This document shows positions 1 to 38,036 of a stretch of 38,036 nucleotides of DNA, piece after piece (within the stretch, counting starts at the first letter, position 1; the number at the start of each line of letters is the position of its first letter). Made by a program: the position numbers and the translations under genes. Under the pieces are notes generated by a model, which was given only the letters and a program-made list of their open reading frames with translations, did no database searches and was not told where the DNA came from. Origin of the DNA: a virus (Duplodnaviria > Caudoviricetes); IMG/VR virus record IMGVR_UViG_3300034073_000217, positions 1 to 38,036 of that record. One strand, 5' to 3'.

Positions 1-127
1 TGCGTAAAAGAGTTAGCATTATCACACAGACTTAAACAAATAACATTTAAGTCTTATCGTAAGGCATGGGATAAAGTAGCGCCTAAATTGGGATTTAAGA
101 GAGAGATATGGACATATGATTTGTGAA
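1..127 (+). repeat. Exact 127-bp terminal repeat, copy 1
   Basis: Identical to 37002-37128; first mismatch at 128 (t) vs 37129 (c). Confidence 0.95.
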
Positions 128-536
128 TATATCTCTAGTACCTAAAAAAGATTATGAGTTTTGCTTTAACGCAATACACGATTATTTAGAGAAATCAGCT
201 AAATATACATATGGTCGTTTTACAGCAGACGACATTAAACAATCTTTATTAACAACAGACAAACAACTATGGATAGCATATGAAGATGTGCAAATCTATG
301 GATTTGTTGTAACTGAAATCGTTACATATCCTCAAATAAAATCACTCATGATGCACTTTACAGGTGGATTATATTTTGATAAGTGGCATGATGATATTAT
401 TAGCACATTAAAAAAATTTGCTAAAGATGTAGGATGTAAAATTATAGAATCACAAGCAAGATTAGGTTGGTCTAAAATCCTGAAGAAAGATGGATATAAA
501 CCTCGTTTTTATTTTTTTGAATTACCTTTGGAGTAA
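123..536 (+). CDS. GNAT-like virion assembly protein, allele A (position of P22 gp14)
   Basis: GTG start, 137 aa with GFVVTEI and R-x-GW motifs; lies directly upstream of the first ejection protein; about 72% identical by manual count to 37124-37537. Confidence 0.55.
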   Translation: MNISLVPKKDYEFCFNAIHDYLEKSAKYTYGRFTADDIKQSLLTTDKQLWIAYEDVQIYGFVVTEIVTYPQIKSLMMHFTGGLYFDKWHDDIISTLKKFAKDVGCKIIESQARLGWSKILKKDGYKPRFYFFELPLE

Positions 537-539
537 ACT

Positions 540-1673
540 ATGTTTAATTTATGGAATCTAATAACACTATCCGTTAGAATGTGTACATTAGCTGGAGGCG
601 GTGGATTATTTGGCGGTGGCGGCGGTGGCGGAGGTTCGTCTACAACTTCTACAGATATTCCTAAATGGTTAAAACCTTATGTAACCTATGGATTAAATGA
701 GGCGCAAACACTTTATCAATCACAAACACCTCAATATTATCCTGGTCAAACATGGATTAGTCCATCACAACAGACACAAGCTGGATTACAAGCAGCACAA
801 CAAAGAGCATTACAAGGTAACCCATTATTACCAGCAGCTCAACAACAACAACAAGATGTTATTAGTGGTCAGTATTTAGGTGTTAATCCATATCTTAGAC
901 AAGCATTACAAGGTGGTGCAGATATTGCCACACAACAATATTACGATGCACTTAAAGGTGGACGTAGTGGTGCAGTAATGGCAGGTCGTATGGGTAGTGG
1001 CGCACAACAAAACATTGAATCTCGTTCAGAACAAAATCTAGCAAACGCATTAACTAGCCAAGCAGGTCAATTAGCCTATCAAAACTATGCTGCTGAACGT
1101 GCAAGACAAGAAGCTGCTGCTATGGGAGCTCCTGGATTAGCACAAGCTGATTATATGGATATTCAACAATTAATGAATGTTGGGCAAACAGCAGAAGATT
1201 ATCAACAACGTGCATTAGAAGGCGATGTAGCACGATTTAATTTTCAACAACAAAGTCCATATGAAAAATTATCTGCTTATCTTGGTGCTGTTTATGGCGC
1301 TCCTGTTCCTATGCAACAAACAACTACACAATCTGGAGGTGGTGGTAAAATCGTTTGCACCATGATGAATGAATCTTATGGCTTTGGTTCATTTAGAAAT
1401 GCAGTATGGTTAAAACATTCAGCAGATATGCCAAATGCAAAAGTATATGAAAAAGGATACCACACATTATTCTTACCATTGGTTGATTTTGCTAAAGGTA
1501 ATGGAAAATTAAATAAAGTTGTTAAAACTGTATTAGAGCATATTGCTAGACATAGAACTGCTGATATATGGTTACAGAAAAAAGGTAAGCGTAGAGATAT
1601 GCTAGGTCGTATTTATAGAAACATATTTGAGCCTATCTGTTATGTAACAGGCAAATTAAAAGGAGTTAAGTAA
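540..1673 (+). CDS. Putative ejection/pilot protein 1 (P22 gp7-like position) with C-terminal KIVCT domain
   Basis: Short N-terminal leader followed by a poly-Gly tract, a Gln/Ala-rich helical body and a distinct basic C-terminal domain; follows the tail genes. Confidence 0.65.
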   Translation: MFNLWNLITLSVRMCTLAGGGGLFGGGGGGGGSSTTSTDIPKWLKPYVTYGLNEAQTLYQSQTPQYYPGQTWISPSQQTQAGLQAAQQRALQGNPLLPAAQQQQQDVISGQYLGVNPYLRQALQGGADIATQQYYDALKGGRSGAVMAGRMGSGAQQNIESRSEQNLANALTSQAGQLAYQNYAAERARQEAAAMGAPGLAQADYMDIQQLMNVGQTAEDYQQRALEGDVARFNFQQQSPYEKLSAYLGAVYGAPVPMQQTTTQSGGGGKIVCTMMNESYGFGSFRNAVWLKHSADMPNAKVYEKGYHTLFLPLVDFAKGNGKLNKVVKTVLEHIARHRTADIWLQKKGKRRDMLGRIYRNIFEPICYVTGKLKGVK

Positions 1674-2395
1674 TGAGTGACCCAATAACAATCGGTGCAG
1701 GATTAGGTGCAGGTCTATCAGTATTAACTGGAAAAAACCCATTAAGGGGCGCAGCTATGGGTGGTCTTGGAGGCGCAGGCTATGGTGCATTAACAGGTTC
1801 AGGATGGGCAGGTAATTTAATATCTAAAGGTGGTATGTTAGGTCAAGGTGCAACTGCAGCTACATCAAGCCCTATGGCTACAGGATTAACAGGCTCTGCT
1901 GAAGCTATTAGTCCATTTACTCCACAAGGTGTTGCAGGCGTACAAACAATGACACCAGGTCTTACCGGTGCAGAACCTATATTAGGTCAAGCAGGTCAGC
2001 AAGCGATGGCACAATCTGCTCCTTTATATACAGGTTCGCAAGGGATGATGGATACAGGTGGAGGTATGTTTATGAGAGGTGGTGTATCTGCACCTATACC
2101 TGGAGCTGAAATGTCAGGTGGTGGATATGGAACTTTAGATAGAATAAGAGATGCGGTAAAAGCTCCTATAGGTTCATTTATGGATTTAGCAGAAGAAAAT
2201 CCTAGAGCTACACAAGCTGCTAGCCAAGTTGCTTTAGCTAATATGTTACAACCATCTCAACCATATCAATCAAATATACAACCATTATCAGCATTACCAT
2301 CTAGAGAAAGTGTAGAATCATATCTTCCTAGAGGATTAATGACACAAGTTCAAAGAAAACAACTTCCACAATTACAACGTTTTTACGGATTTTAA
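1673..2395 (+). CDS. Gly/Ala-rich putative ejection protein
   Basis: N-terminal glycine-zipper (GAGLGAG, GAAMGGLGGAG); translationally coupled to the upstream gene. Confidence 0.55.
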   Translation: MSDPITIGAGLGAGLSVLTGKNPLRGAAMGGLGGAGYGALTGSGWAGNLISKGGMLGQGATAATSSPMATGLTGSAEAISPFTPQGVAGVQTMTPGLTGAEPILGQAGQQAMAQSAPLYTGSQGMMDTGGGMFMRGGVSAPIPGAEMSGGGYGTLDRIRDAVKAPIGSFMDLAEENPRATQAASQVALANMLQPSQPYQSNIQPLSALPSRESVESYLPRGLMTQVQRKQLPQLQRFYGF

Positions 2396-2404
2396 GGAAA
2401 GCAC

Positions 2405-3685
2405 ATGGGAATACTAGACTATTTATTTGGAAACACATATCAAACACCAGGTATAAATCCAAACGCAAGTACACCATTACCTACACCATTAGGAAAAGGT
2501 AAATTACCTAACATATTTATGACACCTAATTTAGCAGAAGCAGGTTTGTTAGGAGCAGATGAAGCACAAGCATTAGCATTGCAAGATGCTTTGCAAAGCC
2601 AAGCTACAAAAGCTGGTTTATTAAGTGCAGGTGTTAGCTTTCTTACACAACCTCGTAACTTACAAGCAGGTAGTGCATTGCCATATCTAGGTCGTGCATA
2701 TCAACAAGGTATGGCATCTGCTGGTGATATATATGGAACAGGATTAAATCAACTTGCTAGACAACAATTATTAGCGCAAAAAAGTGGTGAAGATAAACTA
2801 TACACTATTGATGGCGCATTAGTTGATAGACAAGGTAATGTTGTTTATCAAGCACCTCTAGAAACTCGTGGGCAAGCAAGTGCATCTAGCGATATTCAAT
2901 TATTAAATAGATACAATGAGGCATTTAATAAATTAAAAGAAGAACCTCAAAATAAACTATTACAAAACGAAGTAAAAGCATTAGAACTTAAACTTGGACT
3001 TCAAAAAGAAGCAGAGCCAGTTCCTACTCGTGGAGAAGAAATTAAAAAAGAACTTACTCCATTAGAAGCAAAGATAGATGAGAAAGCTGCTCAAGACCTA
3101 TTAGACTTTACTGTTGGTGGAGGTTTTTCTGATGTTCAAAAGAATTTAGCACAATTACAATTAGCTAGAAAAACTATTGAAGAAGCGCCTGAAGGAACTA
3201 TTACTGGCAAATTAGTAGGAGTGCAAGATGATACAGGTGTTCTTAAATACACAAACCCTAATGCACAAAATGTTAAAGAGCAAGTTCAAGAAATTGCACA
3301 GCGTAACTTAAGACTTATTTTAGGTCCACAGTTTACTGCAAAAGAAGGTGAACAATTAATTAATCGTGTATATAACCCTGCATTACCACAAGAGGTTAAT
3401 TTAAAACGTCTTGATTTATTGCAAGAGCAAATTCTTAGCGCTGCTAAATCAAAACAAGAGGCAGTAGATTATTACAATGAAAATGGTACTTTAAAAGGAT
3501 TTAAAGGCAAATTGTATAACAATGCTACCGATTTTTTAAATGACTATAATAGTAAGTTACAAGGTTTAGAAACACCAAAAGAAACTAAACCTACAGCACC
3601 AAGTAGATTTAAAGAAGGTGCTAGAACTAAATCTAAGAGTGGTAAACCAATGGTATTTAAAAATGGTAGATGGGAGTATGAATAA
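2405..3685 (+). CDS. Putative ejection/DNA transfer protein
   Basis: 426 aa, helical; MGIL start and GLL motifs; AAGGA RBS; position in the ejection cluster. Confidence 0.55.
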   Translation: MGILDYLFGNTYQTPGINPNASTPLPTPLGKGKLPNIFMTPNLAEAGLLGADEAQALALQDALQSQATKAGLLSAGVSFLTQPRNLQAGSALPYLGRAYQQGMASAGDIYGTGLNQLARQQLLAQKSGEDKLYTIDGALVDRQGNVVYQAPLETRGQASASSDIQLLNRYNEAFNKLKEEPQNKLLQNEVKALELKLGLQKEAEPVPTRGEEIKKELTPLEAKIDEKAAQDLLDFTVGGGFSDVQKNLAQLQLARKTIEEAPEGTITGKLVGVQDDTGVLKYTNPNAQNVKEQVQEIAQRNLRLILGPQFTAKEGEQLINRVYNPALPQEVNLKRLDLLQEQILSAAKSKQEAVDYYNENGTLKGFKGKLYNNATDFLNDYNSKLQGLETPKETKPTAPSRFKEGARTKSKSGKPMVFKNGRWEYE

Positions 3686-5244
3686 TGGCAGTAGTTCCAA
3701 TAGAAGATTTACCTAGTAGTTTAGTTCCTATGGATGATTTACCTACAGAACTATCTAATATCGTTCCTGAAAGTGATTTACCATCTGATGTTATGCAAAG
3801 AGGGATGGCAGAAAAAATAGGTCGTGGACTAAGTACGATTGCTAGAGGTGTAGCAGTTCCGGCAACAGGTGCAGCTTTAGGTGGTGCATTAGCTGGTCCT
3901 CCAGGCGCTATCGCAGGTTCTTTAGTATTACCTGCTGCTGAACTTGCGTCTAAAGGAGCAAGAGCATTAGGATTTGAAACAGGTTCACCTTATGAATTAG
4001 CACAACGTGGTTTAACTAAATTAGGTTTTCCTGAGCCACAAACAACAACAGAACGTGCATTACAAGCTGGTGGTGAGGCTTTAGGCGGTGTTGGTGGTCA
4101 ATTAGGTGCATTGTCTAGATTAGCTACTACAGCAACCACTCCTGTTGGTCGAAATGTTGCACAACAGTTATCTGCATTACCTGAAAGACAATTAGCAGCA
4201 AGCGTTCCTGTAGGTGCTACTGCACAAGCAGTTGGTGAAACTACAGAAAGCCCTACATTAGGAATGTTAGCCGGTGTTGGTGCAGCATTACCATTTGGTA
4301 TTAGAGCGCCAAGACAAGTAGAAAAAATACCTACTATAGATGAACTTAAACAATTATCACGTAATCAATATCAACAAGCTAAAGAAGCAGGTATCGTATT
4401 TAAGAAAGATTCATTCAAGTCATTTGCTAATCAATTAGAAAAAGATTTAATTGAACAAGGTCTTGATAAAGATATTCAACCTACTGCATTTAAAGCATTA
4501 AATCGTATTACAACAGCTGCTAATAAAGCTAATACATTATCTGATATAGAAACATTAAGAAAAGTAGCACAAGGCGCATCTGCATCACCTAATGCTTCTG
4601 AAAGAATGTTTGGTCAAAGAATGATAGAAAAGTTAGATGACTATATTGAAACATCTAGTCCTGAAAACATATTAGCAGGTAATAAAGCAGGTATTGATGC
4701 TATTAAAAATGCTAGAGAAACATGGCGTACATCTAAAAAAGCAGAAGTATTAGATGATATATTTAATAGCGCTGAATTACGAGCAGAAGCTAACTTTAGT
4801 CAATCAGGCATGGAAAATGTTTTAAGACGTAAATTAGTTAATCTTGCAGACAATAAAAAGCTAATGAGAACATTCTCACCTGATGAACAAGAAGCTATTA
4901 CAACGGCTGCTAAAGGTGGCGCTATGCAAAACTTTTATAGACGATTAGGTAAATATGCTCCAACTAGTGCAATTCCAACAGGAGTTGGTGCTGGGTTAGG
5001 TGGTGCTGCGGGTGCTGCTATTGGTGGTCCAGCAGGTGCGTTTATTGGTGGTGCAGCAGTTCCTGCAATAGGAGCAGCAGCAAGACAACGTGCAACCACA
5101 TTAGGATTAAGAGAGTTTCAGAAGTTAGAAGATATGCTTAGATTAGGTAGAGCGCCTATTGCTAGACCAACACCAGGTCAAATATTAGGTACTCGCAGTG
5201 GGTTGATGGGCCTTGAACAAGGCTTGTTAATGCCACCAGAATGA
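3685..5244 (+). CDS. Putative ejection/DNA transfer protein (P22 gp16-like position)
   Basis: 519 aa with N-terminal DLP repeats and Gly-zipper hydrophobic segments near both ends; last gene before the lysis region. Confidence 0.6.
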   Translation: MAVVPIEDLPSSLVPMDDLPTELSNIVPESDLPSDVMQRGMAEKIGRGLSTIARGVAVPATGAALGGALAGPPGAIAGSLVLPAAELASKGARALGFETGSPYELAQRGLTKLGFPEPQTTTERALQAGGEALGGVGGQLGALSRLATTATTPVGRNVAQQLSALPERQLAASVPVGATAQAVGETTESPTLGMLAGVGAALPFGIRAPRQVEKIPTIDELKQLSRNQYQQAKEAGIVFKKDSFKSFANQLEKDLIEQGLDKDIQPTAFKALNRITTAANKANTLSDIETLRKVAQGASASPNASERMFGQRMIEKLDDYIETSSPENILAGNKAGIDAIKNARETWRTSKKAEVLDDIFNSAELRAEANFSQSGMENVLRRKLVNLADNKKLMRTFSPDEQEAITTAAKGGAMQNFYRRLGKYAPTSAIPTGVGAGLGGAAGAAIGGPAGAFIGGAAVPAIGAAARQRATTLGLREFQKLEDMLRLGRAPIARPTPGQILGTRSGLMGLEQGLLMPPE

Positions 5245-5298
5245 TATGGCATACAATAACCATACCTCCTATTAACTTATACAACGTACCGAGGAATT

Positions 5299-5505
5299 AT
5301 GAAAGATATAGACCCCTACGAGATTGGTCGACTGACCGCAGAAGTTCAACAGTTGAAACAATCACAAGTTGAAATGGAACGAGACATCAAAGAACTACTC
5401 GCTTTAGCTAACAAATCCAAAGGTGGATTCTGGGTAGGTATGGCCATAGCATCATTTGTTGGCGGTATCATAGCGTTTATCTTGAAAGGATGGCTAGACC
5501 ATTGA
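5299..5505 (+). CDS. Coiled-coil protein with C-terminal transmembrane helix (holin/hemolysin-like)
   Basis: GAGG RBS; coiled coil followed by GFWVGMAIASFVGGIIAFIL. Confidence 0.6.
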   Translation: MKDIDPYEIGRLTAEVQQLKQSQVEMERDIKELLALANKSKGGFWVGMAIASFVGGIIAFILKGWLDH

Positions 5506-5654
5506 GCATAATATACGATATTATATTTGCACTATTTAAACTCTTTATTGTCCCAATACTGTTCTTTTTCTTTTACTTCTTATTTGCATTAACTGCAATC
5601 ATAGAAAAAGTCATTGTTGCCATTGATAAACTATTAGATAATATTATGGAATGA
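5502..5654 (+). CDS. Small membrane protein, 50 aa (not in the ORF track)
   Basis: TTG start overlapping the upstream stop; MSIIYDIIFALFKLFIVPILFFFFYFLFALTAII...; stop overlaps the next ATG; fills the gap exactly. Confidence 0.65.
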   Translation: MSIIYDIIFALFKLFIVPILFFFFYFLFALTAIIEKVIVAIDKLLDNIME

Positions 5655-5989
5655 AGCTCGATATTAGAACATTAGAAGCTATATACGATATGCTTATCTC
5701 AACTCATGTGTTAAGAGATGTTGGATTACCACCATCTTATGAAATAGATTTTGAGTTACTTTCTGTTAGCGATAACTGTATGGCATCTTACACACCTGAC
5801 CCTGATACCATAGGTGTATGTCCAGAACGACATCGATTTCTTACTAGCGTTATTAAGTCTATGTTGCATGAGATTATCCATATGACTAACCACTATTATG
5901 GTAAGTCTTATATAAGACATGATAAGAGCTTTCAGGAATTGCGTAAGCATATTGCTAATGAACTAGGTTTTGATGAAAACGAAATATAA
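5651..5989 (+). CDS. SprT-like zinc metalloprotease domain protein
   Basis: MLHEIIH (HExxH) with a downstream HDKSF third-ligand motif. Confidence 0.7.
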   Translation: MKLDIRTLEAIYDMLISTHVLRDVGLPPSYEIDFELLSVSDNCMASYTPDPDTIGVCPERHRFLTSVIKSMLHEIIHMTNHYYGKSYIRHDKSFQELRKHIANELGFDENEI

Positions 5990-5997
5990 GGATTAAT

Positions 5998-6393
5998 ATG
6001 TGGACAGCATTGATAGCGCCAATTACATCTATACTCGATAAGTTTATAGAAGACAAAGACCAAAAGAATAAGTTAGCCCATGAGATAGCCACCATGGCAG
6101 AGAAACACGCTCACGAAGCTAACATGGTACAAGCAGAAACAAATAAAGAAGAAGCACAGCATCGTAGTGTATGGGTAGCTGGTTGGAGACCATTTATAGG
6201 CTGGGTGTGTGGCTTTGCACTGGCATGGCATTTTGTGCTATCCCCTGTTGTCCTATTCTTTGCAGCATGGTTTAATATCGTATTACCTGCCTTACCACAG
6301 TTTGATATGGGTAGTTTAATGACTGTATTAATGGGTATGTTAGGACTAGGTGGATTACGAACATTTGAGAAAACAAAAGGTTTAACTAAATGA
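5998..6393 (+). CDS. Holin (3TM GTA-type family)
   Basis: AGWRPFIGWVCG and GMLGLGGLRTFEK signature motifs. Confidence 0.85.
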   Translation: MWTALIAPITSILDKFIEDKDQKNKLAHEIATMAEKHAHEANMVQAETNKEEAQHRSVWVAGWRPFIGWVCGFALAWHFVLSPVVLFFAAWFNIVLPALPQFDMGSLMTVLMGMLGLGGLRTFEKTKGLTK

Positions 6394-6818
6394 GATTATC
6401 TAAACACTTTAGTTTAGAAGAATTAACACAATCGGATACAGCAGTTAGGCTAGATATAGATAACACGCCTACTGTTGAAGTCATTGATAATTTAACATTT
6501 TTAGCGGAGAAATTAGAAGATGTACGAGCTTTATTACGCACTCCTATGCTTGTTAGTAGTGGCTTCCGTAGCCTCATTCTTAATCGTCATTTGGGAAGCA
6601 GAGATACTTCCAGTCACGTTAAAGGATTGGCTGTCGACTTTATATCACCATCTTTTGGCAATCCTGAAGCTATTGTTAAAACCATTGTGGAATCTGATAT
6701 ACAATACGACCAAGTCATTCTTGAATTTAATCGTTGGGTTCATCTCTCGTTTTCTAAAGAAAAACCAAGACTCCAATCTTTGATTATAGATAAAAAAGGT
6801 GTTCGACCTTTTACTTAA
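6390..6818 (+). CDS. Endolysin, peptidase M15A family
   Basis: LSKHFSLEEL, SSGFRS, SSHVKGLAVD and WVHLS motifs; adjacent to the holin. Confidence 0.88.
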   Translation: MRLSKHFSLEELTQSDTAVRLDIDNTPTVEVIDNLTFLAEKLEDVRALLRTPMLVSSGFRSLILNRHLGSRDTSSHVKGLAVDFISPSFGNPEAIVKTIVESDIQYDQVILEFNRWVHLSFSKEKPRLQSLIIDKKGVRPFT

Positions 6819-6820
6819 TT

Positions 6821-7522
6821 ATGAATAGTTCAGTATTAGTCATCTCTGACTTACATATACCTTATCATCATCAAGATGCTTTTGAGTTTCTAAAGGCATT
6901 AAAAAAGAAGTATAAACCTGATTTAATCGTGAATATCGGAGATGAATTAGACCATCATGCCATCTCTATGCACGAACACAATCCAGACCTGATGTCAGCC
7001 GGTGATGAGTTAAAACAGTCTAAAGAATATGTCAGAGATTTAGAGAAGATATTTCCTGAGATGACCTTAGTTCATTCTAACCACTCATCTTTAGTATATA
7101 GACGTGCATTAAAATATGGGCTTCCTAAAGACTATTTAAAGTCTTACAATGAGTTTCTAGGTGTTGGTGAAGGTTGGAAGTGGGTGGATGATTTAACTGT
7201 TACGCTATCAGATAATAGCCGTTGTTTCTTTACACATGGTATGTCTGCTGATGTATTAAAAGTGGCACAACAATACGGAATGAATACTGTACAAGGCCAT
7301 TACCATACTAAGTTCTGTATTGGATATTACTCTAACCCAGACGCTCTTGTTTGGGGGATGCAAGTTGGTTGTTTAATTAATCAGAAGTCTATGGCATTTG
7401 ATTATGCTAAAAACTTTAAGTCACGTTTTATAGTAGGCTGTGGAATGATTATAGATGGACAACCTAAATTAATGCCAATGGTCTTAGATAAGGATGGTCG
7501 ATGGAACAAAATGATTCCCTAG
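6821..7522 (+). CDS. Calcineurin-like metallophosphoesterase
   Basis: SDLH, GDELD, SNH, THG and GHYH motifs. Confidence 0.88.
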   Translation: MNSSVLVISDLHIPYHHQDAFEFLKALKKKYKPDLIVNIGDELDHHAISMHEHNPDLMSAGDELKQSKEYVRDLEKIFPEMTLVHSNHSSLVYRRALKYGLPKDYLKSYNEFLGVGEGWKWVDDLTVTLSDNSRCFFTHGMSADVLKVAQQYGMNTVQGHYHTKFCIGYYSNPDALVWGMQVGCLINQKSMAFDYAKNFKSRFIVGCGMIIDGQPKLMPMVLDKDGRWNKMIP

Positions 7523-7689
7523 AGTTTTTAGATTCTTTTAAAAACCAAACAGTAGAAGACATAGAATTTATCGAAGACGATAGAGAAGCCTTGCTTAAAA
7601 TCACATTTAAAAACCAAGAATCATTTGTTATTACAGGTGATAGTATAAACCTATATTTTGCTCTACCTAAGGATGCGGAGTTTCACTAA
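7501..7689 (+). CDS. Small acidic hypothetical protein
   Basis: 62-aa ORF coupled to its neighbours. Confidence 0.6.
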   Translation: MEQNDSLEFLDSFKNQTVEDIEFIEDDREALLKITFKNQESFVITGDSINLYFALPKDAEFH

Positions 7690-7850
7690 TGGACGTTTCT
7701 AAAATAGCTCGTAAGATTGAGAATTGCGTTATAGAAGAGTGTCAAATTGTCTATGGCGAAGATACGCTAATTTTAACGCTTGCTGCGCCTAATGGTGATG
7801 TATTTACACTAGAGATTATCGTAGATAGCATATACCTTGAAGAAGACTAA
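7689..7850 (+). CDS. Small acidic hypothetical protein, 53 aa (not in the ORF track)
   Basis: GGAG RBS and TAATG coupling; MDVSKIARKIENCVIEECQIVYGEDTLILTLAAPNGDVFTLEIIVDSIYLEED. Confidence 0.65.
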   Translation: MDVSKIARKIENCVIEECQIVYGEDTLILTLAAPNGDVFTLEIIVDSIYLEED

Positions 7851-8040
7851 TATAACGCTCATAGACGGCACAGAAACGGATAATTATAGCAAGGAATACC
7901 AAAGGTACTGTGAGGCATTAAACCTCTCTAAAAAGCCATTAGAAAAGCGTAGAGAGTGGTTAAATAAGCTAAGAGATGAACAACGAGTAGAACAACTAAA
8001 ATACTGGTTAAAACTTATATGGCAAAACAAATCAACATGA
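7837..8040 (+). CDS. Hypothetical protein
   Basis: TTG-start 67-aa ORF; last gene of the rightward block. Confidence 0.6.
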   Translation: MKKTNITLIDGTETDNYSKEYQRYCEALNLSKKPLEKRREWLNKLRDEQRVEQLKYWLKLIWQNKST

Positions 8041-8424
8041 AACCCAATCGTACCAAACTCTTATCAAAGATTTCAACTTATCTAAGCCTGTTTGATTTTC
8101 AGGTATTTCTAACTTTATTAGTTTGTCTGTACTCACTTTATATATTGTGTCTACTCGCACATCATTGGGTTTAGAATAACCTATTACTAATAACACTTGT
8201 GTAGTAGGTTGCCTAGATAGCGCTTCTAATAAATACTTTTGCCCTGGCAACATTTGTCTTTCATCTGGGTGCTTCCATTCTACAAACAAAAAACTATCTT
8301 TTGTTCTACTCTTATTAGCATGGTGATAACACATATCTAAATTAGATGCAGACCATTTAGCATTTTCTGGTATCAATCCCTCGAACTCACCAAAGTCAAT
8401 GTGTTCGGCTTTAGGATTGCTCAT
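8032..8424 (-). CDS. Putative PD-(D/E)XK nuclease-fold protein
   Basis: NLD...FLFVEWK...PGQKYLL pattern; start placed at the ATGA overlap at 8424. Confidence 0.5.
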   Translation of the reverse strand: MSNPKAEHIDFGEFEGLIPENAKWSASNLDMCYHHANKSRTKDSFLFVEWKHPDERQMLPGQKYLLEALSRQPTTQVLLVIGYSKPNDVRVDTIYKVSTDKLIKLEIPENQTGLDKLKSLIRVWYDWVSC

Positions 8425-8576
8425 AGGCATACAATCACTCCATTAGGTGTTACGCTACATATCTGAATACTACCATCTGGATTTAATATCGTTACAGTCT
8501 CATTTGCATTAACATCTTGTATCCATAGCCATATCAACATGGTTACAACTAATATCAATATACATTCTTTATCCAT
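8421..8576 (-). CDS. Small secreted or membrane protein, 51 aa (not in the ORF track)
   Basis: MDKECILILVVTMLIWLWIQDVNANETVTILNPDGSIQICSVTPNGVIVCL; overlaps both neighbours. Confidence 0.6.
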   Translation of the reverse strand: MDKECILILVVTMLIWLWIQDVNANETVTILNPDGSIQICSVTPNGVIVCL

Positions 8577-8733
8577 CTTTGCTCTCCTCAAAAATTATCT
8601 TGTTATCAGGATACATTCTATAAAACTTGTTTTTTATATCATGTACCATTTCTACTCTGATACTTCCATCACCTTCTTTAAAAAACTGAATAGTGAACCA
8701 TTCCCCATCAATCGCCATTCTTCTTGTTATCAT
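8569..8733 (-). CDS. Hypothetical protein
   Basis: Likely start MITRRMAIDGEWF within ORF-track ORF 8569-8790. Confidence 0.55.
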   Translation of the reverse strand: MITRRMAIDGEWFTIQFFKEGDGSIRVEMVHDIKNKFYRMYPDNKIIFEESKDG

Positions 8734-8848
8734 TTTTACATATTCCATGTGCTGACAAGTTTCTTCCACACCACCATTTTTTCTTGTCATAAGTGTTTGC
8801 AGGTTGTTTACATTTGTGGCATACCTGCCCTATTACTTTAATAGCCAT
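8708..8848 (-). CDS. Small Cys-rich zinc-ribbon-like protein
   Basis: MAIKVIGQVCHKCKQPA...WWCG...GIC. Confidence 0.5.
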   Translation of the reverse strand: MAIKVIGQVCHKCKQPANTYDKKKWWCGRNLSAHGICKNDNKKNGD

Positions 8849-8923
8849 CTCTCTACTACTTCTAATATAATTATTATTAATATACCAGCAAATAGTATCG
8901 CATAACAGATACCGCAAGGCTCG

Positions 8924-9241
8924 TTAGTCTTCATCGTGTAGTGGGTCTTCTATCCACTCATCTGGCGCAACTATAGATGCTTTTTCTTTAGCTTCTTGTA
9001 CCTCTAATTTCTTATCAGTCTCCACTAAATAAGTAATCATCTTTTTTATATCACTACGTTTAGCAACAACACCTGGTTCTTTTTTACCATATCGCACTAT
9101 GTATTTAATGACATTGCCAATGTTGATAGCTTCACCACCATGAAGATGGCCAGTGAGGTTATCTTGTAACCACTGCAATTCTAAACCACGTTCTTCATCA
9201 ATTACATAATACTTTGGATACTTTGTAATCTCTTCACTCAT
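8924..9241 (-). CDS. DUF3310-like protein (family related to T7 gp1.7 nucleotide kinase)
   Basis: PKYY...GNVIKYIVRYGKK...DIKKMITYL motif. Confidence 0.7.
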   Translation of the reverse strand: MSEEITKYPKYYVIDEERGLELQWLQDNLTGHLHGGEAINIGNVIKYIVRYGKKEPGVVAKRSDIKKMITYLVETDKKLEVQEAKEKASIVAPDEWIEDPLHDED

Positions 9242-9465
9242 AACTGCTCCTCAATAATTATCATGCCTTTTTCAAACACACAAGACACACCTTTTACTTT
9301 AATATACACAGTTCCATCATCACCTAACCTATGTATTAACTTACCCTTGTGACACAATACTTCTTTTGATTCTATTGGTTCAGATGCGTAATAATACAAT
9401 CCTATACCAAAGATTAGAAAAAGTATAATCAATGCTACGATATAACTCAAGATTTTACTTACCAT
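9238..9465 (-). CDS. Membrane-anchored hypothetical protein
   Basis: N-terminal transmembrane helix, two Cys, GGAG RBS. Confidence 0.65.
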   Translation of the reverse strand: MVSKILSYIVALIILFLIFGIGLYYYASEPIESKEVLCHKGKLIHRLGDDGTVYIKVKGVSCVFEKGMIIIEEQL

Positions 9466-9500
9466 AAACTAATTCTCCATTGTCTTTGCTTTTTAGCTAC

Positions 9501-9517
9501 AAGAGTATAATTATACT
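9501..9517. promoter_or_regulatory. Palindromic, potentially bidirectional -10 element upstream of pqqA
   Basis: AGTATAATTATACT (9504-9517) is a perfect palindrome containing TATAAT on both strands; no well-spaced -35 was found. Confidence 0.55.
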
Positions 9518-9549
9518 TGTAACAAAATCTATGTAGAAAGGATAACATT

Positions 9550-9621
9550 ATGTGGACAAAACCAGTTGCAACAGAAATGAGATTTGGCTTCGAAGTTACT
9601 TTATACGTAATGAACAAGTAA
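9550..9621 (+). CDS. pqqA: Pyrroloquinoline quinone (PQQ) precursor peptide
   Basis: MWTKPVATEMRFGFEVTLYVMNK (23 aa) with the W-x-x-P, R-x-G-F and E-x-x-x-Y (E15/Y19) PqqA motifs; GAAAGGA RBS 7 nt upstream. Confidence 0.96.
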   Translation: MWTKPVATEMRFGFEVTLYVMNK

Positions 9622-9626
9622 AGTTT

Positions 9627-9660
9627 AACGGGGAACATTAAACGTTCCCCATTAATCTTT
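9627..9660. terminator. Hairpin terminator between convergent pqqA and the leftward operon
   Basis: GGGGAAC(9630-9636)-attaaac-GTTCCCC(9644-9650) stem; U-tails are weak. Confidence 0.6.
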
Positions 9661-9826
9661 GGTACATCACAGTATTATTTCTAATCCACCTAAAAGGTAT
9701 TTCAACCTTTAACAATCCTACCTGACTTTGTCGTCTAGCATGATAATGAACTATTGCATGACCAGGCAACATATGTTTATTTTCTTTAGGTATAAACCTA
9801 ATCACATTACCAAGGGACATCATCAC
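9638..9826 (-). CDS. Hypothetical protein
   Basis: 62-aa ORF in the leftward operon; exact start uncertain. Confidence 0.5.
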   Translation of the reverse strand: MMMSLGNVIRFIPKENKHMLPGHAIVHYHARRQSQVGLLKVEIPFRWIRNNTVMYQRLMGNV

Positions 9827-10046
9827 CCTCTAGTGCCGGTGCTGGTTCTTTAGCTTTATATGGCTCAGAGATTGTGCCACTCATAAATTTAGAACCATCT
9901 TTTTTAGATTCTCTAATCCATGCTGCTAACTGCTTTTCTGTACCATCTTCTAACACGATAGTGCCTGAATAATCAGGTCGTTTATCGTTACCTTGTTTAT
10001 CATTCTTAAATAACACGAATGTATTTTTGTTATCATATTCTGCCAT
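9807..10046 (-). CDS. Putative ssDNA-binding protein (DUF736-like)
   Basis: LFKN...RPDYSG...LAAW motifs and an acidic-aromatic C-terminus DDVPW typical of SSBs. Confidence 0.7.
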   Translation of the reverse strand: MAEYDNKNTFVLFKNDKQGNDKRPDYSGTIVLEDGTEKQLAAWIRESKKDGSKFMSGTISEPYKAKEPAPALEGDDVPW

Positions 10047-10048
10047 AA

Positions 10049-10675
10049 TTATTCCTTATTTAATTCTCTTAGTATATTAACGATATCATCTACCTCATCT
10101 AAAAAGATAGACACTTCTTCTTCAAGCATTTCTATATACTCATTATCACGTTCTACTGCAACGTACATGAGTTGTAGCTTAGGCTCAAAGTTTGGATTGT
10201 AAGAAACAAAGTTAGCATAGTCTGCACCAGTACAAGCAATCTGCCACTGCACCTGGCTTATATATCGACTAGGTAACTTACGTTCTAACAAATTTGTAGT
10301 ATGCGTAGTTTCGATTGGACATTTAATCTCAAGCACACCATTATCAGGTAATAGGCCATCTGGACTAGCGCCTGCCATTTTAATTATAGGATGGTCTATA
10401 AAGCCAACCTGTTTTACTTTAATATCACGAACAATCTCATATATTTGACGAGCAGTATCTTCTCTATCTATACCATCTTGCATAGCTTGGTTAGTGTAAG
10501 AGTCTGTTTTTTGTCCGGTTAATCGTTCAGTAGCAAGTTGCATCTTGTAATTTCTGCGAACTGCTGCTTCCCCTGTTTTTATTTTGGCAAGCACGTCAGA
10601 TACTCTACTTGCAGTAACCTTACCTAATCTGTGCTGATGCCATGCTTCTGAGCGTTGCTCCATATTATGTTCCAT
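10049..10675 (-). CDS. Lambda-exonuclease/YqaJ family recombination exonuclease
   Basis: QRSEAWHQHRLGKVTAS, GASPDGL, LEIKCP and QVQWQ motifs. Confidence 0.92.
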   Translation of the reverse strand: MEHNMEQRSEAWHQHRLGKVTASRVSDVLAKIKTGEAAVRRNYKMQLATERLTGQKTDSYTNQAMQDGIDREDTARQIYEIVRDIKVKQVGFIDHPIIKMAGASPDGLLPDNGVLEIKCPIETTHTTNLLERKLPSRYISQVQWQIACTGADYANFVSYNPNFEPKLQLMYVAVERDNEYIEMLEEEVSIFLDEVDDIVNILRELNKE

Positions 10676-11145
10676 TAGAATGGGTCTCCACCTTGTTGTT
10701 TAATAGCGTTGGCTACTTCTTCTACACTAGCCACCGATGTATCTATACCGATACCAAAACAACCTAATGCACGACCAATCGCTGATGTCTCACAGTTTTC
10801 TATATAGCTGGTCTTGTTAATGAATGTAGAGCCTTCTTTTTCATAAGCATGGCCAGTAGCAACAATTTGATTGTCTACAACAATAACTGCTTTGATAACG
10901 CATATACCATCTTGGTTAGATACAATATCTGTCATTATAGAACCTTTTGGATACATATCTCTAAAGGCTTTAATACGCTCATTCACCTCAACATATTCTT
11001 TGCCTTTAATATTTACAGTTCTTAACTTTGGTGCTTTTTTAGCTTCCATTTGTTGTTCCTCTTGTTGTAGTTTAGCTAAAGCTGCGTCATTGTCTGCACG
11101 CAACTCCTCTGTCATATCTTGTAATTCAGTAATTAGATTATCCAT
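10675..11145 (-). CDS. Putative single-strand annealing protein (Rad52/Sak-like)
   Basis: IKGKEYVEVNERI and ENCETSAIGRAL motifs; adjacent to the exonuclease and SSB. Confidence 0.65.
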   Translation of the reverse strand: MDNLITELQDMTEELRADNDAALAKLQQEEQQMEAKKAPKLRTVNIKGKEYVEVNERIKAFRDMYPKGSIMTDIVSNQDGICVIKAVIVVDNQIVATGHAYEKEGSTFINKTSYIENCETSAIGRALGCFGIGIDTSVASVEEVANAIKQQGGDPF

Positions 11146-11252
11146 GTTACAACTCCTACACCGATAATTAATAAAACAAATATTACTTTATCCATTCTAT
11201 CTTTACGTTTATCTTCTCTGATTGATTCTGACCAGTGATTAAATTCTCTCAT
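11133..11252 (-). CDS. Small membrane protein, 39 aa (not in the ORF track)
   Basis: MREFNHWSESIREDKRKDRMDKVIFVLLIIGVGVVTWII with a GGAG RBS. Confidence 0.55.
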   Translation of the reverse strand: MREFNHWSESIREDKRKDRMDKVIFVLLIIGVGVVTWII

Positions 11253-11254
11253 AA

Positions 11255-11446
11255 CTATACTCCCAATAAATAATTAATGTATGTTTCTGCATCTGATTCA
11301 GTACTAAATGATTCAAGATACATTTTGTTTTCAAAGACCATATAAACATCTTCATCCTGGTCATACTCAATATCATAGTTTGCACGAGGTAATGATTTTA
11401 AATAACCATCATAATCTTGTAACCAACTATCGTATGTTTGTGCCAT
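11255..11446 (-). CDS. Acidic hypothetical early protein
   Basis: First gene of the leftward operon; GGGAG RBS. Confidence 0.7.
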   Translation of the reverse strand: MAQTYDSWLQDYDGYLKSLPRANYDIEYDQDEDVYMVFENKMYLESFSTESDAETYINYLLGV

Positions 11447-11478
11447 TTATTTCTCCCTAATTAATTAACACAATACCC

Positions 11479-11506
11479 ATTTTATATATAAAAAATATAA
11501 AGTCAA
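11479..11506 (-). promoter_or_regulatory. Leftward sigma70-type early promoter
   Basis: On the minus strand: TTGACT (11506-11501), 16-bp spacer, TAAAAT (11484-11479). Confidence 0.65.
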
Positions 11507-11511
11507 CCCCC

Positions 11512-11540
11512 TTGACACAAATATTTTAATAAATTATAGT
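11512..11540 (+). promoter_or_regulatory. Rightward sigma70-type early promoter
   Basis: TTGACA (11512-11517), 17-bp spacer, TATAGT (11535-11540); followed by a TAAGGAGG RBS. Confidence 0.85.
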
Positions 11541-11560
11541 GTCGCATAAGGAGGTCAATT

Positions 11561-11728
11561 ATGACATTTAACGAAGCAATAAAATTATTTAAGAACAGAC
11601 GGGAAATGGCGGAAGCATTGGGTGTAACTAGACAAGCAATTAGTTTATATAGTTTAAGTCCAGATAAACCATTACCTTATTACAGAGAGATACAAATTGA
11701 ACATTATTTCAACAGTAAAAAGATTTAG
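11561..11728 (+). CDS. Cro-like HTH regulator, 55 aa (not in the ORF track)
   Basis: MTFNEAIKLFKNRREMAEALGVTRQAISLY...; classic A-x-x-LGV-T-R-Q-A-I-S HTH with a perfect RBS. Confidence 0.85.
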   Translation: MTFNEAIKLFKNRREMAEALGVTRQAISLYSLSPDKPLPYYREIQIEHYFNSKKI

Positions 11729-11873
11729 CCATTTTGTGGTAGACAAAGATGGATTTGCATTGCGTAAATTTACAACTTATACAGATGCAAAATGGTTTGT
11801 TAGCAATAAGCCAGAATACATGGTTAAGAAGATTAATTTTAATTTAGATGAATATGAGGAGTGTGTATTTTGA
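11697..11873 (+). CDS. Hypothetical protein, 58 aa (not in the ORF track)
   Basis: Open frame ...FVVDKDGFALRKFTTYTDAKWFVSNKPEY... filling the gap between cro and the initiator; start uncertain. Confidence 0.55.
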   Translation: MNIISTVKRFSHFVVDKDGFALRKFTTYTDAKWFVSNKPEYMVKKINFNLDEYEECVF

Positions 11874-12523
11874 AATATTATCAACATCACATCGGTGATT
11901 TTAAAAAAGATACAAGTTATCTTTCACATGAGGAAAGAAGTATATATCTAGAAATGTTGTGGTTATATTACGATGAAGAAAAACCACTTCCAAAAGATAT
12001 AGAATTGATTGCATTTAAGGTTCAATCAACAGTAGAAAAAGTTAAATTGTTATTAAGTTTATACTTTGATGAAGATGATGAATGTTATCGTCATAAACGC
12101 ATTGATGCAGAATTAAATGCTATTTTTAATAAATCAGAGTCAGCAAGGAGGTCTGCAAAAGCTAGATGGGACAATGATTCTATGCGAACGCATGATGAAC
12201 GCAATGCGAACGCAATGCGAATCGATGCTACCCATAACCCATTACCCATAACCCATAACCCAATATATAATACATATGTGCGTTTTGAAGAGTTCTGGAA
12301 TACATTATTACCAAAGCGTAGAGTCAATAAAAAAGGTTGTTTAGAAAAGTGGAAAAAACATAACCTAGATACTGAATCTGATAATATACTGTCATGGTTA
12401 AAACAAATGAATATGACTAAGGAATGGAAAGAAGGATTTAATCCATCACCTGAAGTTATAATTAACCAACGTAGATGGGAAGATGGAGTTGTAAAACCTG
12501 TAATGAAAGGGAGAGTGTTATGA
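11870..12523 (+). CDS. Replication initiator, YdaU/DUF1376 family
   Basis: N-terminal MKYYQHHIGDF...LSHEERSIYLEML; TTG start after GAGGAG; internal iteron-like repeats; C-terminal INQRRWED. Confidence 0.8.
   Translation: MKYYQHHIGDFKKDTSYLSHEERSIYLEMLWLYYDEEKPLPKDIELIAFKVQSTVEKVKLLLSLYFDEDDECYRHKRIDAELNAIFNKSESARRSAKARWDNDSMRTHDERNANAMRIDATHNPLPITHNPIYNTYVRFEEFWNTLLPKRRVNKKGCLEKWKKHNLDTESDNILSWLKQMNMTKEWKEGFNPSPEVIINQRRWEDGVVKPVMKGRVL
12182..12275 (+). repeat. Iteron-like repeats, probable replication origin
   Basis: Four 11-bp units (consensus ATGCGAACGCA, 12182-12225), then five 7-bp units (consensus ACCCATA, 12230-12264), then an AT-rich stretch, all inside the initiator gene. Confidence 0.75.
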
Positions 12524-13434
12524 GTGAGATGAATGTAGGAGAGATAATCAATCAATTAGTGATTACTAAAGAACAAGTCGATGAAGCTACAGGTAAGATT
12601 ATTCCTGAAGACTTTAAGATTAAATCAGCACAAGGTTATTACGACCAACTGCAAAAGTATTACGCATCAGAAAAAGGCGCAGGTTATAGTTTACCCTGGG
12701 CAAAGACCGATGGACATTTTGCAATCAGAATGGGTGAACTAACTATACTGCAAGGTGTATCAGGCCATGGTAAGTCGATGATGCTATCACAAATCTTTTT
12801 ATATCTAATGCACTACACTAAAGTCTTGATAGCGTCTATGGAGATGAAGCCGGTATTAACATTGGATAGAATGATTACCCAACGATTAGGCAGCAATCAA
12901 CCCACACAAGATTATATAAGACAGTTCTGTAAAGACTATAACGAAAAGCTATACATTTACGACCAACAAGGTGTTACGACAGAAGATGATATGTTTGCTA
13001 CATTACTTTATGGTCGTGAGATATTAGATATAAATGTCTTTTGTATTGACTCATTGATGAAGATAGGTAACATCTCTGAAGACGATTACAATGGACAAAA
13101 ACGATTTGTAGACAAACTCGCAACATTTTGTCGTGATTTAAATATCCATGTATTTTTAATATGTCATACTCGTAAGATGTCAGACGAATATCAGAAGCCG
13201 GATGCTACAAACATTTTAGGAAGTAGTCATATTAGAAATCTTGCTGACAATATTTTATTGTGTTGGCGCAATCGTGAAATAGAGGATTTAAAGTTTGCAG
13301 GTAATTGTCCACCTGATAGAGAGAACGAACCCACTGCTTACTTCAGTGTACAGAAACAACGTAACCATACATTTGAAGGAACATTTGGTTTGTGGTTTGA
13401 TGAAAAGTCATTAACATACAAGGAGAGACCATAA
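12520..13434 (+). CDS. DnaB/T7 gp4-like SF4 replicative helicase
   Basis: Walker A GVSGHGKS, SMEM, IDSL, CHTRK, GSSHI and KQR motifs; ATGA overlap gives the start at 12520. Confidence 0.88.
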   Translation: MSEMNVGEIINQLVITKEQVDEATGKIIPEDFKIKSAQGYYDQLQKYYASEKGAGYSLPWAKTDGHFAIRMGELTILQGVSGHGKSMMLSQIFLYLMHYTKVLIASMEMKPVLTLDRMITQRLGSNQPTQDYIRQFCKDYNEKLYIYDQQGVTTEDDMFATLLYGREILDINVFCIDSLMKIGNISEDDYNGQKRFVDKLATFCRDLNIHVFLICHTRKMSDEYQKPDATNILGSSHIRNLADNILLCWRNREIEDLKFAGNCPPDRENEPTAYFSVQKQRNHTFEGTFGLWFDEKSLTYKERP

Positions 13435-13589
13435 TGAACTTAAACAAGTTTGTAGAAAAGATGATAAAAGAGTTTGATGTAAAGTCGTATCGCATTAAAA
13501 ACAAAGAGGGCGCAATCATAAAGTTTGTGAAAAACGGAATTAACATGGAGGTGGAATATGAAACTAAAAAAAACACTGCACGTGACTAG
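13434..13589 (+). CDS. Hypothetical protein, 51 aa (not in the ORF track)
   Basis: AGGAG RBS and TAATG coupling; MNLNKFVEKMIKEFDVKSYRIKNKEG... Confidence 0.6.
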   Translation: MNLNKFVEKMIKEFDVKSYRIKNKEGAIIKFVKNGINMEVEYETKKNTARD

Positions 13590-13920
13590 CGGTGGTAACT
13601 ATGTTGAAGTTACATTAGCGATGGTGACATCGTTAGATGAAGGAGTGTATGATATAATTATTATGGATAAAGAAGGTGCTAGAAGTCACGACCAAAATAG
13701 TTTATTATGGGGTGTAATCTATAAGGGATTGTCTGATACAACTGGATATACCCAAGAAGAATTACATGATATATTGCGTATGAAGTTTGATTTAAAAGAT
13801 GAAGATGGAAGATTGTTATCTACAGCAACATTAACTAAATCAGAGTTTAATGATTACCTAGATAAGATTATTAACTGGTCAAGGTCATTAGGAATACAAG
13901 TTGAAAAAACAGGAACGTGA
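13558..13920 (+). CDS. NinB-like protein
   Basis: RSHDQNSLLW and STATLTKSEFNDYLDKI motifs. Confidence 0.7.
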   Translation: MKLKKTLHVTSGGNYVEVTLAMVTSLDEGVYDIIIMDKEGARSHDQNSLLWGVIYKGLSDTTGYTQEELHDILRMKFDLKDEDGRLLSTATLTKSEFNDYLDKIINWSRSLGIQVEKTGT

Positions 13921-14170
13921 GTGGATTGAAAAGCTAGTGGAGTTTGGTTGCGTAGTCTGCCGTAAATACTATGATGCTAACACTCCACCTTGCATACACC
14001 ATATCCGAGAAGGATTGGGCAAAGGTCAGCGTAACAGTTGGGATAATTGCTTACCATTATGCCATGAGCATCACCAAGGCAACGATGGGTTTCATTCAGG
14101 AAAGCAGACCTGGATAGAAAAGTATGGCACAGAGTATGAGCTGCTAGATTGGATTAAGGAGAGAATATGA
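13901..14170 (+). CDS. Ref-like/DUF968 HNH-fold nuclease
   Basis: GCVVC...HHIR...LPLCHEHH...YGTEYELL. Confidence 0.75.
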   Translation: MKKQEREWIEKLVEFGCVVCRKYYDANTPPCIHHIREGLGKGQRNSWDNCLPLCHEHHQGNDGFHSGKQTWIEKYGTEYELLDWIKERI

Positions 14171-14736
14171 ATGAACTAAAAACAATGCCTGATAATGAAT
14201 ACAATAAATTACTTAGTTTATTAGAAGGTTATAAATCTGAACGAAAAGAGTTATTAGATAACTACAGAAAACAAACAAAAGAACTTACATTTAAAATTGA
14301 TAGACTTGAAGCTAATATTCAAAAAGAAAGAAGAATTAGAGAAAGACGTGGAAAAGAATACATTGCTAGTAGAAATCAAAAAATGTTACAAATGTATATG
14401 GATGGTGTAGATTATAAAGATTTAGCTAAAGAATTTAAAATTGCTCATTACACTGTAAGGTCTACAATAGACAGAATAATAAAAAGAAAAAATATAGCTA
14501 AAAGATGGGAGCTTTTAAAAGAAACTAAAGGTGTGGTTAATGATAGTTTTCCTATTGAAACTATATTGTGGTATGAATTTAAACAGTTAAGGTCACTAAA
14601 AAGTAAAAACATTAATACTGTTGGAGATTTCTACAAGTTAAAAAACAAGTTAAACATATCTCAGCATATACAAGAAAAGGTTGAGGAAGAAATAAAATAC
14701 TCTGAAGAAATATATAAGGAGCAATTTGGTGTTTGA
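14167..14736 (+). CDS. Hypothetical coiled-coil and HTH protein
   Basis: RNQKMLQMYMDGVDYKDLAKEFKIAHYTVRSTI is an HTH-like segment; very AT-rich gene. Confidence 0.55.
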   Translation: MNELKTMPDNEYNKLLSLLEGYKSERKELLDNYRKQTKELTFKIDRLEANIQKERRIRERRGKEYIASRNQKMLQMYMDGVDYKDLAKEFKIAHYTVRSTIDRIIKRKNIAKRWELLKETKGVVNDSFPIETILWYEFKQLRSLKSKNINTVGDFYKLKNKLNISQHIQEKVEEEIKYSEEIYKEQFGV

Positions 14737-14914
14737 ATATGTACTTGTAGTTTATATGCAAATGGATAGTCCACAATATGTAGGACACTTTACAAGCTGT
14801 GCTGCAGCTAATGAATATGTTAAAGAGCATTACAAAGATGCACCCTATACAACTTGTTTGTTTGAGGACTATATTAACTTACCAAAAGACTTGGTTAAGA
14901 AAGAAATAAAATGA
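14726..14914 (+). CDS. Hypothetical protein
   Basis: 62-aa ORF with an upstream AAGGAG. Confidence 0.6.
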   Translation: MVFEYVLVVYMQMDSPQYVGHFTSCAAANEYVKEHYKDAPYTTCLFEDYINLPKDLVKKEIK

Positions 14915-15135
14915 ACAGACAGATTAGAGAACATAAAGTCAAAGAAGCATTAGCCTCATTAGACATTGAAGGATTAAATATAAGTGATTACTTACAATCA
15001 CAACTTAATGAATACATTGCTGGTCGTATGACAACTAAGATGATGTTACAAATGTTAGACGAGTGGTATTTAACGGAAGTCGTTAAAGAACGATTGGATG
15101 GTAAAACAGTGATAGTTGATATGGAGGATTTATAA
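14911..15135 (+). CDS. VbhA/FicA-like antitoxin-family protein (orphan)
   Basis: ALASLDIEGL contains the Fic-inhibitory (S/T)xxxE(G/N) motif, followed by L..YIAGRMT as in VbhA-family proteins; 74 aa. Confidence 0.72.
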   Translation: MNRQIREHKVKEALASLDIEGLNISDYLQSQLNEYIAGRMTTKMMLQMLDEWYLTEVVKERLDGKTVIVDMEDL

Positions 15136-15260
15136 TGGGCAAGGGTTCATCGCCACGTCCTTTTACGGACAGAAAAAAGTTTGAAGACGAATTTGACAGA
15201 ATCTTTAGAAAGAAAAATGAAGACAAACCTAAATCAGCAGACCAGAAAAAGACTAAGTGA
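15135..15260 (+). CDS. Small basic phage protein, 41 aa (not in the ORF track)
   Basis: GGAGG RBS; MGKGSSPRPFTDRKKFEDEFDRIFRKK... Confidence 0.65.
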   Translation: MGKGSSPRPFTDRKKFEDEFDRIFRKKNEDKPKSADQKKTK

Positions 15261-15531
15261 ATTAGGTTACACTATCGAGCTGATGGAGCGATGGTGTCCG
15301 TTTAGTAGACGAAAGCATGATGGCTTTGGATTTGCAGACTTTATTGCAATACGTAGAGATGAAGTAATGCTAGTGCAAGTTACATCTAAAAGCAATATGT
15401 CTAGTAGACGTAAAAAGATTACTGAGCATGAGAATGTAGGTAAGGTTAGGGAAGCCGGTATTCGTATCGAGCTATGGGGATTTTATAAGGAGAATAATAG
15501 ATGGCAAGTGAAAGTGGAAGACCTATCTTAA
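15217..15531 (+). CDS. PD-(D/E)XK nuclease, Holliday-junction resolvase-like
   Basis: L..LGY...FGFADFIAIR...LVQVTS pattern. Confidence 0.6.
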   Translation: MKTNLNQQTRKRLSELGYTIELMERWCPFSRRKHDGFGFADFIAIRRDEVMLVQVTSKSNMSSRRKKITEHENVGKVREAGIRIELWGFYKENNRWQVKVEDLS

Positions 15532-15944
15532 AAAGTAAATATGATTACAAAGTTTACTTTTATGATGTAAATGGAAAGCAGTATCAGCGACAAGATGTAG
15601 TTGAAATGGTATTAAAACTACTAGATGGAACATCAATGACCATCAAAGAAATGTGTAGTGAATTAAATATCAAAGAACAATCTTTAACTAATCTTATGAA
15701 GACTATGAGAGAGAATAATCTAATCACCAATACCAAGTTAAGACGTAATGGATATTATTTATACAGAACACAAAACGATTGTTTACTAGCTACATTACTA
15801 TATCCAACACCAACTGATATAGAAAAGCAATTTAAAATAAAAGGTAGACAGACTAGAAAAGCAGAACAAGGCACAAGTAAAAGCGCAGGATATGGTGGCC
15901 ATGTTACTTACAATGGAAGTCATTACGATAGTTTAGATTGGTAG
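15501..15944 (+). CDS. Winged-HTH domain protein
   Basis: MTIKEMCSELNIKEQSLTNLMKTMRENNLI; start uncertain. Confidence 0.6.
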   Translation: MASESGRPILKSKYDYKVYFYDVNGKQYQRQDVVEMVLKLLDGTSMTIKEMCSELNIKEQSLTNLMKTMRENNLITNTKLRRNGYYLYRTQNDCLLATLLYPTPTDIEKQFKIKGRQTRKAEQGTSKSAGYGGHVTYNGSHYDSLDW

Positions 15945-15948
15945 CGCT

Positions 15949-16281
15949 ATGCAACTAGACGAACTAAAACATTTATTAGAGTTGTGGGTACGCTATATGA
16001 GAAGCGATAGGGCAGAGATAGAGGAGTTAGGTTATCCAAAGAAAGCTGCATTTTTAGCAACTGGCGGGGAATCTACTAACGATGCTTTTGAGCAAATGTT
16101 CCACGCATCAGAGATGAAAAAAGTAGAAGTATTAAATGCTGTTATCCATTCACTAGACCCAGAACAGGTAAAAGCAATCTATCATTTCCATCTCAAAGCC
16201 AAGCCACCTATGTACGTAGAGTTAAAATATCAACACGCTATTGATAATTTATTAACTATTGTTGGTAGAAGACTTGACTAA
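15949..16281 (+). CDS. Putative late-gene regulator (antiterminator Q-like)
   Basis: L..W..Y...LGYP N-terminus and ..VIHSL..EQ..AIY helix; directly upstream of a promoter and terminator pair like lambdoid Q-pR'-tR'. Confidence 0.55.
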   Translation: MQLDELKHLLELWVRYMRSDRAEIEELGYPKKAAFLATGGESTNDAFEQMFHASEMKKVEVLNAVIHSLDPEQVKAIYHFHLKAKPPMYVELKYQHAIDNLLTIVGRRLD

Positions 16282-16301
16282 TTTCTAAAAAAGAGTATAA
16301 T
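16274..16301 (+). promoter_or_regulatory. Late promoter (pR'-like)
   Basis: TTGACT (16274-16279), 16-bp spacer, TATAAT (16296-16301). Confidence 0.8.
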
Positions 16302-16347
16302 TATGGATGGGAAGGTACGTTCAAAATACCCTTCTATTCATCTCCCG

Positions 16348-16382
16348 AAGGCCAGTCTCTCTCTACTGGCCTTTATCTTTTT
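16348..16382 (+). terminator. Intrinsic terminator in the late leader (tR'-like)
   Basis: AAGGCCAGT-ctctctct-ACTGGCCTT followed by TATCTTTTT. Confidence 0.75.
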
Positions 16383-16393
16383 AAGGATACACA

Positions 16394-16531
16394 ATGCCAT
16401 TAAAGTCAGGTAAGTCTCAAAAGGTTATCTCTAGCAATATAAAAACTGAGATGAAAGCAGGTAAGCCACAAAAACAAGCTATCGCAATCGCACTATCAAA
16501 AGCTGGTAAATCTAAAAAGAAAAGGAAATAA
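16394..16531 (+). CDS. Small Lys-rich protein, 45 aa (not in the ORF track)
   Basis: TAAGGA RBS; [45 protein letters not shown]. Confidence 0.8.
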
Positions 16532-16533
16532 TT

Positions 16534-16659
16534 ATGCCAATGGTTGGAAATAAAAAATACGCTTACACAGCTAAAGGAATGAAAGAAGCTGAAAAAGCTG
16601 CAAAGAAAACAGGCAAAAAAATGACCATGAAAAAAGGTTATTCTAAAAAAGGAAAATAA
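16534..16659 (+). CDS. Small Lys-rich protein, 41 aa (not in the ORF track)
   Basis: AAGGA RBS; MPMVGNKKYAYTAKGMKEAEKAAKKTGKKMTMKKGYSKKGK. Confidence 0.8.
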   Translation: MPMVGNKKYAYTAKGMKEAEKAAKKTGKKMTMKKGYSKKGK

Positions 16660-16660
16660 A

Positions 16661-17101
16661 ATGGCTTTCACATTTACAACACCATCGTATTCAACAGAAG
16701 GATTATTGTCTTTATCATCACAAAATCCTAACTTTGTACCTACACAATATGGTGATTTAATGAACGCTCCATCTTTAGGATATTATTTTAGTGGTGGACA
16801 AGCATATGAGCCATACATGAGAAAAGGACAAATACAACCATATAAATCAAGCATGGGTGATAACTACGCTAATTTTGGTGGATTTGCATTTAAAAAGTTT
16901 ACTAAAGATGCTCCAGGTATTGTAGGTGGACAATATAGCGCAGCTCAAAATTTACCAACATCTTATTCTTATGCTCCATACCCATCAGGAGAAATAGCTT
17001 TCTTACAAAATCCAAATGCAGTAATGCAAGCATTAGGCGGTGAATCTTATGGTGCTGGTAGATTTATGCCATCAGGATTATTAGGAACTAGTAATGAGTA
17101 A
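16661..17101 (+). CDS. Hypothetical low-charge protein with N- and C-terminal GLL motifs
   Basis: AAGGA RBS; rich in G/S/Y/P. Confidence 0.7.
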   Translation: MAFTFTTPSYSTEGLLSLSSQNPNFVPTQYGDLMNAPSLGYYFSGGQAYEPYMRKGQIQPYKSSMGDNYANFGGFAFKKFTKDAPGIVGGQYSAAQNLPTSYSYAPYPSGEIAFLQNPNAVMQALGGESYGAGRFMPSGLLGTSNE

Positions 17102-17255
17102 ACAAGGTCTCTATGAGAATATCCGAAGAAAAAGAGCAAGAATCGAAGCTGGAAGCGGAGAAAAAATGCGTAAACCAGGAACAAAAGGCGCACCCACAGC
17201 CAAAGCCTTTAAGCAAGCAGCCAAAACTGCAAAGCCTGTTAAAAGACGTGGGTGA
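17094..17255 (+). CDS. Small basic protein, 53 aa (not in the ORF track)
   Basis: MSKQGLYENIRRKRARIEAGSGEKMRKPGTKGAPTAKAFKQAAKTAKPVKRRG. Confidence 0.8.
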   Translation: MSKQGLYENIRRKRARIEAGSGEKMRKPGTKGAPTAKAFKQAAKTAKPVKRRG

Positions 17256-17261
17256 TTGTGT

Positions 17262-17522
17262 ATGAAGAAAGATAGTAGATTAGTAAGAGCGGGTGTATCA
17301 GGTTATAACAAACCTAAACGCACACCTAGCCATCCTACTAAATCTCATGTGGTCGTTGCTAAAGACGGAGACCAAGTAAAGACCATACGCTTTGGTCAAC
17401 AAGGTGTAACCGGTGATAGAAAGATGACAGATAGAGCTAAGTCATTTAAAGCACGTCATGGTAAGAATATAGAAAAAGGAAAAATGTCAGCTGCCTTCTG
17501 GGCCAACAAAGTGAAGTGGTAG
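17262..17522 (+). CDS. Small basic conserved phage protein
   Basis: KSHVVVAK...IRFGQQG...SFKARH...SAAFWANKVKW. Confidence 0.8.
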   Translation: MKKDSRLVRAGVSGYNKPKRTPSHPTKSHVVVAKDGDQVKTIRFGQQGVTGDRKMTDRAKSFKARHGKNIEKGKMSAAFWANKVKW

Positions 17523-17668
17523 AAAGTCCATGCACTTATGAGTGCCACGTTATAGACGATGAATGTATCAGTTGTAAAAGAACAGTTCCAGAAATAATGA
17601 ACTGGACTAAGTTGACCGATGAGCAAAGAAAAGAGATAATGGATAGATGCTCACAACAGAAAAGCTAA
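17516..17668 (+). CDS. DUF1289-family 4-Cys (putative Fe-S/metal-binding) protein, 50 aa (not in the ORF track)
   Basis: SPCTYEC...CISCKRTVPEIMNWTKLTDEQRKEI matches the SPC-x3-C...C-x2-C-x-RT-x2-EI-x2-W pattern. Confidence 0.75.
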   Translation: MVESPCTYECHVIDDECISCKRTVPEIMNWTKLTDEQRKEIMDRCSQQKS

Positions 17669-18345
17669 ACATATTTGTAGGATACGATGGTGTAGTAGAA
17701 CCTGTGGCTTTTCATGTGTTTTGCCAAAGCGTGATAGAAAAAGCAACCATACCAGTTAGCTTTACTCCACTTGCTCTAAATACATTAAAAGGTTACACAG
17801 AAACACACAAAGACGGAAGCAACGCTTTTATCTACAGTAGGTTCTTAGTACCCTACCTCTGTGATTATAAAGGTTACGCTATCTTTGTTGATGGCGATAT
17901 GCTTTGTCGTGCAGACATAAAAGAGTTAATGGATATTATAGACCCATTGGCTGCAGTCTCAGTCGTGAAACACGATTATAAGACTAAACACCCAATCAAG
18001 TATCTAGGTTATAAGAACGAAGACTATCCTAGAAAGAATTGGTCAAGTGTCATGGTATGGAACTGTGGACACTTTAAGAATTTACAGTTGACACCTGAGA
18101 TGATAATGAACTCTACAGGTGCAGAATTACACCGATTAACATGGTTAGATAATGAGTTTATAGACTTAATTGGTGAGATACCCAAAGAATGGAACTGGTT
18201 AGTAGGGGAATACGATTACAATCCTAATGCTAAGTTAGTTCACTTTACTATAGGCACACCATGCTTTACAGACTATAGTCGTTGTGACTATGCAGAAGAG
18301 TGGGCATTTACTTTAGATAATCTATTAATACCAATGGACATATAA
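17647..18345 (+). CDS. GT-A fold glycosyltransferase (GT8-like)
   Basis: IFVGYD, FIYSRFLVP, FVDGDM (DxD), YPRKNWSS, WNWLVGEY and HFTIGTP motifs. Confidence 0.85.
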   Translation: MLTTEKLNIFVGYDGVVEPVAFHVFCQSVIEKATIPVSFTPLALNTLKGYTETHKDGSNAFIYSRFLVPYLCDYKGYAIFVDGDMLCRADIKELMDIIDPLAAVSVVKHDYKTKHPIKYLGYKNEDYPRKNWSSVMVWNCGHFKNLQLTPEMIMNSTGAELHRLTWLDNEFIDLIGEIPKEWNWLVGEYDYNPNAKLVHFTIGTPCFTDYSRCDYAEEWAFTLDNLLIPMDI

Positions 18346-18346
18346 A

Positions 18347-18922
18347 ATGGCAGACGAATTAAGAGGATATATTCCTTTAACAGAGGATGAAAAGCTGTTA
18401 GCAGAATACTATGCTCAATTTGAAAATCCATTACTTGGTGCTAATGTTACTGCAAAACAAAATACTCCCATTGGATTATTAACAGGAACAGTTGGTGGTA
18501 ATTACGATGTAATGCCAAATGTAGTTAATCCATATGCAGAAGCAAATTTATATGGTGATGGTTATAATGTAAGAGCAGCAATGGATGATTATGTAAAAAC
18601 ATTATCAGCAGGAACAGGTAATGGTTATATAAATGCTTTTGGTGAGGTTGTAAGAGGTAAAGATAATTCTGATTTTGATAGCACATCTTATGGTGGAAAC
18701 GTAGGAAATGTATCAGGAAGAATTACACAAACACCATATGATATAATTAAATCATTAGGTTATAATGCACCAACATTCAATGCAAATGTTACACAAGATA
18801 TGTCAGGCACATCTGTAGAAGCTAATAAAATATTAAATATGCTAGGTGGGCAAGGATTATTAGGTGCATATAAAAACCCATATGATGAAGGTATTAAATT
18901 TATGTGGGAAAGAGAATTTTAA
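18347..18922 (+). CDS. Hypothetical beta-strand-rich protein with terminal Phe
   Basis: Gly/Asn/Tyr-rich alternating strands; ends GIKFMWEREF; carries GLL motifs. Confidence 0.7.
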   Translation: MADELRGYIPLTEDEKLLAEYYAQFENPLLGANVTAKQNTPIGLLTGTVGGNYDVMPNVVNPYAEANLYGDGYNVRAAMDDYVKTLSAGTGNGYINAFGEVVRGKDNSDFDSTSYGGNVGNVSGRITQTPYDIIKSLGYNAPTFNANVTQDMSGTSVEANKILNMLGGQGLLGAYKNPYDEGIKFMWEREF

Positions 18923-18947
18923 ATCAACCAACCTATATGGAGTTGAA

Positions 18948-19286
18948 ATGGAACATGAAGATAAACAAATAGAACAAACAAATAATTGGGGTGGTAAACG
19001 AGAAGGAGCTGGCGCACCCAAAAACAATCAAAATGCTAGTAAATCCAATAGGTTATATGCAGAAACAATCAAGAGGATTAATGTTCAATCAGAAGGACAA
19101 GTAGCCTACGATATTGCTATGGCATTAATTAACAAAGCTAAAGATGGTGATATATCTGCTATCAAAGAGTTTGGTGATAGAGTAGACGGAAAAGCAGTAT
19201 CGACTACAGAACTAGGTACAATAGATGGACAAGATTCACCTCTAAACGTAACACTTAAGTTTATTAAACCAAACGATGTCGATTGA
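18948..19286 (+). CDS. terS: Terminase small subunit (putative)
   Basis: WGGKREGAG and GAPKNNQNA motifs, A..GD..AIKE..DR..GKA; overlaps terL; ATG after GGAG. Confidence 0.7.
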   Translation: MEHEDKQIEQTNNWGGKREGAGAPKNNQNASKSNRLYAETIKRINVQSEGQVAYDIAMALINKAKDGDISAIKEFGDRVDGKAVSTTELGTIDGQDSPLNVTLKFIKPNDVD

Positions 19287-20532
19287 GATTGAAGCAGAGT
19301 TTCCAGCTAAACTATCTTTTCTCGATGAACCACACCGATACAAAGTAGCTTATGGTGGTAGAGGAAGTGGTAAGTCATGGGGATTTGCTCGTGCATTACT
19401 AGCATTAGCGATTAAACATAAGTTAAGAATACTTTGTGCTAGGGAAGTACAACGCTCTATTAAACAATCAGTTCACCAACTGTTATCAGACCAAATACAA
19501 GCAATGGGTTTTGGTCAGTACTATGAAGTACTAGAGAATGAAATAAGATGTGTTAGTGGTAGTCAGATAAACTTTACAGGTCTTGCTAATAACACTGTAG
19601 AATCTATTAAGTCATTTGAAGGTGTAGACATTGTATGGGTAGAAGAAGCTCAGACTGTTAGTAAGAAGTCATGGGATATTCTTATTCCTACAATCAGGAA
19701 ACCTGACTCAGAGATATGGGTTACATTTAACCCTGATTTAGATTCAGATGATACATACAAACGATTTGTAATAGATACACCGGATAATGCCAAGGTAGTT
19801 AAAGTCAACTGGATTGATAATCCATGGTTTCCTAAAGTACTAAATGCAGAACGATTACACAGTAAAGCTACCTCAGATGATTACGATAACATTTGGGAAG
19901 GTGAATGTAAAACAGCCGTTGATGGCGCTATCTATGCTAACGAAATAAGAGAAGCACAAGAGAATAAACGTATTACAAACGTACCATATGACCCAGAGTT
20001 AAAGGTTCATGTGGTCATGGATTTAGGTTGGAATGACAGTATGTCAGTGATTCTATGCCAAAAAGGTGTATCAGATTTACGTATTATTAAATACATAGAA
20101 GATGACCATAGGACTTTAGATAGTTACTCTGCTGAACTAAAGAACTTACCATACAACTGGGGTCAAATGTATTTGCCACACGATGGTCAAACCAAAGACT
20201 TTAAATATGGCACATCAGCAGAAGAAATAATGAGACGACATAATTGGGATGTACGTATAGTTCCAAGACTAGATGTTGAATCAGGTATCAAACTAGCACG
20301 AATTAACTTTCATCGTTGTTACTTTGATAAATCAACAGAGCGTTTAATAGAGTGTCTTAAACACTATAGACGTTCTATTAATGCAACAACGAATGAACCA
20401 GGCGCACCACTACATGATGAATACTCTCATGGTGCTGACGCATTTAGATATTTATGTGTATCTGCTGACAAGTTCTCTAATGAGACATGGCAACATCAAG
20501 CGATACATTATCAAAACCTAGGAATTGTTTAA
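19276..20532 (+). CDS. terL: Terminase large subunit (PBSX-like family)
   Basis: YGGRGSGKS Walker A, WVEEAQ Walker B, TFNP, DLG and HGADAFRY nuclease motifs. Confidence 0.95.
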   Translation: MSIEIEAEFPAKLSFLDEPHRYKVAYGGRGSGKSWGFARALLALAIKHKLRILCAREVQRSIKQSVHQLLSDQIQAMGFGQYYEVLENEIRCVSGSQINFTGLANNTVESIKSFEGVDIVWVEEAQTVSKKSWDILIPTIRKPDSEIWVTFNPDLDSDDTYKRFVIDTPDNAKVVKVNWIDNPWFPKVLNAERLHSKATSDDYDNIWEGECKTAVDGAIYANEIREAQENKRITNVPYDPELKVHVVMDLGWNDSMSVILCQKGVSDLRIIKYIEDDHRTLDSYSAELKNLPYNWGQMYLPHDGQTKDFKYGTSAEEIMRRHNWDVRIVPRLDVESGIKLARINFHRCYFDKSTERLIECLKHYRRSINATTNEPGAPLHDEYSHGADAFRYLCVSADKFSNETWQHQAIHYQNLGIV

Positions 20533-21587
20533 TGTTATTAGCCCAAGAATATGTCCCAGACTTATCCGAATACAAGGATAGGTTTATGCGTACTCCGCTA
20601 GGATTGCTAACACAAGGCAATGTATCCGGTGCAGTAGATAGATTGGGCGTAGATGCACAAGGCAGAGTTCAGGCAATGATGAATCCTGAGTCTGCATTAC
20701 AAACTGGTTTTGATTTTATGGGTGGTGGAATATTAGGTCAAACAGCTTATCATGGCACACCTCATATATTTAGTAAGTTTGATGCAAGTAAAGTTGGAAC
20801 AGGTCAAGGCGCACAATCTTATGGCCATGGAATATATTTTGCTGAAAACCCTGCTGTTGCTAAAGAATATCAAAGACAGTTATCTGGATGGCAACCTGGA
20901 ACACAAAGCTCAATAAATCAATCAGGTGGTGATTTGGATGCAGCAATAAATGAAGTGCAAAGAAAAATAACACATTATCAAGGACTATTAGAATCAGGAA
21001 ATGTTCCTAAAGAAAGAGCGCAATCTCTTTTAGACATAAGCACAAATCAATTAAATGATTTACAAGCAATGAAGTCAGGAATTCCTGAAAGTAAAGGTTC
21101 TTTTTACACTGTAGATATTCCTGATGAGTACATTCCAAAAATGATTAATTGGGACAAAACTATTGGACAACAGTCACCAGAAGTTAAACAAGCAATACAA
21201 AACACAAGAAACGATTTAACTGAAAATAACATAGCAGATTTAGGTGGAGACACATCTTTATTATATGGAGATGATGTATCAGTTGAACAATTTTTAAATA
21301 CATGGTCTGCATTAAAAGGAGCAGATGATGCAGGTGAAAAACTACTAAATAAGTATGGAGTGCCTGGGGTTAAGTATTTAGATGAAGGAAGCAGAAATAC
21401 ATTTAAAGCACAATTAACTTATAAAGGTAAACCATATAGTGATGTAGTAGAATTTAAATCAAAAAATCTATTAGATGATTATATAAAAGAAAACAAAGCA
21501 AAAGGTTTTGGTGTAGACATAATACCAGGAACATCAAATTATGTAGTGTTTGACCCAACCAATGTCAAAATACTAGAACGAAAATAA
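20532..21587 (+). CDS. ADP-ribosyltransferase-like protein (polyvalent-protein ART-type domain)
   Basis: AYHGTPH.F.KFD...GTGQGAQSYGHGIYFAE and C-terminal GVKYLD...NYVVFDP; TAATG coupling places the start at 20532. Confidence 0.65.
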   Translation: MLLAQEYVPDLSEYKDRFMRTPLGLLTQGNVSGAVDRLGVDAQGRVQAMMNPESALQTGFDFMGGGILGQTAYHGTPHIFSKFDASKVGTGQGAQSYGHGIYFAENPAVAKEYQRQLSGWQPGTQSSINQSGGDLDAAINEVQRKITHYQGLLESGNVPKERAQSLLDISTNQLNDLQAMKSGIPESKGSFYTVDIPDEYIPKMINWDKTIGQQSPEVKQAIQNTRNDLTENNIADLGGDTSLLYGDDVSVEQFLNTWSALKGADDAGEKLLNKYGVPGVKYLDEGSRNTFKAQLTYKGKPYSDVVEFKSKNLLDDYIKENKAKGFGVDIIPGTSNYVVFDPTNVKILERK

Positions 21588-21595
21588 GGTACACT

Positions 21596-23665
21596 ATGGA
21601 AAAAATGACAGACGAAGAAATACTCAGTAAGATAGATAACGAGGAACAGATTGCATATGGTATTAACGATGCACAGTTATCATCTGAACGTGCAGAAGCT
21701 ATCAATTACTATTTAGGTGAGAAGTTTGGTAATGAGGTAGAAGGTCGTTCTCAAGTTGTATCTTACGATGTCCAGGACACGATTGAATCTGCATTACCAC
21801 AGTTACTAAAACCATTTGTATCCGGTGATGAAGTTGTAGCATTTGAGCCAAAAGGTCCAGAAGACCAAGCTGCTGCTGAACAAGAAACAGACTATGTAAA
21901 CCACATTGTGATGGAAAAGAACAATGGGTTTGAGATATTCTACGTATGGTTTAAAGATGCACTACTCTCTAAAAACGGATATGTTAAGGTTTATCACGAA
22001 GAATACGAAGAAGCAGAAGAAGAAGAGTATGAAGGTCTAACTGATGCACAATTAGATATGTTAGCATCAGATGATAATGTAGAAATACTAGAGCATGAAA
22101 CATATCCTGACCCATCTGTAACACCTATGCCTATCACTCCACCAGAGATGATACAGCCACCTGAAGTTAAACCTTTAGATGGTGAAGGTATTGAGATTGA
22201 CATGGCTACACAACAGGCATTTATACAGCCCATGTTACACAATGTTAAGATTCGTGTTAAAGAGATGACAGGTGAGATTAAGATTAAAAACGTAGCACCT
22301 GAAAACATTATGGTCTCTGTAGACTGTAGCGGTGTAGATTTAAATACAGCACGTTTCGTTCAACATCGTGAACTCATGTCACCATCAGAAGTAGCAGAGA
22401 TATTTGATGTAGACGAAGATGAATTAAATACCATCATGGCAGAACAAGATGAGTTTGAAATTGAATCTAATGCTCGTGATATATACTCAGAACAATATGA
22501 TAGAGCCGTAGATACTACAGACATCTTAGTTCGTGATACATACCTCAAAGTCAATGGTGAACGTCATCGTTATGTATTAGTAGGTAATCGTATCATTTAT
22601 AAAGACGAATCATGCGACAATGTGCCTTTTGCTTGCATCTCTCCCATGCTCATGCCACACAGACACATTGGTCGCTCTTATACAGACTTAACTCGTGATA
22701 TACAAATGATTAAGTCTACGCTTATCCGTGGTCAATTAGATAATATGTATTTATCTAATAATGGTCGTTACGCTATCTCTGATAGAGTAAACCTAGACGA
22801 TATGCTCACCTCAAGACCAGGTGGTATTGTGCGAGTACAAGGTGAACCAGGTTCATCTATCATGCCATTACAACACGCTCCATTCCCACCAACCTCATTT
22901 AGTATGGTTGAGTACATGGACAACATGAAAGAGAAGCGCACAGGCATTACTGCTTATAACCAAGGTTTAGATAGCAATAGCTTAAATAAAACTGCAACAG
23001 GTGTGCAACAAATCATGTCTGCTGCTCAACAACGTTTAGAGTTAGTGGCTAGAACATTTGCAGAAACAGGTGTTAAAGACTTATTTATGTTAGTGCATCG
23101 TTTAATCAGAAAAAATGTAACCAAGCCTGATATTGTAAGAATTAGAAACAAATGGGTAAATGTTGACCCAAGAGAATGGAAGAATCGTAAAGACTTATCT
23201 ATCTCTGTAGGCTTAGGCGCAGGTAACAAAGACCAACAGTTAATGCACATCAATGCTATCTTGCAATTACAAGAGAAAGCATTACAGGTTGGTTTAACTA
23301 ATCCTGAAAAGATTTACAACGCATTATCTAAACTGACACAAAACGCTGGCTTTAAAAACCCTGATGAGTTCTGGGTTAATCCGGCTAATATGCCACAAGG
23401 TATGCAACAGCAACAACCTAATCCACAAGATACATTAATCCAAGGTCAGTTAGCGATTGAACAAGCTAAAGCACAAGGGGATATGGCCATTGCTCAACAG
23501 AAAGCACAAGCTAACTTACAACAAGAGCAACTCCGTTCAGAGAATGACGTTATCATTGAACGTGAGAAGATTGCAGCACAAGCTGAACTAGAACGCTTTA
23601 AAGCACAATTAAAAGCAGAAACAGATTTAGCGATTGCACAAATTAAAGCTCAAGTAGGAATGTAA
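21596..23665 (+). CDS. Portal protein
   Basis: 689 aa after terL; GRSQVVS.DV.D, KDALLSKNG, KEKRTG and TATG motifs; Gln-rich C-terminal barrel helix as in P22-like portals. Confidence 0.9.
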   Translation: MEKMTDEEILSKIDNEEQIAYGINDAQLSSERAEAINYYLGEKFGNEVEGRSQVVSYDVQDTIESALPQLLKPFVSGDEVVAFEPKGPEDQAAAEQETDYVNHIVMEKNNGFEIFYVWFKDALLSKNGYVKVYHEEYEEAEEEEYEGLTDAQLDMLASDDNVEILEHETYPDPSVTPMPITPPEMIQPPEVKPLDGEGIEIDMATQQAFIQPMLHNVKIRVKEMTGEIKIKNVAPENIMVSVDCSGVDLNTARFVQHRELMSPSEVAEIFDVDEDELNTIMAEQDEFEIESNARDIYSEQYDRAVDTTDILVRDTYLKVNGERHRYVLVGNRIIYKDESCDNVPFACISPMLMPHRHIGRSYTDLTRDIQMIKSTLIRGQLDNMYLSNNGRYAISDRVNLDDMLTSRPGGIVRVQGEPGSSIMPLQHAPFPPTSFSMVEYMDNMKEKRTGITAYNQGLDSNSLNKTATGVQQIMSAAQQRLELVARTFAETGVKDLFMLVHRLIRKNVTKPDIVRIRNKWVNVDPREWKNRKDLSISVGLGAGNKDQQLMHINAILQLQEKALQVGLTNPEKIYNALSKLTQNAGFKNPDEFWVNPANMPQGMQQQQPNPQDTLIQGQLAIEQAKAQGDMAIAQQKAQANLQQEQLRSENDVIIEREKIAAQAELERFKAQLKAETDLAIAQIKAQVGM

Positions 23666-23925
23666 TGAAAGATAAAGCATACGAAGAAATAACTAAAGGC
23701 GGTGAAGCAGAAAAGATACTAGGTAGCAAAGTGTATCAGGAAGCATTTACCAAAGTTAAATCTAATATTATAGAAGCAATGCAAACATCTCCATTGGGTG
23801 ATGAAATAACCCATAACAGATTAGTTATTGCTCTACAGACATTAAACCAAATAGAGCGTGCATTAACAGACATCATGCAAACAGGCAAGATGGCTAAGAT
23901 ACAAGTTAATGATAACGTAAAATAG
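23665..23925 (+). CDS. Conserved small helical protein between portal and scaffold
   Basis: 86 aa, coupled to the portal gene. Confidence 0.75.
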   Translation: MKDKAYEEITKGGEAEKILGSKVYQEAFTKVKSNIIEAMQTSPLGDEITHNRLVIALQTLNQIERALTDIMQTGKMAKIQVNDNVK

Positions 23926-23951
23926 TTTTTTAACTAGAAAAAGGAAGTAAA

Positions 23952-24947
23952 ATGAGTGACCAAGCTATAGAGCAGTCACCACAGAGTCGCTTAGAAGCGA
24001 TGCTTGGTGATATTCAAGATGACGCAGCAATGCAAATTCAAGAAGAGCCACAAGAGGTTGAGGAAGAAGATACAATAGATGAGTCAGAAGATGACGAAGA
24101 AATTGTAGAAGAATCCGAAGACGAAGAACCAGAAACAGAAGACGAAGTAGAGGAAGAGGAATCCGATGAGGAACAACCTATACAATCTGTTAAGTTGAAA
24201 GTTAATGGTGAAGAAATTGAGAAACCACTTGACGAAGTCGTGGCATTAGCCCAACAAGGACTTGACTACACAAAGAAAACACAAGAAGTTGCAGAGCAAC
24301 GTAAAGCTGTTGAAACTATGCAAGAGCAGTTAAAAGCACAAGAACAACAGTTTATGGAGCAACAACAACTTAATAGTTTGTTGATTGAAGATGTAGCAAA
24401 AATCACGAGCCTAGACCAACAATTAAGCCAATATGCTAACGTGGATTGGCAGAAATTGACTGATAGTGACTTCGTGGAGGCACAAAAGCATTACATGGCA
24501 TACAATCAGTTACAGCAAGAACGTAACAATCTCGTTTCACAGTTTGAAGCCAAGAGGCAAGAAGCATTAACAAAACACCAGTCAGCATTAGCTGAACGCA
24601 TCAAAAAAGGTAAAGAAGTTCTAGCCAAAGAAATACCTAATTGGAGTCCAGAGACCACCCAAGAAGTTGTTACTACTGGTAAAGAATATGGATTTACTGA
24701 TGATGAGTTGAACGCTATCGTTGACCCTAGACACGTTAAAGTTTTGTATGATGCTATGCAATGGCGCAAACTTAAGAGTAAGAATCCTGTAGTGAAGAAG
24801 AAGGTCGCAAGTGCCAAACCTGTAGTGAAGCCAGGAACAAAAGACCCAAAAACATCTGTTAATTCTAATGCCAAGAAAATACGTGAGCAATTACGTAGGT
24901 CTGGTAGTTCTGAATTAGCGTCTAAATTAATCGAACAAATGATTTAA
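23952..24947 (+). CDS. Capsid scaffolding protein
   Basis: Acidic N-terminus, VKLKVNGEE, DYTKKTQ, coiled coil, DPRHV and a basic C-terminus; upstream of the capsid gene. Confidence 0.88.
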   Translation: MSDQAIEQSPQSRLEAMLGDIQDDAAMQIQEEPQEVEEEDTIDESEDDEEIVEESEDEEPETEDEVEEEESDEEQPIQSVKLKVNGEEIEKPLDEVVALAQQGLDYTKKTQEVAEQRKAVETMQEQLKAQEQQFMEQQQLNSLLIEDVAKITSLDQQLSQYANVDWQKLTDSDFVEAQKHYMAYNQLQQERNNLVSQFEAKRQEALTKHQSALAERIKKGKEVLAKEIPNWSPETTQEVVTTGKEYGFTDDELNAIVDPRHVKVLYDAMQWRKLKSKNPVVKKKVASAKPVVKPGTKDPKTSVNSNAKKIREQLRRSGSSELASKLIEQMI

Positions 24948-24959
24948 GGAGTTTTAATC

Positions 24960-25916
24960 ATGGCAGTTTCAGCAACCAATAGTTATACCGGTGCAGGTAT
25001 AGCAGAAGATTTTGAAGATATTATTTACGATATATCTCCAGAAGACACACCATTGTTATCAATGGCTAAAAAATCAACAGCAGGTCAAACATATCACCAG
25101 TGGCAAACAGACAAATTAGCCGCAGCAGCAGCTAACGCTCAGCTTGAAGGTGATGACGCATCATACGCTACATTAGCAGCAACAACTGTATTAGGTAACT
25201 ACACACAGATTTCACGTAAAACTGTTAACATCTCTAATACATACGATGTTGTTAAAAAGTATGGCCGTAAATCAGAAGTAGCTTATCAGTTAATGAAAGC
25301 TGGTAAAGAACTTAAACGTGACATGGAATTTGCTTTAGTACGTAACCAAGCATCATCAGCAGGTGGCGCAGGTACAGCTCGTTCTTCAGCAGGTATCGAG
25401 TCATGGATTGCTGGTAACAGCATCAAAACAACTGCAGCATCTACAGCTACAACTCCAGGTTTCTCATCTGGTACAGTTGCAGCACCTACAGATGGTACAG
25501 CAGGTACTTTCGTTGAAGCAGATTTAAAATCAGCATTAGAAGCAGCATGGGTAGATGGTGGCGAGCCAACAACTATTCTTATGTCTTCTAAAAACAAAAA
25601 GCTATTCTCAGCTTTTGCTGGTATCGCTGAAAAACGTTACCAAGTAAATGGTACAAGCGAAGCAGTTATCACTGCGGCCGCCGATGTATATATCAGCGAT
25701 TATGGTAATCACACAGTTAAATTAGACAGATTCATGCGTGACGAAGCTGTATTATGCTTAGACCCACAATACGTTGGTGTAGCATCATTACGTCCAATCA
25801 CAAAAGAAGAACTAGCTAAAACTGGTGACTCTACTAAATACTTGATGACAGCAGAGTACTGCTTGGTTGTTAATAACCCAGACGCTCACGCTAAAGTACA
25901 AGGTGTTGGTGTTTAA
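24960..25916 (+). CDS. Major capsid protein (DUF5309/SU10-like family)
   Basis: IYDISPEDTP, HQWQTD, EGDD, NYTQI, KELKRDME and LAKTGD motifs; strong RBS; followed by a terminator. Confidence 0.92.
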   Translation: MAVSATNSYTGAGIAEDFEDIIYDISPEDTPLLSMAKKSTAGQTYHQWQTDKLAAAAANAQLEGDDASYATLAATTVLGNYTQISRKTVNISNTYDVVKKYGRKSEVAYQLMKAGKELKRDMEFALVRNQASSAGGAGTARSSAGIESWIAGNSIKTTAASTATTPGFSSGTVAAPTDGTAGTFVEADLKSALEAAWVDGGEPTTILMSSKNKKLFSAFAGIAEKRYQVNGTSEAVITAAADVYISDYGNHTVKLDRFMRDEAVLCLDPQYVGVASLRPITKEELAKTGDSTKYLMTAEYCLVVNNPDAHAKVQGVGV

Positions 25917-25931
25917 TCAACATTGATTTAT

Positions 25932-25965
25932 AATAGGGGGATAGCAATATCCCTCTATTTTTATT
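25932..25965 (+). terminator. Intrinsic terminator after the capsid gene
   Basis: AATAGGGGGATA-GCAA-TATCCCTCTATT stem with a GNRA loop, followed by a T run. Confidence 0.85.
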
Positions 25966-26292
25966 ATGGCTATATTATTCGATAAAGACCCATTAACAGG
26001 CGTTACGCAATATTACGATTACGACCCTATTAATGACATCCACATGATACACAATGTGCAAGACTTTACTCCACTTGTGGAGAAGTTAAAGCAAGCACAG
26101 AACAACCCAGATGTATGGGCAAAAAGTGTTAAAGAATCATGGGTACACTATGCAAGTATCCCACCAGTCATTGAGATGCAGTTAAAACAAAAAGGCATAG
26201 ACATTTATAATAAAGACCAAACAAAAGAATTACTCAAAGAAATAAATACAAACTATCCTTGGTTAAAAACAACAACTAAAAAGCATGGATAG
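25966..26292 (+). CDS. Conserved hypothetical virion-module protein
   Basis: QD..P...WVHYASIP...LKT pattern typical of the gene after this capsid type. Confidence 0.7.
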   Translation: MAILFDKDPLTGVTQYYDYDPINDIHMIHNVQDFTPLVEKLKQAQNNPDVWAKSVKESWVHYASIPPVIEMQLKQKGIDIYNKDQTKELLKEINTNYPWLKTTTKKHG

Positions 26293-27613
26293 AAAAGAAT
26301 TACAAAGAATACAATTAGCAATACATGATTTAGTTAATCGAGAAGATTACACAAATGCTCTTCCGTTAATTAATACAGCTTTAGAACATTATCCTGATAA
26401 TGATGCAACTCTAAACTTTATGGGTTACATTCATTTAATGGGTGACCAACCGGCATTAGCTTATCAATACTTCAGACGTGCATTACAAGAGAGTCCAGGC
26501 AACAAAGCATTATGGACATCACTAGGTCGTGCATACCATGAGTTAGATAAGTTTGAAGATGCTATTAAATGTTTTCTAAAGTCAGCAGAATTAGACCCTA
26601 CATACACATTAGCTTACAGTAATGCAGCAGCTAGTTTTGTGCAAATATCAGAATGGAAGAATGCAGAGGATGTCTGTAACCTAGCATTACAAGCTGACCC
26701 TAATGACCAGAACGCTAACATGAACCTTGCTCATGCTTATTTAGCACAAGGTAAATGGAAAGAAGGTTGGAAACAATGGGGACTATCACTCGGTAGTAAG
26801 TTTAGAAAAGAATGGCATTATGGTGATGAAAGCCGTTGGGATGGCCAAGCAGGTAAAGACATTATCATCTATGGTGAACAAGGTTTAGGTGATGAAATAT
26901 TCTATGCTAACTGTTTATCTGATGCGATTGCAATTAGTAACAAAGTCTATATTGATTGTGACCCAAAGCTAGAAGGTTTATTTAAACGTAGCTTTCCATT
27001 AGCAGAAGTGCATGGAACACGCAGAGATGAACATCCTGAATGGTTAGTAAATAAAACATTTGACCATCGTTGTGCAATCGGTGGATTACCGGAGTTCTTT
27101 AGACATAACTCTAAAGACTTTCCTCGTGAGACCTATCTTGTTGCAGACCCTGAAAGAAGACAAATGTGGCGCAGTCTATTTGATTCATGGGGTAAAAAAG
27201 TCATTGGTATTACTACACATGGAGGTAGTAAAAGAACTAATGAAAAAGGTAGAAAACTTACAAAAGATGATATACAATCATTATTGAATCGTAAAGATTT
27301 GATTTTAATTTCATTAGATTACGTAGTCGATGAGAAGATAGATGGGGTGAAGTATTTTCCATTTGCTACGCAATCATTTGATTATGATGATACTGCAGCA
27401 CTTATTGCTGAATTAGATGCAGTTGTTGGTGTCAATACGACCGCATTACATTGTTCAGCTGCATTAGGTGTTAAAACTATCTGTTTAGTACCTAAATGGC
27501 ATCAATGGAGATATGCTCAACCGAGTATGCCTTGGTATCGTAGTATGAAGTTACTATATCAAGAAAATCGTTCTTGGCAACAAGTTATTCAACAGGTTAG
27601 TGGATGGGTTTAG
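26285..27613 (+). CDS. TPR-repeat protein with C-terminal GT-B (GT9-like) glycosyltransferase domain
   Basis: About five TPRs, then EQGLGDEI, LFKRSFP and DTAALIAELDAVVGVNTTALHCSAALG...WRY...PWY. Confidence 0.85.
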   Translation: MDRKELQRIQLAIHDLVNREDYTNALPLINTALEHYPDNDATLNFMGYIHLMGDQPALAYQYFRRALQESPGNKALWTSLGRAYHELDKFEDAIKCFLKSAELDPTYTLAYSNAAASFVQISEWKNAEDVCNLALQADPNDQNANMNLAHAYLAQGKWKEGWKQWGLSLGSKFRKEWHYGDESRWDGQAGKDIIIYGEQGLGDEIFYANCLSDAIAISNKVYIDCDPKLEGLFKRSFPLAEVHGTRRDEHPEWLVNKTFDHRCAIGGLPEFFRHNSKDFPRETYLVADPERRQMWRSLFDSWGKKVIGITTHGGSKRTNEKGRKLTKDDIQSLLNRKDLILISLDYVVDEKIDGVKYFPFATQSFDYDDTAALIAELDAVVGVNTTALHCSAALGVKTICLVPKWHQWRYAQPSMPWYRSMKLLYQENRSWQQVIQQVSGWV

Positions 27614-28365
27614 GTGATTGGCTAATGGCTTCTGCTGAAGTAAAAGAAGCTAATGAACGAACAGGTAAAAAGGTTGCTTTAGGTAATGGCAATAAAGCAT
27701 TTTTTGAACCACAGATATTTGCTAATAATCCTAGAATGGCATTAGACGATAAAGAAGAAATAGAGTGGGTTCATAACTATCCTGGCAAACGTCCTTATAT
27801 GCACGGAACAGAAAATGGTAAGATTATCTTTAATGATGATTACAAACCAATGCCAGGTGAGATATTCTTTAGCGACAAAGAATTAGATAAGATAAACGAT
27901 ATTGATAAAGACTATATTGTTGTTGAACCTAATGTTAAAACAACTTACATACACACAGTCAATAAGTCTTGGGATAAATGGAAAGAGTTACTGCAATACG
28001 ACTTACCATGGATTCAGTTTAATACAGGCAAACAATACACTAAAACAATACAAACAAATACATTTAGAGATGCTTTAATAGTGTTAAAGAAAGCTAAACT
28101 ATTTGTAGGAACAGATGGTGGTTTACATCATGCAGCAGCAGCATTAGGAATACCATCAGTTGTGATATGGTCTGGATTCACAAGTCCTAAACATCTAGGA
28201 TATGACTTTCATACAAACATACATGATGGCAGTAAACCTTGTGGTAAATTTAAAGAAATATGTAAGCACTGCGAAGAAAAGCGTAAGGCCATTAGTGTTG
28301 AAACTGTTTATGAGGCAATAAGGAAAGAACTTGCAAATAATACTAACTGGAGTGGAAAGACGTGA
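27604..28365 (+). CDS. Glycosyltransferase family 9-like (heptosyltransferase fold)
   Basis: MGLGDWLM N-terminus and FVGTDGGLHHAAAALGIPSVVIW. Confidence 0.85.
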   Translation: MGLGDWLMASAEVKEANERTGKKVALGNGNKAFFEPQIFANNPRMALDDKEEIEWVHNYPGKRPYMHGTENGKIIFNDDYKPMPGEIFFSDKELDKINDIDKDYIVVEPNVKTTYIHTVNKSWDKWKELLQYDLPWIQFNTGKQYTKTIQTNTFRDALIVLKKAKLFVGTDGGLHHAAAALGIPSVVIWSGFTSPKHLGYDFHTNIHDGSKPCGKFKEICKHCEEKRKAISVETVYEAIRKELANNTNWSGKT

Positions 28366-29044
28366 TAAATGTCTACTTCGTTTAAATCAATACGCAAAAG
28401 CAGAAGTAGTAAAGCAGTGGAATGGTGAAGATATACCTATTATTGTAGGTAATTTAAATAACTGCGATAACATTCAAGTAGAGTGCCGTAAACAAAATAT
28501 TCCTTATATCTATATTGACCATGGTTATTTTAATCGTGAGTTTAATTTAAGTTGGGCTAGATTCTGTATCAACAATTATCATTGCACAGATTGGAGGCCA
28601 TCTAATCGTGACATACCAAAGATAAAAGAATATAGAAAAGGTGATGATATAGTTATATTACCACCGGCAGATAAAGTAGCATTTGTTTACAAGGCTCATA
28701 ATTGGTTAGATAAAACCATAGAACAGATTAGACAATATTCTGACCGCAAAATTATTATCAAACGCAAATCAGAAGGTGCATTACTGAATGCAATTAAAAA
28801 TGCTCACTGTGTAGTTAGTTTTGGCAGTGTTGCTGATGTAGAGGCAAGTGTACATGGAGTTCCTGTAATTGTATCTGATTACAGTCCTGCAGCACCAATT
28901 TCAAACAAATTAGAAGATATAGAAAAATTAACATATCCTGATAGAGAACCATGGTTAAGGTCATTAGCAGCAGCAGAATGGCATCAAAACGAAATGGACA
29001 AATGTTGGGAACGATTAAAAGGGCAATTAGATGGCATTTACTAA
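28331..29044 (+). CDS. Putative GT-B glycosyltransferase (capsule-biosynthesis-like)
   Basis: YIYIDHGYF and AHCVVSFGSVADVEASVHGVPV motifs; third gene of the GT cluster. Confidence 0.6.
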   Translation: MQIILTGVERRDKCLLRLNQYAKAEVVKQWNGEDIPIIVGNLNNCDNIQVECRKQNIPYIYIDHGYFNREFNLSWARFCINNYHCTDWRPSNRDIPKIKEYRKGDDIVILPPADKVAFVYKAHNWLDKTIEQIRQYSDRKIIIKRKSEGALLNAIKNAHCVVSFGSVADVEASVHGVPVIVSDYSPAAPISNKLEDIEKLTYPDREPWLRSLAAAEWHQNEMDKCWERLKGQLDGIY

Positions 29045-29645
29045 TTATACAAGTTTTGTAACAACAGTAGAAAATTACCTTGCAAGGTCAGACTTAACAT
29101 CAGTTATTCCTGACTTTGTTGAGTTAGCACAAGAGCGTTTGTCTCGTGACTTAAGAGTGCAAGAGATGTTAAAAGTAGCTACTGCAACAACAACAGCCGG
29201 AGATAAGAATATTGCATTTCCTGCTGACTTTTTAGAGTTAAGAGAAATCCATATACAAGGTAATCCTGTTTACACACTAGACTTTCAAACACCAGATAAA
29301 TTTTTCAGAAATGGTAAAACAACAGAATCAGGTGTACCCACACACTTTACTATGTTAGGTGCTGAGTTTCAATTTGCACCAGTGCCAGATGGAACACAAA
29401 CAGTACAAATACTCTATTATGCTAAACCTACCTTTATAGACACATCAACAGCAAGTAACGTGTATTTAGCATATTTCCCTGATGCTTTACTCTATGCAAC
29501 TCTAGCAGAAGCACAACCATATTTAATGAATGATGAAAGAATCGCAGTATGGTCTTCTATGTATGACAGAGCAATCGCAAATATTAGAGAAAACGATAAG
29601 GGTGCAACATTCTCTAGTGCAACATTAAACGTAACAACTTCATAA
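29031..29645 (+). CDS. Head-tail adaptor protein
   Basis: YLARSDLT..IPDF..LA..RL.RDLR, PADFLE and PDALLYATL.EA motifs. Confidence 0.8.
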   Translation: MAFTNYTSFVTTVENYLARSDLTSVIPDFVELAQERLSRDLRVQEMLKVATATTTAGDKNIAFPADFLELREIHIQGNPVYTLDFQTPDKFFRNGKTTESGVPTHFTMLGAEFQFAPVPDGTQTVQILYYAKPTFIDTSTASNVYLAYFPDALLYATLAEAQPYLMNDERIAVWSSMYDRAIANIRENDKGATFSSATLNVTTS

Positions 29646-29654
29646 GGAACAATT

Positions 29655-30041
29655 ATGGCTGAATTTAGTAATTTTTTAGAGAACGCACTTATCAATGCTG
29701 TTCTCCGTAACACAACATACACATCACCAGCAACAGTTTATGTATCACTTTACACTACAGACCCAACAGATGCAGATACAGGTACAGAAGTATCAGGTGG
29801 TTCATATGCAAGAACAGCAGTAACTTTTGGTTCTCCATCTAATGGTGTATCTACAAACAGTGCTGACGTAACTTTTCCTACTTGCACATCATCTTGGGGA
29901 ACAGTAACACACATAGGTATACATGATGCTTCTACAAGTGGTAACTTATTATTCCACACACCACTAGACACAGCTAAAACAATCGACTCTGGTGACATAT
30001 TTAAAATAGAAACAGGCAATTTGAGTGTCACACTTTCGTGA
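29655..30041 (+). CDS. Virion structural (tail-associated) protein
   Basis: SNFLEN...YVSLYTTDP...EVSGGSYAR...WGTVTHIGI.DA..GNLL. Confidence 0.75.
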   Translation: MAEFSNFLENALINAVLRNTTYTSPATVYVSLYTTDPTDADTGTEVSGGSYARTAVTFGSPSNGVSTNSADVTFPTCTSSWGTVTHIGIHDASTSGNLLFHTPLDTAKTIDSGDIFKIETGNLSVTLS

Positions 30042-30045
30042 TATA

Positions 30046-30086
30046 TGATATAATAACGGAAACTTTAATATGAGGAATCCGTTATG
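30046..30086 (+). promoter_or_regulatory. Extended -10 promoter and start-codon-sequestering hairpin of the HNH gene
   Basis: TG-a-TATAAT at 30046-30054; ATAACGGA (30053-30060) pairs with TCCGTTAT (30078-30085), covering the ATG at 30084 and enclosing GAGGA. Confidence 0.65.
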
Positions 30087-30728
30087 TATCAAGGGAAAAG
30101 GCATCATAATTGTAAATTATCTTATGACGATGAATTAAAAGTCATAGAAAAATATAAAGAAGGTTTAAGTTTAGCTGCTGTTGGCGAAATGTTTAATGTC
30201 AATTTTGTAACAATACGAAATGTTCTTAAAGGACATAATGTTGAACGCAGAAGACAAGGTAATAAAACTAAAATATTTAATGAAAAATTTACTAATACAG
30301 TAATTGATTTATTTCAAAACGGATTAAGTCAAGAAAAAATAGCTAAACAATTAAAAACATCACAAACACAAATATCAAGATTATTAAAATTTAATGGAAT
30401 TGATTCAGGTGTTAGAAGTGGTATAAACCATCATGCGTGGAAAGGTGGAAAACATATTAGAAATGGATATGTTTTTGTGTCAATAACAAAAGATTCACCT
30501 TACTCTAGCATGGCAATATCTAATGGTTATGTAATGGAACATAGGTTGGTGATGGCACAACACTTAAAAAGACCTTTAGAACCACATGAAACAGTACATC
30601 ATATTAATGGTAATACACAAGACAATAGAATAGAAAATTTACAATTAAGACATGGGAAACATGGTAAGCATCAAGTATTTGTATGCTGTAACTGTGGCTC
30701 TCATAATGTTAAATCAACAACTTTATAG
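30084..30728 (+). CDS. Free-standing HNH homing endonuclease with two N-terminal HTH repeats
   Basis: WKGG, GYVMEHRLVM..HL.RPL...ETVHHINGNTQDNRIENL; more AT-rich than the flanking tail genes. Confidence 0.9.
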   Translation: MYQGKRHHNCKLSYDDELKVIEKYKEGLSLAAVGEMFNVNFVTIRNVLKGHNVERRRQGNKTKIFNEKFTNTVIDLFQNGLSQEKIAKQLKTSQTQISRLLKFNGIDSGVRSGINHHAWKGGKHIRNGYVFVSITKDSPYSSMAISNGYVMEHRLVMAQHLKRPLEPHETVHHINGNTQDNRIENLQLRHGKHGKHQVFVCCNCGSHNVKSTTL

Positions 30729-30736
30729 GATAATTG

Positions 30737-32095
30737 ATGGCATTAGTCGTTAAAGATAGAGTAAAAGAAACCACCTCGACCACAGGCACAGGCACGCTTA
30801 CACTTGCAGGTGCAGTCACTAAATTTCAGTCATTTAGTGTTATCGGTGATGGCAATACCACATACTACGCAATCGAAAGTGGTAATGGCACAGATTGGGA
30901 AGTCGGTGTAGGTACTTATACAGCATCAGGCACAACCTTATCTCGTGACACCATACTAGAATCTTCTAACGCAGGCAGTGCTATTAACTTATCAGGCACA
31001 TCTACAGTATTCTGTACATACCCTGCTGAACGCAGTGTTAATACTGCTGATATAGGAACAACTATACAGGCATATGATGCAACCATACTTAAGTCAGCAG
31101 ATATAGGTTCTACTGTTCAAGGTTACGATGCTGATACTGCAAAGTATGATGACACAACAGCTAACTTCATAGGAACATTACAGAATGGTGGCAGTAATGT
31201 AGTTGTTGATACTGATATTGGTTCTACAGTTCAAGCGTATGATGCAGACACTGCAAAATATGATGATGTTACTGCTAACTTTACAGGCACACTTCAACAA
31301 GGTGGTTCTAATGTTTTAACTGCAAACCAAACTATTACTTTATCAGGTGATGCAACAGGAAGTGGAACAACAGCAATCACTGTAACTGTTGTAGATGACT
31401 CACATAATCATATCATTAATAATGTCGATGGATTACAAACAGAATTAGATGGTAAACAACCATTAGATGCAGACCTTACTGCTATTGCTGGATTAGCAAA
31501 CACTGACGGAAACTTTATTGTAGGTAATGGCACAACATGGGTAGCAGAATCAGGTGATACTGCTAGAACATCTTTAGGTTTAGGTACAGGTGATTCTCCT
31601 AGTTTTACTGGATTAACTGCAAGTGGTGATGTCACTATTGCTGATAAAATCATTCACTCTGGTGACACCAATACTGCTATTCGCTTTCCTGCAGCAGATA
31701 CTGTAACAGTTGAAACTGCTGGAGCAGAACGCATGCGTATAGACTCTAGTGGTAATCTTCAATTCAATTCAGGTTATGGTTCTGTACAAACTGCATTTGG
31801 TTGTCGTGCATGGGTGAATTTTGACGGAGCAGCTACACCAACTGTTAATGGGTCTGGAAATATATCTTCTGTAGTTCAAGTATCAAGTGGTGTATATGGA
31901 ATTACATTATCAACTGCAATGCCTGATATTAATTATGTTATATCAAATTGTGGTTGGACAGGAGGTCAAAATGTGATTGCACAAGAAAATGATGCACCAG
32001 CAAATCGAACAACAACTTATTTTGAAGTAGTTTATGAAGCAGGTGGTGGAACTAAACTTAATAATACATATAATTCTGTAATGGTTTTAAGATAA
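30737..32095 (+). CDS. Tail fibre protein
   Basis: MALVVKDRVKET N-terminal module, internal repeats, ERMRIDSSGN and a C-terminal RAWVNFDG domain. Confidence 0.8.
   Translation: MALVVKDRVKETTSTTGTGTLTLAGAVTKFQSFSVIGDGNTTYYAIESGNGTDWEVGVGTYTASGTTLSRDTILESSNAGSAINLSGTSTVFCTYPAERSVNTADIGTTIQAYDATILKSADIGSTVQGYDADTAKYDDTTANFIGTLQNGGSNVVVDTDIGSTVQAYDADTAKYDDVTANFTGTLQQGGSNVLTANQTITLSGDATGSGTTAITVTVVDDSHNHIINNVDGLQTELDGKQPLDADLTAIAGLANTDGNFIVGNGTTWVAESGDTARTSLGLGTGDSPSFTGLTASGDVTIADKIIHSGDTNTAIRFPAADTVTVETAGAERMRIDSSGNLQFNSGYGSVQTAFGCRAWVNFDGAATPTVNGSGNISSVVQVSSGVYGITLSTAMPDINYVISNCGWTGGQNVIAQENDAPANRTTTYFEVVYEAGGGTKLNNTYNSVMVLR
31049..31315 (+). repeat. Internal coding tandem repeat in the tail fibre (114-nt period plus one partial copy)
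   Basis: DIGSTVQ(G/A)YDADTAKYDD(T/V)TANF(I/T)GTLQ(N/Q)GGSNV at 31100 and 31214; partial DIGTTIQAYDA at 31049. Confidence 0.85.
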
Positions 32096-32096
32096 A

Positions 32097-32351
32097 ATGA
32101 ATAAATTAATAATATTTGAACAAAATAATATAGTAGCAATTATGAAACCTACTGGTGTATTTTCTGTTGAAGAAACTGCAAGACGAGATGTTCCAAAAGG
32201 AACAGAATATTGGATTGTAGAAGCAAGTGATTTACCTACTGATATAGATGAATTTAGAGATGCTTGGCAGTTAGATAGAGATATTCTTGGAGAACCAACA
32301 GGAATAGCATTAGGAATTGATGATTGGACTGCGGAGCAAAATAATGATTAA
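32097..32351 (+). CDS. Tail fibre-associated small protein
   Basis: A.RDVPKG..YWIV...DLP...FRDAW motif, directly after the fibre gene. Confidence 0.65.
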   Translation: MNKLIIFEQNNIVAIMKPTGVFSVEETARRDVPKGTEYWIVEASDLPTDIDEFRDAWQLDRDILGEPTGIALGIDDWTAEQNND

Positions 32352-32580
32352 AGTAAATATTGTAAAAGCAAAAGAAATTACTAAAGACAAATTGCGGGAA
32401 GAGCGTAAACCATTATTAGAAGCACTTGATGTTGAATTTATCAAAGCACAAGAAACAGGTGAAAATATAACTGATATTGTTGCTAAAAAACAAGCATTAA
32501 GAGATGCACCAGCACAAGTAGATTCTATGACAACAGTAGAGGAATTAAAATTAGCATCATTACCTGATGTAGGTATATAA
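32344..32580 (+). CDS. Tail fibre assembly chaperone-like protein
   Basis: LREERKPLLEALDV...KQALRDAP; ATG after GGAG. Confidence 0.7.
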   Translation: MIKVNIVKAKEITKDKLREERKPLLEALDVEFIKAQETGENITDIVAKKQALRDAPAQVDSMTTVEELKLASLPDVGI

Positions 32581-33299
32581 TGTTTGGATTTAATTCATTT
32601 TCATCAAATGGTTTTTCTGAACTATTTGTTGACTCACCTATTAAATTAGGTGAAGCAAGTATTACAGCAGATGCTAGTGTCTCTGCTATTGGCTATCGCA
32701 TTAAAACTTTTGCAGGAAACATTACTGCTAATGGTGATATTACTGCTATTGGTTATCGTATTCAACAAGGTATTGCAGGTATTACATCTAATGCAAATGT
32801 TGATGTAGATGCTTTAAGAATAAGAACAAGTAGTGGAGATATATCTGCTTATGCGTTAGTAGATGCAGATGGATACTCTATTGCAAGAGCAAGTGGAAAT
32901 ATATTATCTAATGTTAGTGTTACTGCAAATGGTGTTGCTATATACAGTAGAAATGCAGATATAGATGTTAATGCAACTATTACAACAGAAGCAAGAAGAT
33001 TAAGAACATCATCAGGCAATATAAATTCTAATGCTACGTTATCATCTTTAGCAAATGCAATATGGTCAGCAGGTGGAGCAGTTACATCACAAGCATTGAT
33101 AGTAACAAAAGGTAAAATATTAGGTGAAGAATGGACTGATACTACATTTGGAAATGAATCATGGGCAACTGTATCTACTGGTACAGAGTCATGGGTAGAG
33201 CAAACAACAGGTAATGAATCATGGACAAATATAACAGCAGGAACGGAAGTTTGGTCTGATGTTTCTATTGGCAACGAAAATTGGTTAAGACAGGGTTAA
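32580..33299 (+). CDS. Virion structural protein with degenerate repeats
   Basis: MFGFNSFS start, ~21-aa beta-repeats and C-terminal 10-aa Trp repeats. Confidence 0.7.
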   Translation: MFGFNSFSSNGFSELFVDSPIKLGEASITADASVSAIGYRIKTFAGNITANGDITAIGYRIQQGIAGITSNANVDVDALRIRTSSGDISAYALVDADGYSIARASGNILSNVSVTANGVAIYSRNADIDVNATITTEARRLRTSSGNINSNATLSSLANAIWSAGGAVTSQALIVTKGKILGEEWTDTTFGNESWATVSTGTESWVEQTTGNESWTNITAGTEVWSDVSIGNENWLRQG

Positions 33300-33313
33300 T
33301 TTAAGGAAATAAT

Positions 33314-34114
33314 ATGGCAAAAACAAAGATTAGTGAATACTCATCTACTGCTGCAAGTAATACAGACGTAGCAAATATTAATATAGCGGAGGGCTGTAGC
33401 CCAAGTAATATTAACAACGCTATTAGAGCTGTAATGGGGCATCTTAAAAACTTTCAAGATGGTTCTAGTGCAGACTCATTAACCATTGCAGGTACATTAA
33501 CATCTTCTAGCACATTAGCTGTAACAGGTGGATTAACTCTTGATGGTAGTGCTGGAACATCTGGTCAAGTATTGTTATCAGCAGGTTCAGGCAATACACC
33601 AACATGGGGTAGTGCGTTTGTTGCTGGTATGATTATGATGTGGTCTGGTACGATTGCTACTATTCCTAGTGGTTGGTATTTATGTGATGGCAATAACGGC
33701 ACTCCTGATTTACGCAATCGTTTTATTATTGGTGCTAATGCAGATGATGGGGGAGCAGCTAAAACCAATGTAACTGGAACTGCTACACAATCAGGCGGTA
33801 GTAAAGACCTTATTGTTCCAGCACACACTCACACATCTAATTATTCTGATAATACAAATTATTTAAAAAATGTTCAAATGTCAACTGCAACTGGAGCAGG
33901 GTCAGGAGCAAATCCAATTTCTATTCCAGAAGATGGAACATACTCTGATTATATTACATCAGGTCGTAACGATGGTGGAAATAGATGGTTAAGATTTCAA
34001 AATAGTGGCACAACATTGACTACAAGAACTTTAACTACAGACAGTACAGGTTCAAGTGCAACCAATGCAAACTTGCCACCATACTATGCTTTGGCATTTA
34101 TAATGCGAGGATAA
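33314..34114 (+). CDS. Short tail fibre/collar-domain protein
   Basis: AEGCSPSNINNAIR N-terminus; GMIMMWSG...IPSGWYLCDG.NGTPDLRNRF collar domain; LPPYYALAFIM end. Confidence 0.8.
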   Translation: MAKTKISEYSSTAASNTDVANINIAEGCSPSNINNAIRAVMGHLKNFQDGSSADSLTIAGTLTSSSTLAVTGGLTLDGSAGTSGQVLLSAGSGNTPTWGSAFVAGMIMMWSGTIATIPSGWYLCDGNNGTPDLRNRFIIGANADDGGAAKTNVTGTATQSGGSKDLIVPAHTHTSNYSDNTNYLKNVQMSTATGAGSGANPISIPEDGTYSDYITSGRNDGGNRWLRFQNSGTTLTTRTLTTDSTGSSATNANLPPYYALAFIMRG

Positions 34115-34117
34115 TTA

Positions 34118-35938
34118 ATGGCAACTCAACGTATTTTATTTGATGAATGGTTACCTGACCAACCATCAGTATCTAAATCAGTTAGAGAAGCATTAAATGT
34201 TGTTCCTGTGTTAAATGGGTATTCATATATTAATGGTGCTGCTAACTATTCTGCTGCTGCATCAGAAAACCTCAATAATGTATTTGCAGGTAAATTTGGT
34301 GGAACTGTAACTGTGTTTGCTGGTGGTGGTACTAAACTATTTAAACTAGATAATAATGATTTAACATTAGATGATGTATCTAGCGGAACATATTCTGGAA
34401 ATAACAGATGGCAATTTGTGCAGTTTGGTCAAAATATGTTAGCTAGTAATGGTACACAACGTATACAACGATGGACATTAGGTAGTTCTACTGCGTTCTA
34501 TCAAGCATCTACATTTGTATCAGGTACATATTCTCGCAGTGGTACAACAGTAACTGCAACGATTACAGCACATGGATTAAGCAATGGTGCAACATACGAA
34601 GTAGACATTACTAGTGGTGATGGAACAGATGGTGAATACGTTATTACAGTAACAGATGCTAATACCATTACTTATACAGATACTAACTCAGGCACAACAT
34701 CAGGTAATATTCGTGTCATTGTATCAGCAGCACCTATTGCTAAACATCTTACAGTTATTCGTGACTTTGTTGTTGGCGCATACATTGAAGCAGGAACATA
34801 TCCTAACAGAGTGCAATGGTCTGATGTGAATTCTCCTGATTATTGGGATAGTGAAGGTGCATCATTAGCAGATTTTCAGGACATAGAAGATGGTGGCGAC
34901 ATTACTGGAATTACTGGTGGTGAGTTTGGTGTTGTATTGATGGAAAACGCATTGGTGCGTATGTCATTCGTAGGTAGCCCAAATATATTCCAATTTGACG
35001 TAATCGCTAGAGGTGTAGGTTGTATTGAAGGTGGCTCTGTTACGCAATATGCAGGTGTTACATACTTTTTAGGTGCTGACGGCTTTTATGCTTGTGATGG
35101 CCAACAAGTGATTCGTATCGGTGCTGAAAAAGTTAATCGTTACTTTTTTAACAATGCTAACATCGGTGATATTGACTCTATATCAGCATCTATTGACCCT
35201 GAACGTAACGTAGTTTTATGGGATTATGCTAACGTATCTGGTGGGCGTTCATTAATGATTTTTAACTACCAAACACAAAAATGGTCAGAAGCAGAAACAG
35301 ACGTAGATTACTTATCTACACTATCTTCAACAGGTGCAACACTAGATGGATTAGACAGTGCTTATGATGTTACCGCAGGTTCATTTGTTGTAGGTGAATA
35401 TTATACGATTAGAACAGTAGGCACAACAGATTTTACTTTGATTGGTGCAGTGGCTAATACAGTCGGTGTGTTATTTCAAGCAACAGGTGTTGGCACAGGC
35501 ACAGGCGTAGCTATTGACCAATCCGCAGCTACCACAGGTTTAGCTTCATTAGACGCATTATCTGCATCACTCGATGACCGAATCTGGAAGGGTGGTAAGT
35601 TCTTATTTGGTGGTGTTCGTGATGATAGAATTATCGTATTTACAGGCACAAGACAAACAGCTACATTAACTACTAACGACTTAGAGTTTGGATATAACAC
35701 TCTTGTAAACCTTGTCAGACCATCTGTAGACAATGGTAGTGCAGATGTGCAAATTGCATCAAGACGTGAACTTAATGACACAGTCAATTTTAGCACAGCC
35801 GTATCAGCAGATGCCGAAGGTCGTGTAGGTTTAAGAAGTCATGGTCGTTATCATAGAGTATCAGTCACACCAACAGGTGCAAACTGGACATTAGCCATAG
35901 GATTAGATTTAGACGTTAATCAAGCAGGAAACAGGTAA
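34118..35938 (+). CDS. Tail nozzle/stabilization protein (P22 gp10-like role)
   Basis: 606 aa; EWLPDQP, WQFVQFG and RVQWS motifs, beta-propeller-like composition; podoviral tail position. Confidence 0.7.
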   Translation: MATQRILFDEWLPDQPSVSKSVREALNVVPVLNGYSYINGAANYSAAASENLNNVFAGKFGGTVTVFAGGGTKLFKLDNNDLTLDDVSSGTYSGNNRWQFVQFGQNMLASNGTQRIQRWTLGSSTAFYQASTFVSGTYSRSGTTVTATITAHGLSNGATYEVDITSGDGTDGEYVITVTDANTITYTDTNSGTTSGNIRVIVSAAPIAKHLTVIRDFVVGAYIEAGTYPNRVQWSDVNSPDYWDSEGASLADFQDIEDGGDITGITGGEFGVVLMENALVRMSFVGSPNIFQFDVIARGVGCIEGGSVTQYAGVTYFLGADGFYACDGQQVIRIGAEKVNRYFFNNANIGDIDSISASIDPERNVVLWDYANVSGGRSLMIFNYQTQKWSEAETDVDYLSTLSSTGATLDGLDSAYDVTAGSFVVGEYYTIRTVGTTDFTLIGAVANTVGVLFQATGVGTGTGVAIDQSAATTGLASLDALSASLDDRIWKGGKFLFGGVRDDRIIVFTGTRQTATLTTNDLEFGYNTLVNLVRPSVDNGSADVQIASRRELNDTVNFSTAVSADAEGRVGLRSHGRYHRVSVTPTGANWTLAIGLDLDVNQAGNR

Positions 35939-36747
35939 TGGCACGTTCCGATATGTATAGAAAGCTACCCTGGCGTGGTGGCAATCCTAGAGAAGTAGCA
36001 GAAGTTGTTAATAACCTTGTAGAAGGTAAATCTAACAACACAGGATTTTTAACTCTAGATACAGGTTGGGCTACATCTACGACACTGTTTGATGAACGTA
36101 TTGGTAATAACTCTGTCATCTTATTTGCACCCTCTAGTGACTCTGCTGAAGCAGACACAGCACCTTATGGTGAGTTTACTTCTACAACACAACAATTAGC
36201 ACCAAGTTCTGGTAATACGGCTGTAGTGACATGGGATACAGAACATGAAGTTAATGGTATATATATAGATGTTAGTAACGATTCAAGATTATATGTGCGT
36301 AATGATGGTATCTATGATGTTACCTTTTCTCTGCAATTAGCCAATGCTAATAATGATGCAGAGTATGCAGATGTTTGGTTTAGAGTGAATGGAAGTGATA
36401 TAGCAACTTCTGGCAGACGATTTGGTTTACCTGCAAGAAAGTCTACAGGCGACCCATCTCATTTGACAGGAACAGCTAACCATGTATTGGATTTAAATGC
36501 AGGTGATTATATTGAGATTGCAGGAGCAACATCTTCTACAGACATATCTTTAGAAACATTTGCAGCAACAACAACAACACCATACACAAGACCAGCTATA
36601 TCATCAGCACAAGCTACAGTGACTTATATAGCACCATTTAGTATAGATAATTTATATGTATCTAGCCAACAAAAAGGACAAGCTACAGTATCTCATTTCG
36701 CTAATAACACTAGTGGAAAAGAATACAAATATGTTATAATCGGCTAA
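35938..36747 (+). CDS. Tail-associated protein with an inserted C1q/BclA-like beta-sandwich
   Basis: REVAEVVNNLVEGKSNNTG N-terminus; GIYDVTFSLQL...VWFRVNG...LDLNAGDYIEI internal domain. Confidence 0.6.
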   Translation: MARSDMYRKLPWRGGNPREVAEVVNNLVEGKSNNTGFLTLDTGWATSTTLFDERIGNNSVILFAPSSDSAEADTAPYGEFTSTTQQLAPSSGNTAVVTWDTEHEVNGIYIDVSNDSRLYVRNDGIYDVTFSLQLANANNDAEYADVWFRVNGSDIATSGRRFGLPARKSTGDPSHLTGTANHVLDLNAGDYIEIAGATSSTDISLETFAATTTTPYTRPAISSAQATVTYIAPFSIDNLYVSSQQKGQATVSHFANNTSGKEYKYVIIG

Positions 36748-37127
36748 TGCAATTACAATATGTTCCTACTCAAGACATAGGTGTTTATTGGGATAAAATA
36801 AAACCTAGTCTAGAAAACATGGCTCGGAGTTGGAGAGTTGAGGATGCGTATTGTGAATTAAAAGAAGGCCGTGCAGATTTATTCCTTACTATAGAAGATA
36901 AATACTTTACCGGTTATATCATAACTCAAAGACATGGTGATGTGCTACATATCTGGGCAGCATATAACGACAACAACAATGTTCTAGAAATAGGACTAGA
37001 TTGCGTAAAAGAGTTAGCATTATCACACAGACTTAAACAAATAACATTTAAGTCTTATCGTAAGGCATGGGATAAAGTAGCGCCTAAATTGGGATTTAAG
37101 AGAGAGATATGGACATATGATTTGTGA
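36747..37127 (+). CDS. GNAT-like hypothetical protein
   Basis: LHIWAAY...ITFKSYRKAW...LGF; fold cues similar to the next gene; its 3' end is repeated at 1-126. Confidence 0.55.
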   Translation: MQLQYVPTQDIGVYWDKIKPSLENMARSWRVEDAYCELKEGRADLFLTIEDKYFTGYIITQRHGDVLHIWAAYNDNNNVLEIGLDCVKELALSHRLKQITFKSYRKAWDKVAPKLGFKREIWTYDL

Positions 37128-37537
37128 ACATAGCACTCGTTCCTAAAAAGGACTACATACCTTGTTTTGGTGCAATACAAGATTATTTAGAGAAGTCAGC
37201 TAAATATACATATGGTCGTTTCACAGCAGACGACATTAAGCAAAACCTATTAACTACAAACAAACAACTATGGGTTGCATATAAAAGTGTGCAAATCTAT
37301 GGATTTGTTGTAACTGAAATCGTTACATACCCTCAAATGAAAACACTTATGATGCACTTTACAGGTGGCGTACATCTTAATAAGTGGAAAGACAATATGC
37401 TAAAGACATTACAAGAGTTTGCTAAAGAACTTGATTGTGAAGTCATCGAATCATATGGTCGAAAAGGTTGGGGTAAAGTTTTTGAGCAAGATGGTTATAA
37501 ACCTCGTTTTATTTATTATGAATTACCTTTGGAGTAA
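37124..37537 (+). CDS. GNAT-like virion assembly protein, allele B
   Basis: Same length and frame as 123-536; 39 of 137 aa differ by manual count. Confidence 0.6.
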   Translation: MNIALVPKKDYIPCFGAIQDYLEKSAKYTYGRFTADDIKQNLLTTNKQLWVAYKSVQIYGFVVTEIVTYPQMKTLMMHFTGGVHLNKWKDNMLKTLQEFAKELDCEVIESYGRKGWGKVFEQDGYKPRFIYYELPLE

Positions 37538-37540
37538 ACT

Positions 37541-38036
37541 ATGTTTAATTTATGGAATCTATTAACACTATCCGTTAGAATGTGTACCTTTTGGGGAGGC
37601 GGTGGTGGTCTCTTTGGTGGTGGTGGTGGTGGAGGCGGTGGTTCGTCTCAAACAACAACCGATATTCCAGAATGGCTAAAGCCTTATGTAACCTTTGGAT
37701 TAACTGAGGCGCAAAGCCTATATAAAGGCGCTGGTCCAGAATATTATCCTGGACAAACATACGTATCTCCATCTGGTCAAACAACCCAAGCATTAGGATT
37801 AGCAGAGCAAAGAGCATTAGCCGGTAGTCCATTACAAAGAGCTGCACTCCAACAGCAAGCAGGAACAGTCGGTGGTCAATATCTCGGTGTTAATCCTTAT
37901 CTATCAGCTGCATTAAAAGCAGGTCAAGCAGAAGCTACACAGGCTTATTTTGATGCAATAAAAGGTGGTCGTAGTGGCGCAGTAGCAGCAGGTAGAATGG
38001 GTAGTGGCGCACAACAACAAATGGAAGGTCGTGCAG
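37541..38036 (+). CDS. Ejection protein 1, allele B (truncated by the window end)
   Basis: MFNLWNLLTLSVRMCTFWGGGGGLFGGGGGGGGGSSQTTTDIPEWLKPYV... open to the window end; homologous to 540-1673. Confidence 0.85.
   Translation, partial: MFNLWNLLTLSVRMCTFWGGGGGLFGGGGGGGGGSSQTTTDIPEWLKPYVTFGLTEAQSLYKGAGPEYYPGQTYVSPSGQTTQALGLAEQRALAGSPLQRAALQQQAGTVGGQYLGVNPYLSAALKAGQAEATQAYFDAIKGGRSGAVAAGRMGSGAQQQMEGRA

Follow-up and report, generated by a model that had tools for sequence, protein, structure and literature searches.

The locus considered here raises the question of why a tailed phage should carry, by itself, a gene for PqqA, the peptide from which the cofactor PQQ is made. The answer that we consider probable, if not strongly so, is that phage pqqA acts as a precursor subsidy to host PQQ synthesis, so keeping methanol dehydrogenase working during infection; the evidence on this proposal and on its alternatives comes principally from comparisons of sequence.

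The window, i.e. the whole 38,036-nt stretch analysed (IMG/VR record IMGVR_UViG_3300034073_000217), is the 38-kb genome of a podovirus-like tailed phage, 99% complete by CheckV, with genes for terminase, portal, capsid, tail, holin and endolysin; no tRNA gene was found in it. The contig ends (1-1029 and 37001-38036) repeat the same genes, i.e. two alleles of the gene for a 137-aa protein and of the start of an ejection-protein gene, and match exactly over ~125 nt, after which similarity over 1 kb is only 79%; the assembly thus mixes related strains at its ends, which suggests that it continued past the point of circular closure into a second strain. Elsewhere in the window, a 366-aa protein encoded between terminase and portal (20487-21587) gives an ART-PolyVal (ADP-ribosyltransferase of polyvalent proteins) match above cut-off, a TPR-containing protein and GT9-like and GT8-like glycosyltransferases are encoded near capsid/tail genes (26285-29044 and 17647-18345), possibly for virion glycosylation, and a 74-aa ORF (14911-15135) has a VbhA antitoxin-like match above cut-off, with no Fic partner among the proteins scanned. 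An HNH endonuclease gene among the tail genes (30084-30728) has a counterpart of 74% identity at the corresponding position of the uncultured phage ctXG6705 and is likely a mobile homing gene, most of its neighbours being far less alike to those of ctXG6705.

The pqqA gene (9550-9621, plus strand) is an intact 72-nt ORF of 23 codons, which falls under the 60-aa limit of the ORF listing; as stated in the original prediction, it lies outside the ORF track, and it encodes exactly the peptide quoted there. Its assignment as encoding the 23-aa PQQ precursor is based on HMM scores, conservation and dN/dS. The profile search proposed as a check gave scores above both cut-offs (35.4 bits for Pfam PF08042, cut-off 21.1; 34.4 bits for TIGR02107, cut-off 20), and an E-x-x-x-Y pair, Glu15 and Tyr19, is present near the C terminus. 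PHROGs contains no family for the peptide, and its exact sequence is absent from a collection of 15 billion proteins, an absence that says little for a gene so short. A 59-codon antisense frame over pqqA was considered as a gene, but only 7 of 68 relatives have it open, and it is probably not one.

The RBS, the TATAAT and the downstream hairpin claimed for the gene were all located. A Shine-Dalgarno-like GAAAGGA (9536-9542, plus strand) lies 7 nt 5' of the ATG, and an RBS-like word is found in 50 of 54 distinct relatives. The rightward TATAAT (9506-9511, plus strand), the predicted pqqA promoter, is inside a perfect 14-bp palindrome (9504-9517) with a -10 hexamer on each strand, the leftward one (9510-9515, minus strand) being the predicted promoter of the downstream leftward genes. 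A promoter scan calls the leftward promoter at the palindrome (10/12 matches), not the rightward one, which has neither a canonical -35 nor a TG, a point that counts against a subsidy; promoter-like matches around pqqA are also no more frequent than chance (5 versus 6.1 expected). A rightward -10 situated 30-65 nt upstream of the ATG is, however, present in all 54 distinct relatives, versus 25.6 in shuffles (maximum 37). A hairpin downstream of pqqA occurs in 53 of the 54, versus 32 in one shuffle; in the window it is G+C-rich (9630-9650, within a predicted terminator at 9625-9655) and has a terminator score on either strand, the higher one being for the leftward operon, and terminators predicted in the pqqA region number 3, versus 0.4 in shuffles. 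It is thus likely a bidirectional intrinsic terminator common to pqqA and the leftward operon, at which the predicted leftward exonuclease-SSB and rightward pqqA transcripts likely both end, with the putative divergent promoter pair likely restarting the leftward genes. The predicted transcript (9515-9670), when folded, has no unusual structure (z -1.46).

The antisense position of pqqA in a leftward early operon was also confirmed, the genes at 9238-9465, 9638-9826 and 9807-10046 all being on the minus strand. The first of these, a 75-aa ORF divergent from pqqA, is the first gene past the predicted leftward promoter; the second, a 62-aa ORF convergent with pqqA, is variable in the lineage (homologues in 8 of 80 relatives); and the third, assigned from PHROG matches, encodes a single-strand DNA-binding protein (SSB) and is the usual convergent neighbour of pqqA in the lineage (homologues in 57 of 80). 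A YqaJ/RecE-like exonuclease gene (10049-10675, minus strand) follows, and then a gene for a 156-aa protein (10675-11145, minus strand), which matches PHROG families of unknown function and from its position is likely a single-strand annealing protein, since it occupies the place of the annotated Sak-like gene of phage Venkman and of the Erf gene of ctXG6705. Genes for PqqB, C, D and E, predicted to be missing from the genome, were found in the window neither by six-frame HMM search, for which PqqC and PqqE controls were positive in four of five host genomes, nor by tblastn with an annotated operon; the window gene is therefore an orphan pqqA, not part of a pqqABCDE operon.

A gene of this kind could in principle be an assembly chimera or a recent neutral host insert, and the mixing of related strains at the contig ends would be in keeping with such an origin. 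To examine conservation at the locus, relatives were taken as the best 80 of 228 IMG/VR matches to the exonuclease (56-94% identity), a pqqA-blind marker; they are kin, and do not count as independent events. An intact antisense pqqA, 265-1210 nt downstream of the exonuclease gene, is present in 69 of the 80; of the other 11, one has a broken copy and in ten the contig stops at most 1165 nt from the exonuclease gene. Among relatives with at least 1300 nt downstream of it, pqqA is intact in 61 of 62 and broken in one, and on these counts it is close to a core gene of the phage lineage of the window. The synteny sought by the original prediction extends to the cultured phage Venkman and to ctXG6705, in both of which pqqA is at the same site and in the same orientation, and in contigs from separate studies pqqA is continuous with the SSB gene on one side and with the leftward genes on the other. 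A chimeric host insert, named at the outset among the findings that would tell against the prediction, is ruled against by all three lines of evidence, and we give the chimera or neutral-insert explanation almost no weight. The one broken copy (L548:1860-1886) leaves frame after Thr17, with loss of Tyr19 and the terminator, by either deletion or misassembly; three other relatives (L554, L555 and L562) have a divergent PqqA type (Ile/Leu10, Met14, Ile16, Ala18) at the same locus, which hints at replacement from another donor.

Conservation of the peptide was assessed in 70 copies located by tblastn, because motif-based picking requires the Glu and Tyr and would be circular. All 70 aligned copies have both Glu15 and Tyr19, and W2, T3, P5, E9, R11 and G13 are likewise invariant in them. 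For 42 distinct coding sequences, pS is 0.48 and pN 0.09 (pN/pS 0.19, dN/dS ~0.13), and the substitution pattern indicates that phage pqqA is under purifying selection. It has also to be considered whether pqqA is kept as DNA, i.e. as a 72-nt homology patch common to the host and other phages and used in recombination or integration, the peptide being incidental. The adjoining exonuclease and SSB genes, the many pqqA copies of the hosts and the confinement of allele swaps to the coding sequence could all be accommodated in this way; however, a pS of 0.48 against a pN of 0.09 is the reverse of selection on DNA identity, the RBS, -10 and hairpin are conserved, and in other lineages pqqA adjoins capsid, terminase or polymerase genes. 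Nor was a tyrosine integrase (PF00589) found in the window, with 14 of 14 controls positive, or among 80 scanned pqqA-neighbour proteins, and no serine integrase was seen among the protein annotations of the window; the candidate reading of the locus as an attP or integration-site remnant of a temperate phage was rejected for lack of an integrase. Retention as DNA is, we consider, very improbable.

The allele swaps concern near-identical phages. Two relatives, L496 and L497, have no differences in 160 flanking nt, but 11 in the 72 coding nt of pqqA, and the window has three flank differences and 7-11 coding differences from each of them; the window, L496 and L497 peptides each lack a different methionine of the host-type peptide. 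The clustering of these codon changes suggests allele exchange. That such phages swap several codons only inside the pqqA coding sequence could also be expected of a decoy or modulator, i.e. a peptide occupying PqqD/PqqE or a host sensor without yielding PQQ, and co-expression of host pqqA with defence systems is reported in PMC11118758. By contrast, Glu15, Tyr19 and the N-terminal leader, to which a role in binding PqqD is ascribed in the available text of PMC10906245, are invariant, the commonest phage peptide is also the commonest host peptide, and changes in 65 close pairs are mostly synonymous (82 versus 29). The higher rate of change in the coding sequence than in the flanks (0.029 versus 0.019 per site) is biased by the picking of pairs on flank identity and is no proof of diversifying selection. 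A decoy role thus appears improbable. The number of peptide variants, 23 in 57 phage cassettes versus 4 in 18 host copies (the latter found by HMM, as pattern-found host copies are biased low in variation), does mean that the phage peptides are more variable than those of hosts, which counts to some extent against the precursor subsidy itself.

With respect to the host, the Methylophilaceae-type character originally ascribed to the peptide is supported in that, for the near-exact peptide in bacteria, 69 of the first 80 of 123 listed loci are titled Methylophilaceae; the remaining 11 comprise nine with higher-rank names only and two from an Acidovorax-labelled MAG. The window shares 21 of its 58 proteins, and the antisense position of pqqA, with Venkman, a phage of OM43, as would be expected from the methylotroph host that had been predicted, and a methylophilacean host is well supported by these comparisons. 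A terminase search against GenBank phages gave distant matches only, and no host clue. Sequencing runs that contain about half of the words of the region are riverine, freshwater, estuarine and marine. The peptide is identical to a common host variant at 21 of 23 residues, the two substitutions being Val6 and Leu18, and the exact window variant is not among the host copies examined. Like the window gene, Methylophilaceae chromosomal pqqA (PF08042/TIGR02107), especially in its dispersed stand-alone copies, encodes 23 aa and has an RBS, a downstream hairpin and no adjacent pqqB; host copies mostly stand alone with RBS and terminator, and pqqB is found just downstream in 16 of 131 matches, many of these loci being short. 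The self-contained cassette of the original prediction is therefore present in layout, but its design is host-like rather than phage-specific, being also the normal layout of the hosts' extra copies; the window gene differs from these in being phage-borne, antisense in an early operon, and in sharing its promoter and terminator elements. The five host genomes have 1-5 pqqA copies, with 3-5 beside a single pqqC and pqqE in four of the five, and 3-12 copies are reported for Methylophilaceae (PMC4109929, seen in part). Upstream of the pqqA at one host-side locus (L198), from an assembly labelled Gammaproteobacteria, the sequence resembles that of viral loci L074 and L116, and the locus is possibly on a phage contig.

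The distribution of pqqA among described phages is narrow with respect to host. A tblastn search of 50,697 GenBank phage records with the window peptide gave 12 matches, and the set was unchanged with a divergent PqqA query; it consists of nine Methylophilaceae/Methylophilales phage records, ctXG6705, and two contigs labelled Acinetobacter phage MD-2021a. The nine records represent six phages (MEP301, MEP401, MEP402, Venkman, P19250A and Melnitz, the last with four isolates), with genomes of 35-141 kb. Their pqqA ORFs, and that of ctXG6705, are intact, encode 23-24 aa and have an RBS, yet pqqA is unannotated in the methylophage records opened, five of which have no feature there, while in Melnitz-1 and ctXG6705 a hypothetical gene is called on the opposite strand. 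In Melnitz-1 (L250:2995-3069) the masked pqqA directly precedes a tRNA-Leu gene on the same strand. One of the Acinetobacter-labelled records (L492, CAKLQF020000010.1), when opened, proved to be a bacterial contig with ppk and a full pqqABCDE operon; apart from these two contigs, neither query matched a phage of any other host in the collection. There was also no match for the methylophages MEP431-434, HIM624-A, phiMB624-A, Venkman EXVC038S, MG-MTP1 and RSA-MFP1, names taken from NCBI taxonomy, which may be absent from the collection. In Venkman and in ctXG6705, which shares 24 of 58 proteins with the window, pqqA is antisense just downstream of the same exonuclease module, as in the window; by contrast, its orientation and neighbours differ in the other cultured methylophages.

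The occurrence of pqqA in unrelated phage types, understated in the original prediction, is likewise indicated by comparison of uncultured viruses. Estimates from the matches listed in IMG/VR pattern scans are of ~310 stretches with the near-exact peptide, ~2,400 of the Glu9 type and ~460 of Asp9 types, with a total of ~2,900 pattern matches. When viral pqqA loci were clustered by shared proteins, a requirement of three such proteins left 47 groups, a requirement of two 28 groups, and of one 6 groups. Antisense pqqA is characteristic of the Venkman-like group alone (47 of 90 loci); in the next three largest groups it is mostly co-oriented. The scanned neighbour proteins (80 of 117 selected) include terminases, capsids, a T4-type polymerase, tails and lysins. 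No pqqB-E gene was found at 240 viral loci of at least 4 kb, some contigs being counted twice, versus 11 of 76 host loci with such genes. The other PqqA types (L372-L491; the ~460 estimated stretches) also lie beside phage genes, in L422 and L443 beside lambda-like tail genes.

Because of these other types, methanol need not be the only driver, and it may be that the peptide is converted to PQQ but the benefit lies elsewhere, e.g. in a redox protectant, another quinoprotein, or a released shared good that supports the host population. The hosts of the phages with other PqqA types, found beside phage hallmark genes, may be non-methylotrophs; moreover, PQQ is described as improving stress tolerance (PMC7936290) and high-affinity PQQ import as widespread (PMC12124388), in the parts of these papers available. 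On the other hand, cultured phages of Pseudomonas, Klebsiella and Acinetobacter, PQQ-making genera whose phages are numerous in the collection, gave no match, and the gene is carried chiefly where the host depends on a quinoprotein for its living. A benefit of this other kind is on the whole unlikely, although less so than the decoy and DNA-based alternatives.

Thus, the precursor subsidy remains the reading that we prefer. The identity and intactness of the gene, the purifying selection on it, its phage context and wide spread and the absence of pqqB-E are established, and as a host-type metabolic gene among phage genes in a bona fide phage genome, kept by selection, it qualifies as an auxiliary metabolic gene (AMG). 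One PqqA peptide gives one PQQ, whereas the processing enzymes are reusable. It is proposed that the phage would express pqqA from its own predicted promoter, so providing extra precursor, and that PqqD/E/B/C of the predicted Methylophilaceae host would convert the phage peptide to PQQ; host pqqA output may fall or become limiting after takeover, in which case a 72-nt gene would be the cheapest way to restore PQQ flux, and the benefit would come through XoxF/MxaF, the step at which carbon and energy presumably enter the metabolism of these hosts. Published work, as far as the text available extends, is consistent with several of these steps: PqqE with PqqD cross-links the Glu and Tyr of PqqA, the leader of which is bound by PqqD (PMC10906245); xoxF is the top transcript in OM43 (PMC5120137); PQQ synthesis in Hyphomicrobium is tracked by pqqA expression (PMC9851590); and in Gluconobacter more PQQ was made when pqqA was overexpressed, an effect exceeded only by that of pqqB (cited in PMC7936290). 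The last result also counts against the proposal, in that PqqA is not the strongest single limiting gene in Gluconobacter. Further, the hosts already own several pqqA copies, to which one more may add little, and PQQ already bound to enzyme may persist for longer than a lytic cycle.

In four metatranscriptome assemblies, for which contigs only were used, there is one exact 162-nt piece of the window at depth 6, which is compatible with DNA carry-over; one RNA library also has a pqqA piece of relative type (depth 22), for which the matches among 670 loci are four viral and no host ones, DNA carry-over again being possible. The RNA runs X16, X17, X19 and X20 contain only 5-10% of the words of the region; their high-depth pqqA contigs (176-2,672) were rejected as this phage's because they differ at 11 sites, and the X20 contig, the upstream flank of which resembles host loci L155, L163 and L234, is no evidence for this phage. 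Contig depth cannot, in any case, be used to rank genes.

The novelty of the finding was overstated earlier: Coutinho et al. 2020 (PMC7678222), in the portion available, already reported viral PqqA in VP_266, a T4-like Lake Baikal population with a predicted Methylophilaceae host, and proposed that it raises PQQ and methanol oxidation. VP_266 is a metagenomic virus that is said also to encode methanol dehydrogenase, whereas the window is podovirus-like, of 38 kb, and has pqqA alone. The intact pqqA of P19250A is at odds with the statement in the same text that P19250A encodes none of its AMGs. In PMC13188868, viral pqqA, pqqD and pqqE are counted among phosphorus-cycle AMGs, and main texts on MEP301, MEP401/402, Melnitz, MG-MTP1 and viral methane AMGs do not mention a phage pqq gene. 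In the literature covered, mostly outside subscription journals and supplements, no paper was found that states pqqA to be general among methylotroph phages. What is added here beyond print is the near-core status of pqqA and its occurrence in phages that are in culture and open to test; until now phage-borne pqqA existed as an annotation of metagenomes, and intact copies in six cultured phages with cultured hosts make its role directly testable.

The model AMG is cyanophage psbA, which encodes a full protein with demonstrated expression and function. Like psbA, pqqA is a host-derived gene for a consumable part of the main energy pathway of the host, and is found in unrelated phage families; by contrast with psbA, its product is a substrate peptide, the expression and function of which are only proposed here. 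It is possible, although on balance doubtful, that pqqA is the psbA of methylotroph phages, i.e. a 72-nt near-universal core gene, repeatedly acquired by unrelated Methylophilaceae tailed phages and missed by gene callers, which would raise PQQ output in infected cells, serve as a host marker on thousands of uncultured viral contigs and give viral infection a real part in the PQQ supply of lakes and coastal waters. As pqqA shows, AMG surveys miss genes below gene-calling limits, and it would allow hosts to be assigned cheaply to an estimated 2,400 IMG/VR stretches. A phage that supplies only the consumable peptide of a host RiPP-type pathway would have about the smallest possible AMG, and, among cultured phages, pqqA is restricted to those of obligate methylotroph hosts, which suggests that infection of such hosts is limited by the supply of PQQ precursor.
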